From: an uncultured Bacilli bacterium | GTDB taxonomy: Bacteria > Bacillota_I > Bacilli_A > RF39 > UBA660 | Direction: 5' to 3' | NCBI GenBank assembly: GCA_947632395.1 | Contig: CANRPA010000003.1 | Location: forward strand, 257 to 64,256 | DNA: 64,000 nucleotides | Part shown: positions 1 through 64,000 of the stretch, in pieces | Layout of the letters: the number at the start of each line of letters is the position of its first letter | How positions within the stretch are numbered: position 1 is the first letter of the stretch | Notes under the pieces: generated by a model | Database searches by the model: none | Told to the model about the DNA's origin: nothing | Seen by the model: only the letters and a program-made list of their open reading frames with translations | Program-made: the position numbers and the translations under genes

Positions 1-769
1 TATTGGGTTGCTCTACTGTTTGGGTTGGAGCATTTCCTAAAAAATTAAAACTAGATTGTGTATCTTGTGGTGATGTCATATTGGGCATCATATTTATACT
101 ATTATTCATACTTTCTTCCTCTTTTTCTTCTTTTATATTTTCTGATAAGTCTAATCCATTTTTTACTTTATCGATTTCTTCATCTGTTTTTCTAACAGTT
201 AATCTTTCGCTAATTATTTTATCTAGCATTTTGTTTTGTGATTCTTCACCTTGAAGTCTAAGTAAAGATCTTGCGTGACGTTCTGATATTTTATTTTCAA
301 GTAATGCTTCCTGTACTTCATCTGATAAATTTAAAAGTCTTATTTTATTTGCTATAGATGATTGACTTTTACCCAATTTAGTAGCAAGTTTTTCTTGAGT
401 TAAATAACCCATATCAAGAATTTGTTTATATGATAATGCTTCTTCTATTGGAGTTAAATTTTTTCTTTGAATATTTTCAATTAAAGCAATTTCTGCACTA
501 TCTTTATCATTTAAGTTTTTTACTATTACAGGAACGCTTTCAAGTCCTGCTAAAACACTTGCTTTATATCTTCTTTCTCCTGCAATGATTTCATATTTAT
601 CTCCAACTGTTCTTACAACTATTGGTTGAATGATGCCATGTTCACGTATTGAATCTGATAATTCTAATATTTCATCTTCATCAAATTGTCTTCTTGGCTG
701 AAATCTATTTGGTAATATTTCATTAATATCTACTTCTAATACTCTAGAGGTATTATCAACAATAGACAT
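1..769 (-). CDS. noc: ParB-family protein of the Noc (nucleoid occlusion) type; start codon at 769-767, C-terminus runs off the window start
   Basis: Absent from the ORF track because it is open at the window edge. Hand translation gives MSIVDNTSRVLEVDINEILPNRFQPRRQFDEDEILELSDSIREHGIIQPIVVRTVGDKYEIIAGERRYKAS...ALIENIQRKNLTPIEEA...GKSQSSIANKIRLLNLSDEVQEALLENKISERHARSLLRL, then a low-complexity acidic/polar tail with no stop down to nt 2. ParB boxes plus a Noc-like recognition helix. SD GGAGG lies 7 nt upstream. It sits next to rsmG, as noc does in Bacillus. Confidence 0.8.
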   Translation of the reverse strand, partial: MSIVDNTSRVLEVDINEILPNRFQPRRQFDEDEILELSDSIREHGIIQPIVVRTVGDKYEIIAGERRYKASVLAGLESVPVIVKNLNDKDSAEIALIENIQRKNLTPIEEALSYKQILDMGYLTQEKLATKLGKSQSSIANKIRLLNLSDEVQEALLENKISERHARSLLRLQGEESQNKMLDKIISERLTVRKTDEEIDKVKNGLDLSENIKEEKEEESMNNSINMMPNMTSPQDTQSSFNFLGNAPTQTVEQPN

Positions 770-799
770 AAATACACCTCCTTTTTACTCTTCATGTAT

Positions 800-828
800 A
801 TTCTACAATATTTTGGGAAATAAAACAA
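800..828 (-). promoter_or_regulatory. Putative sigmaA-type promoter of noc (TTGTTT-17 bp-TGnTAGAAT)
   Basis: Minus-strand reading gives TTGTTT (828-823), a 17-nt spacer TATTTCCCAAAATATTG, then TAGAAT (805-800) with an extended -10 TG. The spacer contains the half-NBS motif TATTTCCC. Confidence 0.3.
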
Positions 829-845
829 TACTTTTTTGGGAAATA

Positions 846-877
846 TTAAAATAAAACGATGATTTAATACCATCGTC
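846..877 (-). terminator. Intrinsic terminator after rsmG
   Basis: Minus strand: hairpin ACGATG-9 nt loop-CATCGT (876-871 / 861-856), followed by TTTTATTTT. Confidence 0.5.
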
Positions 878-1579
878 TTATAATGATTTTTTCTTTATTT
901 CGTTATATTTTCTGGGAAAATTTTTTGGGGTTGTATTGTTTTTTACTATCTTTATTAAACTTCTATTACTATTTTCTATTATTAATTTAAACTCTATTAT
1001 TTGGTTTTGAGTACAATTTAATTTTTTTAATGCATTATCATAATTTGGTTCATTAATAATATTTCCCTTCATAGCAATAAAGTATTTCCCAACTTTTACT
1101 AAGTTTATTCCTAATTCCAATAATATATTAAGAGGCGCTACCGCACGAGCAGTTACTACATCATATTTTTCTTTATTAATTTTTGCATAATCTTCAATTC
1201 TTGTATGAATTGCAGTTATGTCTGATAAATTTAATTCTTCTATTAATTTATTTAAAAAATTAATTCTTTTATTAAGTGAATCTATTAAAGTTACTTTTAA
1301 ATGAGGATAAAATATTTTGATTACTATACCTGGAAATCCAGCACCACTACCTAAATCGCATAGTGTTTCTTCATTATTTAAATCTATTATTTTAGATATA
1401 GTTAATGAGTCATAAAAATGTTTTAAATAAACTTGTTCTTTTTCAGTAATACTTGTTAAATTCATTACTTTATTATATTCTATTAAAAGTTCATAATATT
1501 TTTCTAACATTTTTAATTTGCTATCTGTTACTTCTATACCTAATTTTTTTACTTCTTCAATAAATTTATTTTGATTCAT
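878..1579 (-). CDS. rsmG: 16S rRNA (guanine527-N7)-methyltransferase RsmG (GidB)
   Basis: 233 aa with SAM motif DLGSGAGFPGIV. Overlaps mnmG in the canonical mnmE-mnmG-rsmG arrangement. Confidence 0.93.
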   Translation of the reverse strand: MNQNKFIEEVKKLGIEVTDSKLKMLEKYYELLIEYNKVMNLTSITEKEQVYLKHFYDSLTISKIIDLNNEETLCDLGSGAGFPGIVIKIFYPHLKVTLIDSLNKRINFLNKLIEELNLSDITAIHTRIEDYAKINKEKYDVVTARAVAPLNILLELGINLVKVGKYFIAMKGNIINEPNYDNALKKLNCTQNQIIEFKLIIENSNRSLIKIVKNNTTPKNFPRKYNEIKKKSL

Positions 1580-3437
1580 GAAAATATTCCTTCTTTATAT
1601 ATATCATAATTAAAGAGATATCTGCTGGATTTACACCACTAATTCGTATTGCTTGACCTATTGATGTTGGTCTAATTGTTTTTAATTTTTGTTTTGCTTC
1701 ACTAGCAAGGTTATGTATTTTATCATAATCTATATCATCTGGAATTTTTTTATTATCCAAATCAACCATTTTATTAGCTTCTAAGAGTGCTTTTGATATA
1801 TATCCTTCATATTTTATATTTATCTCTACTTGCTCAAGTATTTCTAAATCGTAGTCTTTGTCTATAAATTTAGTTAAATTTTCTATTTTTATTTCAGGTC
1901 TTTTTATTAAATTGTATAGTGTTATTCCATCTTTAATTTCTGGTATTCCTAAACTTGTTAAATAATCATTTATTTCTTTTTTAGGAGTTAATTTAATTGT
2001 TTTTAAACTTTCATTAAGTTCTTCTATTTTTTTCTTTTTTTGTAAAAATTTATTATATTTTTCTTCTGATACTAATCCAACTTTATAACCATAATCTCTA
2101 AGACGTATATCAGCGTTATCATGTCTTAAAAGTAATCGATATTCTGCACGTGATGTAAGTAATCTATATGGATCAATTATACCTTTAGTTACTAAATCGT
2201 CTATTAATACTCCAATATATGCTTCATTTCTTTTTAGTATAAGGGGTTCTTTATTTTCTAATTTAAGACTTGCATTAATACCTGCCATTAGACCTTGACA
2301 TGCTGCTTCTTCATATCCACTTGTACCATTTATTTGCCCAGCTGTAAATAAATTTTCTACTACTTTTGTTTCTAACGATTGCTTAAGTTGTTTTGAATCT
2401 ATAGCATCATATTCTATTGCATATGCATATTTATTTATTTTAGCATGTTCTAATCCTGGTAAGGAGTGAACCATTTGTTCTTGAATATTTTTTGGCATAC
2501 TTGTTGAAAAACCTTGAATATATATATCATCATAATATATACTTTCTGGTTCTAAAAATAATTGATGCCTTTCCTTATCAGCAAATCTTACTATTTTATC
2601 TTCTATAGATGGACAATATCTTGGTCCTACACCTTTTATATCATTTAGTCCACCATACATACTTGATTTATTTAAATTATCTCTAATTATTTGATGAGTA
2701 ATAGGTGTTGTATATATTAAGTGACATGGAATTTGTTTATCTTTATCATAATATATTTCATTATCAAAACTAAAAGTCCAATATCTATCATCACCTAGTT
2801 CTACCTTAGTTTTAGAAAAATCTATTGAACTTTTTTCTATTCTTTGTGGTGTTCCAGTTTTAAGTCTAATTATATTAAATCCATATTCTTTTAATTTATC
2901 ACTTAAATGATTACTTGGTTTTTCACCATGTGGACCTTGTCTTGTTCTTGTATCTCCTACAAGTATATCTGCTTTTAAGTATGTTCCAGTCGTAAGTATT
3001 ACTGCATCAGAATTTATTTTTTCTCCATTTTCTAATACTATTCCTTTTATCTTATTATTTTCTATTATTAAATCTTCTACTATTGCTTCTTTTATTTCTA
3101 AATTTGGTGTATTATTTAAAGTTTTTAACATGTTTTTTGGATAAGTTATTTTATCTGCTTGAGCTCTTAATGCACGTACTGCAGGCCCTTTAGCACTGTT
3201 TAACATTTTTATTTGTAATAAACTTTTATCAGCATTTCTACCCATTTCTCCACCAAGAGCATCTATTTCCCTTACAACAATTCCCTTGGCACTTCCACCT
3301 ATTGATGGATTACATGGCATATCTGCTATATTTTTAATATTTCCTGTTATTAGTAATGTTTTATGACCTTTTCTTGCAGAAGCTAAACTTGCTTCACATC
3401 CTGCATGTCCACCACCTACTACTATTATTTCATACAT
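1566..3437 (-). CDS. mnmG: tRNA uridine-5-carboxymethylaminomethyl modification enzyme MnmG (GidA)
   Basis: 623 aa. N-terminal FAD motif VVGGGHAGCEA and full-length GidA-like sequence. Confidence 0.97.
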   Translation of the reverse strand: MYEIIVVGGGHAGCEASLASARKGHKTLLITGNIKNIADMPCNPSIGGSAKGIVVREIDALGGEMGRNADKSLLQIKMLNSAKGPAVRALRAQADKITYPKNMLKTLNNTPNLEIKEAIVEDLIIENNKIKGIVLENGEKINSDAVILTTGTYLKADILVGDTRTRQGPHGEKPSNHLSDKLKEYGFNIIRLKTGTPQRIEKSSIDFSKTKVELGDDRYWTFSFDNEIYYDKDKQIPCHLIYTTPITHQIIRDNLNKSSMYGGLNDIKGVGPRYCPSIEDKIVRFADKERHQLFLEPESIYYDDIYIQGFSTSMPKNIQEQMVHSLPGLEHAKINKYAYAIEYDAIDSKQLKQSLETKVVENLFTAGQINGTSGYEEAACQGLMAGINASLKLENKEPLILKRNEAYIGVLIDDLVTKGIIDPYRLLTSRAEYRLLLRHDNADIRLRDYGYKVGLVSEEKYNKFLQKKKKIEELNESLKTIKLTPKKEINDYLTSLGIPEIKDGITLYNLIKRPEIKIENLTKFIDKDYDLEILEQVEINIKYEGYISKALLEANKMVDLDNKKIPDDIDYDKIHNLASEAKQKLKTIRPTSIGQAIRISGVNPADISLIMIYIKKEYFHESK

Positions 3438-3480
3438 AATTACACCTCAATTCATCTTTTAGTATTATACTATCTTTTTT

Positions 3481-4830
3481 TTATTTTCCCAAACAAAATT
3501 GACTAAATAATTGATCTATTAGTTCATCTGTATAAGTTTCACCTATTATTTCTCCAAGTAATGACCACATTTGTTTTAAATCTATTTCTATCATATCAAT
3601 AGGCATCTTATTTTTTACTCCCTCTTTTACTGATTCTAATGATTCTAATGATTTTTTTAAAATTGATATGCTACGTGCACTACTTAAATAAGTTAAATCC
3701 TGATTATCTAATTTTTCTAAGTTAAACATTTCCTTTATTTTATTTTTTAATTCATCTATTCCAATATCATTTTTTATAGATATTTCTATATAATCTTTTA
3801 ATAATGATTTATCTATTTTACTATCTAAGTCTATTTTATTTATAATAATTATATGATTTTTACTATTTATTTTACTTAAAATCTCTTTTTCTTCTTCTAA
3901 TATTTCTTCATTATTATTTAGTACATAAAGTATTAAATCTGCTTCATTTATTAAATCAAGACTTTTTTTAACTCCAAGACTTTCAACTATATCATCTGTT
4001 TTTCTAATTCCTGCTGTATCAATAATATTAAGTATTATTCCATCTATTTTAATATTTCCTTCTACTATATCACGAGTTGTACCAGCAATATCAGTAACTA
4101 TTGCTTTATCTTCATTTAATAATCTATTCAATATACTACTTTTTCCTACATTTGGACTTCCTATTATTATTGTTTTAATTCCTTCTTTTATAATTTTCAT
4201 ATTTTCAGATTTATTTAAAATATTTTTAACTTCTTCTTCTATTGTTTTTATATTTTCAAGTATCATTTCATTTGTCATCTGTTCTATATCTTCGTATTCT
4301 GGATAATCTATATTTACTTCAATATTTGCAAGTATTTCTATTATTTTTTGTCTTAAATTACGGATTAGTTTTGATACTTCACCATTTACTTGATTAATTG
4401 CAAGATTTCTTGCTTTTTCAGTTTTGGCATTTATTAAATCCATTACTCCTTCTGCTTCTATTAAATCTATTCTTCCATTTAAAAAAGCCCTTTTTGTAAA
4501 TTCTCCAGGTTCAGCTAGTCTACAACCATTATTTAAAAGTAATTCAAGTACTTTATTTGTAATTGCTATACCACCATGTGTATTTATTTCTACTATATCT
4601 TCTTTTGTAAATGTTTTAGGTGATTTCATTACACTTACTAATACTTCATCTATTATTTTATCATTTTCTACAATATACCCATAATTAATAGTATGACTTT
4701 GTACTTTTTCTAAATCTTTACCTTTAAATATCTTATTAACTATTTGTATTGCTTGATTACCACTTACTCTGATAATTGCTATAGCACCTATACCCAAAGT
4801 TGTTGAAATAGCTGCTATTGTATCATTCAT
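3481..4830 (-). CDS. mnmE: tRNA modification GTPase MnmE (TrmE)
   Basis: 449 aa. G-domain GSPNVGKSS...DTAGIR...NKIDL and the C-terminal FCLGK tail typical of MnmE. Confidence 0.97.
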   Translation of the reverse strand: MNDTIAAISTTLGIGAIAIIRVSGNQAIQIVNKIFKGKDLEKVQSHTINYGYIVENDKIIDEVLVSVMKSPKTFTKEDIVEINTHGGIAITNKVLELLLNNGCRLAEPGEFTKRAFLNGRIDLIEAEGVMDLINAKTEKARNLAINQVNGEVSKLIRNLRQKIIEILANIEVNIDYPEYEDIEQMTNEMILENIKTIEEEVKNILNKSENMKIIKEGIKTIIIGSPNVGKSSILNRLLNEDKAIVTDIAGTTRDIVEGNIKIDGIILNIIDTAGIRKTDDIVESLGVKKSLDLINEADLILYVLNNNEEILEEEKEILSKINSKNHIIIINKIDLDSKIDKSLLKDYIEISIKNDIGIDELKNKIKEMFNLEKLDNQDLTYLSSARSISILKKSLESLESVKEGVKNKMPIDMIEIDLKQMWSLLGEIIGETYTDELIDQLFSQFCLGK

Positions 4831-4895
4831 ATAATCACTTCCTAGTACAAATATTCTAACATAAATAAATGAAAAAATATACCTTAATTGGTATA

Positions 4896-5492
4896 TTATT
4901 TTTCTACATATCTAATAACTACATATCTTTCAGGTTCTTCTCCAAAACTTTCTGTTTCTATATTATAGTATTCACTTGCTATAGAATGAACTATTCTTCT
5001 TTTGTATGAATTCATTGGATCTAATTTTGTTTGTGATTTTGTTTGAATAACCTCATTTATTATATTTTTTATATCTTTTTCAAAAAATTTTTCTTTTTTT
5101 GCTTTATAATTAGAAGCATCTAAATTAACTTTAACATTAAATTTAATTTTACTACTTAATGTTTGTCTTATTAAATTTTGAAGTGAAGTAAGTGTTCTTC
5201 CATCTTTTCCTATTAATAAAGGATTATTATTTGAAAACATTTTAACATTAAATATATCTTCATCTTCATTTATTTCAAATTTAGTATCTATTCCAATACT
5301 TTTTGTTACTTCTGTTAAGTAATTTTTTATAAATATCTTAACATCTTCTTTTTTTACTACTTCCATTACAAATTTGTCATTTTCTTCATATTCTCTTGTT
5401 AATATTTCATTATTATATACATCTAATTCATCTAAACATTTTAATCTACATTTTTCCTCTGTTTCATCTTCAAATTTAAATACTTCTAACAT
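4896..5492 (-). CDS. jag: Jag/KhpB RNA-binding protein (KH + R3H domains)
   Basis: 198 aa. KH-like IGKDGRTLTSLQ and R3H-like MNSYKRRIVHSIA. Position is downstream of yidC. Confidence 0.85.
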   Translation of the reverse strand: MLEVFKFEDETEEKCRLKCLDELDVYNNEILTREYEENDKFVMEVVKKEDVKIFIKNYLTEVTKSIGIDTKFEINEDEDIFNVKMFSNNNPLLIGKDGRTLTSLQNLIRQTLSSKIKFNVKVNLDASNYKAKKEKFFEKDIKNIINEVIQTKSQTKLDPMNSYKRRIVHSIASEYYNIETESFGEEPERYVVIRYVEK

Positions 5493-5494
5493 AA

Positions 5495-6487
5495 TTATTT
5501 ACTCCTTTTAACTAATAAATTTTGTATTATACTTAGTAAACTATTTACAATCCAATATAAGATAATTGCTGTAGACATACTAAATGATGTTATAAATATC
5601 ATTACTATCATTATATTAAACATCAAATTCATTTGTTTTGCCTGATCACCAGCAACACCATTTTTATTCATTTTGAATGAAAAATAAGTAACTAATCCAA
5701 CTAATATTGGTAATATTAAATAATACCAATCTCCTGCTTGTGCGCCAGCAAGTGGTGTCATTCCCATATGGAATACTAAAAATTTACTTTCAAATAAAAT
5801 TGGTAATCTATAAAGTGCTTCATAGAATGCAAAGAATAAAGGTATTTGTAAAAATCCCATTAAACATCCTGATATTGGATTTATTTTAAATTCTTTATAA
5901 ACTGCCATCATTTCATTTGATTTCATCATCATTGATTGTTGGTCTGTTTTTCCTGCATATTTTTTTTCTATTTTTTGCAATTTTGGTTGAGCTTTTTGAA
6001 TATTTTCAGATTGTTTTAAAGATTTAAATGTGATTGGAAATAATATTAATTTTATAAGGATTGTTACTATTATTATTGAAAGCCAATAATTATTACCAAG
6101 TATTTTTCCTATATTTACTATTATCCATGCTAATGGTTTTACAAATATACTTGTCCAAATACCTTCATATCCACCTTCAAACACTGACATTTTCGTACAA
6201 ACAGGTAACTCATCTATGTCTAATATATTTTTAATTCTTTTATTATATTCTTTTTTAGATAAATCTCCATCTTCATACATTTTTTGATAATCATTTTTTT
6301 TCTGTTCTAAAACTTTTATATATGTATCTTTTAATTCAACTGGTTTACATAAAATATTTTCTACCAAAGTTTGTTTAGTTTTTTCATCTGTTACTACTTT
6401 ACCTTTTGCATCTTTTAATTGTTTAGTACATCCTGTAAGTAATAGCAAAGATAATACTAATAATAAAATTTTTTTACTTTTTTTCAT
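5495..6487 (-). CDS. yidC: Membrane protein insertase YidC/SpoIIIJ-type lipoprotein
   Basis: 330 aa. Lipobox LLLTGC and multi-pass YidC core. Overlaps rnpA as in other Firmicutes. Confidence 0.9.
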   Translation of the reverse strand: MKKSKKILLLVLSLLLLTGCTKQLKDAKGKVVTDEKTKQTLVENILCKPVELKDTYIKVLEQKKNDYQKMYEDGDLSKKEYNKRIKNILDIDELPVCTKMSVFEGGYEGIWTSIFVKPLAWIIVNIGKILGNNYWLSIIIVTILIKLILFPITFKSLKQSENIQKAQPKLQKIEKKYAGKTDQQSMMMKSNEMMAVYKEFKINPISGCLMGFLQIPLFFAFYEALYRLPILFESKFLVFHMGMTPLAGAQAGDWYYLILPILVGLVTYFSFKMNKNGVAGDQAKQMNLMFNIMIVMIFITSFSMSTAIILYWIVNSLLSIIQNLLVKRSK

Positions 6488-6824
6488 TTATATTCTCCTT
6501 TATTATATTTAGATTCTTTAAGGCAAATAATAAATTATTTTTTCTTTCTTCAAAATTTTTTTCATTAATTCCCTTACCAACTATTATAATACAATTAAAG
6601 TTATTTTGATAGTCTTTTTCATCAATAATAGATTTTAACTGTCTTTTAACTTTATTTCTATTTACTGCATTACCTATTTTTTTTCCTACAGAAATACCAA
6701 AATGATAAATATCATTAGTATCTCTTTCTATATATATTATATAGTCCTTATATTTATATGGCTTAAACTTTTTTATTATTCTATCAAAATCTCGACTATT
6801 TTTTAATATATTTATTTTTTTCAT
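6474..6824 (-). CDS. rnpA: Ribonuclease P protein component
   Basis: 116 aa basic protein, with context rpmH-rnpA-yidC. Confidence 0.9.
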   Translation of the reverse strand: MKKINILKNSRDFDRIIKKFKPYKYKDYIIYIERDTNDIYHFGISVGKKIGNAVNRNKVKRQLKSIIDEKDYQNNFNCIIIVGKGINEKNFEERKNNLLFALKNLNIIKENINEKK

Positions 6825-6838
6825 AATATCAATCCTTT

Positions 6839-6865
6839 AAAATAAAACCACTGACGAATCAGTGG
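6839..6865 (-). terminator. Hairpin plus U-tract between rpmH and rnpA (terminator/attenuator)
   Basis: CCACTGA-cgaa-TCAGTGG (6848-6865), followed on the minus strand by TTTTATTTT (6847-6839). Confidence 0.4.
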
Positions 6866-6868
6866 AAA

Positions 6869-6991
6869 TTAATGAGATAAAACTTTACGTCCTTTTCTTC
6901 TTCTGTTATTTATTATTTTAGTTTTCATACGAGCCATGAAACCTAATTTTTTACTTTTTCTATGATTATTTGGTTGATATGTTCTTTTCAT
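6869..6991 (-). CDS. rpmH: 50S ribosomal protein L34
   Basis: Below the ORF-track size cut-off. Hand translation gives [40 protein letters not shown] (40 aa), with SD GGAGGTG upstream. Confidence 0.9.
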
Positions 6992-7134
6992 TCTAACACC
7001 TCCAATGTATATATAATTTTTGCTTGCTTTTTAAATTATATATACTTTTTATATTTTTGTCAATTATTTTTATAATTTTTTATATTACTAATTAATTTAT
7101 TTTTAACAACATATTTATTATTTATCAATATATA

Positions 7135-8601
7135 TTATATTTTAAAATATTTTTGTTTTATATTTTCAGATGGACTTTCTTCTTCTTTAACATAATATAA
7201 TTTTATTAAATCTAAGATTTCATTTAAATTATCTAAAGAATCTTTTATGTCTTTTTTTAAATCATTAAAATTTGGTGAGCTAGTAATTGATTTTACAAGT
7301 CTATATTTTTTATTATTTTCTAAAACTTTAGGAGTTATTTTAAGACTATCTATTAATATATTTTTACAGTCTTTTAAACTTCTTTTTACCATATATTCTA
7401 TTATTTGTTCCTGTAACAATTGCTTTGTAATAAAATTATTTTCACAAAAATTACTTATTCCATTTAAGCAAATAAAAGCTTTTGCCATACTGAATAAAAA
7501 ATTTGGTGGTACAAATTCATAATTTAAACAAATATTAATCATATCAATAAAATAATAAGTAACATTTTTATTTTTTATATTTTCACAATATCTTTTACAA
7601 TCTTCTTTGAATAAATTTTTTTTATTTTCATCCATATTACCATATATTACTATCATATTATATAGTTTTTCAAAATTTCCAGAATATGCAGTTAAGAAAA
7701 ATTTTTTACATAGTTTAGCATCACTTTCACTTAAAACAAATAATAATCCCATATCTAAAAAGCAAATATTTCCTTCATCATCAATACATATATTACCACT
7801 ATGAGGATCCCCATGGAATACTATTTGTTGATCATTTAATAATGCCCAAAAACTTAATTTTAAATAACTATTTATAGCAGTATTAATTTTAACTTTATTA
7901 CTATCTGTTAATTCTATCTTATTAATTGTTTTATCTTTAATAAATTCCATAACAATTACATTATCTGTACAATATTCTTCATATAATTTAGGAATTTTAA
8001 TTTTGTTAGTATTACTTACTTTTCCATTAACATTATCTGCAAAATTTTGATATATCTTTATATTTTCTATTTCTTGATTAAAATCTGTTTCTTGTTTAAT
8101 CCATTCTAAGTATAAATTTATAGCATGATTTCCGCCAGTAAAATTACTAACATTAATTAGTTTTTTAAATCTATGAATTAATAATTTTAACTTTTTTATA
8201 TCTTTTTCAACATCATTTGTAATATCTTTTCTTTTTATTTTTATTGCTACTTCTCTACCATCTTTTAATATTGCTCTATGAACTTGTGATACTGATGCAG
8301 AACCAACTGGCTCTTTTTCAATGAAACTAAATATATTATTAAGATCAGTTCCATATTCTTTTTTTAAAATTTTTTCTATTTTTTCAAAACTAATAGGATT
8401 ACAATTATCGCAAATACTTGATAATAGCTTTCTATCTTCTTCAGTAAATAAATTTCCATAATTTTGAGTTGCTAATATTTGTGCTAATTTGATATAAGCA
8501 ATTCCCATTTTTTCTGCAAATTTTTTTATTACTATACCATTATCTTTTTTTAAAATAAACTTTCTGAATAATAATTTAATTAATTCAATATATATTTTCA
8601 T
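7135..8601 (-). CDS. ABC1/UbiB-family atypical protein kinase-like protein
   Basis: 488 aa. Carries the characteristic FIEKEPVGSASVSQVHRAILKDGREVAIKIKRKD block and HGDPHSGNI catalytic-loop-like motif. Confidence 0.8.
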   Translation of the reverse strand: MKIYIELIKLLFRKFILKKDNGIVIKKFAEKMGIAYIKLAQILATQNYGNLFTEEDRKLLSSICDNCNPISFEKIEKILKKEYGTDLNNIFSFIEKEPVGSASVSQVHRAILKDGREVAIKIKRKDITNDVEKDIKKLKLLIHRFKKLINVSNFTGGNHAINLYLEWIKQETDFNQEIENIKIYQNFADNVNGKVSNTNKIKIPKLYEEYCTDNVIVMEFIKDKTINKIELTDSNKVKINTAINSYLKLSFWALLNDQQIVFHGDPHSGNICIDDEGNICFLDMGLLFVLSESDAKLCKKFFLTAYSGNFEKLYNMIVIYGNMDENKKNLFKEDCKRYCENIKNKNVTYYFIDMINICLNYEFVPPNFLFSMAKAFICLNGISNFCENNFITKQLLQEQIIEYMVKRSLKDCKNILIDSLKITPKVLENNKKYRLVKSITSSPNFNDLKKDIKDSLDNLNEILDLIKLYYVKEEESPSENIKQKYFKI

Positions 8602-9121
8602 TTAAATCACCAAAACCGAATTGATGAGTATTATACTACAAAAAATTATTTTTTACTATACCAAAATTTATTTTTATCTTATTTTATATAATATTAACTG
8701 TAACTTTGATAAAATAAATTATTTCCCAAAAAAAATTTTTTTCTAATCTTTTTTAAAATTTATGCACATTTTTTTATTAAATTTATAATTATACACATTT
8801 TTATTAACTTATAAACAAAAATATTTAATTGTTTATATATTTTTGTAGATAACTTATACACATTTATGTTAATAAGTTGCTTTTTTCTTTTATTTATTAA
8901 CAAATAAATTGTTCACAAAGTATGTTCATAAAATTTTATAAAATTAATAATGCACACAAAAAAATATATATATTGTTCATAAAATTTATATATTTAAGAA
9001 TTATAATGAATTTTTACAATAAAAATAAAATTAATTTAAATATTTTATACACACATTTTTCTTGTTTTTAAATAAAAAATATTGTAAAATATATGTGTAT
9101 AAGTTTTAAGGAGGTATAGGT
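8602..9121. other. oriC, upstream DnaA-box cluster
   Basis: Boxes matching TTATNCACA: 8760-8768 TTATGCACA; 8789-8797, 8854-8862 and 9045-9053 TTATACACA; 9094-9102 TTATACACA (reverse); 8844-8852 TTATCTACA (reverse); 8909-8917 TTGTTCACA; 8948-8956 TAATGCACA. Extremely AT-rich tracts lie in between. Gene strand polarity switches here. Confidence 0.8.
9062..9090 (+). promoter_or_regulatory. Putative dnaA promoter (TTGTTT-17 bp-TGnTAAAAT) with a DnaA box just downstream
   Basis: TTGTTT at 9062-9067, TG at 9083-9084, TAAAAT at 9085-9090. A reverse DnaA box at 9094-9102 sits at about +1, suggesting autoregulation. Confidence 0.4.
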
Positions 9122-10474
9122 ATGGATCTAAACAATATTTGGAATTCATTTTTAAATAATATAAAGTCTAAAATTAATGATATTGCATATGATACTTGGT
9201 TTTCTGAAACAAAATTAATTAATTTAAATGAAAATATTGCTACTGTACTGGTTCCTTATCATATACATAAAAAAAGTTTAAGTGAAAATTATAATGATAT
9301 TATAGAAGAAGTATTTACTGAAATAACAGGATCAAATTTTAAATTTAATTATGTTGTAGAAGAGGAAATTGAAAATAATATAACTCAAAGTACTGAAATA
9401 ATAGGTGTACCTAATAACAATGAACCATTTGAAACTAATCTTGATTCTAGGTATACATTTAAAAATTTTATAATAGGTCCTAGTAACAAATTTGCAGCTA
9501 CTAGTGCACTTGCTGTTGCAGAACAACCTGGAAAAATGTATAATCCTTTATTTATATATGGTTCAAGTGGGTTAGGTAAGACTCACTTAATGCAAGCAAT
9601 AGGTAATTACATAGTAAAAAATAGCAATAAAAAAGTTTTATATATACCTTGTGATACTTTTATAAATGATTTTATTGATATATATAGAGATCCATCTTCA
9701 AATAATATTGAAGCTATAAAAAAATTTAAAAATAAATATAGAGATATAGATGTATTGATGATTGATGATATTCATTCATTAGTAAGAGCAAATAGCGCAC
9801 AACAAGAATTTTTTAATACATTTAATGATTTATATAATAATGAAAAGCAAATAATAATATCTTCTGATAGATCTCCTGATGATATAAAAAAATTAGAAGA
9901 GCGTTTAAAAACAAGATTTAATTGGGGACTTCAAGTAAACATTTTACCTCCTGATTTTAAACTTAGAATGGAAATATTAGATAATAAAATAGCAAACAGT
10001 GAACTTACAGAAGTTGTTCCTTATGATGTTAAAGAATATATAGCTAGTAATTGTGTAGGGGATGTTCGTAGACTTGAGGGATCAATTACTCGTGTGTTTG
10101 CTTATGCTACTATGATGAATGGTAGTGAAATAACTCTTGAAATTGCTAAGGAAGCACTTAAAGATGACTATTCTAAAGCTTCTTTATCACAAAATAAAAT
10201 GGATCAAGTTATACAGATTGTTTGTGATTATTATAATGTAAAAGAAGAAGTATTTTTAAGTAAAAATAGAAGTAATGAAGTTGCTATACCTAGAATGATT
10301 GCAATGTATATATGTAGAACTTATTTAGATGAAAATTTAACAAAAATTGGTATTAAATTTGGTGGTAAAAATCATACAACGGTAATGCACGCAGTAAATA
10401 AAATAAAAAAAGCTATTCTTGAAGATGATAAATTAAATACAGAAATTCAAAAAATGATAAATCAAATAAGATAA
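9122..10474 (+). CDS. dnaA: Chromosomal replication initiator protein DnaA
   Basis: 450 aa. AAA+ Walker A GSSGLGKTHL and C-terminal DNA-binding domain GGKNHTTVMHA. SD GGAGG upstream. Confidence 0.98.
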   Translation: MDLNNIWNSFLNNIKSKINDIAYDTWFSETKLINLNENIATVLVPYHIHKKSLSENYNDIIEEVFTEITGSNFKFNYVVEEEIENNITQSTEIIGVPNNNEPFETNLDSRYTFKNFIIGPSNKFAATSALAVAEQPGKMYNPLFIYGSSGLGKTHLMQAIGNYIVKNSNKKVLYIPCDTFINDFIDIYRDPSSNNIEAIKKFKNKYRDIDVLMIDDIHSLVRANSAQQEFFNTFNDLYNNEKQIIISSDRSPDDIKKLEERLKTRFNWGLQVNILPPDFKLRMEILDNKIANSELTEVVPYDVKEYIASNCVGDVRRLEGSITRVFAYATMMNGSEITLEIAKEALKDDYSKASLSQNKMDQVIQIVCDYYNVKEEVFLSKNRSNEVAIPRMIAMYICRTYLDENLTKIGIKFGGKNHTTVMHAVNKIKKAILEDDKLNTEIQKMINQIR

Positions 10475-10602
10475 TGTGCATATTAAAAATTATAAACTTT
10501 TTTATACACATATATTTTATTTTGAAAATAAAGAATAAAATAGGGTTATTAACATTATACACACTAATAAGAATAATAAATATATAAGAAAGAAGGAAGT
10601 AT
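10475..10602. other. oriC, downstream DnaA-box cluster (dnaA-dnaN spacer)
   Basis: 10475-10483 is the reverse of ATATGCACA. 10502-10510 and 10555-10563 are TTATACACA. An AT-only stretch lies between them (candidate unwinding region). Confidence 0.65.
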
Positions 10603-11724
10603 ATGAAATTTTCAATAAAACAAAAAGTTTTTATGGAACATTTAAATTATGTTATAAGGGGTATATCTAATAAAAATTTAATTCCTATTTTAAATTGTAT
10701 TAAATTTGAATTAAAAGAAGAAGGTCTATATTTAATAAGTACAGATAATGAACTTGCAATTAAATCTTTTATACCTGCTTCTGATATAGAAAATATAGAT
10801 ACATTAGGTGATATTCTAATATCAGGTAGATACATATATGATATAGTAAAAAAATTAAATAATGAAATTATTAATATAGAAGAAATAATAGATTCTCAAG
10901 TTTTAATAACAACAAATTCTTCATCATTTAAATTAAATTGTAATGAAGTAAATGATTTTCCAGATGTTGATTTATCTTTTACAGGTGACCCTATATTAAT
11001 AGATTCTCAAGTTTTTAAAACAACAATTAATCAAACAATATTTGCAACTTCAACACAAGAAAGTAGACCAGCTTTAACAGGTATTAATTTTAAAATAAAT
11101 GAAAATTTAATGGAAGTTACTGCAACAGATTCATATAGACTTGCTAAAAAAAGAATTATATTAGATAAAAAAATAGAAAATAATGTTGAGATTATAATTC
11201 CAAGTAGAACTTTAAATGAAATAATTAGATTAATTCCTGATGATGATACAAAAATAGAAATGCATATATTTACAAATAAAGTTATATTTAAAATTAAAAA
11301 TTTAATTGTAATGACAAGACTTATAAATGGAAATTATCCTGATACAAATAAATTAATACCAGAAACATATGAGTTAGTAGTAAAATTAAATTTAAATAAT
11401 TTTTATAACGCAATAGATAGAGCATCTTTATTAACTAATGCAGAAGAAAAAAATACAATAAATTTAGAGATAAAAAAAGATGTAATGATTATTTCATCTA
11501 ATATTCCTGAAATAGGTAATGTTGAAGAAAAAATATCAATATCTAAAAATGTTGATAAAGATATAAAAATTTCATTTAGTTCTAATTATATGATGGATGC
11601 AAATAAAACATTTGATAGTGAAGAAATAGAAATAGCATTTAATGGTGAAATTAGACCAATTATATTAAAATATGTAGATAATGATGATTTAATTCAATTA
11701 ATTCTTCCTATAAGAACATATTAA
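10603..11724 (+). CDS. dnaN: DNA polymerase III beta sliding clamp
   Basis: 373 aa with full-length beta-clamp similarity, directly after dnaA. Confidence 0.97.
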   Translation: MKFSIKQKVFMEHLNYVIRGISNKNLIPILNCIKFELKEEGLYLISTDNELAIKSFIPASDIENIDTLGDILISGRYIYDIVKKLNNEIINIEEIIDSQVLITTNSSSFKLNCNEVNDFPDVDLSFTGDPILIDSQVFKTTINQTIFATSTQESRPALTGINFKINENLMEVTATDSYRLAKKRIILDKKIENNVEIIIPSRTLNEIIRLIPDDDTKIEMHIFTNKVIFKIKNLIVMTRLINGNYPDTNKLIPETYELVVKLNLNNFYNAIDRASLLTNAEEKNTINLEIKKDVMIISSNIPEIGNVEEKISISKNVDKDIKISFSSNYMMDANKTFDSEEIEIAFNGEIRPIILKYVDNDDLIQLILPIRTY

Positions 11725-11756
11725 AATACAAAAAATATAAATTTTGTATTTTTTTT
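11723..11756 (+). terminator. Intrinsic terminator after dnaN
   Basis: AAAATACAAAA-8 nt-TTTTGTATTTT, followed by more T (an A/U-rich stem, so weak). Confidence 0.4.
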
Positions 11757-11840
11757 ACATTTTTTTTAATTAAACGACATATTTCTATTAAATTCGACAA
11801 AAAGGAGGTGTATAAGAGATACCAATGAAAGGGGGATAGT

Positions 11841-12323
11841 ATGGAGGATTATGAAATAAATTCAGCAACTCTTGCAATTATACCAATTGATGAAAAAACA
11901 TCTATGGTATACGAGGAAGAAGAAAATTATGTAGTAAAAAAATCTTCTAATAGTATTATTAAAAATAGTTGCGAATATTATGGTAGTACTTATGAAGGAA
12001 GATGTATAGGTACAAAAACATTAACTGGAATTAAAGGTAAATATCCAATAATAATAGAAGAGAGTAGAAATATAATATTCTTTCCAACGGCTTCTATAAG
12101 AAAAAATCAAAGTAGTTGGATAGCTCTTAATAAGATAAAAAAATACTCTAAATATAAAAATATAAGTAATGTTGTGTTTAAAAATGAAAAATCATTAAAA
12201 ATAGATATAACTTATTATACTTTAGAAAATCAAATTTTACGTGCTAATTTATTAAGTGCAAAAATATTAGAAAGAAAAGAAAAATTATATCAACAATCTA
12301 TTTTAGATAATAATAAAAAATAA
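11841..12323 (+). CDS. comK: ComK-family protein (competence transcription factor homolog)
   Basis: 160 aa. Blocks align with my recollection of B. subtilis ComK: YEINSATLAIIP vs YEVNGATIAVLP; SCEYYGSTYEGR..PIIIEESRNIIFFPTAS vs SCRFFGSSYAGR..PIMVDPSNQIFLFPTLS; SSWIALNKIKKY vs CGWISHVHVKEF; ITYYTLENQILRANLL vs ISYNSFENQVYRTAWL. SD GGGGGA upstream. Confidence 0.75.
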   Translation: MEDYEINSATLAIIPIDEKTSMVYEEEENYVVKKSSNSIIKNSCEYYGSTYEGRCIGTKTLTGIKGKYPIIIEESRNIIFFPTASIRKNQSSWIALNKIKKYSKYKNISNVVFKNEKSLKIDITYYTLENQILRANLLSAKILERKEKLYQQSILDNNKK

Positions 12324-12325
12324 CG

Positions 12326-12360
12326 GAGAAATCTTAAAAAAAATTAGATTTTTCTTTTTT
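12326..12360 (+). terminator. Intrinsic terminator after the comK-like gene
   Basis: GAGAAATCT-11 nt-AGATTTTTC (one G.U pair), followed by TTTTTT. Confidence 0.45.
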
Positions 12361-12459
12361 AATAGGCAATTTTATGATATAATATATAGTGTGTATAGGA
12401 GTACTCAAACTATATAAAAATCAAAAATAGGGGGAATTAAATATGAAAAGAGTAAATTT

Positions 12460-13587
12460 GTGTATTTAAAAAAGTTGAAATTACATAATTTTAGAAATTA
12501 TTTAAGTTTGAATGTTACTCTAACAAAGGGAATTAATATAATTTATGGAAAAAATGCACAAGGAAAGACAAATTTACTTGAAAGTATATATGTTTTAGGT
12601 ATTACAAAATCTCATAGAAGTTTTATAGATGATAGTTTAATAAATATAGAAGGAGAATATCTAACAATAGAAGGAATTGTTAATAATAAACAAATAGATA
12701 ACAAATTTAATGTTTATATAGATAATAAATCAAAAGTGCTTAAATATAATGGAAATAATATAAGAAAAGTAAGTGATTATATATCAAAAATGAATATTAT
12801 AATTTTTTATCCAGATGATTTAGAATTAATAAAGGGTTCTCCACAAGTTAGAAGAAAATATATTAATTTAGAGTTATCTCAGATTTATAGTAATTATTAT
12901 ATTTTAATTCAAGAGTATGAAAAAATACTAAAAATTAGAAATGAATACTTGAAAAAAATATTTAAGAAAGAATCAATTAATAAAACATATATAGAAATTT
13001 TAACAGGTTATTTAATAGATAAATCAATAATGATTTATAAAATGAGAACTAAATTTATAGATAGAATTAATGAATATAGTGGAAAAATTTTTAAAGATAT
13101 TATGAATTTAGATAATTTTTATATTAAATATAAACCTAGTATAGATATTGATATAAATGATCCTAATTTAAAAGATTATTTAAGAGAAGAATATGAAAAA
13201 AAATTAGAATACGATATAAAATTATGTTCAACTAGTATAGGACCACATAAAGATGATATAGAGTTTTTTTTAGATAATAAAAATTTAAAATATTATGGTT
13301 CTCAAGGACAACAAAGGGTAGCTGTTCTTACTCTTAAACTTTCTGAAATAGAATTATTTAAAAAATATAAAGAAACAACTCCTATACTATTATTAGACGA
13401 TATTTTTAGTGAATTAGATGATGTAAAGAAAAATAATTTACTAAAATATATTAACCGTGATATACAAACAATTATTACAACTACTGATTTAAATAATTTA
13501 GATAAAAAATTGATTAAAAAATCTAAATTATTTAATATAAATAATGGCAACATAATAAAAATCAAAGAGGTGATATTAGATGAATAA
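12460..13587 (+). CDS. recF: DNA replication and repair protein RecF
   Basis: 375 aa with a GTG start. N-terminus [14 protein letters not shown], Walker [10 protein letters not shown], signature SQGQQR, Walker B LLLDD. Confidence 0.95.
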
Positions 13588-15508
13588 CGAATTAAATCAT
13601 TATGATGCATCAGATATTCAAGTACTTGAAGGGCTTGAAGCGGTTAGAAAAAGACCAGGTATGTATATAGGAACTACAGATGTAAAAGGACTACATCATT
13701 TAGTTTGGGAAATAGTAGATAATGCTATTGATGAATCTTTAGCAGGTTATTGTAATAATATAGAAATTGTTATAAATAAAGGTAATTCAATAACTGTTAA
13801 GGATAATGGACGTGGAATTCCTATTGATATACATCCAAAAACAAAAAAATCTACTGTAGAAACTGTTTATACAGTACTTCATGCAGGTGGAAAATTTGGT
13901 GGTGGAGGTTATAAGGTATCTGGAGGTCTACATGGAGTAGGTGCAAGTGTTGTTAATGCTCTTAGTAAATGGGTTGAAGTAACTGTTTATAAAAATGGTA
14001 CAGTTAATTATATTCGTTTTGAAGATGGTGGACATGCTGTAGAGCCATTAAAGCAAATCGATACATGTGAAGAAAACAGAACAGGTACAACAGTAACATT
14101 TAAACCAGATCCTGACATATTTGATACTGATATATATGACTATAATACTTTAAAAGTAAGAGTACGTGAACTTGCATTTTTAAATAAAGGTCTTAGAATT
14201 ACTTTAAGAGATGATAGAGATGATGAGGATACTACAGGCGAAACATTTATGTATGAAGGTGGTATTTCTGAATATGTTAAATTTATAAATCAAGGTAAAA
14301 CACCAATTCATGAGGATATAATTCATTTAGAAGGAACTGAAGATAATGTTATGTTTGAGGTAGCTCTCCAATATAATAATGGTTATAATGATAATATATA
14401 TTCATTTGTTAACAATATAAATACTCATGATGGTGGTACTCATGAAGAAGGAGTAAAACGTGCACTTACTCGTGTAATTAATAATTATGCTAGAAAAAAT
14501 GGTATGTTAAAAGATAAAGATGAATCTTTAACTGGTGATGATGTTAAAGAAGGAATTACAATGATTATTTCTTGTAAACATCCAAATCCACAATTTGAAG
14601 GTCAAACTAAAGGTCGTTTAGGAAATTCTGAGGTAAGAAAATTGGCAGATAATGTGTTTAGTGAAGGATTTGAAAAATTTTTATTGGAAAATCCAGATGC
14701 TGCGCGTGCAATAGTTGAAAAAGCAATGCTTGCAAGTCGTGCTAGAAATGCGGCTAAGAAAGCTAGGGAAATGACAAGAAAAAGTGATCTTGCAATAACT
14801 AACTTCTTTGGTAAATTATCAGATTGTAAAAGTAAAGATCCTAAAATATCTGAGATATTCATAGTCGAGGGAGATTCTGCCGGTGGAAGTGCTAAAAAAG
14901 GTAGAGATTCTATGACTCAGGCTATTTTGCCACTTAGAGGTAAGATTTTAAATGTAGAAAAATCAAGACTTGATAAGGCATTAGGTAATGAAGAAATTAG
15001 AAGTATAATTACAGCATTTGGTACAGGAATAGGTGAAGAATTTAATATTGATAAATTAAGATATGATAAGATAATAATAATGACCGATGCCGATGTTGAT
15101 GGAGCTCACATTAGAGTTTTACTTCTTACATTATTTTATAGATTTTTTAGACCACTTGTTGAAACTGGACATATTTATGCAGCTCAACCACCTCTTTTTA
15201 GAATTATGCATGGAAAAACAAGAAAATATGTACTTACACCAGAGGAAAAGGATGCATACTTAGCAAGTTTACCAGAAAATGTTCGTAGTCGTGCGGAAAT
15301 TGCTCGTATGAAAGGACTTGGTGAAATGGATGCTGAGGAATTAAATGAAACAACAATGGATATTGAAAAACGTGTATTGAGAAAAATTACAGTTGATGAT
15401 TGTGTAGCCGCTGATGCAATATTTGAAAAATTGATGGGTGATGAAGTTGAACCAAGAAGACAATTTATTGAAGAAAATGCAATATATGTGGAAAATCTTG
15501 ATATTTAG
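13580..15508 (+). CDS. gyrB: DNA gyrase subunit B
   Basis: 642 aa with GHKL ATPase, Toprim EGDSAGG and PLRGKILNV motifs. Confidence 0.98.
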
Positions 15509-15518
15509 GAGGTAAACT

Positions 15519-18083
15519 ATGGAAAATAATAATGAAACACAAGAAAATAATGAAGAAATAATAGAAAAATCAGAAAAGTTAAATAATTCAGATATTTTTC
15601 ATGAAAGAGATAGTTTATCTGAAAATAATATAGTAAGTGAGGTAAGTAATTCATTTCTTGATTATTCAATGAGTGTTATTACTTCACGTGCTATACCTGA
15701 TTTAAGAGATGGTTTAAAACCTGTTCATAGAAGAATTTTATGGTCAATGTATGAAGAGGGAAATACACCAGATAAACCTCATAAAAAATCAGCAACAACC
15801 GTTGGATATGTTATGGGACATTATCATCCACATGGTGATTCATCAATATATGAAGCAATGGTTCGTTTAGCTCAAGATTTTAATCAAAGATATATGCTTG
15901 TCGATGGACATGGAAATTTTGGTAATATAGAAGGTGATGGTGCAGCAGCATATCGTTATACAGAAGCACGTCTCTCTAAAATATCTCTTGAATTACTTAG
16001 AGATATAAATAAAGAAACTGTTAATATGGATGACAATTTTGATGCAACAAGTAAAGAGCCTGAAGTATTACCTAGTAGATTTCCAAATGTACTTGTTAAT
16101 GGATCTATGGGAATAGCTGTTGGTATGGCAACTAATATACCACCTCATAATTTAGGTGAAGTTATAGATGGATGTATTGCATATATAGATAATCCAGATA
16201 TTGATACAATCGGACTTATGAAATATATAAAAGGTCCAGATTTTCCAACAGGTGGGGTGATTTTGGGAAATTCTGGTATAAAAAAAGCATATGAAACAGG
16301 TAGAGGAACAATTACTATAAGAAGTAAGGCATCAATTGAGGAACATGCTGGTCATAGTCAAATAATAATTACTGAGGTTCCATATGGTGTAAATACACAA
16401 GATTTAAAAAATAAAGTAGCAGAATTAGTTCATACAAAGGTTATCGAGGGAATTTCTGACTACCATACAGATTTAAAAAATGGTGTAAAAATTACAATTA
16501 CATTAAAGAAAGATGCAAATGCACAAGTTATTCTTAATAATTTATACAAACATACTTCATTTCAGATAAGTTATGGAATTATATTCTTAATGATTGATAA
16601 TAAAACACCAAGGACTTTACCACTTAAAGATATAATTTCAAAATATATTGATTATCAAAAAGAAATTATTATAAGAAGAACTAAATTTGATTTAAAAAAA
16701 TCTGAAGCAAGAGTTCATATATTAGAAGGTTATAAGATTGCTCTTGATAATTTAGATGCTGTAATTAAAATTATTAGAGAATCTGAAACAGATCAAGAGG
16801 CAAGAGATTCTTTAATGAATAATTTTAGTTTAACTCAGATACAAGCAGATAGTATTCTAGAATTAAAATTAAGAAGATTAACTGGTCTTGAAAGAGCTAA
16901 AATTGAAGAAGAACTTAGTAATTTACTTAAATATATCGATGAATTAAATTCAATACTTTCAAGTGAACAAAAGGTTCTTGATATAATTAAAAAAGAATTA
17001 TTAGAAATTAAGAACAAATATTCGGATGAAAGAAGAACTTCTATTGATATGACTGCTATTGATTATATAGATGATGAATCACTTATACCTGTTGAAAGTT
17101 TAGTAGTAACTCTTACTAATAAAGGATATATTAAACGTGTAGGAAGTGAAAACTATAAATCTCAAAATAGAGGTGGAGTTGGAATTAAAGGAATGACAAC
17201 TAATGAGGAAGATTTTGTAGAAAATATACTTTCAATGACAACACATGATTATGTAATGTTTTTTACAAATAAAGGAAAGGTTTATAGGATGAAAGGGTAT
17301 GAAGTACCTTTATATAATAGACAAGCCAAGGGACTTCCTATAATTAATTTGTTACCAATAGAAAAAGATGAAAAAGTAAACGTAATGTTAAAAGTAACAC
17401 CTGATGATAAAGATTCATATGTTGTATTCTGTACTAAAAATGGTAACATAAAGAAAACAAAAATAGAAGAATTTGAAAATATAAGAACAAATGGTAAAAT
17501 TGCAATAACATTAAAAGAAAATGATGAGTTAATTTCAGCAAAAATTACAAGAGGCAATTCAGAAATACTAATAGCTTCTTCAAATGGTAGAATTATAAGA
17601 TTTAATGAAAATGAAATAAGAGTCATGGGAAGAACTGCTTCTGGTGTTAGAGGAATTGATGTTGGTGATGGCTTTGCAGTTGGAATGGAAGATTCATCAA
17701 TAAATAAAGAAGTTCTTGTAGTAACTGAAAATGGTTATGGAAAAAAGACAAATATAGAACAATATAGAATGACTCATAGAGGAAGCAAAGGTGTTAAAGC
17801 CCTTAATGTTACTGAAAAAAATGGAAATATTGTTTCATTTAAGATGGTAAATGGTGATGAAGATTTAATGATTATAACTGATAATGGTGTTATAATTAGA
17901 TTACCACTTATCCAAGTTTCTTCAACAGGTCGTGTTGCGCAAGGTGTTAAATTAATTAATTTAAAAGATAATCAAAAAGTTAGTACAATTGCAATTATTG
18001 ATCATGAGGATGTACAAGAAGAAACAACAAATATTGAAAATACTGAAATTATTGAAGAAAATATTAAAGATGAAAATAATTAA
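15519..18083 (+). CDS. gyrA: DNA gyrase subunit A
   Basis: 854 aa. Active-site region AAYRYTEARL, QRDR HPHGDSSIYEAM, C-terminal beta-pinwheel repeats and an acidic tail. Confidence 0.98.
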   Translation: MENNNETQENNEEIIEKSEKLNNSDIFHERDSLSENNIVSEVSNSFLDYSMSVITSRAIPDLRDGLKPVHRRILWSMYEEGNTPDKPHKKSATTVGYVMGHYHPHGDSSIYEAMVRLAQDFNQRYMLVDGHGNFGNIEGDGAAAYRYTEARLSKISLELLRDINKETVNMDDNFDATSKEPEVLPSRFPNVLVNGSMGIAVGMATNIPPHNLGEVIDGCIAYIDNPDIDTIGLMKYIKGPDFPTGGVILGNSGIKKAYETGRGTITIRSKASIEEHAGHSQIIITEVPYGVNTQDLKNKVAELVHTKVIEGISDYHTDLKNGVKITITLKKDANAQVILNNLYKHTSFQISYGIIFLMIDNKTPRTLPLKDIISKYIDYQKEIIIRRTKFDLKKSEARVHILEGYKIALDNLDAVIKIIRESETDQEARDSLMNNFSLTQIQADSILELKLRRLTGLERAKIEEELSNLLKYIDELNSILSSEQKVLDIIKKELLEIKNKYSDERRTSIDMTAIDYIDDESLIPVESLVVTLTNKGYIKRVGSENYKSQNRGGVGIKGMTTNEEDFVENILSMTTHDYVMFFTNKGKVYRMKGYEVPLYNRQAKGLPIINLLPIEKDEKVNVMLKVTPDDKDSYVVFCTKNGNIKKTKIEEFENIRTNGKIAITLKENDELISAKITRGNSEILIASSNGRIIRFNENEIRVMGRTASGVRGIDVGDGFAVGMEDSSINKEVLVVTENGYGKKTNIEQYRMTHRGSKGVKALNVTEKNGNIVSFKMVNGDEDLMIITDNGVIIRLPLIQVSSTGRVAQGVKLINLKDNQKVSTIAIIDHEDVQEETTNIENTEIIEENIKDENN

Positions 18084-18095
18084 TATTTAAATATA

Positions 18096-18111
18096 TGTTT
18101 CACGTGGAACA
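18096..18111. other. parS site 1 (TGTTTCACGTGGAACA)
   Basis: 15/16 match to the palindromic parS consensus TGTTTCACGTGAAACA. The extended palindrome ATATGTTTCACGTGGAACATAT is followed by a T-run. Confidence 0.85.
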
Positions 18112-18121
18112 TATATTTTTT

Positions 18122-18137
18122 TATTTCCTGGGAAATA
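18122..18137. promoter_or_regulatory. Near-consensus Noc-binding-site-like palindrome (TATTTCCTGGGAAATA)
   Basis: 15/16 match to the NBS consensus TATTTCCCGGGAAATA as I recall it. Located between parS sites 1 and 2. Confidence 0.4.
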
Positions 18138-18151
18138 GTAGTTTATTTTAA

Positions 18152-18167
18152 TGTTTCACGTGAAACA
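18152..18167. other. parS site 2 (TGTTTCACGTGAAACA, perfect)
   Basis: 16/16 palindrome, extended to TTTTAATGTTTCACGTGAAACATTAAAA. Confidence 0.88.
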
Positions 18168-18233
18168 TTAAAATAAATATAAAATAGCCTACAAATTATA
18201 AAAATATTATTAATTTTTTATATAATTAATCAA

Positions 18234-18249
18234 TGTTCCACGTGGAACA
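18234..18249. other. parS site 3 (TGTTCCACGTGGAACA)
   Basis: Perfect palindrome variant with C/G at positions 5 and 12. Confidence 0.85.
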
Positions 18250-18295
18250 TTGTATAAATTTATAATTTTAAATAAATAATAAATAAGAATGGTAA

Positions 18296-18311
18296 TGTTT
18301 CACGTGAAACA
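18296..18311. other. parS site 4 (TGTTTCACGTGAAACA, perfect)
   Basis: 16/16 palindrome. Confidence 0.88.
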
Positions 18312-18435
18312 TTATAAAAAATAATATAAATTTATTTACATCATTATATTTATACAAAATATTTATATTTGAATTAAGTAAAAATAAAAAATAGTCTTTA
18401 AATTTTCTAAATATGTATATTTTTATATAGTACAA

Positions 18436-18451
18436 TGTTCCACGTGAAACA
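18436..18451. other. parS site 5 (TGTTCCACGTGAAACA)
   Basis: Identical to the classical B. subtilis parS sequence as I recall it. Confidence 0.88.
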
Positions 18452-18494
18452 TTAAATAAAATTATATTTTAACTGAATAATATAAAAATGGTAA

Positions 18495-18510
18495 TGTTTC
18501 ACGTGAAACA
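18495..18510. other. parS site 6 (TGTTTCACGTGAAACA, perfect)
   Basis: 16/16 palindrome. Confidence 0.88.
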
Positions 18511-18644
18511 TTATAAAAAATTGATATAAATTTATATTTGTAATATACTATTTATGCACAACATTTATGTTTGAACTAGGTCAGAGTTGGAAAACAGCAG
18601 CCTTAAAAATCTCTAAATGTGTGTGCTTTTTTTATATAATTCAA

Positions 18645-18660
18645 TGTTTCACGTGAAACA
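18645..18660. other. parS site 7 (TGTTTCACGTGAAACA, perfect)
   Basis: 16/16 palindrome. It is the only site without a partner about 60 bp upstream. Confidence 0.88.
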
Positions 18661-18753
18661 TTATAAAAAATAATATAAATTTATTTACATTATTATATTT
18701 ATACAAAATATTTGTATTTGAATAATTAAAAATAAAAAAATATTTTTTAAATT

Positions 18754-18782
18754 TTCTAAATATGTATATTTTTTTATATAAT
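18754..18782 (+). promoter_or_regulatory. Putative tadA-dnaX promoter (TTCTAA-17 bp-TATAAT) embedded in the last parS module
   Basis: TTCTAA at 18754-18759, a 17-nt spacer, TATAAT at 18777-18782. Degenerate copies of the same element precede parS sites 3, 5 and 7. Confidence 0.3.
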
Positions 18783-18789
18783 TAATTAA

Positions 18790-18805
18790 TGTTCCACGTG
18801 GAACA
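18790..18805. other. parS site 8 (TGTTCCACGTGGAACA)
   Basis: Perfect palindrome variant, 7 nt downstream of a TATAAT hexamer. Confidence 0.85.
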
Positions 18806-18847
18806 TTGTATAAAACTATAAATTTAATTAAATAATAAAAAAATTAA

Positions 18848-18863
18848 TGTTTCACGTGAAACA
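18848..18863. other. parS site 9 (TGTTTCACGTGAAACA, perfect)
   Basis: 16/16 palindrome ending 2 nt before the tadA SD (GGAGG, 18866-18870). Confidence 0.88.
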
Positions 18864-18877
18864 TTGGAGGTATATAT

Positions 18878-19291
18878 ATGAATGAATATTATATGAATAT
18901 AGCAATAAAAGAAGCAAAAAAAGCTTTGAAACATGATGAAGTTCCAATAGGAGCAGTAATAGTTAAAAATAATAAAATTATATCAAAAGCATTTAATAAA
19001 AGAGAAACAAAAAAAAATATAATAAATCATGCAGAAATTTTAGCAATTTCTAAAGCATGTAAAAAATTAAAAAATTGGAGATTAAATGATTGTACAATTT
19101 ATGTGACAATGGAACCTTGTATGATGTGCTCTGGTGCAATAGAACAAGCAAGAATAAATAAAGTTGTATATGGTATAGATAATGAAAAATATGGTTATAT
19201 AAAAAATATAAAATGTGCACAAATTGTTTCTCATGTTTGTGAAAGTGAATGTAAAAATATTGTCCAAAATTTTTTTAAAAAAAAGAGATAA
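18878..19291 (+). CDS. tadA: tRNA-specific adenosine deaminase TadA
   Basis: 137 aa with CDA zinc motifs HAE and PCMMCSGA. Confidence 0.93.
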   Translation: MNEYYMNIAIKEAKKALKHDEVPIGAVIVKNNKIISKAFNKRETKKNIINHAEILAISKACKKLKNWRLNDCTIYVTMEPCMMCSGAIEQARINKVVYGIDNEKYGYIKNIKCAQIVSHVCESECKNIVQNFFKKKR

Positions 19292-19348
19292 GTCTCTTTT
19301 TTTTTAAACCTCTAAAGTGTATAATATTAATGAGACTCGAGGTGAAAT

Positions 19349-21028
19349 ATGTACCAAGCACTATATAGAAAATATAGACCAAAAACATTAGAAGATGTTG
19401 TAGGTCAGCAAGTGATAATTAAAACATTAACTAATAGTGTTTTAAATAATAAAATAACTCATGCATATCTTTTTACTGGTCCAAGGGGGACAGGTAAAAC
19501 AAGTATTGCCAAAATTTTAGCAAAAATAGTTAACTGTGAATCACTTAGTGGTGTTACTCCATGTAATAAATGTGTAAGTTGTACACAAACAGACTTAAAA
19601 CAAAATACTGATATAATTGAAATTGATGCCGCTTCTAATAATGGTGTAGATAAAATAAGAGAAATAAGAGATAAAGTTAGTTTAGTACCATCATATGGAA
19701 AATATAAAGTATATATTATAGATGAGGTACATATGTTAACAACAGAAGCTTTTAATGCTTTATTAAAAACATTAGAAGAACCACCTCAACATATTATATT
19801 TATTTTGGCAACCACAGAACCACATAAAATTCCAGCAACAATATTATCAAGATGTCAAAGGTATGATTTTAAAAAAATAAGCATGTCAGAAATAGAAAAA
19901 AGACTTAAATATATATGTTCTGAAGAAAAAATTATAATAGATGATGAAGCAATAAATTTGATTGCTAAATTATCGGATGGTGGAATGAGAGATTCTATTA
20001 GTTTATTGGATCAATTAACTTCATATACATCAGATAAAATAACTATAAATGATGTGCATAATGTTTATGGAACTATAACAGATATAGAAATATATAATCT
20101 ATTGAATATGATATATAATAACGAATTAGCAAATATATTTGATACGATAGAGCAATATGATAATCAAGGTAAAAATTTAGTTAAAATAATGGAATTAATG
20201 ATAGATTTTTTAAAAAATACACTATTATATATTACTTCATCAGATTATTTTAAAGTAGAAGAACAAAAACAAATGTACGCTAATATTTACAAAATAACAA
20301 ATGAAAAAAGTATATATAGAACAATCGATATATTATTAGATTCAATAAAAAATAGTAAATTAAGTAATAATTCTAGATTACTATTTGAACTTTCAATAAT
20401 AAAAATAATAGAATTAAAAAGTGAAAAAGTAGTTGAAAATCAAGATAAAGAAGAAAATAATATCCCAATTATAGCGCAACAAAAAAAAATAGAATCCAAA
20501 ACAAAAATTGAAACAAAAGAAATTAGTGATAGTGTAAAAAATAATATTGAAAAATTAAAACAAATTAGAATAAAAAATACATTATCAAGATTTGATAAAA
20601 AAGAATTAATGGAATTTAAATCAAAATTAGAAGATTTAAAAGAATTGCTCATGGATCCAGATTATAGCAATATAGTTTCATTAATTTTGGATGGAGAATT
20701 AAAAGCTAAAGGAAAAGAAAACTTAATATTCGTATATGAAACAAATAGTTTAGAAGAATATTTTAATTTATCACTTATAAATATAGAACAAATATTTAAC
20801 AAAAAATTTAATGAAAACTTGAAACCAATTGCTGTTTCAAAAGATGAATGGGAACCAATAAAATTAGAATTTAATAAAAATATGAAAAATCAAACAAACA
20901 AATATTTGTATGAAGAAGAAACAAAACCATTAGAAGAAATTTATGAATTAAATATAAAAAATCAGGATACTGAAAAAAATTTAAATGATATAGAAGAATC
21001 ATTTGAAGATATAGTAGTATATAATTAG
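19349..21028 (+). CDS. dnaX: DNA polymerase III subunit gamma/tau
   Basis: 559 aa. AAA+ GPRGTGKTS, a zinc module CNKCVSC and SRCQRYDF. Confidence 0.95.
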   Translation: MYQALYRKYRPKTLEDVVGQQVIIKTLTNSVLNNKITHAYLFTGPRGTGKTSIAKILAKIVNCESLSGVTPCNKCVSCTQTDLKQNTDIIEIDAASNNGVDKIREIRDKVSLVPSYGKYKVYIIDEVHMLTTEAFNALLKTLEEPPQHIIFILATTEPHKIPATILSRCQRYDFKKISMSEIEKRLKYICSEEKIIIDDEAINLIAKLSDGGMRDSISLLDQLTSYTSDKITINDVHNVYGTITDIEIYNLLNMIYNNELANIFDTIEQYDNQGKNLVKIMELMIDFLKNTLLYITSSDYFKVEEQKQMYANIYKITNEKSIYRTIDILLDSIKNSKLSNNSRLLFELSIIKIIELKSEKVVENQDKEENNIPIIAQQKKIESKTKIETKEISDSVKNNIEKLKQIRIKNTLSRFDKKELMEFKSKLEDLKELLMDPDYSNIVSLILDGELKAKGKENLIFVYETNSLEEYFNLSLINIEQIFNKKFNENLKPIAVSKDEWEPIKLEFNKNMKNQTNKYLYEEETKPLEEIYELNIKNQDTEKNLNDIEESFEDIVVYN

Positions 21029-21043
21029 AAAGAGGGAATAGAT

Positions 21044-21340
21044 ATGAATATGCAAGCAATGTTAAAACAAGCTCAAAAATTACAAAAAGAAATGATGGAT
21101 GCACAAGAACAAATAAATAATATGGAGTTTACTGGTAAATCATCACTAGTAACTGCTAAAGTAAATGGTAGAAAAGAACTTATAGATATAAAAATAGATT
21201 TAGAAGAAATAGATAAAGATGATATTGAAATGATTCAAGATATGATAGTAGTGGCAATTAATGATGCATTTAAACAAGTAGATAAAGAAACAGAAGAAAA
21301 AATGGGTAAATATACAAAAGGGATGCCAGGGTTATTTTAA
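21044..21340 (+). CDS. ybaB: Nucleoid-associated protein YbaB/EbfC
   Basis: 98 aa with N-terminus MNMQAMLKQAQKLQKEM and conserved dnaX-ybaB-recR context. Confidence 0.93.
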   Translation: MNMQAMLKQAQKLQKEMMDAQEQINNMEFTGKSSLVTAKVNGRKELIDIKIDLEEIDKDDIEMIQDMIVVAINDAFKQVDKETEEKMGKYTKGMPGLF

Positions 21341-21954
21341 TGAAATATCCAATTACAATTTTAAATTTAATAGAATGCTTTAAAAAATTACCAGGAATTG
21401 GTGAAAAAACAGCAGAAAGATTAGCTTTATCAATCTTAGAATTTGATGATGATACAATACAATTATTTTCAAAATCACTTAAAGATACAAAAACAAAAAT
21501 AAGAAGATGTGAAAAATGTAATAATTTAAGTGAAACTGAACTTTGTGAGATTTGTAAAGATGAAACTAGAAATAAAAAAATATTATGTGTAGTTGAAGAC
21601 CCAAAAAATGTAATTTTATTTGAAAAATTAAATATATTTGATGGATATTATCATGTGTTGGATGGTTTAATTTCACCAATTGATGGAATAAATCCAGAAG
21701 ACATAAATCTCGCAAGTTTAATAGATAAAGTAAAAAAAGATAAAATAGAAGAAATAATTTTAGCACTTAAACCAAGTATTGAAGGTGAAACAACATCATT
21801 ATATATTTCAAAACTATTAGAAGGAATAAATGTAAAAATAACAAAAATAGCTTATGGAATTCCAATAGGAACAGAAATAGATTATGTTGACTCTTTAACA
21901 CTAGAAATGGCTTTAGAAAATAGGATGGACATATCAACTAATAAAAATTCATAA
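21340..21954 (+). CDS. recR: Recombination protein RecR
   Basis: 204 aa with HhH LPGIGEKTAERLA, a C4 zinc finger CEKCNNLSETELCEIC and a Toprim domain. Confidence 0.96.
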   Translation: MKYPITILNLIECFKKLPGIGEKTAERLALSILEFDDDTIQLFSKSLKDTKTKIRRCEKCNNLSETELCEICKDETRNKKILCVVEDPKNVILFEKLNIFDGYYHVLDGLISPIDGINPEDINLASLIDKVKKDKIEEIILALKPSIEGETTSLYISKLLEGINVKITKIAYGIPIGTEIDYVDSLTLEMALENRMDISTNKNS

Positions 21955-21993
21955 TTATTATTTAAAAAACATAGTATAAGACAGGTGAAAAAA

Positions 21994-22182
21994 ATGTTAA
22001 AAAAATGTTTTAAAATAATAAGACGAATTATAGTTAGTTCTTTTTTACTATATGGATATAATTTATTAGTACAACCTGTAGGTTTAATAATACCAATAAA
22101 TATATTTACGATTCTTGCTATTTCAATTTTAGGTGTTCCAGCACTTCTTTGCTTTATTTTCATAATGGTAGCAATATATTAG
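21994..22182 (+). CDS. bofA: BofA-family small membrane protein
   Basis: IPINIFTILAISILGVPALLCFIF resembles the BofA block VPINLVTTAISGILGIPGIAALVVI. Same slot after recR as in Bacillus. I prefer ATG 21994 (SD AGGTGA) over the track start at GTG 21985. Confidence 0.6.
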   Translation: MLKKCFKIIRRIIVSSFLLYGYNLLVQPVGLIIPINIFTILAISILGVPALLCFIFIMVAIY

Positions 22183-22192
22183 GAGAGATAGT

Positions 22193-23182
22193 ATGTTAGA
22201 TGATTTTTATTTAGAACAAGATATAGCATATAAAACATTAATAAATTCAGTAAAAAATAATAAACTTTCACATGCTTATTTAATAGAAACAAATGGTTAT
22301 TCAAAATCACTTGATTTTGCAGTTGCATTTGCAAAGTATATTTTATGTCCTAATCATTATAATAATTTTGAAAATTGTAAAGATTGTCATCAATGTGAAA
22401 ATATAAATAAAAATGAATTTTTGGAATTAAAAATAATAGATCCAGAAGGTCAATGGATAAAAAAATCACAATTAGAAGAATTACAAGAAGAATTTTCTAA
22501 AAAATCAATTATAGGTGACAAGAAAGTATATATAATAAATAAAGCAGAAAAGTTAAATATATCATCTTCAAATTCATTGCTGAAATTTTTAGAAGAACCA
22601 GAAGAAGGTATAATAGCTATATTGCTTACAGAAAATAAAAATCAATTATTAAATACAATAATATCAAGATGCCAAAATATATCTTTAAAAAAACAAAATA
22701 ATTTAGATAACTTATCTACATTTGAAAAAATATCTCATCTTTTAAATAATAATATAGAAGATATAAATAATTATATATTAGATGAAGAAAATAAAATAAA
22801 ACTAGAAAAAACAATAGAATTTATTGAATACTATGAAACTAATCATGAAAATACAATAATATATATGAACAAATTGTGGCACGATTATTTTAAGGAAAGA
22901 ACTGAAATATATAATTCTTTTACTATAATGTTATTGTTTTATAAAGATTTATTAAATGATAAGTTAAATAGAAAAATAACAGTATTTAATGAAAAATTAG
23001 AACTAATAAAAAAATTTAATAAAAATAATAATATAAATAGTCTAACGAGTAAAATAAATGTTATAATGGACTTGAGGGAAAAAATAAAATTTAATGCAAA
23101 TGCTAATCTATTAATGGACAAGTTAATAATAAAATTAGAAAGATGTGAAATTTATGATAGAAGTAATAGGAGTAACATTTAA
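22193..23182 (+). CDS. holB: DNA polymerase III delta-prime subunit
   Basis: 329 aa with LSHAYL, a Cys-rich CKDCHQC module and SRCQ. Context is holB-yaaT. Confidence 0.85.
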   Translation: MLDDFYLEQDIAYKTLINSVKNNKLSHAYLIETNGYSKSLDFAVAFAKYILCPNHYNNFENCKDCHQCENINKNEFLELKIIDPEGQWIKKSQLEELQEEFSKKSIIGDKKVYIINKAEKLNISSSNSLLKFLEEPEEGIIAILLTENKNQLLNTIISRCQNISLKKQNNLDNLSTFEKISHLLNNNIEDINNYILDEENKIKLEKTIEFIEYYETNHENTIIYMNKLWHDYFKERTEIYNSFTIMLLFYKDLLNDKLNRKITVFNEKLELIKKFNKNNNINSLTSKINVIMDLREKIKFNANANLLMDKLIIKLERCEIYDRSNRSNI

Positions 23183-23945
23183 AAAAAATGGAAAAATATA
23201 TTATAGTTCTTCGACACCAGAAAATATAAAAATAGGTATAAATTTAATAGTAAAAACTGATAGAGGATTACAATATGTTACAGTAGTAACTGATAAAATT
23301 CAAATAGATTCAGAAAAATTAAAAGAACCATTATTTGAATTTGTTAGAATTGCAAATCATAAAGATAATAATCAAAATAAAAAAAATATAGAAGATGCTA
23401 AAGAAGCACTAAAAAAATGTAAGGAATTAGCAAAAAAATATAATTTAAATATGGCTATTTTAGAAGCAAATTATACTTTTGATAGAGGACAATTATTATT
23501 TACATTTTTATCAGATAATAGAATAGATTTTAGAAAATTAGCAAAAGATCTTGCAACTATTTATAAAACAAGGATAGAACTTAGACAAATTGGAATACGT
23601 GATAAAGCAAAAGAAATAGGTGGATTTGGTACATGTGGTAGAGAACTTTGCTGCTCAAAATTTTTATGTGATTTTAACTCAGTTTCAATAAATATGGCAA
23701 AAAATCAAAATATTGCTCTTAATCCAAATAAAATAAATGGAGCATGTGGTAGACTTTTATGTTGTTTAAAATATGAGGATAAATGTTATAAAGAATTATC
23801 AAAAAATATGCCTAAAGTAGGTAAAATGGTAGAAACTAAATTGGGTGTTGGTAAAGTAATAAGTATTGATATATTGAAACAAAAATATAGAGTAAATATA
23901 GAAAATAAAGGAATAATAGAAGTTGATTTAAATGAAGACAATTAA
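23145..23945 (+). CDS. yaaT: PSP1-domain protein YaaT/RicT
   Basis: 266 aa. PSP1 C-terminal Cys motif GTCGRELCCSKFL...GACGRLLCCLKYE. The start may be ATG 23154. Confidence 0.88.
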   Translation: MKFMIEVIGVTFKKNGKIYYSSSTPENIKIGINLIVKTDRGLQYVTVVTDKIQIDSEKLKEPLFEFVRIANHKDNNQNKKNIEDAKEALKKCKELAKKYNLNMAILEANYTFDRGQLLFTFLSDNRIDFRKLAKDLATIYKTRIELRQIGIRDKAKEIGGFGTCGRELCCSKFLCDFNSVSINMAKNQNIALNPNKINGACGRLLCCLKYEDKCYKELSKNMPKVGKMVETKLGVGKVISIDILKQKYRVNIENKGIIEVDLNEDN

Positions 23946-24651
23946 TTATTTACTTGGGTATAAAGATTTAAAAATAGTACAAGATAATGAAATGTTTAAT
24001 TTTTCATTAGATTCAGTATTACTTCCAAATTTTGTGACAATAAATAAAAAAATAAATAACATATTAGATATTGGTAGTGGAAATGCACCAATACCTTTAA
24101 TTTTATCTACTAAAACTAACGCACATATAACAGGTGTAGAAATCCAAAAAGAAGTGTATGACTTGGCTATTGAGTCAATAAAAATTAATAATAAAGAAAA
24201 TCAAATAGAAATAATAAATGATGATATAAACAATTACTTTAAAAAAATAGAATCAGATAAATTTGATATAATAACTTGTAATCCACCATTTTTTAAATAC
24301 AAAGAAACATCAAATTTAAATAAAAATGATTATAAGACCATAGCGCGTCATGAATTAAAATTAAATTTATCAGAAATTTTTTTAATTTCAAAAAAATTAC
24401 TTAAAAATAATGGTGTTGTGGCGATAGTACATAGGCCAGAAAGACTTACTCAAATAATAGAAGAAATGAAAAAGAATAATATAGAACCAAAAAAATTACA
24501 ATTTGTATATCCTAAAAAAAATATGGAAGCAAATATTATGTTAATAGAAGGAAGTAAAAACGGAAAACCAGGATTAAAAATTTTACCTCCAATTTATACA
24601 CATCTAGATAATGGAGAATATACGGATCAAGTAAAAAAATATTTTGAATAG
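23932..24651 (+). CDS. Class I SAM methyltransferase, YabB/TrmN6 (tRNA m6A37) family
   Basis: 239 aa with DIGSGNAPIPL and the NPPF motif (ITCNPPFF). It occupies the yabB position. Confidence 0.8.
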   Translation: MKTINYLLGYKDLKIVQDNEMFNFSLDSVLLPNFVTINKKINNILDIGSGNAPIPLILSTKTNAHITGVEIQKEVYDLAIESIKINNKENQIEIINDDINNYFKKIESDKFDIITCNPPFFKYKETSNLNKNDYKTIARHELKLNLSEIFLISKKLLKNNGVVAIVHRPERLTQIIEEMKKNNIEPKKLQFVYPKKNMEANIMLIEGSKNGKPGLKILPPIYTHLDNGEYTDQVKKYFE

Positions 24652-24661
24652 AGGTGAAAAA

Positions 24662-25510
24662 ATGTCTCAAAAAAGTTATAATAATACTCCAACCTTATAT
24701 GTTATACCAACTCCAATTGGAAATATGGAAGATATAACCTTACGTGCACTTAATACATTAAAAATGGTGGATGTAATATTTTGTGAAGATACTAGGGTAA
24801 CGGGACAATTACTAAAGTATTATGAAATAAATAAAAAATTGATATCAAGTCATAAATTTAATGAAGCAAACAATAAAGAAAAATTATTAGAATATTTAGA
24901 AAATGGTAATAATGTTGGTTTAGTTAGTGACAGGGGAACACCAATAATAAGTGATCCAGGATATGAACTTGTAAAATTTGCAATAGATGCAGGATACAAT
25001 GTAGTAAGTTTGCCAGGAGCAACCGCACTTATTCCCGCACTTACTTCATCGGGTATAAGTCCTATGCCTTTTTACTATTATGGTTTTTTAAATAGCAAAG
25101 ATAATATTAGAAGAAAAGAATTGGAATTTTTAAAAAATATAGATGCAACATTGATACTCTATGAGGCACCTCATCGTATAAATAAGACATTAAATGATTT
25201 GGAAAATATTTTGGGAAATAATAGAAAAATATCAATTTCCCGAGAAATAACTAAAAAGTATGAAGAGATATATAGAGGGACTATAGAGGATTTAATAAAA
25301 GAAAATAATGAATATAAAGGTGAGTTAGTTTTAGTAATAGAAGGAAATAAGTCAGCAATTGAATATAAAAATTTAACTATAGAAGAACATGTTGATTTTT
25401 ATATAAATGATGGAAATAGTGTTATGGATGCTATAAAAATAGTATCAAAAGAACGTGGTATGAAAAAAAGTGAAGTTTATGATTTATATCACAAAATAGA
25501 AAAGAAGTGA
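24662..25510 (+). CDS. rsmI: 16S rRNA (cytidine1402-2'-O)-methyltransferase RsmI
   Basis: Tetrapyrrole-methylase fold: LYVIPTPIGN..DIT.RAL..L..VD.I.CEDTR. I prefer ATG 24662 (SD GAGGTGA) over the track start at TTG 24644. Confidence 0.93.
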   Translation: MSQKSYNNTPTLYVIPTPIGNMEDITLRALNTLKMVDVIFCEDTRVTGQLLKYYEINKKLISSHKFNEANNKEKLLEYLENGNNVGLVSDRGTPIISDPGYELVKFAIDAGYNVVSLPGATALIPALTSSGISPMPFYYYGFLNSKDNIRRKELEFLKNIDATLILYEAPHRINKTLNDLENILGNNRKISISREITKKYEEIYRGTIEDLIKENNEYKGELVLVIEGNKSAIEYKNLTIEEHVDFYINDGNSVMDAIKIVSKERGMKKSEVYDLYHKIEKK

Positions 25511-25514
25511 TAAT

Positions 25515-26069
25515 TTGAAACTTATAGTTGGTTTGGGAAATCCAGGAATAGAATATGAAAATACAAGACATAATATAGGATTTATGTGCATAAATAAATT
25601 AGCGCAACATTTTAAAGTTAATTTAGATTTAAATAAATTTGATGGAAAATATACTATATTTAATTATAATGATGAAAAAATAATACTATTAGAACCATTA
25701 AAATATATGAATTTATCTGGTGAGGTTATTAAAAAATTTGTTAGTTTTTATAAAATTGATATAAAAGATGTACTAGTAATTTGTGATGATTTAGATACTA
25801 ATATAGGGACATATAGATTGAGATATAAAGGCTCTAGTGGAGGACATAATGGTCTAAAAAATATTGAATTAAATTTAGGAAGTAATGAATACAAAAGGAT
25901 AAAAATAGGAATATCAAATAATAAAAATATTGATACAAAAGATTATGTTCTAGGAAAATTTAAAAAAGAGGAATTAGAACTAATTAATCCTATAATAGAT
26001 AAAATTCCAAATATAATTGAAGACTATTTAAAATTACCATTTGATAATGTAATGAATAAATATAATTAA
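25515..26069 (+). CDS. pth: Peptidyl-tRNA hydrolase
   Basis: 184 aa with a TTG start, MKLIVGLGNPG..Y..TRHNIGF and GHNGLKN. Confidence 0.93.
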   Translation: MKLIVGLGNPGIEYENTRHNIGFMCINKLAQHFKVNLDLNKFDGKYTIFNYNDEKIILLEPLKYMNLSGEVIKKFVSFYKIDIKDVLVICDDLDTNIGTYRLRYKGSSGGHNGLKNIELNLGSNEYKRIKIGISNNKNIDTKDYVLGKFKKEELELINPIIDKIPNIIEDYLKLPFDNVMNKYN

Positions 26070-26118
26070 AATATTAATGATACTAAATGTATCATTTTGT
26101 CGTTGGGAGGAGGTACTT

Positions 26119-29100
26119 ATGAATTTATTAGATACAATAATTAATAACTTAGATGGAGAATCAGTATCAGGTTTAACTTCAGAACTTAAGGGATTATTTT
26201 TATATAAAAAATATATAAAAGAAAATAAAAATATATTATGTGTAACTTCATCAATATATGAAGCAAATAGACTATATCAGATACTATTAAATTATACAGA
26301 TAAAGTATCTTTTTTTCCAATGGATGATTTTTTGACAAGTGAAGCACTTGCAATAAGTCCAGAATTTAAATTAACAAGATTAGATACATTAAATCAAATA
26401 CTTACTGAAAAAAGAATAGTAATAACAAATCTTATGGGTTTCTTAAGATTTTTACCACATCCACAAGATTATGAAAAATCATATGTAAATTTAAAATTAA
26501 ATGATGAAATAAAAATAGATGAACTTGTAAACAATTTATATAAAATAGGTTATAAAAGAGAATCAATAGTAAATAAAACAGGAGAAGTCGCACTAAGAGG
26601 CTTTGTAATAGATGTATTTCCAATAAACTATAAAGATCCTGTAAGAATAGAATTTTGGGGAGATACAATTGATAGAATTACACTATTTGATATAGATACA
26701 CAAATATCAAAAGAAAAATTAGAAAAAATAAAAATTACACCAGTAACAGAATTTATAATAGATGAATTAGTTGAAAATGAACCAAAACAAAGAGAAATAA
26801 TAAATTATATAAATCCATCCTCAATATTAGATTATTTAGATAAAACTATAATTGTTTATGATGATAAAAATTCAATAGTTACAAATTATAAATTATTAAT
26901 AGAAGAAATGGATAATTATATAAAAACAAATGAATTAAAAAAAGATACAAAATTTATGCATGAACTTAAAAAAAATTATGATACTACTGAAATAAATTTT
27001 GTTTCATTTGATAATATAGAAAACTCAAAAAATTTAATTAAATATAATTCATATGAACTTGAAAATTTTAAAGGAAATATGGAGTCAATTTCAAAAAAGT
27101 TAAATGAGTATATAAATCAAAATAAGACAGTAATAGTATGTTTATCGGATAGATATAAAGTAAATAAAATAGAAGAAGAATTTAACAATAAAAATGTAGT
27201 AATAACTAATATAAACCAGATAATAAATAACAAAATAAACTTAATAGTAAAAAAAATAAATACAGGATATATAATAGATAACTTTGTAGTAATATCAGAA
27301 AAAGAGTTATTTAATAAAAAAGAAAATGGGATAGCATATAAGTCTAATTTTAAAATAGGTTCAAAGATAAGGGATATAAACAAATTAAATGTAGGTGATT
27401 ATGTAGTACACATCGCACATGGTATAGGAATATATAAAGGAATAAAAACACTTACTAAAAATGGATTAAAAAAGGATTATATAGCAATAGAGTATCAGGG
27501 TGGAGATAACCTATATATACCAGTTGAGAAATTAGAATTTGTAAATAAATATTCATCAAATGAAGGAATTCAACCTAAAATAAATAAATTAGGTGGTACA
27601 GAATGGCAAAAAACTAAATTACGCATAAAGAAAAGAATTGAAAGTATTGCAGGAGATCTTTTAAAATTATATTCAGAAAGAGAAATGGCAATAGGTTATG
27701 CATTTGATAAAGATACAGAAGAACAATTAGAATTTGAAAAAGAATTTCAACACACAGAAACAAGAGATCAATTGAAAGTAACAGAAGAAATAAAAAAAGA
27801 TATGGAAAGCAAAATACCGATGGATAGGTTACTTTGCGGTGATGTTGGATATGGAAAAACAGAAGTTGCTTTTAGAGCTATATTTAAAGCAATAATGTCA
27901 AATAAACAAGCACTATTTTTATGTCCAACAACAATTCTTTCACAACAACATTATACAAATGCCATAGAAAGATTTAAAGAATTTCCAGTTAGAATAGAAC
28001 TTTTAAATAGATTTGTATCATCAAAAAAGCAAAAAGAAATAATAAATGATTTAAGTGAAGGTAAAATTGATTTATTAATAGGAACACATAGAATACTTAG
28101 TGATGATATTAATCCTAAAAGACTCGGTTTACTAGTAATAGATGAGGAACAAAGATTTGGTGTAAAACATAAAGAAAAAATAAAATCATATAAAAATAAC
28201 ATAGATGTTTTAACTCTATCAGCAACTCCAATACCACGTACACTTCAAATGTCACTTGCTGGAGTTAGAAGTTTATCATTGATAGAAACACCACCAACAG
28301 ATAGATATCCAATTCAAACTTACGTTTTAGAAGAAAACAATAATGTAATAAAAGATGCAATATACAAAGAAATTGCTCGAGATGGTCAAGTTTTTATACT
28401 ATACAATAATATAGATTCAATAGAACAAAAGAAAAATATAATACAAAATTTAGTACCAGAAGCACGTATAGTATGTGGCCATGGTAGAATGGAAAAAAAT
28501 GAACTAGAAGATGTAATGTATAAATTTATGAATAAAGAATATGATGTTTTACTATGCACAACAATAATAGAAACCGGGATAGATATACCAAATGTAAATA
28601 CTTTAATAATAATAGATGCAGATAGATATGGACTTTCACAATTATATCAAATAAGAGGTAGAGTTGGTAGAAGTAATAAAATCGCATATGCATATCTTAT
28701 GTATAATAAAGGAAAAATATTATCAGACATAGCAAAAAAACGTCTTAACGTAATAAAAGAATTTACAGAACTTGGCAGTGGTTTCTCTATTGCAATGCGT
28801 GATTTATCAATTAGAGGTGCTGGGGATATTTTAGGTCAGGAACAATCAGGATTTATTGATTCAGTTGGAGTGGAACTATTTTTAAATATGTTAAATGAAG
28901 AAGTAAATAAATTAAAAGGAATATCAACTAAAGAAGATATATCAAGTACTCAACCACTAATAGAAGTAGAAACAACAATAGATGATAAATATGCAAAAGA
29001 AGAAGATTTAAAAATAGAAATACATCAAAAGATAAATAAAATTAATTCCAAAGAAACTTTATTAAAAACAAAAGAAGAACTAGAAGATAGATTTGGTATA

Positions 29101-29403
29101 CTTGATGAAAATGTAATAATTTATATGTATGAAGAATTATTTGAAAAAGAGATGCAGTCACTTAATATAAAAAAAGTTAATCAAACTAAAAACTTTATAT
29201 CAATTACATTACCAGTTGATTTAACAAAAAAGATAGATGGTGAAAAACTTTTCTTAGATGTGTTATCTCTTTCACGAAAATTTAGATTTTCTATGAAAAC
29301 CAATGAACTTACAATTACTTTAGATATAATGGGATTAGATAAACACTTTATGTACTATTTAATAGATATGTTAGATATACTTAAGAGTGCTATAAAAAAA
29401 TAA
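26119..29403 (+). CDS. mfd: Transcription-repair coupling factor Mfd
   Basis: UvrB-homology N-terminus, CarD-like RID (GDYVVHIAHGIG), superfamily-2 translocase (GDVGYGKTEVA, DEEQRFG) and TRG motif. I prefer ATG 26119 (SD GGAGGAGG) over the track start at 26077. Confidence 0.96.
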   Translation: MNLLDTIINNLDGESVSGLTSELKGLFLYKKYIKENKNILCVTSSIYEANRLYQILLNYTDKVSFFPMDDFLTSEALAISPEFKLTRLDTLNQILTEKRIVITNLMGFLRFLPHPQDYEKSYVNLKLNDEIKIDELVNNLYKIGYKRESIVNKTGEVALRGFVIDVFPINYKDPVRIEFWGDTIDRITLFDIDTQISKEKLEKIKITPVTEFIIDELVENEPKQREIINYINPSSILDYLDKTIIVYDDKNSIVTNYKLLIEEMDNYIKTNELKKDTKFMHELKKNYDTTEINFVSFDNIENSKNLIKYNSYELENFKGNMESISKKLNEYINQNKTVIVCLSDRYKVNKIEEEFNNKNVVITNINQIINNKINLIVKKINTGYIIDNFVVISEKELFNKKENGIAYKSNFKIGSKIRDINKLNVGDYVVHIAHGIGIYKGIKTLTKNGLKKDYIAIEYQGGDNLYIPVEKLEFVNKYSSNEGIQPKINKLGGTEWQKTKLRIKKRIESIAGDLLKLYSEREMAIGYAFDKDTEEQLEFEKEFQHTETRDQLKVTEEIKKDMESKIPMDRLLCGDVGYGKTEVAFRAIFKAIMSNKQALFLCPTTILSQQHYTNAIERFKEFPVRIELLNRFVSSKKQKEIINDLSEGKIDLLIGTHRILSDDINPKRLGLLVIDEEQRFGVKHKEKIKSYKNNIDVLTLSATPIPRTLQMSLAGVRSLSLIETPPTDRYPIQTYVLEENNNVIKDAIYKEIARDGQVFILYNNIDSIEQKKNIIQNLVPEARIVCGHGRMEKNELEDVMYKFMNKEYDVLLCTTIIETGIDIPNVNTLIIIDADRYGLSQLYQIRGRVGRSNKIAYAYLMYNKGKILSDIAKKRLNVIKEFTELGSGFSIAMRDLSIRGAGDILGQEQSGFIDSVGVELFLNMLNEEVNKLKGISTKEDISSTQPLIEVETTIDDKYAKEEDLKIEIHQKINKINSKETLLKTKEELEDRFGILDENVIIYMYEELFEKEMQSLNIKKVNQTKNFISITLPVDLTKKIDGEKLFLDVLSLSRKFRFSMKTNELTITLDIMGLDKHFMYYLIDMLDILKSAIKK

Positions 29404-29463
29404 TAATGTAGAAATATCTTATATTAGAATATACTTAAATTAGCACATTATTTGTCCAAAATT

Positions 29464-29497
29464 AAAAACTTTACAGCTTATTTGCTATAAAGTTTTT
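29464..29497. terminator. Bidirectional terminator between convergent mfd and clpB
   Basis: AAAACTTTACAGC-ttattt-GCTATAAAGTTTT (one mismatch), flanked by A/T runs on both sides. Confidence 0.5.
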
Positions 29498-31610
29498 ATT
29501 TGTTTTTAATTATAAATTTATCATTATCTATATCTATAATTATGTTTTCTCCAAATGAAATTTTATCTTCTATTATGTTATTAGCAAGTAATGATTCAAT
29601 ATTTTTACTTACATATCTTTTCATAGGTCTTGCACCATATATTTCGTCAAATGATTCATCTATAATATGTTTTTTTGCACTGTCAGTTAGGCTAATTGTT
29701 ATATGCATATTAGATAGTCTGTTTTCAATATTTTTTATAATATTATCAAGAATACTATAAAGTATATCTTTATTAAGCGGATTAAATATAATTATTTCAT
29801 CAATTCTATTTATAAATTCAGGTTTGAATGTGTGTCTTAATTCACTTAATACAAGTTCATTAGAATTTTCATCATTGTTTAGAATATATTCACTACCTAA
29901 GTTAGATGTCATAATAATTATAGTATTTTTAAAATCTACAGTTCTTCCTTGTGAATCAGTAATTCTACCATCATCTAATATTTGAAGTAATATATTGAAT
30001 ACATCCTTGTGTGCTTTTTCAATTTCGTCAAATAAAACTATACTATATGGATTTCTTCTAACGGCTTCTGTTAATTGTCCACCTTCATCATATCCAACAT
30101 ATCCTGGAGGCGCTCCAACAAGTCTTGATACTGAGTGTGCTTCCATATACTCACTCATATCAATTCTAACTATATGTTTTTCATCATCAAATAGATTTTC
30201 TGCAAGAGTACGTGCAACTTCAGTTTTACCAACACCTGTAGGTCCTAGGAATATAAACGAACCTATTGGTTTATTTGGATCTTTAATACCCGCTCTTGCT
30301 CTTTTTATTGCTTCACTTACAAGTTCAAGTGCATTATCTTGACCCTTAACTCTTTTTGCCATATTTTCTTTTAAATTTAACAATTTTTCTTTTTCTCCAC
30401 CTACAAGTTTACTTACTGGAATATTAGTCCATTTAGATACAATACTTGCAATACTTTCATCATCAACAGTATCACTTAATATTTCATTTTTATTTTTTTC
30501 GTTTAATTCATCAAGTTCCTTTTGTAACTTAGGCAAAGTTCCATGTCTTAAAATAGCAGCTTTTTCATAATCATAGTTATCTTCAGCTTTTTCAAGTTCG
30601 AAAGTAGCTTTTTCTATTTCTTCTTTCTTTTTATTTATTTTTATATTAATGTCTTTTTCACTTTCCCAGTCGTTTCTTAGTGATTTTTCTTTCTCTTTTA
30701 AAATATTTAATTTTTCATCAATTTCTTTAATTCTATTTTTAGATATTTCATCTTTTTCTTTTTTTAATGCTTCTTTTTCTATTTGTAATTGCATGATTTC
30801 TCTAGTTAATGTATCAAGTTCTACTGGAACTGATTCCATTTGTACTTTTATAGTCGCACATGCTTCATCAACTAAATCAATTGCTTTATCAGGTAAAAAT
30901 CTATCTGTTATGTATCTATCTGATAAAGTTGCAGCAGCAATAAGTGCTTTATCCTTAATAGTTACTCCATGATATACTTCAAATCTTGATTTTAAACCTC
31001 TAAGGATTGTTATAGTATCCATAACAGTTGGAGCACTTACTAATACTTTTTGAAAACGTCTTTCAAGTGCACCATCTTTTTCTATATATTTTCTATATTC
31101 ATTTAAAGTAGTTGCACCGATACAAAGAATTTCACCTCTTGCAAGCATTGGTTTAAGTAGATTTCCAGCATCCATAGCGCCTTCCAAAGCTCCAGCACCT
31201 ACTATTAAATGTATTTCATCTATAAATAGAATTATCTTTCCATCAGATTCTTTAATTTCTTTTAAAACGGCTTTAAGTCTCTCTTCAAATTCACCTCTAT
31301 ATTTAGCACCTGCTATTAAAGCTCCCATATCTAGTTCCCAAATTGTTTTATCTTTTAAACTATTTGGTACATCACCTTTAACAATACGAAGCGCAAGTCC
31401 TTCTACAATTGCCGTTTTACCAACACCAGGTTCACCAATTAATACTGGGTTGTTTTTAGTTTTTCTTGATAAAATACGAGTTATGTTACGGATTTCTTCA
31501 TCTCTACCTATTACAGGATCTATCTTACCATCTTTTGCAGCAGAAACTATATCCCTTCCATATTTTTCAAGAACGTTTTGTAAATTTTCTTCATATCCAT
31601 TATTATTCAT
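29496..31610 (-). CDS. clpB: ClpB-type AAA+ disaggregase lacking the N-terminal domain
   Basis: 704 aa. Two AAA+ modules ([15 protein letters not shown]; GPTGVGKTE) separated by a long coiled-coil M-domain. The protein begins only about 15 aa before the [10 protein letters not shown] block. Confidence 0.93.
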
Positions 31611-31646
31611 AAAATCATCCCCTCATTCATACATTATACTCATTTT

Positions 31647-31673
31647 TTAGCACTTGTCAAGTGTGAGTGCTAA
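31647..31673. promoter_or_regulatory. CIRCE operator (HrcA binding site) upstream of clpB
   Basis: TTAGCACTT-GTCAAGTGT-GAGTGCTAA against consensus TTAGCACTC-N9-GAGTGCTAA, 37 nt upstream of the clpB start. A possible -10 TATAAT (minus strand, 31682-31677) lies just upstream of it. Confidence 0.85.
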
Positions 31674-31894
31674 AAAATTATATGTAAATTAATTTAGTTT
31701 ATTATATTTTTTAAATTAAAATTAACATATATAAGTATTACATATATTAATATTTTGAAAAGTGTGTAAATAATACTACAAAGTATAGTAATTTAATAAA
31801 AATTAATATATTAAAATAAAAAATTTATAAAATGTTAGACATCACTTTAGAATAAAATTTCCTTTATTATCCAAAATAATTTTAGGAGGAATTT

Positions 31895-32425
31895 ATGAAG
31901 GCTACAGGAATAGTAAGAAGAATTGATGATTTAGGACGTGTAGTAATACCAAAAGAAATAAGAAAAAATTTAAGAATAAAAGAAGGAGAAAATTTAGAAA
32001 TATTTGTTGATGGAGAAGATATAATATTAAAAAAATATTCTATGATGAATAAAATAAATGATTTAGCTTTAGAACTTACTGATGCTATATACACATTTAT
32101 GAAACACAATATAATTATAACTGATACAGATTGTATAGTAGCAGTTAGTGGGCCATTAAAAAAGGAATATTTAAATAAAAATATAAGTGAATATGTATCT
32201 GAGTCTATAAGAAAAAGAGAAAAAATGTTAGAATCTTATTTTAAAGAGGTAAGTTTTGTAGATGGAGTATATATTAAATGTAGTTATGTATCATCTACCA
32301 TTTTAGTTAATGGAGAAGCAGTAGGAATAGTGCTTATAGTAAGTGAAAATGAAAAATTAGGCGAAAGTGAAGTTCAAATAGCAAATATCGTTTCATCATT
32401 TGTATCAAAATATCTTGAAGAATAA
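31895..32425 (+). CDS. spoVT: SpoVT-type AbrB-family transcriptional regulator (SpoVT/AbrB N-domain plus GAF-like C-domain)
   Basis: 176 aa. The N-terminus MKATGIVRRIDDLGRVVIPKEIRKNLRIKEGENLEIFVDGEDIILKKY is almost identical to B. subtilis SpoVT. Same length class and near mfd as in Bacillus. Confidence 0.88.
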   Translation: MKATGIVRRIDDLGRVVIPKEIRKNLRIKEGENLEIFVDGEDIILKKYSMMNKINDLALELTDAIYTFMKHNIIITDTDCIVAVSGPLKKEYLNKNISEYVSESIRKREKMLESYFKEVSFVDGVYIKCSYVSSTILVNGEAVGIVLIVSENEKLGESEVQIANIVSSFVSKYLEE

Positions 32426-32450
32426 ATAAAAATATGTTATATTAATTGTA

Positions 32451-32657
32451 TAGAAAGCGATGAAGGAAAGAAAAATACGTAGGTATTGAAAGAGAACTTG
32501 ATTAGGTGAAAGCAAGTATACTGAAATATTTCGAATGGGTCTGGAGCTTCATGTAAATGACGGATAGACACGTTAAGTCTTTGAGATGTAGAAATACATG
32601 AATTAAGGTGGTACCACGTTTATTAATGACGTCCTTATATAAAGGATGTTTTTTTTT
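32451..32657 (+). promoter_or_regulatory. T-box leader riboswitch, predicted Met (AUG) specifier
   Basis: GA/K-turn GCGATGAAGG, AGAGA box (32491-32495), distal GGTGAAAG, AGTA, specifier-loop GAATGG with AUG at 32535-32537, F-box-like ACGTTAAG, T-box AATTAAGGTGGTACCACG (32601-32618), and terminator ACGTCCTT-atata-AAGGATGT plus a T9 run (32628-32657). Confidence 0.85.
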
Positions 32658-32668
32658 GGAGAGAATTT

Positions 32669-33130
32669 ATGAGAAAATTTGAAAAAATAAGTTATGAACA
32701 ATTTAAAAAAGATATTAAAGATGATAAAAATTTATATGATGAATATTTGTTACCAAGAAGAGAAACATTTAATGCAGCAGGATATGATTTTTTTGCACTC
32801 TATGACTATACATTAAAACCCGGTGAAATAAAAAAAATACCTACAGGTATTAAAGTTACTATGAATAGTGATGAAGTATTATTATTAATAGATAGAAGTA
32901 GTATGGGATTTAAGTATAATGTTCGAATGTGTAATCAGGTAGGAGTTATTGATGCTGATTACTATAATAATAAAGATAATGAAGGACATATATGGATTAA
33001 AATACAAAATGAAGGTGATAAAGATTATATTGTAAAAAAAGGTGATAGAATGATTCAAGGAATATTTATTAAATATTTATCAGTAGATAATGAAATTGAA
33101 GATTTTAATGATAGGGTTTCTAACTTATAA
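32669..33130 (+). CDS. dut: Trimeric dUTPase-like protein (YncF/YosS type) lacking conserved motif V
   Basis: 153 aa. Motifs I AAGYDF, II DRSSMG, III GVIDADYYN and IV GDRMIQ are present. The protein ends NDRVSNL where GG(F/L)GSTG is expected. Confidence 0.75.
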   Translation: MRKFEKISYEQFKKDIKDDKNLYDEYLLPRRETFNAAGYDFFALYDYTLKPGEIKKIPTGIKVTMNSDEVLLLIDRSSMGFKYNVRMCNQVGVIDADYYNNKDNEGHIWIKIQNEGDKDYIVKKGDRMIQGIFIKYLSVDNEIEDFNDRVSNL

Positions 33131-33204
33131 AATATAATAATTTATTATAAAAAAGAAATATATAAATTTTAAAATAATATAAATTAAAATAAAGGAGAGA
33201 TAGT

Positions 33205-34740
33205 ATGGAAAATAAAAAATATTACATAACAACACCTATATATTACCCAAGTGCAAATTTTCATATAGGTCATTGTTATACAACAATAATTGCGGATGCT
33301 ATAGCAAGATATAAAAGGTTAAATGGATATGATACATTCTTTTTAACAGGTTCAGATGAGCATGGTCAAAAGATAGAAAAGAAAGCAAGTGAAGCTGGTG
33401 TAACACCACAAGAATATGTAGATAAAATTATTATGGATGCTAAGGACTTGTGGAATAGTTTGGGAATAAGTTATGACAAATTTATAAGAACTACTGATGA
33501 GGAACACTGTATAGCAGTTCAAAAAATATTTAAAAAATTATACGATCAAGGAGATATATATAAAGGAGAATATAAAGGTCTTTATTGTACACCTTGTGAA
33601 TCATTCTGGACTGAATCACAATTGGTGAATGGAAAGTGTCCAGATTGTGGTAGAGATGTAGAGGAAGCACATGAGGAAGCATATTTCTTTAAACTATCAA
33701 AATATCAAGATAGACTCGTAGAATATATAGAATCACATCCAGAATTTATACAACCTGTATCAAGAAAAAATGAAATGATAAATAATTTTATTAAACCAGG
33801 TCTTGATGATTTATGTGTTTCACGTACTAGTTTTAAGTGGGGAATACCAGTACCATTTGATGATAAACACGTAATTTATGTATGGTTAGATGCTTTAACT
33901 AATTATATTACTGCTTTGGGATATACAAGTGATAATGAAGAAAATTTTAGAAAATATTGGCCTGCTGATTTGCACATTGTTGGAAAAGAAATAGTAAGAT
34001 TTCATACAATTATATGGCCAATTATGTTGATGGCTTTAGATTTACCAATTCCAAAACAAGTATTTGGACATGGATGGTTAGTAATAGATGGTGGTAAAAT
34101 ATCAAAATCATCTGGAAATTATAAAGATCCAAGAGAATATATTAATGATTATGGAAAGGATGCTGTTAGATATTTTGTTCTAAGAGAAGTTCCATTTGGT
34201 AATGATGGGGCATTTAGTGAAGAAGCACTAGTAAATAGGACAAATTCTGACCTTGCAAATATTTTAGGAAATCTAGTAAATAGAACAATTTCAATGAATA
34301 AAAAGTATTTTGATAATTTAGTAGTTAATAGTGATGCTACCTCAGAAATAGATGAGTCTTTAATATCATATGTTTTATCTGCTAAAGAAAAAGTAGAAAA
34401 TTATATGGATCAATTAAAGATTCCAGAAGCACTTGATGAAGTATTTGAAATATTTAGAAGATGTAATAAATATATAGATGAAACAACTCCATGGGTTCTT
34501 GCAAAAGATGAAAATAAAGATAGATTAAAGAAAGTTATGTATAATTTACTTGAAAGTATTAGAATAGGTGCAGTATTACTTAGTCCATTTTTACCAGATA
34601 CATCAAAAGAAATATTTAGACAATTGAATACTAATGAAACTTCATTTGATTCAATTGATACTTTTGGAAAATTAAAAGTAGGAGATAAATTAAATGATCC
34701 TAAACCATTATTTTTAAGAATAGAAAAGGATAAAATGTAA
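33205..34740 (+). CDS. metG: Methionine--tRNA ligase (short form, no C-terminal tRNA-binding domain)
   Basis: 511 aa with HIGH-type motif (ANFHIGH), zinc knuckles CTPCESF..CPDCG and KMSKS-type motif (KISKS). Confidence 0.96.
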   Translation: MENKKYYITTPIYYPSANFHIGHCYTTIIADAIARYKRLNGYDTFFLTGSDEHGQKIEKKASEAGVTPQEYVDKIIMDAKDLWNSLGISYDKFIRTTDEEHCIAVQKIFKKLYDQGDIYKGEYKGLYCTPCESFWTESQLVNGKCPDCGRDVEEAHEEAYFFKLSKYQDRLVEYIESHPEFIQPVSRKNEMINNFIKPGLDDLCVSRTSFKWGIPVPFDDKHVIYVWLDALTNYITALGYTSDNEENFRKYWPADLHIVGKEIVRFHTIIWPIMLMALDLPIPKQVFGHGWLVIDGGKISKSSGNYKDPREYINDYGKDAVRYFVLREVPFGNDGAFSEEALVNRTNSDLANILGNLVNRTISMNKKYFDNLVVNSDATSEIDESLISYVLSAKEKVENYMDQLKIPEALDEVFEIFRRCNKYIDETTPWVLAKDENKDRLKKVMYNLLESIRIGAVLLSPFLPDTSKEIFRQLNTNETSFDSIDTFGKLKVGDKLNDPKPLFLRIEKDKM

Positions 34741-34856
34741 AAATGTGTAAAAAGTAAAATTTTGTCGATTAAAATCTGAAAAAATCTATTTAAAATATTA
34801 TATATATGTGATATAGTTTTGAATGTTGAGCGTGTTAAATAGAAAAAGGAGATTTT

Positions 34857-35027
34857 ATGACAACTAACAAAAATATTGAAAAGTATTTATGGATTTTAAC
34901 AGTATTGTTCATAACATACTTATTAGTAGGAAGTTTTGTTGTAAGTAGTAATTTTATAGATTTAGCATATTTACTTGTATTATATTATTCTATATTTAGA
35001 GTAAAAAAAATTAGTAATAAAAAATAG
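34857..35027 (+). CDS. Small hypothetical membrane protein (56 aa)
   Basis: Below the ORF-track cut-off. SD AAAGGAG lies 6 nt upstream. Sequence MTTNKNIEKYLWILTVLFITYLLVGSFVVSSNFIDLAYLLVLYYSIFRVKKISNKK has two hydrophobic segments. Confidence 0.4.
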   Translation: MTTNKNIEKYLWILTVLFITYLLVGSFVVSSNFIDLAYLLVLYYSIFRVKKISNKK

Positions 35028-35069
35028 AAAAATTATATTGTTTATGATATAATTTTTTTTGGTGAAATT

Positions 35070-35825
35070 ATGATTATAGATACACATTGTCATTTAAGTT
35101 ATGACACTTATCAAAATTTAGAAGATATAATAAATAATATGGATGGCATCATGATAACAAGTGGTTGTGATGATAAATCTAATGAAGAGGTTCTTGAATT
35201 AGCAAAAAAATATAAAAAAGTTTACGGAACATTAGGTATACATCCAGAAAATTTAGAGAATATAACTGATAATAGTTTTAAAATAATTGAAGATAATATA
35301 GATAATGAAAAAATAGTTGCTATAGGTGAGATAGGGCTTGATTATTATTATACTAAAGATAATATGGATAAACAAAAAAAAGTGTTTGAATATCAAGTAA
35401 AACTTGCAGAAAAATTTAATGTACCAATAGTAGTTCACTCAAGGGATGCAATACAAGATACATATGATATTTTAAAAAAATATAAAGTTAAAGGTACAAT
35501 TCATTGTTTTAATTCTAGTTTAGAGATGGCTCGTGAATTTATAAAATTAGGATATAAAATAGGTGTTGGTGGGGTTTTAACCTTTAAAAATGGTAAAAAA
35601 TTACAAGAAATAGTAAGAGAATTAGATTTAAAAGATATAGTTCTTGAAACAGATAGTCCATATTTATCACCAGAACCTTTTAGAGGAAAAAAAAATATTC
35701 CTTCAAATGTTTATTACGTTGCATTAAAAGTAGCAGAACTAAAAAATATTAGTGTAGATAAAGTATTAGAAATTACGAGTAATAATGCAATTGAATTATA
35801 TAAGTTGAAAAAAAATACAGTTTAA
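35070..35825 (+). CDS. tatD: TatD-family metal-dependent DNase/hydrolase (YabD)
   Basis: 251 aa with IDTHCHL, GEIGLDY, VHSRDA and ETDSPYL. Follows metG as yabD does in Bacillus. Confidence 0.92.
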   Translation: MIIDTHCHLSYDTYQNLEDIINNMDGIMITSGCDDKSNEEVLELAKKYKKVYGTLGIHPENLENITDNSFKIIEDNIDNEKIVAIGEIGLDYYYTKDNMDKQKKVFEYQVKLAEKFNVPIVVHSRDAIQDTYDILKKYKVKGTIHCFNSSLEMAREFIKLGYKIGVGGVLTFKNGKKLQEIVRELDLKDIVLETDSPYLSPEPFRGKKNIPSNVYYVALKVAELKNISVDKVLEITSNNAIELYKLKKNTV

Positions 35826-35834
35826 TCTGTATTT

Positions 35835-36302
35835 TTATTCGCATGTTGCACCTAATGCCTTATAAGTACTTATTAATCCATCAACTAACATATTGTTATT
35901 GCTATCTACATAATTTTTCATAATACTATTATCTTCAACGTATTTTTTTAAATCCATTTCATGATAATCAATTGTAGTTTTAGAAATAACTTTGTTATCT
36001 TTAATATTTACATCGATTGTATATCCACCATATGTACTATTAATATCATTATAAGTATCCTCTAAGTATTCTTTAAAATAATCAAGAGTCTCTTCATCAT
36101 CAGATGTAACTGTTTCAGTCATGATAACTTTATCTGCAATTTTACCTTTTCCATATACTTCATATACAGTTTCTAGTTTATAATCACCAGCTGGATCAGT
36201 AGATGTAAGTGTACAAGTTTTTGTAAATTCTTTGTCATTACCACATCCAGATACAAAAACTATAGCAATTATTAAAGATAAAAATTTTAAACACTTCTTC
36301 AT
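35835..36302 (-). CDS. Putative lipoprotein
   Basis: 155 aa with signal peptide and lipobox FVSGC. Possibly YehR/DUF1307-like (uncertain). Confidence 0.7.
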   Translation of the reverse strand: MKKCLKFLSLIIAIVFVSGCGNDKEFTKTCTLTSTDPAGDYKLETVYEVYGKGKIADKVIMTETVTSDDEETLDYFKEYLEDTYNDINSTYGGYTIDVNIKDNKVISKTTIDYHEMDLKKYVEDNSIMKNYVDSNNNMLVDGLISTYKALGATCE

Positions 36303-36357
36303 AGTTTTCTCCTTTCAATATTATAATATCAAATTTATAGATTAAAGTCTATATAAA

Positions 36358-37809
36358 TTATTTAAATAATCCTTTAAAGATAGAATTACCAATTTTTCTA
36401 CCTAATGTATTTAAAGCACTATTAGTTACTTTATTTACTGCTTTTTCTGCTCCACTTTTTTTAGCCTTTTTAGATTTAGTTTCTTTAGTTTTTAAATTTT
36501 TTTCATTATCATTAGATTTATAAATACTCAATTTATCAATTTTTTCTTTAGCAGATATATCATCACTTTTATTTTCATATTTTCCATATATTGAACTTGC
36601 TTTAATGATATTTTCTCTTTCTATATCTGTTATTGTTCCCATTCTACTTTGTGGAGGTAAAATTGAAACTTTTTCTACAATACTAGGTTCTCCTTCAATA
36701 TTTTGAACTGATATAAGTGCTTCACCTGTTTTTAATTCTTTAATTGCATCTATTGTATTAAAATTTGGATTACTTCTAAATGAGTCTGCAGCACTTTTTA
36801 TTGCTTTTTCATCAATTTTTGTGTAATATCTTAAAACATGTTGTATACGACTTCCAAGTTGAGATAAAATTTCATTAGGTATATCACTAGGACTTTGAGA
36901 TATAAAATAAATACCAATACCTTTAGAGCGAATAAGTTTAACTATTTGTATAATTTGTTTTATTAAGTGTTCTGGCATTTCAGAAAAAAGTAAATGAGCT
37001 TCATCTATAAAAAATGCAAGTTTAGGTTTATCTAAATCTCCTACCTCAGGCATATTTGTAAATAGTTCATTAAGTAACCATATAAGTGTGGTAGCATACA
37101 AATTAGGCTTTTGAAATAAGGTAGTAGCGTCTAGTATATTTATAAATCCATATCCATTATTAGAATCGTATTTCATTAAATCTTTAATGTCAAAATTAGG
37201 TTTACCAAAGAAATAATCTCCACCTTCTTCTTCTAATATAAGTAAATTTCTTTGTATAGCACCAATACTTTGTAAAGTTATATTTCCATAACTTAAAGTA
37301 TATTCTTGTCTCTTATTTCCAATATAAGTTAAAAGTGATTTTAAATCATTTAAATCTATAAGTTCTAAATTTTCATCTTCTGATATTTTAAATATAATTG
37401 ATAAAACACCTTCTTGCGCACTTGTTAAGTTTAACATTCTAGAAAGTAACCTAGGACCTATATTTGATACGGTAGTTCTAATTGGATGACCATGTTTTTC
37501 ATATACATCAAAAAATTTAGTTGGGAAACTTTTATATTCAAAACCTTCTAATTTTAATTTTTCAATTCTATTAGTTAAATCATCATTTGATTCTCCTTTA
37601 AAACACATTCCAGCAAGGTCGCCCTTGACATCAACTAAAATTACTGGAATACCAGCATTAGAAAAACTTTCAGCAAGAACTTTCAAAGTAATAGTTTTAC
37701 CACTTCCAGAAGCACCACTAATAATTCCATGTCTATTTATCATTTTAGGTTCTATAAAAATTTCTGTATTTTCATTTTTACCAATTAATATTTTATTGTT
37801 AATATACAT
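36358..37809 (-). CDS. HerA-like/DUF853 (YjgR-type) P-loop NTPase
   Basis: 483 aa with Walker A GASGSGKT and Walker B FFIDEAH. The length and layout are those of YjgR-like proteins, with a basic C-terminal tail. Confidence 0.8.
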   Translation of the reverse strand: MYINNKILIGKNENTEIFIEPKMINRHGIISGASGSGKTITLKVLAESFSNAGIPVILVDVKGDLAGMCFKGESNDDLTNRIEKLKLEGFEYKSFPTKFFDVYEKHGHPIRTTVSNIGPRLLSRMLNLTSAQEGVLSIIFKISEDENLELIDLNDLKSLLTYIGNKRQEYTLSYGNITLQSIGAIQRNLLILEEEGGDYFFGKPNFDIKDLMKYDSNNGYGFINILDATTLFQKPNLYATTLIWLLNELFTNMPEVGDLDKPKLAFFIDEAHLLFSEMPEHLIKQIIQIVKLIRSKGIGIYFISQSPSDIPNEILSQLGSRIQHVLRYYTKIDEKAIKSAADSFRSNPNFNTIDAIKELKTGEALISVQNIEGEPSIVEKVSILPPQSRMGTITDIERENIIKASSIYGKYENKSDDISAKEKIDKLSIYKSNDNEKNLKTKETKSKKAKKSGAEKAVNKVTNSALNTLGRKIGNSIFKGLFK

Positions 37810-37813
37810 ATAA

Positions 37814-39013
37814 TCACATCCTTAGTTTTTTTCTTTTTCTCATAATAATAAGAAAAATAATAATTATACCAATAATACCTATAAATATAAATCTATTTTT
37901 ATATAAAATTTTTGAATAATCTTTTTCTAAGTTAATATTTAAAATTACATTTTCACTACCTATTAATTCATCATCATAATAATAATCAATTTCACCAATT
38001 ATATCATTTTTTTTATCTTTATAACTTAAAGTTTCTTTACCATTATATTTTACACTAAATTTACTTTTATCATAGTCAATAGGTAAAAATTTAGTAATTT
38101 CATCATTAGAAACAACATCAAATTCATTAACTTTTGAATACTCTACAGGTAACGTTTTTACAAAATCACCTTTTTTTGATAAAACTTCGTTTTTATAATT
38201 TTCATCTATAAATTGTGTCAATGTTAAAGCATCTTTTAAATTATAAAAATTGCCATAAATATATGGAGCACCTAAAGTTATTATCAAAATATCATGATCA
38301 TTAGATTTTATAGTAGCAGCTATACATATTCCAGCATTATCAGTAAATCCAGTTTTACTACCAATAATCCTTGAAGTATCAAGATTCATACCTTTATTAT
38401 ATTTTGTTATAGTTGAATAAACTTTTTTTGAATTACTCATAGTATATTCTTTTGTTTCAAAAATAGTTTTAAATGTTTTGTTTTCTAAAGCATATTTTAT
38501 AATTTTAATTAAGTCTTCTAAAGTACTATAGTGATTATCTACATCATATCCGGTTACATTTACAAAATTTGTATTAGTCGCACCTATTTTTTTTACAAGT
38601 TCATTCATTTCTATTACAAAATCTTTAACACTTCCAGAACTTTCTATAGCGAGTACTTGAGTTGCATCCGCACCACTTGGTAGCATAGAAGCATAAAGTA
38701 AATCCATAATAGATAGAGTATCTCCAACCTTTAATCCTGCAACAGATGCATCCCATGGAATACCTGAAAGCATTTTATTAGTTATTGTAACTTTTTTATC
38801 TAAATTTGGATTTTTTTCTATTGCTGTTATTGTAGTTACTATTTTTGTTAGAGAGGCTATACTTGTTTGATCAGTTAATCCTTTTTCATGTAAAATTTTA
38901 TCTTCAGTTAAATCATATATTAGATATTTATTTGAATGTATATCTGGAACATCTAAAGCAAAAACAATAGACGGAATAAATAAAATTAACATAATTAATA
39001 TCTTTTTCATCAT
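37814..39013 (-). CDS. D-alanyl-D-alanine carboxypeptidase (PBP5-type, serine peptidase S11)
   Basis: 399 aa with a signal peptide, SxxK (SLTK), SGAD and KTG (KTGFT) motifs, and a C-terminal membrane anchor. Confidence 0.88.
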   Translation of the reverse strand: MMKKILIMLILFIPSIVFALDVPDIHSNKYLIYDLTEDKILHEKGLTDQTSIASLTKIVTTITAIEKNPNLDKKVTITNKMLSGIPWDASVAGLKVGDTLSIMDLLYASMLPSGADATQVLAIESSGSVKDFVIEMNELVKKIGATNTNFVNVTGYDVDNHYSTLEDLIKIIKYALENKTFKTIFETKEYTMSNSKKVYSTITKYNKGMNLDTSRIIGSKTGFTDNAGICIAATIKSNDHDILIITLGAPYIYGNFYNLKDALTLTQFIDENYKNEVLSKKGDFVKTLPVEYSKVNEFDVVSNDEITKFLPIDYDKSKFSVKYNGKETLSYKDKKNDIIGEIDYYYDDELIGSENVILNINLEKDYSKILYKNRFIFIGIIGIIIIFLIIMRKRKKLRM

Positions 39014-39221
39014 ATCACCACTTTCCTATTATACTATAAAAAATATTAAAAATAAATATTGATATGCTTAAATCCCTTATTTTATAAGAACATTAACGGG
39101 TTTATTAGCTTAGGAGATTTATAAAAGTGTAAACTTTTAATAAAAAATATATAAAATAAATTAAAAAATATTTACAAACACTAATTTATATGATATCTCT
39201 ATTATAGAGGAGTGTGCATAG

Positions 39222-39686
39222 ATGAACAATGAAAATAGTAGCATAAATAATGTGGTAGAAAAGAAAAATTTTGGTAAAAGAAAAATTTATTTTTATTTAA
39301 TTATAGCGTTAGTTATTATTGTTGGCTTATATGCTTTAGGTAATTGGGCAATTAATAGTGGAGAATTTTTATATGGAGAGTGGGATTGTGGATCTAACAT
39401 TAGAATTTCACTAAATAAAAATAAAAATTTTGAAATGTATGATTATAGTGATAAAAATAATTTAGATGTTAATGGAAAATTTACAATTAGTAATAAAGAA
39501 ATTGATTCTCAATATTTAAAATACACAATTACTTTAAAAACAAATAACAGAGTAGTTTCAGGTGAAAAATTAACAAATGATTATACTACTCAATACGAAA
39601 TTACAATGGATGGAGTTAATCATAAAACTTTTGCCATGATTAACACTGTAAATTACCATATTTATGAATGTGAAAAAATTGATTAA
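39222..39686 (+). CDS. Hypothetical N-terminally membrane-anchored protein
   Basis: 154 aa with one TM helix (IYFYLIIALVIIVGLYAL). I recognised no family. Confidence 0.55.
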   Translation: MNNENSSINNVVEKKNFGKRKIYFYLIIALVIIVGLYALGNWAINSGEFLYGEWDCGSNIRISLNKNKNFEMYDYSDKNNLDVNGKFTISNKEIDSQYLKYTITLKTNNRVVSGEKLTNDYTTQYEITMDGVNHKTFAMINTVNYHIYECEKID

Positions 39687-40021
39687 ATTAATTATACGAA
39701 GTTTGAATTATGAAAAAAATATAATTTTAAAATTAGTATTCTAATAGGAAAGAAAAGGTGTTACAAATATATAACATCTTTTTATATGGAAGGAAACTTA
39801 GTTAATGAAAGTAAACAAAATATATAAAGAGGACTTTTTGGTATAACTAAAAAAATATCAGATAATTCTATTGATTTAGTTTTAATTGCTTCAACCTATG
39901 ATATATGTACTACTGGTGGTAAAAAAGAAAATAGTAAACTTGTTAAAGATATTATGAAATTTATAAAAAAGAAATATTAATTTAAAATAGAAGGTGATTG
40001 CAATTTTTTTCTTTAAATAAT

Positions 40022-40049
40022 TTGCTTTTTTCTATATTTGTGTTATAAT
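40022..40049 (+). promoter_or_regulatory. Putative typA promoter (TTGCTT-16 bp-TGnTATAAT)
   Basis: TTGCTT at 40022-40027, TG at 40041-40042, TATAAT at 40044-40049. Confidence 0.45.
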
Positions 40050-40080
40050 TGTAAACGTATTTCGAAGGAGTGTATTAAAA

Positions 40081-41892
40081 ATGAATAAAAAGAATATAGC
40101 AATCATTGCTCACGTAGACCATGGTAAAACAACTTTAGTAGATAAATTACTTCAAGCTAGTGGAACATTTAGAGATAATGAGGAAGTACAAGAAAGAGCA
40201 CTTGATTCTAATGATATTGAAAGAGAAAGAGGAATTACAATACTTGCTAAAACAACTGCAATTAATTATAAAGACTATAGAATTAATATCCTAGATACAC
40301 CAGGACATGCTGATTTTGGTGGAGAAGTTGAAAGAATTATGAATATGGTTGATGGAGTACTACTTGTAGTAGATGCATACGAAGGAACAATGCCTCAAAC
40401 AAGATTTGTACTTAAAAAGGCACTTGAAGCAGGTGTTAAACCAATAGTAGTAGTAAATAAAATAGATAAAGAATCAGCAAGACCTAAAGAAGTTATAGAT
40501 GAAGTAATGGATTTATTTATAGAATTAGGTGCAGATATAGATGATTTAGATTTCCCAATAGTATATGTATCAGCAATTAATGGCACATCAAGTTTTTCAC
40601 CTGATATAAGTACACAAGAACCAGATATGACTAAGGTACTTGATATGATAATTGATAATATTCCATCTCCAAAAAACGAAGAAGGATCATTACAATTTCA
40701 ACCAGCATTACTTGACTATAATGACTTTGTAGGTAGAATCGGTATTGGACTCGTAAAAAGAGGAAATATTAAAGTAAATCAAATGGTAAGTTGTGTGAGA
40801 GTAGATGGAAGTATTAAACAATTTAGGGTTGCTAAAATATATGGATTTTTAGGACTTAAAAGAATAGAAATAAACGAGGCTTCAGCTGGTGATATAATTG
40901 CAATTGCAGGACTTCCTGATATTTCAGTTGGAGAAACAGTATGTGAAGTAGGTAAAGAGGAAGCACTACCTCTTCTTAGAATAGATGAACCAACTTTACA
41001 AATGACATTTGGTGTTAATACAAGTCCATTTTGTGGTAGAGAAGGTAAAATTGTAACAGCACGCAAAATTCAAGAAAGATTAATAAAAGAAACAGAAAGA
41101 GATGTATCACTTAAAGTTGAACCTGTACCTGATAATAGTGAATCATTTATAGTATCAGGAAGAGGAGAATTGCACTTATCTATATTAATAGAGAATATGA
41201 GAAGAGAGGGATTTGAACTTCAAGTATCAAAACCAGTTATAATAAAAAAAGAGATCAATGGTGAAATTTGTGAACCATTTGAAGATGTACAAATAGATGT
41301 ACCAGAAGAATTTGTAGGTTCAGTAATAGAAGCACTTGGTAATCGTGAAGGTATTATGGAAAATATGACAAGTAAAGATAATCAAGTTAAATTACATTAC
41401 ACTGTACCAACAAGAGGACTAATAGGATTTTCAACAGAATTTATGACTATGACAAAAGGATATGGTATATTAAATCATACATACAAAGAATATCGAAAAG
41501 AAGCTGGTATGGCAGTAGGATCTCGTAAATGTGGAGTTTTAGTTTCTATGGAAAATGGTAAAGCAACTGCTTATTCTTTAGGTAATTTGGAAGATCGTGG
41601 TGTTATGTTTATCGAACCAGGAACAGAAGTATACGAAGGTATGATAGTTGGTGAAAATAATCATGATAATGATTTAGCTGTAAATGTAGTAAGGGGTAAA
41701 AACTTAACTAATACGCGTTCATCTAGTAAAGATCATACAGTAGTTTTAAAAAGACCTAAGGTAATGAGTTTGGAAATTTGTCTAGATTATATAAATGATG
41801 ATGAACTTGTAGAAGTTACACCATTAAATTATAGAATGAGAAAAAAAATACTTAATACAGAATTAAGAAAAAAACAAGATGCTAAAAAATAA
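40081..41892 (+). CDS. typA: Translational GTPase TypA/BipA
   Basis: 603 aa with [21 protein letters not shown] and full-length BipA architecture. Confidence 0.97.
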
Positions 41893-41898
41893 ATTGAT

Positions 41899-41936
41899 AT
41901 TGTTAATAAAGTAGATACTTTGTTAACAATTTTTTT
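41899..41936 (+). terminator. Intrinsic terminator after typA
   Basis: ATTGTTAATAAAGTA..TACTTTGTTAACAAT long hairpin, followed by TTTTTT. Confidence 0.6.
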
Positions 41937-41954
41937 AATTAATTATAAACATAT

Positions 41955-41991
41955 AAAAAAGACAAATAAGTGCTTTCATTCACTATTTGTC
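41955..41991 (-). terminator. Intrinsic terminator after the XRE regulator gene
   Basis: GACAAATA-15 nt-TATTTGTC, followed on the minus strand by TTTTTT. Confidence 0.55.
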
Positions 41992-42000
41992 AATAAAGTT

Positions 42001-42231
42001 TTAATCACATTTATCAAAGAAATCTTTTATATCACAATCTAGTACATTAGCGATTTCTTCAAGTGTATCAATAGATATTGTTTGATGAGTAACTGATTCA
42101 AGTTTAGCAATAAAACTATCACTTAAGAACAATGCCTCTGCAAGTTCTCTTTGCTTAAGACCTTTTTTGATTCTGTATTTTTTAATATTTTTACCAATTG
42201 TGTTATAAATATCTGATTTGTTTTTAGTCAT
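42001..42231 (-). CDS. XRE-family helix-turn-helix transcriptional regulator
   Basis: 76 aa with HTH_3-like IKKYRIKKGLKQRELAEALFLSDSFIAKLE. Confidence 0.8.
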   Translation of the reverse strand: MTKNKSDIYNTIGKNIKKYRIKKGLKQRELAEALFLSDSFIAKLESVTHQTISIDTLEEIANVLDCDIKDFFDKCD

Positions 42232-42287
42232 ATTATCACCAACTTAATTTTCTCACACAAATATTAGAAATTTTATATACACATAGT

Positions 42288-43247
42288 CTAACAATCTAAT
42301 AGAATAGTTATTAAATCTTTAAAACTTATACCACTATTTTCTATTAATTTAGGATACATACTTATTTCTGTAAATCCAGGTATAGTATTTATTTCGTTAA
42401 AATATAATTTTTTATTATCTATATCATATATATAATCTATTCTACTTAGATTTGAACATTTGAGTATTTTAAATATAATCTTAGAAATATCTTGTATTTC
42501 TTTTTTTATTTCTGCATTAATATTAGAAATTACTGTATCGATTTTTGTTTCATATTTTGAATTATAGTCATACCATGTATCTTTTTTTAATATTTCACCA
42601 ATATCAGAAACAATTAATTTGTTTTTCTTTTCTAATATTGCACATTCAAGTTCTCTATTATTTTTTATATATTTTTCTATTATTATGTTATTATCGTATT
42701 TTAAAGCACTTTTAATGGCTTTAGTAAGTTCTTTTTTATTATTTACAACAGATATACCAATGGATGAACCACATTTTGCGGGTTTAATAATTGATGGATA
42801 AGTTATTTTATTTAAATCTAATTGCTTACTATAAACATAATATGGTACTTGTGAAATATTATATTTTTCTAGTATTAATTTAGTTAATAATTTATCATAA
42901 CAAATTAAACTACTATATGAATTGCATCCAACATATTTTATGTTAAATAATTCAAATAGACTTTGTAATTTACCATCTTCACATGTATTACCATGAATAA
43001 TAGGTAATACTATATCAAACTCTTTTAAATAACTAATTATATTATTAACTTCATTTATATTTTTATTCTTCCAATTCTCATCAATATTTGTTTCATTAAT
43101 TTCATACCACTTATTTTCATAATCAATTCCTACAAGATTATATTTAAATTTTTTTAAATCAATATTTTTTATTATAAAATTTACTGATTTACACGACACT
43201 TTATGTTCAAAAGAATTTCCACCAAATAAAATTAGAACTTTTTTCAA
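42288..43247 (-). CDS. ddl: D-alanine--D-alanine ligase
   Basis: 319 aa. N-terminus VLILFGGNSFEHKVS, ATP-grasp core and C-terminus EINTIPGFT. Confidence 0.9.
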   Translation of the reverse strand: MKKVLILFGGNSFEHKVSCKSVNFIIKNIDLKKFKYNLVGIDYENKWYEINETNIDENWKNKNINEVNNIISYLKEFDIVLPIIHGNTCEDGKLQSLFELFNIKYVGCNSYSSLICYDKLLTKLILEKYNISQVPYYVYSKQLDLNKITYPSIIKPAKCGSSIGISVVNNKKELTKAIKSALKYDNNIIIEKYIKNNRELECAILEKKNKLIVSDIGEILKKDTWYDYNSKYETKIDTVISNINAEIKKEIQDISKIIFKILKCSNLSRIDYIYDIDNKKLYFNEINTIPGFTEISMYPKLIENSGISFKDLITILLDC

Positions 43248-43427
43248 TTTTTATCACCCATATAATTTTATGAAATTAAAAAAAATAAATAAGTAATTTA
43301 TGTAATTTAATACTATATAAATTAATGGTTTTAAATCTTTTCTTTTTTTTTAGTAAAACGATAGATTTATTTTTCAAAAAATGATAAAATGTTTATGTGA
43401 TATGAAAAAAAAGAAATAGGTGATAAG

Positions 43428-44213
43428 ATGGGAAAAATAATAGCATTTGTAAATCAAAAAGGTGGAGTTGGAAAAACTACATCTAGTATAAATTTAGCAG
43501 CATCCCTAGGACTTTTAGGTAAAAAGACTCTATTAGTTGATTTAGATCCACAAGGAAATAGTACAACAGGAGTAGGAATAAATAAGGGTGAATTTGAAAA
43601 TAGTACATATGAACTTTTATTAGATAAAGCAGAGATAAGAAAAGTAGTAGTTAATACAAAATTTAAAAATTTATATGTTATGCCTGCATCAATAAATTTA
43701 GCAGGTGCTGATATGGAACTTATGGAAAAGGCTAGAACTAATCCAGAGTTTGTACCACAACTTCAATTAAAAAAGAATTTATCTGGTGTTAAAGATTTAT
43801 TTGATTATATAATTTTGGATTGTCCTCCATCTTTAGGTCTTATTACGACAAATGCTCTTGCAGCAGCAAATTCAGTAATAATACCTGTACAATGTGAATT
43901 TTTCGCACTTGAAGGAATAATGCAATTACTAACTTCAATTATGTTCGCACAGCGTAAGTTAAATCCATCACTTGAAATAGAAGGTGTATTACTTACAATG
44001 TTAGATAATCGTACAAATTTAGGTCTTGAAGTTGTAGAAGAAATTAAAAGTTACTTTAAAGAAAAAGTATATGATACTATAATTCCTAGACTTGTAAAAT
44101 TATCAGAAGCACCAAGTCATGGAAAACCAATTCATGCTTATGAGCCAAAAAGTAGAGGAACAGAAGCATATATAAACTTAGCAAAAGAGGTGATAGAGAG
44201 AAATGGAAACTAA
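43428..44213 (+). CDS. soj: Chromosome partitioning ATPase ParA/Soj
   Basis: 261 aa with deviant Walker A NQKGGVGKTT, and DLDPQGN. Confidence 0.95.
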   Translation: MGKIIAFVNQKGGVGKTTSSINLAASLGLLGKKTLLVDLDPQGNSTTGVGINKGEFENSTYELLLDKAEIRKVVVNTKFKNLYVMPASINLAGADMELMEKARTNPEFVPQLQLKKNLSGVKDLFDYIILDCPPSLGLITTNALAAANSVIIPVQCEFFALEGIMQLLTSIMFAQRKLNPSLEIEGVLLTMLDNRTNLGLEVVEEIKSYFKEKVYDTIIPRLVKLSEAPSHGKPIHAYEPKSRGTEAYINLAKEVIERNGN

Positions 44214-45072
44214 AAAAAGAGCTCTTGGAATGGGATTAGAGCAATTATTTAATTCAGAAAATCTTGATTTAGAGAAATTTGAACAACAAGTTTATGAAAC
44301 TGCAGATAAAGAAGAAATACAGGAAATAAATATAGAAGAACTTAGACCTAATCCATATCAACCACGTAAAATATTTAACGATGAAGCTTTAAAAGATTTA
44401 TCAGATTCAATACGTGAACACGGTGTTTTTCAACCAATTATAGTAAAAAAGAGTATTAAAGGTTATGAAATAATAGCTGGTGAAAGAAGAGTTAGAGCAT
44501 CTAAATTAGCAGGGCTAAAAAAAATTCCAGCAATTATTCGTAATTTAAATGATGAACAAATGATGGAAATAGCTTTACTTGAAAATTTACAAAGAGAAAA
44601 TTTAAGTGCGATAGAAGAAGCTATTGCTTATAAAACAATGATAGAAAAACTCTCACTTACACAAGAACAATTATCTTTAAAAGTTGGTAAAAGTAGAAGT
44701 CATATAACAAATATATTAGGTCTTTTAAGATTACCAGAAGAGGTACAAAAGATGGTAGCTGATAATGAACTTAGTATGGGTCATGCACGTGTACTTAGTA
44801 AGTTAGAGGATAATGAAAAAATAATTAAAATGGCACATGAAATTGTGGATAAGAAAATACCTGTAAGAGAAATTGAACAGGAATCTGGTACTGAAATTAA
44901 AAAAGTAAAAATTGAACGACATGTACAAAATAATGAATATAAATATGTAGAAGAAATGCTTATAGAAAAATTAGATACTAAGGTAAAAATAAGAGATAAA
45001 AAAATAGAAATATCATTTAATAATACTGCTGATTTAAATAGAATATTGGAAGTATTAAATATAAAGAGTTAA
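44203..45072 (+). CDS. spo0J: Chromosome partitioning protein ParB/Spo0J
   Basis: 289 aa with LRPNPYQPRK, GERRVRAS and LENLQRENL. The HTH GKSRSHITNILGLL...LSMGHARVL is Spo0J-like. Overlaps soj. Confidence 0.95.
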   Translation: METKKRALGMGLEQLFNSENLDLEKFEQQVYETADKEEIQEINIEELRPNPYQPRKIFNDEALKDLSDSIREHGVFQPIIVKKSIKGYEIIAGERRVRASKLAGLKKIPAIIRNLNDEQMMEIALLENLQRENLSAIEEAIAYKTMIEKLSLTQEQLSLKVGKSRSHITNILGLLRLPEEVQKMVADNELSMGHARVLSKLEDNEKIIKMAHEIVDKKIPVREIEQESGTEIKKVKIERHVQNNEYKYVEEMLIEKLDTKVKIRDKKIEISFNNTADLNRILEVLNIKS

Positions 45073-45073
45073 T

Positions 45074-45865
45074 ATGTCTAAAATATTAAGAAAAGAAATA
45101 ATCGCACCTGTAGTAATAATATTTTTATGCATGTTTTTATGTATAATTTCAAAGAAAATAATAAAAAAAATATTCAATTTAAAAATTACTGGTAAAAATG
45201 ACAAAAGAAAACAAACAATAGTAAATCTTATAAGTAATTTAGTAAAATTTATAATAGTTTTAATTTCAATATTTACAGTGTTAGAGGTTTATGGAATAGA
45301 TACTAAATCTCTTGTTGCATCTTTTGGTGTTGTAGGACTTGTTGCAGGTTTATCACTTCAAGATGTACTTAAGGATTTTATAGTGGGTGCTTCAATTGTG
45401 TTTGAAGGTCAATTTTCTATTGGAGATTGGGTAAGTATTAATGGATTTAAAGGAGAAATAATACCATCTAATTTAAGAACAACTAAGATAAAAGCAAACA
45501 CAGGGGAAATTAAAATGATTTCAAATCGTAATATAGTTGAAGTAACAAATTATAGTTTAGGTGATACTAATCTTTTTATAGATGTTGGTGTAGCATACGA
45601 ATCTGACATAAAAAAAGTAAAAGAAGTATTAGATAATCTTTGTGAAAAACTAAAAAAACAATATAAAATAAAAAACATTTGTTGTTTGGGAGTTCAAGAA
45701 TTACAAAATAGTTCAATAAATTTTAGATTGGTAGTTCAATCAGGCTATGTTGAACAATTTGATTTAGATAGAAAAATTAAAGAACAGATTGTTTTAGAAT
45801 TTAATAAAAATAATATAACTATACCATATGATCAGGTGGTGGTTCATGATGGAAAAAGAGTATAA
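45074..45865 (+). CDS. Small-conductance mechanosensitive channel (MscS family)
   Basis: 263 aa with three N-terminal TM helices and the MscS beta-domain block FSIGDWVSINGFKGEI. Confidence 0.85.
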   Translation: MSKILRKEIIAPVVIIFLCMFLCIISKKIIKKIFNLKITGKNDKRKQTIVNLISNLVKFIIVLISIFTVLEVYGIDTKSLVASFGVVGLVAGLSLQDVLKDFIVGASIVFEGQFSIGDWVSINGFKGEIIPSNLRTTKIKANTGEIKMISNRNIVEVTNYSLGDTNLFIDVGVAYESDIKKVKEVLDNLCEKLKKQYKIKNICCLGVQELQNSSINFRLVVQSGYVEQFDLDRKIKEQIVLEFNKNNITIPYDQVVVHDGKRV

Positions 45866-46034
45866 ATTAGGTAGTGTAGTAACCATGAAAAAGCAGCACC
45901 CTTGTGGTACAAACGAATGGGAAATAGTCAGAATTGGTGCTGATATAAAAATAAAGTGTTTAAATTGTGGAAGATTTATTATGCTACCACGTATAGATTT
46001 TAATAAAAAATTAAAGAAAATTGTCAAATATTAG
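45846..46034 (+). CDS. DUF951-family small protein (YyzM-like)
   Basis: MMEKEYKLGSVVTMKKQHPCGTNEWEIVRIGADIKIKCLNCGRFIMLPR with a CxxC-type pattern. I prefer ATG 45846 (SD AGGTGG) over the track start at 45828. Confidence 0.75.
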   Translation: MMEKEYKLGSVVTMKKQHPCGTNEWEIVRIGADIKIKCLNCGRFIMLPRIDFNKKLKKIVKY

Positions 46035-46043
46035 GAGGATATA

Positions 46044-47546
46044 GTGAAAGTAAAAGATAAAAAGAATAAAAAGAAATTTATTGGTCCCGTAATAGAGATA
46101 ATGCTTTTCGCACTTATTTCTTCTATTTTAGCATTTATATTTAATTTAGCAGGGACTAGTGGTTATACAACAGAACCTAAAACATTTGAAACTACATTAG
46201 TAGTAATTAATAACATATTCAGTAAATCTGGAATAAAATATGTTTTAAATAATTCCTTATCAAATTTGCAATCACTTGAACCAATAGTAATGCTTATAAT
46301 GTCACTTATAGCAGTTTCAATACTTGAGGCTAGTGGACTTTTAAAACATATATTTACACCACTAAAGAAAGTTAAATTTAAATATGTTATTGCTGGAGTT
46401 ATGTTTGTAGGTATAATTTCTACAATAATTGGTGATTATAGTTACACAATGTTATTACCAATTGCAGGTATACTATATAAGTATATTGGAAAAGATTCAT
46501 CACTTGGTGTACTTACAATGTTTATAGCTATTACTATAGGATATGGTACAGGACTTACATATAATTATCAAACGTATGAACTTGCAAATATAACAGAATT
46601 ATCTGCTCAAAGTATAATAAGTAATTATGACTATAATTTAATGTCAAATATATTTGTTTTATTAGCAGCTACAATAGTTTTAACTATAGTTGGAACACTT
46701 GTAATTGAGAAATTTTCAAAAAAATATTCAAGAAATGAAGAAGTAGATAATTTAAATACATCTAAAAAAGCTTCAAAGATAACTTTAATAGCATTTTTAA
46801 TTATGTTAGCAATTGTAGTGTATTGTATAATACCAGGATTGCCATCATCAGGTATGTTACTTGATAAAAATGCTCCAACATATATAGCAAAATTATTTGG
46901 ATCATCATCTCCACTTAACCAAGGATTAATGTTTATGATAATAGCAATACTTATGGTATGTGGATTTATATATGGTACTGTATCAAGAAATATAAAAAAT
47001 AGTAGTGATTATAGTAAGGCACTTTCTAAAACATTTGAAGGAACTGGATATGTATTCGTATTGTTATTTTTTACATCAGTATTATATGTAATAATAGATT
47101 GGACAAAAGTATTTGAGGTTATATCTTTAAATATAGTAGATTTTATAGGAACAAGTAAAATTACTGGTATATTACTTGTAATATTGATGTTTTTAGTAGT
47201 AGTATTTATATCTATATTTATACCATCAACATTAGTTAAATGGAGTTTATCTGGACCAATATTTGTACCACTATTAATGCGTGCGAATATTTCTCCTTCA
47301 TTTACACAAACAATATTTATAGCAGCAGATTCTGTAGGAAAATTATTTTCCCCAATATATTTATATTTTATTATAACTATTGGACTTATGTATAAATATG
47401 ATAAAGATTCAAATGTTAATATACTAGGAACAATGAAAAAAATAATGCCATCAATATTAATACTTTCATTAACTTGGATTGTAATAATAATTGTTTGGTA
47501 TTTGATAGGACTTCCAATAGGAGTAAATTCAAATATAACATTATAA
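46044..47546 (+). CDS. Multi-pass membrane transporter, possibly AbgT/YdaH family
   Basis: 500 aa with a GTG start behind SD AGGAGG and about 12 hydrophobic segments. The family assignment rests only on size and a weak motif impression. Confidence 0.6.
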   Translation: MKVKDKKNKKKFIGPVIEIMLFALISSILAFIFNLAGTSGYTTEPKTFETTLVVINNIFSKSGIKYVLNNSLSNLQSLEPIVMLIMSLIAVSILEASGLLKHIFTPLKKVKFKYVIAGVMFVGIISTIIGDYSYTMLLPIAGILYKYIGKDSSLGVLTMFIAITIGYGTGLTYNYQTYELANITELSAQSIISNYDYNLMSNIFVLLAATIVLTIVGTLVIEKFSKKYSRNEEVDNLNTSKKASKITLIAFLIMLAIVVYCIIPGLPSSGMLLDKNAPTYIAKLFGSSSPLNQGLMFMIIAILMVCGFIYGTVSRNIKNSSDYSKALSKTFEGTGYVFVLLFFTSVLYVIIDWTKVFEVISLNIVDFIGTSKITGILLVILMFLVVVFISIFIPSTLVKWSLSGPIFVPLLMRANISPSFTQTIFIAADSVGKLFSPIYLYFIITIGLMYKYDKDSNVNILGTMKKIMPSILILSLTWIVIIIVWYLIGLPIGVNSNITL

Positions 47547-47550
47547 AAAT

Positions 47551-47586
47551 AAATGAATATGTTAGTAATTTCTAACATATTTATTT
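47551..47586 (+). terminator. Hairpin after the transporter gene
   Basis: AAATGAATATGTTAG-taattt-CTAACATATTTATTT (one G.U pair). The U-rich 3' arm is embedded in the stem. Confidence 0.45.
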
Positions 47587-47642
47587 GGATATAATTAATA
47601 TAAAAAATGCTGTAATTCTAATAAAGTGAAAGGAATGATAAA

Positions 47643-50612
47643 ATGAAACAAAATATAAAATTTAAAAAGTATAAAAATATAAAGGCATTTACTTTAATAG
47701 AATTACTAGCTGTAATAGTAATACTAGCTATGTTAGCTTTAATCGCAGTTCCAATTGTTACAGGATTAATTGAAAACTCAAGAAAAAAAGCAGCGCTCAT
47801 AAGTGCTGAAAATGTATTAAAAATTGGGAAAATTTATCACACATCTAATAGATTAAGCTATAATCCTGAAACAGGATTGATAAGATTCGATTGTAAAGAT
47901 AATAAATGTATATCTACAGAATTAGATTATTATAATCCTCAAGAACTAGTCATGGATGGTCAAGTAGGCGATGGATATATTCTTGGAAGTAAGGATGGGA
48001 ACTTTGCTTTTCAACTTTCTATGTATGGATATTGTGCATATAAATACTTTGGTAGTGATGAAATAAAAGTAACTAGAGGGGATTGCAGTAAGATTGAATT
48101 TTCTAATGATGCTACAAGACCAATAATAGTAGAAAAAGAGAATTCTCCAATTGCTTCAAGTAATCGAATTATAATAAGTTATGACATAACTGAAAATGAA
48201 TCTAAAATAACAGATGTAACATGTAGATATGGAGATAAAGATTTTTCTTTCGATAAAACTTCAGATGAAGTAAATGATAGTCAATGTACAATAAGAGATG
48301 TAGAATTTGGCAAAACAATATATTATGAAATATGTGCTACAGATGAAGGTAAAAATGTTACTAAACCATGTTTAACAGGAAAAGCAACGACAAAACCAGT
48401 ATCAGCTCCAACAATCGCATGGCAAGGATATAATTACGTAGGAACTACAAATGTAATTATGGATGGATATGTGTATAGTGATGAAGCAACAGTTAATTTT
48501 GATGATATAGGAGTATATAATGCTAAACATTATATAAAAACAAGTGTAAATACAAAAGTAAATGTAGAAGCTATTCCATGTGGAACAGGAGTAAATCCAG
48601 TATGTGAAGATCGAGCAAGTACATTAGCAATTTTAAATGCTAATACTTGGTATCAAATAACAGGTAATAAAGTAGTAGTAACTTTTGATGAGCAAGGAAA
48701 TATTGAAGCATATACATATGATGAAACAGGTAATAAAGGATATTCAAATGGAAATAGTAGAAAAATAGATAAAACCGCACCAACTAATATAAATTCAAAT
48801 ATAAGTAATATTACATCTAATAGTGTTACTGTAAATGCAATGTGTTCTGATCAAGAATCAGGAATTGAAAAGATTGAAATCAGTAAAGATGGTGGAAAAA
48901 CATATGAAGCTTACAAAATGATTGATAGTTTGTGGCAAATGGAAACATCTTTTGGACTTACTAATTTATCATTAACAAAATCAAATGTTTATGAAAATGG
49001 AACAAAAGTTTATAAATATGTATTTAATAATATTTCTGATTCTAAGCAAAGTGGAATATATTATCGTTCACAAAATTATCCACAAAAATTAACAAATGGT
49101 ACAGAATATGTTTGGTCAGTTTATTTAAAATCAAATCGTGATATAACAGTAGAATTCTTAGGTCAAGAACAATATGGATATAGTAGAGATTCTTTAAAAA
49201 CAAATTTTGAAAGATATGATAAATTATTTACAGCAAAAGAACATCCAAATAGTGCATTTGTAATTTATGGTCCATTTATAGCAAATGATGAATTATATGT
49301 ACATTCATTATCATTAAGAGAAAAAGGTGTATATAGTAAAGAAGCTTCATTTGAATATACTTTTAATGATTTGACAGATAGTTCATATGATATAAAGGTT
49401 AGATGTACAAATAATTTAGGACAAATGAGTGAAGGAGAAGCAACAACTACAACAAAATCAGCTATTAGTTTTGAACATGAAAATATAACAATCATAAATA
49501 ACGGAAATAAGGAAGAAATAGATTATGCCTTAAGAAGTGGTTTAACTGTTAAAGATAAAGATGGACAAATTATAAATAATGCAACTGTAAGTTATGATTT
49601 AGATATTAATAATCTAGAAAATAAAGAATATAACGTTATTTATACAGCTACTTATGACGATAAAGTAATTACCCGTTTGAGAAAAGTTAATGTTACAAAT
49701 AAAACAAATATAACAACATTTGATACACCAGGAGAAGGACATGCCTTTACACCAACATATAATGGAGTATATAAAATAGAGCTATGGGGAGCTCAAGGAG
49801 GAAATGATGGAGGCCATGGAGCTTATACATCAGGAAATATAGAGTTAGATTCTAATGATACATTATATGTCTATGTAGGTGGTGAAGGAAAAACTATAAA
49901 CTGGGAATCAGGTGATATGTCTTCTATTGATGGCGGATTTAATGGTGGCGGTATTGCTGTCAATCAAAGAACATTTTCAAATCGATATTGGGGAAGTGGC
50001 GGAGGTGCCACAGATATACGATTAAAAAGTGGTTTATGGGATGACTTTGATAGTTTAAAAACTCGCATTATGGTAGCAGCTGGTGGAGGAGGCTCATTTA
50101 ATCAGAGTAATATAATTTGTCAAGGCGGAGTTGGTGGAACTCTTACGGGTTTTGATGGAGAACATATTTCAGGTAATACATGGGGAACAGAAGGCCTTGG
50201 TGGTACACAGAAATCTGGAGGTTATTCATCTTGCTTAGCTAATACATCATGCCCAAATATAGTTGGAAATTATGCTTTTGGTGGTTTTGGCTTGGGTGGT
50301 CAAAGTTTTACAACAGGACATTCTGGAGGTGGAAGTGGCTACTATGGTGGAGGAGGCTCTTTTCACGTTCAGTCAGCAGGAGGAGGCTCATCCTTTATTT
50401 CAGGATATGAAGGCTGTGATGCTATAGAAGAAGAATCCACTATAGACCATATTATTCATACAGGAAAATCTATTCATTATAGTGGATATATATTTGATAA
50501 TCCTAACATGATTGCAGGTAATAGTGACATGCCAAATTACGATGGAAATGGTACTATAGTAGGTAATAGTGGTAATGGATACGCCAAAATAACTTTAATA
50601 TATTATTATTAA
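47643..50612 (+). CDS. Large prepilin-signal (type IV pilin-like N-terminus) multidomain surface protein with a C-terminal glycine-rich domain
   Basis: 989 aa. N-terminus KNIKA/FTLIELLAVIVILAMLALIAVP has the class III signal with E at +5. Then come a Cys-containing pilin-like head, several Ig/Fn3-like segments (DKTAPT...), a jelly-roll-like segment, and a C-terminal 295 aa of the type YKIELWGAQGG...GGFNGGG...GGGATDIRL...VAAGGGGS...GGGSGYYGGGG...AGGGSSFISGY. Confidence 0.8.
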   Translation: MKQNIKFKKYKNIKAFTLIELLAVIVILAMLALIAVPIVTGLIENSRKKAALISAENVLKIGKIYHTSNRLSYNPETGLIRFDCKDNKCISTELDYYNPQELVMDGQVGDGYILGSKDGNFAFQLSMYGYCAYKYFGSDEIKVTRGDCSKIEFSNDATRPIIVEKENSPIASSNRIIISYDITENESKITDVTCRYGDKDFSFDKTSDEVNDSQCTIRDVEFGKTIYYEICATDEGKNVTKPCLTGKATTKPVSAPTIAWQGYNYVGTTNVIMDGYVYSDEATVNFDDIGVYNAKHYIKTSVNTKVNVEAIPCGTGVNPVCEDRASTLAILNANTWYQITGNKVVVTFDEQGNIEAYTYDETGNKGYSNGNSRKIDKTAPTNINSNISNITSNSVTVNAMCSDQESGIEKIEISKDGGKTYEAYKMIDSLWQMETSFGLTNLSLTKSNVYENGTKVYKYVFNNISDSKQSGIYYRSQNYPQKLTNGTEYVWSVYLKSNRDITVEFLGQEQYGYSRDSLKTNFERYDKLFTAKEHPNSAFVIYGPFIANDELYVHSLSLREKGVYSKEASFEYTFNDLTDSSYDIKVRCTNNLGQMSEGEATTTTKSAISFEHENITIINNGNKEEIDYALRSGLTVKDKDGQIINNATVSYDLDINNLENKEYNVIYTATYDDKVITRLRKVNVTNKTNITTFDTPGEGHAFTPTYNGVYKIELWGAQGGNDGGHGAYTSGNIELDSNDTLYVYVGGEGKTINWESGDMSSIDGGFNGGGIAVNQRTFSNRYWGSGGGATDIRLKSGLWDDFDSLKTRIMVAAGGGGSFNQSNIICQGGVGGTLTGFDGEHISGNTWGTEGLGGTQKSGGYSSCLANTSCPNIVGNYAFGGFGLGGQSFTTGHSGGGSGYYGGGGSFHVQSAGGGSSFISGYEGCDAIEEESTIDHIIHTGKSIHYSGYIFDNPNMIAGNSDMPNYDGNGTIVGNSGNGYAKITLIYYY

Positions 50613-50637
50613 ATAGAAAGAACTATTAATAGAATTG

Positions 50638-50670
50638 AAAAATATGTTAGAACTTCTAATATATTTTTTT
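50638..50670 (+). terminator. Intrinsic terminator after the pilin-like gene
   Basis: AAAAATATGTTAG-aactt-CTAATATATTTTT (one G.U pair), running into a T7 tract. Confidence 0.6.
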
Positions 50671-50748
50671 GTAATAAATTATTAATTTATTATTGATATA
50701 AAGTAAGTTTTATACTAAAATAATAATAAATTTAAGGAGAGATTCTTT

Positions 50749-52065
50749 ATGCAAAAGGTATATGAGTTTTTAAATAATTTTAATTTTGATAATGAATATA
50801 TAGTGGTAGCTACTAGTGGTGGACCTGATTCTATGTTCTTACTTAATTTGTTAATAAAATTAAGAGAGAAGTTAAGTTTAAAAATAGTTGTTGCTCATGT
50901 ACATCATAATCATAGAAAAGAAAGTGATGAGGAAGCAACAAAATTACAAGATTTTTGTAATAAAAATAATTTAATATTTGAAATGAAAAAAATAAATGAG
51001 TATCCTAATAATAAATTTAGTGAAGAATTTGCAAGAAATTTTAGATATAATTTTTTTGGAGATATACTAAAAAAATATAATACTGACATTCTCTTTACAG
51101 CTCATCATGCGGATGATTTGATTGAAACAATTTTAATGCGAATAACAAGAGGATCTAGTGTTAAAGGGTATACTGGTTTTTCAAAAATATCAATGGATAG
51201 AGGTTATAAAATCGTAAGACCACTAATATATATTACAAAAAGTGAAATAGAAGAATATATGAATAATAATAATATGTGGTATGCAGTGGATGTGTCAAAT
51301 GAAAGTGATGTTCATACAAGAAATAGATTTAGAAAAAATATATTACCTAAATTAAAAGAAGAAAATAGTAATGTACATGAAAAATTTATAGAGTTTAGTG
51401 AAAAGATATTACTTGTTGATGAATATGTAAAAAAAGAAAGTTTAAAAATATATAATATAATAGTTAAAGATAATATTATAGATGTAAATAGATTTAATGA
51501 ATTAGATGAAATAATGAAAATATATATTCTTGAAGAATATATAAAAAAAATATATAAAAATAATATAGTTGAAATTAGTTATAAACACATAAGATTAATA
51601 ATAGATATGTTATTGACTAAAGAGGATTCAAAAATAGATTTACCAAATAATATGAAAGGTATTTTAGAATATAATAAATTTAAAATAATAAATTATATAA
51701 AAAATATAGAATATGATTATACCTTTTATGATAAAATAGTATTACCAAATGGAAGAAAAATTGAAATAGATAATGATACTTTGTTAACATCAAATTATGT
51801 AATACATTTAAATAGTAAAGATATAAAAATGCCATTTCATGTAAGGACTAGAAGAAATGGAGATAAAATGATTGTAAAGAATATGTCGGGTGTTAAAAAA
51901 GTTAATGATATATTTACAAATTCTAAGATATCAAAAGAACTTAGAGATATTTATCCAATAGTTACAGATGATGATAATAACATAATTTGGATACCTGGTA
52001 TAAAAAAATCAAATTTTGATAGAAAAAAAGATAAAAAGTATGATATAATATTAAAGTACATTTAA
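50749..52065 (+). CDS. tilS: tRNA(Ile)-lysidine synthase TilS
   Basis: 438 aa with PP-loop SGGPDS, and tilS-ftsH context. Confidence 0.92.
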   Translation: MQKVYEFLNNFNFDNEYIVVATSGGPDSMFLLNLLIKLREKLSLKIVVAHVHHNHRKESDEEATKLQDFCNKNNLIFEMKKINEYPNNKFSEEFARNFRYNFFGDILKKYNTDILFTAHHADDLIETILMRITRGSSVKGYTGFSKISMDRGYKIVRPLIYITKSEIEEYMNNNNMWYAVDVSNESDVHTRNRFRKNILPKLKEENSNVHEKFIEFSEKILLVDEYVKKESLKIYNIIVKDNIIDVNRFNELDEIMKIYILEEYIKKIYKNNIVEISYKHIRLIIDMLLTKEDSKIDLPNNMKGILEYNKFKIINYIKNIEYDYTFYDKIVLPNGRKIEIDNDTLLTSNYVIHLNSKDIKMPFHVRTRRNGDKMIVKNMSGVKKVNDIFTNSKISKELRDIYPIVTDDDNNIIWIPGIKKSNFDRKKDKKYDIILKYI

Positions 52066-52077
52066 GGGAGGAAAACT

Positions 52078-54075
52078 ATGAATAAAAAAGTTGTTAAAAG
52101 AAGTATATTTTCATATGTATTTTTATTTTTAGTAATAATAGGAATATTTTATTTTGTTAATATATTAAATAATAAAGTTAATGATTTATCATATAGTGAA
52201 TTTTTAACAGAATTAAAAAATAATAATGTTACAGAACTTAATATAATACCTAATAGTAGTCAAGGTACTTATTCATTAAAGGGTAAATTAAAAGGTTATA
52301 AAGAAAACGAAACATTTGCAGCAGCAGCTACTTTAAGTGAAGAAACTTTAAAACAGATAAGTGAGATTACTGCTGAAAATGAAGATATAGATTTAAGAGT
52401 TTCTAAAGATCCTGATTCAAGTTGGTTTTTACTATTTTTAGTAAATATATTACCAATGGTATTGATAATAGGTATAGGATATTTCTTTATATCTAAACAA
52501 ATGGGTAGTGCGAATAAATCAATGGATTTTGGAAGAAGTAGAGCACGCCTTACAAGTGATAAAGATAAAGTTAAATTTGATAAAGTTGCAGGTTTAACTG
52601 AAGAAAAAGAAGAAGTTCAAGAACTTATAGATTTCTTAAAGGAACCATCTAAGTTTAAGAAAATGGGAGCACGTATTCCTAAAGGTGTATTACTTGTTGG
52701 TCCTCCAGGTACAGGTAAAACTTTACTTGCTAAAGCTGTTGCTGGAGAAGCTAATGTTCCATTCTATTTTATAAGTGGTTCAGATTTCGTAGAACTTTTT
52801 GTAGGTGTTGGAGCAAGTCGTGTAAGAGATATGTTTAAACAAGCAAAACAAAATGCACCTTGTTTAATATTTATTGATGAAATAGATGCAGTTGGACGTC
52901 AAAGAGGAACTGGTCTTGGTGGTGGACATGATGAAAGAGAACAAACTTTGAATCAATTACTTACTGAGATGGATGGATTTGGTGCAAATGAAGGTATTAT
53001 TGTAATAGCAGCTACAAATAGACCTGATGTATTGGATCCAGCTTTACTTAGACCAGGAAGATTTGATAGACAAATTACAGTTAACTATCCTGATGTAAAA
53101 GGAAGAGAAGAAATTTTACGTGTACATGCGAAAGGAAAAATATTTGCTAAAAATGTTAAATTAGAAAATATTGCTAAACGTACTGTAGGTTTTAGTGGAG
53201 CAGATTTAGAGAATTTACTTAATGAAGCAGCTTTACTTACGGTAAGAAGAAATAAGAAAGCAATTACAATGTCTGAAATAGATGAGGCTCATGATCGTGT
53301 ACTTATGGGACCAGCAAAAGTTACTAAAAAATATACAGAAAAAGAGAAAAAACTTGTTGCGTACCATGAAGCAGGTCATGCAGTAGTTGGTATTAAACTA
53401 GAAGGTGCAAATGAAGTTCAAAAAATAACTATAATTCCTCGTGGTCAAGCAGGTGGTTATAACCTAATGCTTCCAAGAGAAGAAACTTTCCTTTCAACTA
53501 AGAAAGAACTTACAGAAACAATTAGTGGTTTACTTGGTGGTCGTGTAGCAGAAGAAATAGTATTCAATGAAGTAACAACAGGTGCTCACAATGATTTTGA
53601 AAAAGCAACTAAAATCGCACGTGCAATGGTAACAGAATATGGTATGAGTGATTTAGGACCAATTCAATTTGAACATCAAGATTCAAGTGTATTTTTAGGA
53701 AGAGATTATAATAAAAGTCGTAATTTTTCAAGTCAAGTAGCATTCGAAATAGATCAAGAACAAAGAAAAATAATAAATGAATGTTATGAAACAACTAAAA
53801 AAATAATAAAAGAAAATAGAGATTTACTTGATTTAATAGCTAATACATTACTTGAATATGAAACAATAACTAAAGAACAAATTGACTATTTAGTTAAAAA
53901 TGGATGTATGCCAGATGAAGATGGTGAAATTGATTTAAGTGATTATAAAGAAGCATCATTAAATGATTTGTCATTAGATGAACTTAAAGAAATGGCTAAA
54001 GATAAAGGAATTAAAATAACAAGTAAAATGACTAAGTCAGAGATTGTAAAAAAATTAGAAGAAGATAATGAGTAG
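52078..54075 (+). CDS. ftsH: ATP-dependent zinc metalloprotease FtsH
   Basis: 665 aa with two TM helices, AAA+ [16 protein letters not shown], and zinc motif HEAGH. Confidence 0.98.
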
Positions 54076-54097
54076 TTATCTTTTTTCTTTAAAAAAA

Positions 54098-54126
54098 TTG
54101 ACTTAAATATATAAAAATGTTATAAT
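54098..54126 (+). promoter_or_regulatory. Near-consensus sigmaA promoter (TTGACT-17 bp-TGnTATAAT) for the yabE-like gene
   Basis: TTGACT at 54098-54103, a 17-nt spacer ending in TGT, TATAAT at 54121-54126. Confidence 0.55.
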
Positions 54127-54153
54127 TTAATTACCCAAAATAGAGGTGAGAAA

Positions 54154-54837
54154 ATGTCAAAGAAAGTTAAAGTTTCATTGATTTTATCTATATTAATAAT
54201 AGTAATAACAATAACAGTAACTATAAAAACTACTGGTGTTACGATAGAAAATCCAAATAATAATATGACAGCAACCATAGTAAATGAGGTAGATCCTTTT
54301 GAAACAACTTATGTATATAATGAAAAAATTCCATCTACTGCAGAACCAATAGTACTAGAAGAAGGTATTAATGGACTTGATTTTACTTATGATGGACTAA
54401 ATTATACACATTTAAGTGATAAAAAAAATCAAGTAGTAGAAGTAGGAACAGGTAAAAATGGAGAATACAAAGGGACACTTACTGGATATGGTCCTGATTG
54501 CCCAGGTTGCAGTGTTGTAGGAAATGTATCTTGTTTAACTAAAAATGGAACAAGACATAGTTTGATAACTGATGGTATATATTACAATGATGATACATAT
54601 GGAAATATTAGAATACTTGCTGCAGATAATTCACTTTTTCCATGTGGAACTATAATAAAAGTAAGCAATAATACTTTATCTGAATTCTATGCTATTGTAC
54701 TTGACACAGGATCAACTATGAGAAATGCATGGAAACAAGGTGTTGTTTGGATAGATTTAGCATTCTCTGAGGAAAAAGGAACTGCTAAAGTAACAAATAA
54801 AAATACAAAATTTAGTGTACAAAGATGGGGTTGGTAA
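54154..54837 (+). CDS. Membrane-anchored G5-like plus 3D (DPBB) domain cell-wall protein, YabE-like
   Basis: 227 aa with an N-terminal TM helix and a C-terminal TGYGPDCPGCS...ILAAD..FPCGTIIKV...VLDTGS...IDLAF pattern, as in 3D-domain proteins. It precedes rsmA as yabE does in Bacillus. Confidence 0.75.
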   Translation: MSKKVKVSLILSILIIVITITVTIKTTGVTIENPNNNMTATIVNEVDPFETTYVYNEKIPSTAEPIVLEEGINGLDFTYDGLNYTHLSDKKNQVVEVGTGKNGEYKGTLTGYGPDCPGCSVVGNVSCLTKNGTRHSLITDGIYYNDDTYGNIRILAADNSLFPCGTIIKVSNNTLSEFYAIVLDTGSTMRNAWKQGVVWIDLAFSEEKGTAKVTNKNTKFSVQRWGW

Positions 54838-54925
54838 CCTATCTTTTTTTTTAAAATAAGTATTAAAAAATATATAAAAATAATGTATAATTAATATGTA
54901 ATTAAAAAATAGTAGGGAGTTATTT

Positions 54926-55768
54926 ATGGAATATTCACCAAATAAATTAAAAGAAAAAATGAATAAATATAATTTTAATTTTAAAAAAATGTATGGTCAA
55001 AACTTTATAGTAGATGAAAATATAATAAACAATATAATAACAAATTCTAATATAGATAAAGATACTCTTGTAATAGAAATAGGACCAGGGGCAGGTTCAC
55101 TTACATATAAATTAGGATTATATGCGAAAAATGTACTTTGTTATGAAATAGATACTAAAGTAAAAGAATTACTTTTAGAAAATATAAAAGGATTAAATAA
55201 CGTAGATATAATATTTGATGACTTTTTAAAGTGTAATGTAATTCAAGATATAAAAAAATATGATTATAAAAAATTATATGTAATTGCTAATCTTCCTTAC
55301 TATATAACAACTCCTATTATAATAAAATTTATTGAAGAAGAAATACCTGTAGATAAAATAGTAGTAATGGTACAAAAAGAAGTAGGAGATAGGTTTAAAG
55401 CAAAACCAGGAACTAAAGATTATAATTCATTATCAATATATTTAAATTATTATTTTAATATAAAAAAGATACTAGATGTATCTAAAAATGTATTTATTCC
55501 AAAACCTAATGTAGATAGCATAGTAGTAGAATTTACTAAAAAAGAAGAAAAATATGAATTAAAAAATAAAAAGTTATTTTTTAAATTAGTAAAAGATTCA
55601 TTTAATCAAAAAAGAAAGACATTAAGAAATAATTTAAAAGAATATAACTTAGAAAAAATAGAAGAAGTATTAAAAAAATATAATTTAGATTTAAGTGTTA
55701 GGGCAGAAGCACTTCCTATTGACATTTTCATTGATATTTCAAATAATTTACTTGAAAAAAGTAAATAA
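54926..55768 (+). CDS. rsmA: 16S rRNA (adenine1518/1519-N6)-dimethyltransferase RsmA/KsgA
   Basis: 280 aa with GQNFIVD, EIGPGAGSLT and NLPYYITTPI. Confidence 0.95.
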   Translation: MEYSPNKLKEKMNKYNFNFKKMYGQNFIVDENIINNIITNSNIDKDTLVIEIGPGAGSLTYKLGLYAKNVLCYEIDTKVKELLLENIKGLNNVDIIFDDFLKCNVIQDIKKYDYKKLYVIANLPYYITTPIIIKFIEEEIPVDKIVVMVQKEVGDRFKAKPGTKDYNSLSIYLNYYFNIKKILDVSKNVFIPKPNVDSIVVEFTKKEEKYELKNKKLFFKLVKDSFNQKRKTLRNNLKEYNLEKIEEVLKKYNLDLSVRAEALPIDIFIDISNNLLEKSK

Positions 55769-55831
55769 TAATGATATTATTACTATAGAGATAGAGTGAT
55801 ACTAAAAATTATTTAGAAAGAAGGAAATAAA

Positions 55832-58525
55832 ATGGAGTCTAATAAAGAATTTTGTTATTATTTCATAAAAAACTTAAAACAATTTATTTTAATTATAATT
55901 TTGCTATTAACAACTATTATATTTAATATGAATGGTGTAAGGGCAGAGGAAGAATGTAATTCAGATGATCCTTTATGTTTAAAAGGTGATGGTGTTGGTG
56001 AATTTACAGGATGTGATGGTAAAAATTGCATTCAAAGAATGGGATTTTTTATATATCAAATTTGTAAACCTGGAAATGAAGTAAGTGTAAGTGATCCAAC
56101 TGTCGTTACTAACTCATGGACATATAATGGAAAGAAATATGCTATAGGTGGTATGAACTTTAATGAATTAAAAAACTTTCTAAATGAAGATTCTCCTATT
56201 TTTTTTAGTATATATGCTAGAATTTTAAATGATAATAATGGAACCAACTTAAATGGAACCGACTTATTAAATAATTTAATTGATAATAATTGTGTATTAA
56301 AGGTAGTACCAAGAATGGCTGCATATCAATCAGGTCAGAATTTTGTTAAAAATCCAATTTCTGATGATGAACGCGAAAAAATATTTACTAGTTTAAGAGA
56401 AGACTATTATACAGCTCCTGGAATTTTTGAAGAAGTTAATGATAATTGTAAAGATGGTAACCCTTGCATAAAAAGAGTCAAAGTAGGAAGCCTCCAGGAT
56501 GCATTAACTTATGTTACCGATAATTTTGTTTATTATTGGGCACCAAAAAGTGTAGTTCAAGCTTTAAATTATGTAATTATTAAAGGTGAAGAAATTGAAG
56601 GTCAGCCTTTAGGTGTGTGTGGATACACATCCAATACGACAGATAAAGAAGTATATTTTAGAGATACACTTAAATATACCTATACATATAATGAATCGGA
56701 ATATAATTTCATTAACGGTATTAATTATAACTCATCAATATTAAAACCTCACATAGAAGATGGTAAAGCATTTTGTTTTAGTGATGATGATGATGATAAA
56801 CCTGGATATAATGATTATTATTATGGATTAATAATACCAAGTAATTATTCTCATAAATTAACTATAAAAAAAGTGAAGAATGATACATTTGGATTGCTAC
56901 AAGATAATAATAACCAAAATTTAATTACGAGTGATTCTACAGAATTTAAAATATATCAAGGATCTAATTGTACAGGTACTTTATACAAAACTGTTACAAC
57001 ATCAGGAGGGAGAGTTATAGTTGACCTACCTGTAGGAACATATTCTGTAAAAGAGACAAGATCACCAGGGGGATATAATGAAAACAATGAATTAAATAAT
57101 TCAACTAGTTGTGTAATAACAAGTGTATATGTAGATAGAGATATTACAAAAACAGTAGGTAATGTTCCAGGATGTAAAGCAAAATTAGATGAAATTATAT
57201 CTAATGGAAAAGATATTGCAAGTTTAATTTCACTTTATCAAAAGTATCCAGGTTATAATGGATTGTTGAATTTTGATAGTCCTTCTTGTGATGTTGTTAA
57301 TTGTGCATATTCAAATAATAGAGCATGTTTAAGTGGATCATATGGTGACTCAGCTCCACTATTTAATTCTAGAAATTTGTCATGTTTTAATGAAACATTT
57401 GAATTTGATGGTACTACTGTATTTTGTTTAAATACATTTAATTTAGAGAATAAAGTAGGAGGCTCTTCTTTTGGGAAAGTAACAGCTGGTCAAATCGCAC
57501 TTCAAAAAATTAAATATAGTGATGCAATTGCAGCGACAGGAACTGTAACTAAAAAATGTTTTGCACTTAATAAGTCATATTTAAATATAGATGACAAGTA
57601 TTCAGATTATGTTGAAAGTGTATCACTAGATAATAAAAAATTACAAACAAAAGATGAAAATGGGCAAGAACAAAAAGATAATAATTTGACAGGAGGATTT
57701 ATTAGTTCTTCAAATTTGTTTGAATATTCAGCAAGTGTAAATTATTATTTAAATCCAGTGTACGCTAAGATAGGAACTGGAAAACCAACTGAAAGTAATT
57801 CTAATAATGCAACTAAATTGGGATATGGTGTTTTATTGCCATTTGATGTTAATGATTATAAAGAAAGAACTTATTATATACCTTTTTCAATAAAGTTTAA
57901 ATATGATTTTTTTAATAATCTTTACGATAGTTTAACATATGCTACTAATCAATGTGAAGTTCAAACAAAACCAGAAGTAGTAAAAAAAGAATTGCAATTA
58001 GAATTTAGAATAATAGATACAAATAATCCATTTCCAGGTGTATCTGGGGATAATGATAGATTAGTTGGATCAAACTGGAGAAGTGTTAGTTTAGATATTA
58101 ATGGTAATGGTAATTTAAGTGATGATTTAGGTGCGTTACAAGATAAAATTAGAACAGGATTTACAAGTGTAGAAGATTTTAAATATGATATAAATAAAGA
58201 TGGAAAATTAGATGATAAAGATTTAGATTATTACAATTGGTTAAAAGATAATGCAAGTAATAATTTAGCTTCACCAAACAGTTATAGTTCAAATCCTTAT
58301 ATAACTTATATAATGGAAAATACAAATAATAGTTATGATAAAGACGGAAAAGGTCCAAAGTATACAATTACATTAACACCTGATAATATCAAAAAAATAA
58401 GAGAATATAATGTGACACATAAATATGATGATTTTACTTTAAACTGTACAAATGGTGATAATTGTAAAATGGATGAATTTTCAAGTTATTTAAATCAAAT
58501 TGGAGTAACTATTAAAACTAATTAA
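55832..58525 (+). CDS. Large secreted/cell-surface protein with a SpaA/Cna-B-like fold segment and a dockerin-like double EF-hand module
   Basis: 897 aa with a signal peptide ending VRA/EEE and a Cys-rich N-terminal region. The segment at about 56855-57085 (TEFKIYQGSNCTG..VDLPVGTYSVKETRSPGGYNEN) resembles prealbumin-fold SpaA/Cna-B domains. Segment 58094-58255 carries DINGNGNLSDDL and DINKDGKLDDKDL calcium-loop repeats. Confidence 0.75.
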   Translation: MESNKEFCYYFIKNLKQFILIIILLLTTIIFNMNGVRAEEECNSDDPLCLKGDGVGEFTGCDGKNCIQRMGFFIYQICKPGNEVSVSDPTVVTNSWTYNGKKYAIGGMNFNELKNFLNEDSPIFFSIYARILNDNNGTNLNGTDLLNNLIDNNCVLKVVPRMAAYQSGQNFVKNPISDDEREKIFTSLREDYYTAPGIFEEVNDNCKDGNPCIKRVKVGSLQDALTYVTDNFVYYWAPKSVVQALNYVIIKGEEIEGQPLGVCGYTSNTTDKEVYFRDTLKYTYTYNESEYNFINGINYNSSILKPHIEDGKAFCFSDDDDDKPGYNDYYYGLIIPSNYSHKLTIKKVKNDTFGLLQDNNNQNLITSDSTEFKIYQGSNCTGTLYKTVTTSGGRVIVDLPVGTYSVKETRSPGGYNENNELNNSTSCVITSVYVDRDITKTVGNVPGCKAKLDEIISNGKDIASLISLYQKYPGYNGLLNFDSPSCDVVNCAYSNNRACLSGSYGDSAPLFNSRNLSCFNETFEFDGTTVFCLNTFNLENKVGGSSFGKVTAGQIALQKIKYSDAIAATGTVTKKCFALNKSYLNIDDKYSDYVESVSLDNKKLQTKDENGQEQKDNNLTGGFISSSNLFEYSASVNYYLNPVYAKIGTGKPTESNSNNATKLGYGVLLPFDVNDYKERTYYIPFSIKFKYDFFNNLYDSLTYATNQCEVQTKPEVVKKELQLEFRIIDTNNPFPGVSGDNDRLVGSNWRSVSLDINGNGNLSDDLGALQDKIRTGFTSVEDFKYDINKDGKLDDKDLDYYNWLKDNASNNLASPNSYSSNPYITYIMENTNNSYDKDGKGPKYTITLTPDNIKKIREYNVTHKYDDFTLNCTNGDNCKMDEFSSYLNQIGVTIKTN

Positions 58526-58584
58526 AATATATATTAAGATAGATTTTTCTATCTTTTTTTAGTATAATTAGTTAGGTGATTCTG

Positions 58585-59538
58585 ATGAGAAAGAATGTTG
58601 TAGTTCTAGGTGGAGGAACAGGAATGTCTAATCTACTTAGTGGTCTCAAACAATATCCAATAGATATAACAGCAATAGTAACAGTATGTGATGATGGTAA
58701 AAGTACAGGAATTTTAAGAGAAGAGTTTAATATACCTGCTGTTGGAGATATAAGAAGAGTATTAGTATCTTTATCTGAAACAGAGCCTCTTGTTATGGAT
58801 TTATTTAATTATAGATTTAATACTACAAGTGATTTAGATGGTCATACTGTAGGGAATTTACTTTTAACTGCTGCAAGTGAAATTAGAGGTAATCTATCTG
58901 ATGGAATAGAAGCCCTTAGTAAAGTATTGAATTTAAAGGGAAAGGTAGTACCTTTAACTGAAGATAATGTAACTCTTATGGCTGATATGGAAGATGGAAG
59001 TGTAGTAGAAGGAGAACATAATATTACTTTAAAAAAGGGTAAGATAAAAAAAGTATATTATAAAGAAAAAGCTGTAGCTACCGCTTCAGCACTCAAAGCA
59101 ATAAGAGAAGCAGATTTAATTTTACTTAGTATGGGGAGTTTATTTACTAGTGTAATACCTAATTTACTTATTGATGAAATAGTTAAAGAAATAGAAAAAA
59201 GTAAAGCAAAAATTATGTATGTATGTAATATAATGACTCAGCCAGGAGAAACAGATAATTTTACTGTAACGGATCATATAAATAAATTAAATGAATATTT
59301 GGGTAATAGAAATGTTGATATTGTATTAGTTAATACAGGTAAAATTGATGAAAAAATGATTAAATTTTATGAAACAGCTGAACAAAAAGATCCTGTTAGA
59401 TGTGATGAAGAAAATTTTGCTAAGTATGGATTTAAAGTTATAGAGGATGATTTTATATATATAAATAAAAATAATTTACTTAGACATGATAATATAAAAC
59501 TAGGTTTCCATATATTCTATTATTTAATGAAGGGGTAA
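58585..59538 (+). CDS. yvcK: YvcK/CofD-like gluconeogenesis-morphogenesis factor
   Basis: VVVLGGGTGMSNLLSGLK N-terminus and yvcK-whiA pairing. I prefer ATG 58585 over the track start at GTG 58576. Confidence 0.9.
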   Translation: MRKNVVVLGGGTGMSNLLSGLKQYPIDITAIVTVCDDGKSTGILREEFNIPAVGDIRRVLVSLSETEPLVMDLFNYRFNTTSDLDGHTVGNLLLTAASEIRGNLSDGIEALSKVLNLKGKVVPLTEDNVTLMADMEDGSVVEGEHNITLKKGKIKKVYYKEKAVATASALKAIREADLILLSMGSLFTSVIPNLLIDEIVKEIEKSKAKIMYVCNIMTQPGETDNFTVTDHINKLNEYLGNRNVDIVLVNTGKIDEKMIKFYETAEQKDPVRCDEENFAKYGFKVIEDDFIYINKNNLLRHDNIKLGFHIFYYLMKG

Positions 59539-59540
59539 AT

Positions 59541-60461
59541 ATGTCTTTTACTAGTATAGTTAAAAATGAACTTAGTAAACTTCTATTAAGTAAAGTAGAG
59601 GCTATTACTGAATTATCATCTATATTAAAAAATAGTGCTTATATAGATAATAATATAATAAAAATTACTACGGAAAATTCTAGTGTTGCTAGACATATAT
59701 TTAATCTAATTAAAGAATTATATAATATAAGTTGTAAAATAACAGTAAGACATGGATATAATTATAAAAAGAATTATATATATATTTTGGAAATAAGTAA
59801 TAAAGTAGATGTTATAATAAATGATTTGAGTCTAAATACTGTTGTTCCAGAAAATTATATAATAGATGATGATAATTTACTTAGAATATATTTAAGAGGG
59901 TTATTTATTTCAAGTGGAAGTATTAATGATCCTAAAAAATCAAGATATCATTTGGAATTTATAGTAAGTATAGAAGAGTATGCTAATTTTATAAAGGATA
60001 AACTTAATTTATATGATTTAAATAGTAAGGTTATTAAGAGAGAAAATAAATTTATGATATATATAAAAGAAGCTGAAAAAATAGGAGATTTTCTTAGAAT
60101 GATAAATGCTATAAGTGCACTTCTTTATTTTGAAGATATTAGAATATATAGGGATCATAAAAATATGACAAATAGACTTAATAATTGTGAACAAGCAAAT
60201 ATAGATAAAGTAATTGGTACAGCACACCTACAAGTTAAAGATATAGAACTTATTGAGGAAACTAATGGACTTGATATACTTGATGATAAAACTAGACTTG
60301 CTGCAGATTATAGATTAAAGTATAAAGAGGCATCATTACTTGAACTTAGTGAAATAATAAGTATGGAAACTAATACACCTATAACAAAGTCAGGATTACA
60401 TCATAGATTTACTAAAATAAAAGATATAGCAAACAGAATAAGAAATAAAAATGATTTATAA
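59541..60461 (+). CDS. whiA: DNA-binding protein WhiA
   Basis: 306 aa with a degenerate LAGLIDADG-type core (LRGLFISSGSINDP) and a C-terminal HTH (SGLHHRF). Confidence 0.93.
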   Translation: MSFTSIVKNELSKLLLSKVEAITELSSILKNSAYIDNNIIKITTENSSVARHIFNLIKELYNISCKITVRHGYNYKKNYIYILEISNKVDVIINDLSLNTVVPENYIIDDDNLLRIYLRGLFISSGSINDPKKSRYHLEFIVSIEEYANFIKDKLNLYDLNSKVIKRENKFMIYIKEAEKIGDFLRMINAISALLYFEDIRIYRDHKNMTNRLNNCEQANIDKVIGTAHLQVKDIELIEETNGLDILDDKTRLAADYRLKYKEASLLELSEIISMETNTPITKSGLHHRFTKIKDIANRIRNKNDL

Positions 60462-60474
60462 AATTATGTAAAGT

Positions 60475-60502
60475 AAAGGAAAATATTTTAGTTTTCCTTT
60501 TT
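60475..60502 (+). terminator. Intrinsic terminator after whiA
   Basis: AAAGGAAAA-8 nt-TTTTCCTTT, followed by TT. Confidence 0.5.
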
Positions 60503-60541
60503 ATATAATTAAAATTAGTTTATAATAATAATGGTGATAAT

Positions 60542-61513
60542 ATGGATGATTTGTTTATTAAGTTAAATGAAATAATAAAAGAATATGATAATGTAATATT
60601 ATCAGGTCATAAAGAACCAGATTTAGATTCTTTAGGATCATGTCTTGGACTTTGTGAAATAATAGAGTCACTAGGTGTAAAACCATATTTATTTTTGGAT
60701 TATAAACATTTAGAGGATTATAATACAAATATAAATCAAGCATTTAATAAAATGAAAAAAAATATAATATGTGTAAATAACAGGACATATAAAAAAATAG
60801 TAGGTAAAACATTATTAATAGTAATAGATGTACATTCTAGTGAAAGACTAGAATATCCTAAATTAGTAGATGAATTTGATACAGTTGTTTTAGACCACCA
60901 TATTAAAAATTCAAATTATATTAAGAATACTAAATTATTTTATATAGATTCAAATCTTTCAAGTATGTCAGAATTAATAACATATTATGCTTCAAGTTTA
61001 AACTTATATTTAGATAATGTTATTGCAACAATTCTTCTTGCAGGAATAGAAATAGATACAAATGGATTTAATTTAAAAACTACTAGTGATACATATGGCG
61101 CTGCATCTATATTAATGTCTATGGGGGCAGATACAATTCTTAAACAAGAACTTTTAAAAGAAACTAAAGATGATTACTTAAAAAGAGCCAGTGTTATTAA
61201 AAATAGTTTTATGTTAAATGATGATATTGTAATGTGTATAATTTCTGGTTTAACAAAATCTTTAGAACTTGCTGAAGTAGCAGAAGAACTTTTAACTTTT
61301 GAAGATGTAAAAGCATCCTTTGTAATTGGTAAGATAGATAATAATTTAATAGGTATTAGTGCGAAATCTTTAGGAGATATAGATGTAAGTTTTGTAATGA
61401 AACAGATGGGTGGAGGCGGACATAGTTCAAATGCTGCTTGTCAAATAAAAGATAAATCAATTAAAGAAGTAAAACAAGAAATAATAAATTTAATAAAGAT
61501 TGAAAAAAATTAA
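60542..61513 (+). CDS. Stand-alone DHH/DHHA1 phosphoesterase (NrnA/GdpP catalytic-domain type)
   Basis: 323 aa with HKEPDLDSLGS, DHH (VLDHH), and DHHA1 GGGGHSSNAA. It lies directly upstream of rplI-dnaB, where Bacillus has gdpP (yybT). Confidence 0.85.
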   Translation: MDDLFIKLNEIIKEYDNVILSGHKEPDLDSLGSCLGLCEIIESLGVKPYLFLDYKHLEDYNTNINQAFNKMKKNIICVNNRTYKKIVGKTLLIVIDVHSSERLEYPKLVDEFDTVVLDHHIKNSNYIKNTKLFYIDSNLSSMSELITYYASSLNLYLDNVIATILLAGIEIDTNGFNLKTTSDTYGAASILMSMGADTILKQELLKETKDDYLKRASVIKNSFMLNDDIVMCIISGLTKSLELAEVAEELLTFEDVKASFVIGKIDNNLIGISAKSLGDIDVSFVMKQMGGGGHSSNAACQIKDKSIKEVKQEIINLIKIEKN

Positions 61514-61529
61514 TCAATCTTTTTTTTTA
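61496..61529 (+). terminator. Intrinsic terminator overlapping the DHH gene stop
   Basis: AAGATTGA-10 nt-TCAATCTT, followed by a T9 run. Confidence 0.5.
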
Positions 61530-61574
61530 TCTTTTTTTATAGTATAATATTATTAGTTCAAGGGAGGAATCAAC

Positions 61575-62012
61575 GTGAAAATAATTTTAATAAAAGATGT
61601 AAAAAAACAAGGCAAAAGTGGAGATATATTAGATGTAAAAGATGGATATGGAACTTTTTTAATAAATAATGGAAGTGCGATACTTGCAACACAAAGTAGT
61701 CGTAATAGATTAGATAAAGAAAATAAAGAAAAAGAAATTATGGAAAATTTACATATAAAGGAATGTGAAGAAATAAAGAAAAAATTGGAAAAATTAAAAA
61801 TATGTTTTAAAGTAAAAACAGGTGTTCAGGATAAGGTATTTGGTAGTATAAGTGCTAAACAAATAGTAGAAGAACTAAAAAATAAAGGATTTAATATAGA
61901 TAAAAAACAAATAAAAATAGATGGAGTAATATCTTCATTAGGATTTCATAATGTTGATATAGAACTTCATAAAAAAGTAATAGCTAGTTTGAAAATTGAA
62001 TTAATAAAGTAG
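61575..62012 (+). CDS. rplI: 50S ribosomal protein L9
   Basis: 145 aa with a GTG start behind SD GGGAGG, and MKIILIKDVKKQGKSGDILDVKDGY. Confidence 0.93.
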   Translation: MKIILIKDVKKQGKSGDILDVKDGYGTFLINNGSAILATQSSRNRLDKENKEKEIMENLHIKECEEIKKKLEKLKICFKVKTGVQDKVFGSISAKQIVEELKNKGFNIDKKQIKIDGVISSLGFHNVDIELHKKVIASLKIELIK

Positions 62013-62019
62013 GTGACGT

Positions 62020-63348
62020 ATGAACAAAGAAGTACCACATAATATTGATGCAGAACAATCAGTATTAGGGGCAATGTTTATAAGTAAAAATGCTTTAACA
62101 AAAGCACTTGAACTTTTAAATGGTAGTGAATTTTATTTAGATAAACATGCTAAAATATTTGAATGCATGAAAAATATTGATATAAGAAATAGTGTAGTAG
62201 ATCTTACTACAGTAGCAGAAGAATTAAATAAAAATGGATGGTTAAATGCTGTTGGAAATATTGAATATTTAACGGAGATTATAGAAAGTGTACCATCTGC
62301 TTCTAATATAGATGAATATATTAAAATAGTAGAAGATAAGGCAATATTAAGGCACCTTATAGATGAAGCAACAGCAATTATTAATGATAGTTATAAAAAT
62401 AGTAATGATATTGGTGAAGTAATAGATGAGGCTGAGAAAAAAATATTTGCAGTATCTAAAAGTCTTAGAAGTACTGAATTTAGACCAATACAGGAAGTTC
62501 TTTATAGTACTCAACAACATATAGAAGAATTATCAAAGATTAAAAGTACTGTTACTGGAATTCCATCTGGATTTTATGATTTAGATAAAATAACTGCTGG
62601 ATTTCATCCATGTGAACTTATAATAATAGCAGCCCGTCCAGGTGTTGGTAAAACTGCAGTAGCACTTAATATAGTAAATAATGTAGCAATCAATTGTAAA
62701 AAAACAGTTGCTTTATTTAATATGGAAATGAGTGGTGAACAACTTGCTATGCGTATGCTTTCAAATGTAGGAGGCATAGATGGTAATAAACTTAAAACAG
62801 GTAGATTAGAAGATTCAGACTGGAGAAGACTTAATGAGGCAATAAGTAAGTTATCTAATACAAAAATTTATATAGATGATAATGCTACAAATACTGTTGG
62901 TGAAATAAGAAGTAAGTGTAGAAAACTTGCAGCAGGTCCAAGTGGTCTTGATATAGTAGTAATCGATTATTTGACACTTATTCAAGGAAGTGGAAAACCA
63001 GGTGCGAATAGGCAACAAGAAGTAGCAGATATCTCAAGAACATTAAAAACAATGGCAATGGAGTTAAATGTTCCAGTAATCGCACTATCACAACTTTCAC
63101 GTGGTATTGAAAAAAGAGAAGATAAAAAACCATTACTTAGTGATCTTAGAGAATCGGGTGCAATTGAACAAGATGCAGATATAGTAGCTTTCTTGCACTG
63201 TTCAGATGAAGAAATGGAAAAACAAGATAGTTTAGTAGAATTTATAATAAGAAAACATCGTAATGGTGGTCTTGCAGAGATTCCTTTAATGTTTCATAGA
63301 GCAATAAGTAAATTTGATAATGTAGCAAATGTAAAAGAAGAAAAATAG
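62020..63348 (+). CDS. dnaB: Replicative DNA helicase (DnaB family; DnaC in Bacillus nomenclature)
   Basis: 442 aa with PHNIDAEQSVLGAM, Walker A ARPGVGKTA, and the RecA-like C-domain. Confidence 0.97.
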   Translation: MNKEVPHNIDAEQSVLGAMFISKNALTKALELLNGSEFYLDKHAKIFECMKNIDIRNSVVDLTTVAEELNKNGWLNAVGNIEYLTEIIESVPSASNIDEYIKIVEDKAILRHLIDEATAIINDSYKNSNDIGEVIDEAEKKIFAVSKSLRSTEFRPIQEVLYSTQQHIEELSKIKSTVTGIPSGFYDLDKITAGFHPCELIIIAARPGVGKTAVALNIVNNVAINCKKTVALFNMEMSGEQLAMRMLSNVGGIDGNKLKTGRLEDSDWRRLNEAISKLSNTKIYIDDNATNTVGEIRSKCRKLAAGPSGLDIVVIDYLTLIQGSGKPGANRQQEVADISRTLKTMAMELNVPVIALSQLSRGIEKREDKKPLLSDLRESGAIEQDADIVAFLHCSDEEMEKQDSLVEFIIRKHRNGGLAEIPLMFHRAISKFDNVANVKEEK

Positions 63349-63356
63349 GTGATGTG

Positions 63357-64000
63357 ATGAAAAAAGTAGGCAATATATTACTAGTATTAGTAATATCCGC
63401 AATAGTTTTCTTACTTGGATTTAGTAATAAAATAAGGAAACAACCATATACACTTTATAATGTATATTTAGATGGTGAATTACTTGGTACTATTGAATCT
63501 AAGTCAGAATTAGAAAATTATATAAACAGTCAAGCGGATACTATAAGGGAAAATGTATTAAAATATGAAGTAGAATTATCTGCAATTGATACATATACTA
63601 AGTATTCCACTTTATTTGATTTTTCTACATTTAATGAAAAACAAGTAATAGATTTTTTAAAGACATATAAATCTCAATATAATATTACTGATATAGATAT
63701 TGATAATATGGAAACATACTATGATAAAAAATTGTATAATTATAAACCATCAGAAATAAATGATATTAGAGAATATGTAAAGACTAATGATATATATAAA
63801 CATGTTAGTACTGTATATAATCCTAATGGAATAGAAATAAGAAAAATATATACATATAAAAAAGATTTTATGTCAGTACAAGAAATATATAAAAAAATAA
63901 TTGAAAAAAAATCTTTTACTATAGCAGGATATGCATTTACAATAAAAAGTATTGATGAAGAATTAGATGATATAGTAATTTATACACTAGATGAAAAAAT
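63357..64000 (+). CDS. Hypothetical N-terminally membrane-anchored protein, 3' end beyond the window
   Basis: ATG 63357 behind SD-like AGGTGA. Sequence begins MKKVGNILLVLVISAIVFLLGF... and stays open to the window end. I recognised no family with confidence. Confidence 0.5.
   Translation, partial: MKKVGNILLVLVISAIVFLLGFSNKIRKQPYTLYNVYLDGELLGTIESKSELENYINSQADTIRENVLKYEVELSAIDTYTKYSTLFDFSTFNEKQVIDFLKTYKSQYNITDIDIDNMETYYDKKLYNYKPSEINDIREYVKTNDIYKHVSTVYNPNGIEIRKIYTYKKDFMSVQEIYKKIIEKKSFTIAGYAFTIKSIDEELDDIVIYTLDEK

Follow-up and report, generated by a model that had tools for sequence, protein, structure and literature searches.

The gap between gyrA and tadA in the window, by which we mean the whole stretch of 64,000 nucleotides analyzed here, is probably the origin-proximal centromere of the chromosome, a multi-site ParB-loading platform that grew by tandem duplication. 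The presence of canonical parS sites, a parS-type ParB encoded with Soj, signs of purifying selection on the palindromes and a conserved position among relatives together make a high-density ParB nucleation platform the best reading of this region. The array is not unique to the window, as uncultured gut Bacilli of one entire clade share dense parS arrays, which have parallels in many phyla. Gene calls confirmed with NCBIfam place gyrA at 15519-18083 and tadA at 18878-19291. The other features considered here are as follows, with exact matches referring to TGTTNCACGTGNAACA.

1-769, minus strand: Noc-type ParB paralogue of 652 aa, of which the first 256 codons are in the window; located downstream of rsmG, the gene runs past the window edge
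8760-10563, unstranded: oriC, marked by clusters of DnaA boxes 5' of dnaA (8760-9094) and in the dnaA-dnaN interval (10502-10555)
18096-18111, unstranded: parS1, exact match, TGTTTCACGTGGAACA; with its flanks, the gyrA terminator hairpin
18122-18137, unstranded: NBS-like palindrome TATTTCCTGGGAAATA; agrees at 15 of 16 positions with TATTTCCCGGGAAATA, the full 16-mer that we take to be the Noc-binding site (NBS) consensus; central C replaced by T
18152-18167, unstranded: parS2, perfect TGTTTCACGTGAAACA
18234-18249, unstranded: parS3, exact match, TGTTCCACGTGGAACA
18296-18311, unstranded: parS4, perfect
18312-18435, plus strand: pseudo-ffs unit U1, in which a copy of the ffs promoter and gene has decayed toward AT; aligns with the ffs unit over its full length
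18436-18451, unstranded: parS5, exact match, TGTTCCACGTGAAACA
18495-18510, unstranded: parS6, perfect; the ffs -35 hexamer is 10 bp downstream
18521-18549, plus strand: ffs promoter, TTGATA, 17-nt spacer, TATACT, 10/12 matches; the best promoter-like site of the region
18546-18642, plus strand: ffs, small bacterial SRP (4.5S/scRNA-type) RNA gene; aligned over the full model (1-97) of Rfam RF00169, scoring 56.2 bits where the gathering cut-off is 40
18645-18660, unstranded: parS7, perfect; immediately 3' of the ffs terminator U-run
18661-18789, plus strand: pseudo-ffs unit U3, 92% identical to U1
18790-18805, unstranded: parS8, exact match, TGTTCCACGTGGAACA
18848-18863, unstranded: parS9, perfect; 2 nt separate its end from the tadA Shine-Dalgarno GGAGG (18866-18870)
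43428-44213, plus strand: soj/parA, ParA-family ATPase; NCBIfam ParA-family matches with E about 1e-30; 11-bp overlap with parB
44203-45072, plus strand: parB/spo0J, parS-type; R173, I179, R184, G201; GERR motif; N-terminal KKRALGMGL motif

All nine sites match the chromosomal parS consensus TGTTNCACGTGAAACA, a 16-bp palindrome. The repeat count comes from a short-read assembly and could be slightly off (Logan contigs end within the array). An earlier note on this DNA had reported nine sites at these positions, five of them perfect palindromes and four deviating solely at positions 5 and/or 12, and our motif search confirmed each of these points. Both variants seen in the array serve as bona fide parS probes (PMC3597684). 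When up to two mismatches were allowed, 10 parS were observed in the 64-kb window compared to 0.20 +/- 0.43 in shuffles, and just one falls beyond the gap, at 48572, with two mismatches. Exact parS were absent outside the gap in the window and a 9-kb contig extension. Isolated half-sites outside the array number four in the window (21785, 33816, 40160 and 48580), rather than the single one counted previously. Distances from one parS to the next are 56, 82, 62, 140, 59, 150, 145 and 58 bp, for a density of nine parS in 0.77 kb, or one per 85 bp. Pairwise identity among the cores of the sites is 0.94, compared to 0.48-0.52 in the 20 bp on either side and 0.36 between random pairs, and 126 of 126 constrained palindrome positions are intact; the higher identity of the cores relative to their flanks indicates that the parS palindromes are under purifying selection.

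The genome encodes a cognate ParB with parS-specific residues, called with the published ParB/Noc specificity code (PMC7383237), as well as the GERR CTP-binding motif and an N-terminal LG-x-GL motif. Among PDB structures it matches B. subtilis Spo0J best (6SDK, 219 bits, compared to 174 for Noc). The assignment of a Spo0J-type ParB and Soj to 43428-45072 in the earlier note is thus upheld, as is its observation that spo0J contains no parS, since none was found in soj-parB at up to two mismatches. The soj-parB pair is 25 kb from the array, between Ddl upstream and an MscS channel downstream, and has moved 34 kb away from its usual rsmG-noc neighborhood. A noc gene beside soj-parB was considered and rejected given these neighbors; the Noc-type gene is instead at the left edge of the window. 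The GC skew changes sign at 8-10 kb, in agreement with the DnaA-box clusters, and the distance from the array to oriC is 7.5-9 kb as judged from these clusters and the GC-skew minimum, close to the 8 kb estimated previously. The array is bordered by dnaA-dnaN-recF-gyrBA on one side and tadA-dnaX-recR on the other.

The 794-bp gap had been described as non-coding, but ffs, its two decayed copies, an NBS-like palindrome and the terminator of gyrA all lie within it. With an RF00169 score above the gathering threshold, a promoter and a terminator, ffs is a bacterial small SRP RNA gene, and RNA folding places the start of the SRP helix about 7 nt downstream of the promoter, at roughly 18556. An ffs orthologue is present in the same slot in all 15 relatives whose sequence spans it. 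The decayed copies U1 and U3 are each flanked by intact parS. U1 has a GC content of 10% and a minimum free energy of -8.2, compared to -18.2 for ffs, and gave no SRP match at E<=1 in an Rfam search; both pseudo-ffs units are undetectable as SRP RNA in Rfam and fold no better than shuffles. Two other kinds of content were sought in the gap and rejected, namely a hidden protein gene, as the ORFs are all of low complexity and at most 55 aa, and further structured RNAs, as the remaining Rfam matches are sub-threshold chance matches to eukaryotic families.

Eleven dnaA-anchored relatives were chosen without regard to parS, and eight of them carry 4-10 exact parS in the same gyrA-ffs-tadA slot. Three relatives retain just one or two degenerate parS. 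No exact parS was found beyond the homologous gap in the eleven 21-kb regions searched. In two independent assemblies of a sister lineage, the gap contains nine parS and ffs is again enclosed by the array. There, an NBS follows parS1 and the final parS is located at the ribosome-binding site of tadA, but the spacers differ from those of the window. Copy number among relatives ranges from 1 to 15, and tandem periods vary by species (36, 39, 54, 55, 64 and 74 bp); a helical phasing of parS was rejected because these periods have no phase in common. Some relatives have regular tandem arrays, for example 15 units of 36 bp in L030, 11 of 54 bp in L065 and 7 of 64 bp in L052. When about 185,000 species genomes were scanned, at least 120 loci with dense parS were identified, and arrays of 3 to 15 parS within 1 kb or less were found in at least 120 species of many phyla; among the matches listed, those of other phyla mostly adjoin parAB, with no ffs or tadA nearby. 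Because arrays of up to 15 sites occur in many phyla, parS density by itself is not exceptional. The earlier note had considered clustering unusual, a case that leans on B. subtilis, but scattered parS in Bacilli are the exception and clustering is the rule (PMC8357415).

The system has several counterparts among characterized bacteria and plasmids. It shares with the parS/Spo0J-Soj system of B. subtilis the 16-bp consensus, the R...G specificity residues, the CTP motif, the Soj partner and origin-proximal sites. However, B. subtilis has eight parS over about 0.75 Mb (PMC8357415), whereas all detectable sites in the window are in 0.77 kb of one gap, and, unlike in B. subtilis, the window's soj-parB is both displaced and free of parS. 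Clustered chromosomal parS include 10 sites in 35 kb in C. glutamicum, 22 sites in M. xanthus, 20-23 in S. coelicolor and the clusters of Caulobacter and Pseudomonas (PMC7083940, PMC3899335, PMC7333895). Like these loci, the window has several, largely intergenic sites near oriC that, by analogy, may form one ParB nucleation zone and chromosome-folding hub. It is about 40-fold denser than C. glutamicum, in which there is one parS per 3.5 kb, and unlike the clustered loci it shows a duplication origin and an embedded RNA gene. The closest plasmid counterpart is sopC of plasmid F, with 12 tandem 43-bp repeats that each contain a 16-bp inverted repeat bound by SopB (PMC3597684). Both have many ParB-family palindromes head to tail in less than 1 kb, and the sopC architecture is closely matched by L030, L065 and L052. 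Units of constant period are present in these three relatives, L075 and L009 and absent in the window, where the array consists of canonical parS at irregular intervals (56-150 bp), is interrupted by ffs and pseudo-ffs and has chromosomal flanks remote from parAB, rather than being on a plasmid or phage replicon beside parAB. Thus, of the plasmid-centromere-like, high-density platform suggested in the earlier note, the ParB nucleation platform is retained as the probable function, while the irregular spacing and the lack of sopC-type iterons argue against the plasmid-like part.

As a centromere, the gap would offer nine independent loading sites for the CTP-dependent clamp of ParB (Spo0J). One ParB dimer would nucleate on each 16-bp palindrome, close on CTP and slide onto adjacent DNA, so that nine parS in such close proximity could multiply the loading rate at one point near oriC. 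The predicted outcome is a single compact partition complex that serves Soj-driven segregation and, if B. subtilis and C. glutamicum are a guide, may also recruit SMC. Clusters of parS are known to load ParB and fold the chromosome (PMC7083940, PMC8357415). Tandem duplication, together with unequal recombination from one parS copy to another, has evidently enlarged and remodeled the array around an ancestral parS-ffs-parS core, with the palindromes held by selection and the duplicated filler, including the two extra ffs copies, left to decay.

Whether so many sites confer a benefit can be questioned. Because C. glutamicum and P. aeruginosa manage with a single parS, nine may be more than is required, and the three relatives with one or two degenerate sites show that a high copy number is dispensable. 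The expansion could then be mostly neutral, with one or two parS flanking ffs functional and the others by-products of slippage or unequal crossing-over without added benefit. The range of copy numbers, the species-dependent repeat period and the identical units of L052, which imply a very recent expansion there, are consistent with this scenario. We nevertheless consider it unlikely, because the units of the window and the sister lineage are old, as evidenced by their decayed spacers and ffs copies, yet every palindrome is intact and nine parS have been retained in both sister lineages despite spacer turnover. An explanation in terms of transcription, in which the palindromes serve gyrA, ffs and tadA-dnaX as operators, terminators or insulators and do not form a centromere, is more improbable still. 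Several sites are placed where such roles are conceivable: parS1 and its flanks fold into a strong terminator-like hairpin after gyrA (in an RNA fold of 18078-18125, the 13-bp stem has a dG of -12.4 kcal/mol and a z of -5.6, and U7 comes after it), parS6 is just upstream of the ffs -35 hexamer, two terminator-like minus-strand matches overlap parS3 and parS8, and the last parS adjoins the tadA Shine-Dalgarno in L044, L127, L162, L087 and L158 as well as in the window. However, this 16-mer serves universally as the ParB site and forms arrays beside parAB without ffs or tadA in other phyla, its spacing from promoters is not conserved between relatives, and U-runs are absent after most parS. Any transcriptional role of the palindromes is best seen as secondary moonlighting.

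It is very improbable that the array arose through misassembly or belongs to a dispersed family of REP/MITE-like repeats, and both were rejected. Logan short-read contigs break inside the array and the arrays of many relatives are located at contig ends, as might be the case for a misassembled repeat. Against this, ENA contig NODE_29, which may be the source of the window itself, has the same sequence throughout the gap; a Logan contig assembled independently from a different run agrees fully from 18661 on; the two sister-lineage assemblies are concordant; and the repeat units have diverged (92% and 81%) and so are resolvable in assembly. The dispersed REP-like element that the earlier note named among the findings that would refute its interpretation was not borne out, as the motif is canonical parS with no copies outside the gap in about 75 kb, nor outside the homologous gap in the eleven relatives.

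The gap also contains the NBS-like palindrome, and the NBS core string ATTTCCCGGGAAAT is present in a published study (PMC8429893). An NBS follows parS1 in relatives of the window, perfect in L044 and with a 15/16 match in L162/L163 at the homologous position, and L154 has a perfect NBS straight after gyrA. Among 122 loci compared, perfect NBS palindromes are restricted to those of the window's clade. The most unusual result of our analysis is that parS and perfect NBS strictly alternate in tandem units in four relatives, each examined as an 8-kb excerpt. The unit measures 64 bp in L019, with 8 copies, 82 bp in L013, with at least 8, and 76 bp in L055 and L082. A literature search found no published description of NBS tandem arrays.

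The candidate partner for these sites is the Noc-type paralogue, whose gene is complete in L123 (10811-12769) and is found 3' of rsmG, with QKNR or QKKR residues, in 10 of 10 relatives reaching that region. The window's protein has the Noc specificity residues Q173, K179, N184 and R201 (QKNR), and among PDB structures Noc ranks first (7NG0, 213 bits, compared to 167-176 for Spo0J). It scores 291 bits against NCBIfam TIGR04285, below the curated cut-off of 315 bits, with an alignment limited to profile positions 2-211 because an insertion of about 370 aa splits off the C-terminal domain. Noc sites are scattered around the chromosome and membrane binding by Noc requires an N-terminal amphipathic helix (PMC8429893). 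In contrast, only 8 residues precede the position aligned to residue 27 of G. thermoleovorans Noc, and the protein therefore has no membrane-targeting helix; its start codon has a strong Shine-Dalgarno, no N-terminal amphipathic helix was found, and four complete homologues likewise lack a membrane-targeting helix at the N terminus. The paralogue further departs from Noc in its low-complexity linker of 100-400 aa and in the interleaving of NBS with parS at the origin in some relatives.

One interpretation of these findings, which we offer tentatively, is that the array co-loads ParB and the helix-less Noc-type paralogue with its long disordered linker into a mixed origin-proximal nucleoprotein complex. 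The centromere of the clade could, by the same tentative reasoning, be a two-paralogue device in which ParB and a Noc-derived CTP clamp are co-loaded from adjacent or alternating parS and NBS around ffs. The alternating arrays, the confinement of perfect NBS to the clade, the recurrent NBS after parS1 or gyrA, the rsmG-adjacent gene and the Noc orthology backed by reciprocal PDB and NCBIfam scores all point in this direction. The window itself would keep a mere vestige, one imperfect NBS compared to nine parS, and parS has been amplified without NBS in L030, L065, L052, L075 and L009. A fixed parS-NBS geometry was rejected because spacing varies between species, which argues against a defined hetero-complex, and dispersed NBS also exist, for example within dnaX of L070, L116 and L150, as in ordinary Noc behavior. 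A ParB-loading centromere remains our preferred reading of the gap.

Why parS copy number varies though one site suffices, and what drives clustering, are considered open questions in reviews (PMC7333895). The arrays described here speak to the "how" at the level of sequence, suggesting that parS clusters form by tandem duplication around a seed site and that palindromes are retained as filler decays, even when that filler derives from duplication of an essential RNA gene. Chromosomal centromeres as dense as plasmid sopC appear to be present in many phyla. Alternating parS and NBS, together with a helix-less Noc paralogue, could provide a natural system for studying cooperation versus competition of two ParB-family clamps, and may bear on what Noc did before, or besides, nucleoid occlusion. 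If two paralogues do share the centromere, Noc would gain a centromere-associated role apart from nucleoid occlusion, the clade might preserve or have re-invented an intermediate stage of ParB-to-Noc divergence, and the tandem arrays would directly display the origin of parS clusters by local amplification under selection on the palindrome. On a practical level, arrays of this kind break short-read assemblies at the origin, and they could provide natural, compact cassettes for labeling DNA with ParB or Noc.

Between gyrA (15519-18083) and tadA (18878-19291) lies a gap of 794 bp in which a pattern search found nine exact matches to TGTTNCACGTGNAACA, one at each of the coordinates where the earlier note had placed a parS site (parS1 to parS9, numbered from the gyrA side). 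Five are TGTTTCACGTGAAACA and the remaining four differ at positions 5 and 12 only, as that note had also read them; both variants have already served as parS probes (PMC3597684). When up to two mismatches were allowed, the 64-kb window yielded ten matches; dinucleotide-shuffled versions gave 0.20 +/- 0.43. Outside the gap, the only parS-like site is the tenth match (48572, two mismatches), in a 989-aa ORF (47643-50612, +) that matched no NCBIfam family at E<=1e-5. The gene order assigned with NCBIfam is dnaA, dnaN, recF, gyrB, gyrA, the gap, tadA, dnaX, ybaB and recR. DnaA boxes and the GC-skew minimum place the array 7.5-9 kb from oriC, in agreement with the proximity proposed earlier. An ORF between dnaN and recF (11841-12323, +) had no NCBIfam match in the window; its sister-lineage counterpart carries Pfam ComK (PF06338).

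Features of the origin region and of the gyrA-tadA gap
8760-9094 and 10502-10555: DnaA-box clusters, which mark oriC together with the GC-skew minimum
18122-18137: palindrome TATTTCCTGGGAAATA, resembling a Noc-binding site (NBS), between parS1 and parS2
18312-18435: pseudo-ffs unit between parS4 and parS5, aligning over its whole length to the ffs promoter-plus-gene unit
18521-18549: ffs promoter, TTGATA-17-TATACT, rated good
18546-18642: ffs, full-length small SRP RNA gene ending in a U-run (Rfam 56 bits, gathering score 40)
18661-18789: pseudo-ffs unit between parS7 and parS8, aligning over its whole length to the ffs promoter-plus-gene unit

The gap, previously described as non-coding, is not simply so, since Rfam places ffs inside it; an ORF search of the gap gave nothing credible. 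The two pseudo-ffs units, which had no match in an Rfam search, have lost G/C positions (10% GC at 18312-18435 and 6% at 18661-18789, compared to 30% in the ffs unit) and have predicted folding energies of -8.2 and -9.4 kcal/mol, respectively, compared to -18.2 kcal/mol for ffs. These units are decayed ffs duplicates, and they show that the array grew through tandem duplication of a parS-ffs-parS module. TATTTCCTGGGAAATA is a single base away from what we take to be the full NBS consensus. Directly after the gyrA stop, parS1 and its flanks (18078-18125) form a predicted hairpin with a 13-bp stem (dG -12.4, z -5.6) followed by U7, a terminator-like structure that is the predicted intrinsic terminator of gyrA. 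The same hairpin design after the gyrA stop recurs in three of the other loci compared (L044, L127 and L162).

The array is very unlikely to be an assembly artefact or a REP-like element. An ENA contig, NODE_29, has an identical gap, though the window may itself derive from that contig. From 18661 on, a Logan contig from a separate run is identical to the window; it starts right after parS7, a typical repeat-induced break. The repeat units have diverged (92% and 81%), so assembly is able to resolve them. Against an artefact, two independent assemblies of a sister lineage with 93% identical DnaA, L162 (NCBI) and L163 (ENA), match each other: in both, parS1 is followed by an NBS-like site, ffs lies within an array of nine parS sites, and the last parS abuts the tadA ribosome-binding site. 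They differ from the window in their spacers and in the absence of pseudo-ffs units.

A largely neutral repeat expansion past one or two functional sites is unlikely, and a chiefly transcriptional role of the palindromes is more improbable still. The constrained positions are intact in 126 of 126 cases across the nine sites. Averaged over pairs, identity is 0.94 among the 16-mers, compared to 0.48-0.52 among their 20-bp flanks and 0.36 among random 20-mers of the gap. That nine sites are kept in sister lineages while spacers turn over and ffs duplicates decay argues that the palindromes themselves are maintained.

The array is probably a chromosomal centromere, a multi-site ParB-CTP clamp-loading zone by oriC built by duplication around a parS-ffs-parS core. 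Many parS sites beside oriC would load ParB-CTP clamps and serve Soj-dependent segregation, and SMC may be recruited there by analogy; the ancestral core would have been built up, and would still be remodelled, by tandem duplication, and multiplicity itself may be beneficial. Some sites probably also have secondary roles at the RNA level or near promoters: parS1 would terminate gyrA transcription, and parS9 lies at the 5' end of tadA. The platform for ParB and SMC proposed in the earlier note is partly supported, as a multi-site ParB-loading centromere, without the unusualness or the plain non-coding setting attributed to it. The ParB and Soj pair named there is borne out by NCBIfam, with a ParB-family gene at 44203-45072 and a ParA-family gene directly ahead. 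R173 and G201 in the ParB product are specificity residues of the parS type by the residue code of PMC7383237, and the protein also has a GERR CTP motif and a ParA-stimulating motif at its N terminus. Its closest solved structure is B. subtilis Spo0J (219 bits, compared to 174 for Noc). Whereas soj-parB adjoins rsmG-noc in typical Bacillota, the two are apart in the window (43428-45072 compared to 878-1579); soj-parB is flanked by ddl and an MscS-family channel gene, about 34 kb rightward of oriC, with no parS inside or nearby.

One genome from each of 185,579 species was scanned for three parS sites at spacings of 36-66 bp, which turned up at least 120 dense loci, in Bacillota, Bacteroidota, Proteobacteria, Actinomycetota, Planctomycetota, Acidobacteriota, CPR phyla and others. 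Among the matches listed, the largest run per locus had a median of four sites, at least 11 loci had at least nine (maximum 15 in 520 bp), and at least 53 arrays have soj/parB or rsmG/mnmG no more than 1.5 kb away. At least 22 of those listed are in the gyrA/tadA/dnaX region, all in low-GC "uncultured Bacilli/Tenericutes" gut MAGs related to the window (GyrA 59-85% identical). The contrast drawn earlier with B. subtilis was therefore overstated. Published work already regards parS clusters spanning a few kb up to 40 kb as normal and the scattered sites of Bacilli as exceptional (PMC8357415). The clusters known so far are much sparser than the window array, with ten parS in 35 kb in C. glutamicum as an example (PMC7083940). 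No description of sub-kb chromosomal parS tandem arrays was found in the part of the literature covered. The clade layout is gyrA, array, ffs, tadA, with ffs in all 15 loci that cover the slot. In an unbiased sample, a dnaA-anchored metagenome scan, exact parS sites number 4-10 in the slot of eight of the 11 relatives, and the 21 kb of each has none outside it; the other three have one or two degenerate sites close beside ffs. Many clade species have perfectly regular tandem units whose period differs by species. The array, which is not unique, represents an ultra-dense, duplication-built chromosomal parS cluster around ffs, conserved in a clade of uncultured Bacilli.

Regular tandem parS units in clade loci
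L030: 15 units of 36 bp
L095: 5 units of 39 bp
L065: 11 units of 54 bp
L009: 10 units of 55 bp
L052: 7 units of 64 bp
L075: 7 units of 74 bp

L065, L070 and L116 come from bins labelled Methanobacteriaceae archaeon or Muribaculaceae, yet have the clade's gyrB-gyrA-array-ffs-tadA-dnaX order; the labels probably reflect bin contamination or mislabelling.

In some relatives the arrays interleave parS with Noc-type sites. Among 122 loci compared, NBS (<=2 mismatches) is confined to the window's clade, and in four species a perfect NBS, TATTTCCCGGGAAATA, strictly alternates with parS, one each per tandem unit.

Arrays with NBS/parS alternation
L019:3560-4050: 8 units of 64 bp
L013:920-1560: at least 8 units of 82 bp
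L055:19-233: 76-bp units
L082:4553-4947: 76-bp units

A single NBS or NBS-like site is at the gyrA-proximal end in L044, L154, L162/L163 and the window. A candidate partner protein is encoded at the canonical noc position, directly 3' of rsmG.

Noc-type gene
769-1 (-): first 256 codons of a Noc-type ParB paralogue, continuing at L123:10811-12769 (the contig holding the rest of the gene); 652 aa, a length that is uncertain because contigs often end within its repeats

To the left, the source contig runs on for 11 kb past the window. The NCBIfam Noc model scores 291 bits against the protein, whose N-terminal and DNA-binding domains are of the Noc type. In the PDB, Noc structures (7NG0, 7NFU and 7OL9; 213 bits) match it best, ahead of Spo0J (167-176), and its specificity residues are Q173, K179, N184 and R201, with a GERR CTP motif. 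By alignment, the membrane-targeting helix of Noc, made of approximately 20-26 residues at the N terminus, is missing from the protein, and a Q/N/P/T-rich tandem-repeat linker of about 370 aa is inserted before the conserved C-terminal domain. Complete homologues in related MAGs (325-380 aa) all have the same traits. The gene is kept across these MAGs at 62-85% identity and follows rsmG in 10 of the 10 relatives whose sequence covers that region. A composite platform for ParB and the Noc-like protein, which would extend the centromere reading and does not exclude it, is possible, though we hold it tentatively: the strict alternation speaks for it, while parS-NBS spacing is variable among relatives and NBS is also found singly within genes. 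In the literature covered, we found no paper joining NBS, tandem arrays and the origin.

Half-NBS TATTTCCC is clustered in the noc-like promoter region and the rsmG 3' end (815, 838, 1060 and 1083), and the same promoter in relatives has a near-complete NBS (L129:3349 and L154:1994); these motifs may reflect autoregulation. A single perfect or near-perfect NBS is in or beside dnaX at L070:4057, L116:2235 and L150:20928, the latter two inside the mapped dnaX match, which suggests a conserved dispersed site; the window's dnaX has no NBS at <=3 mismatches. In L082, a disrupted transposase-like ORF (4948-6107) separates gyrA from the parS/NBS array.
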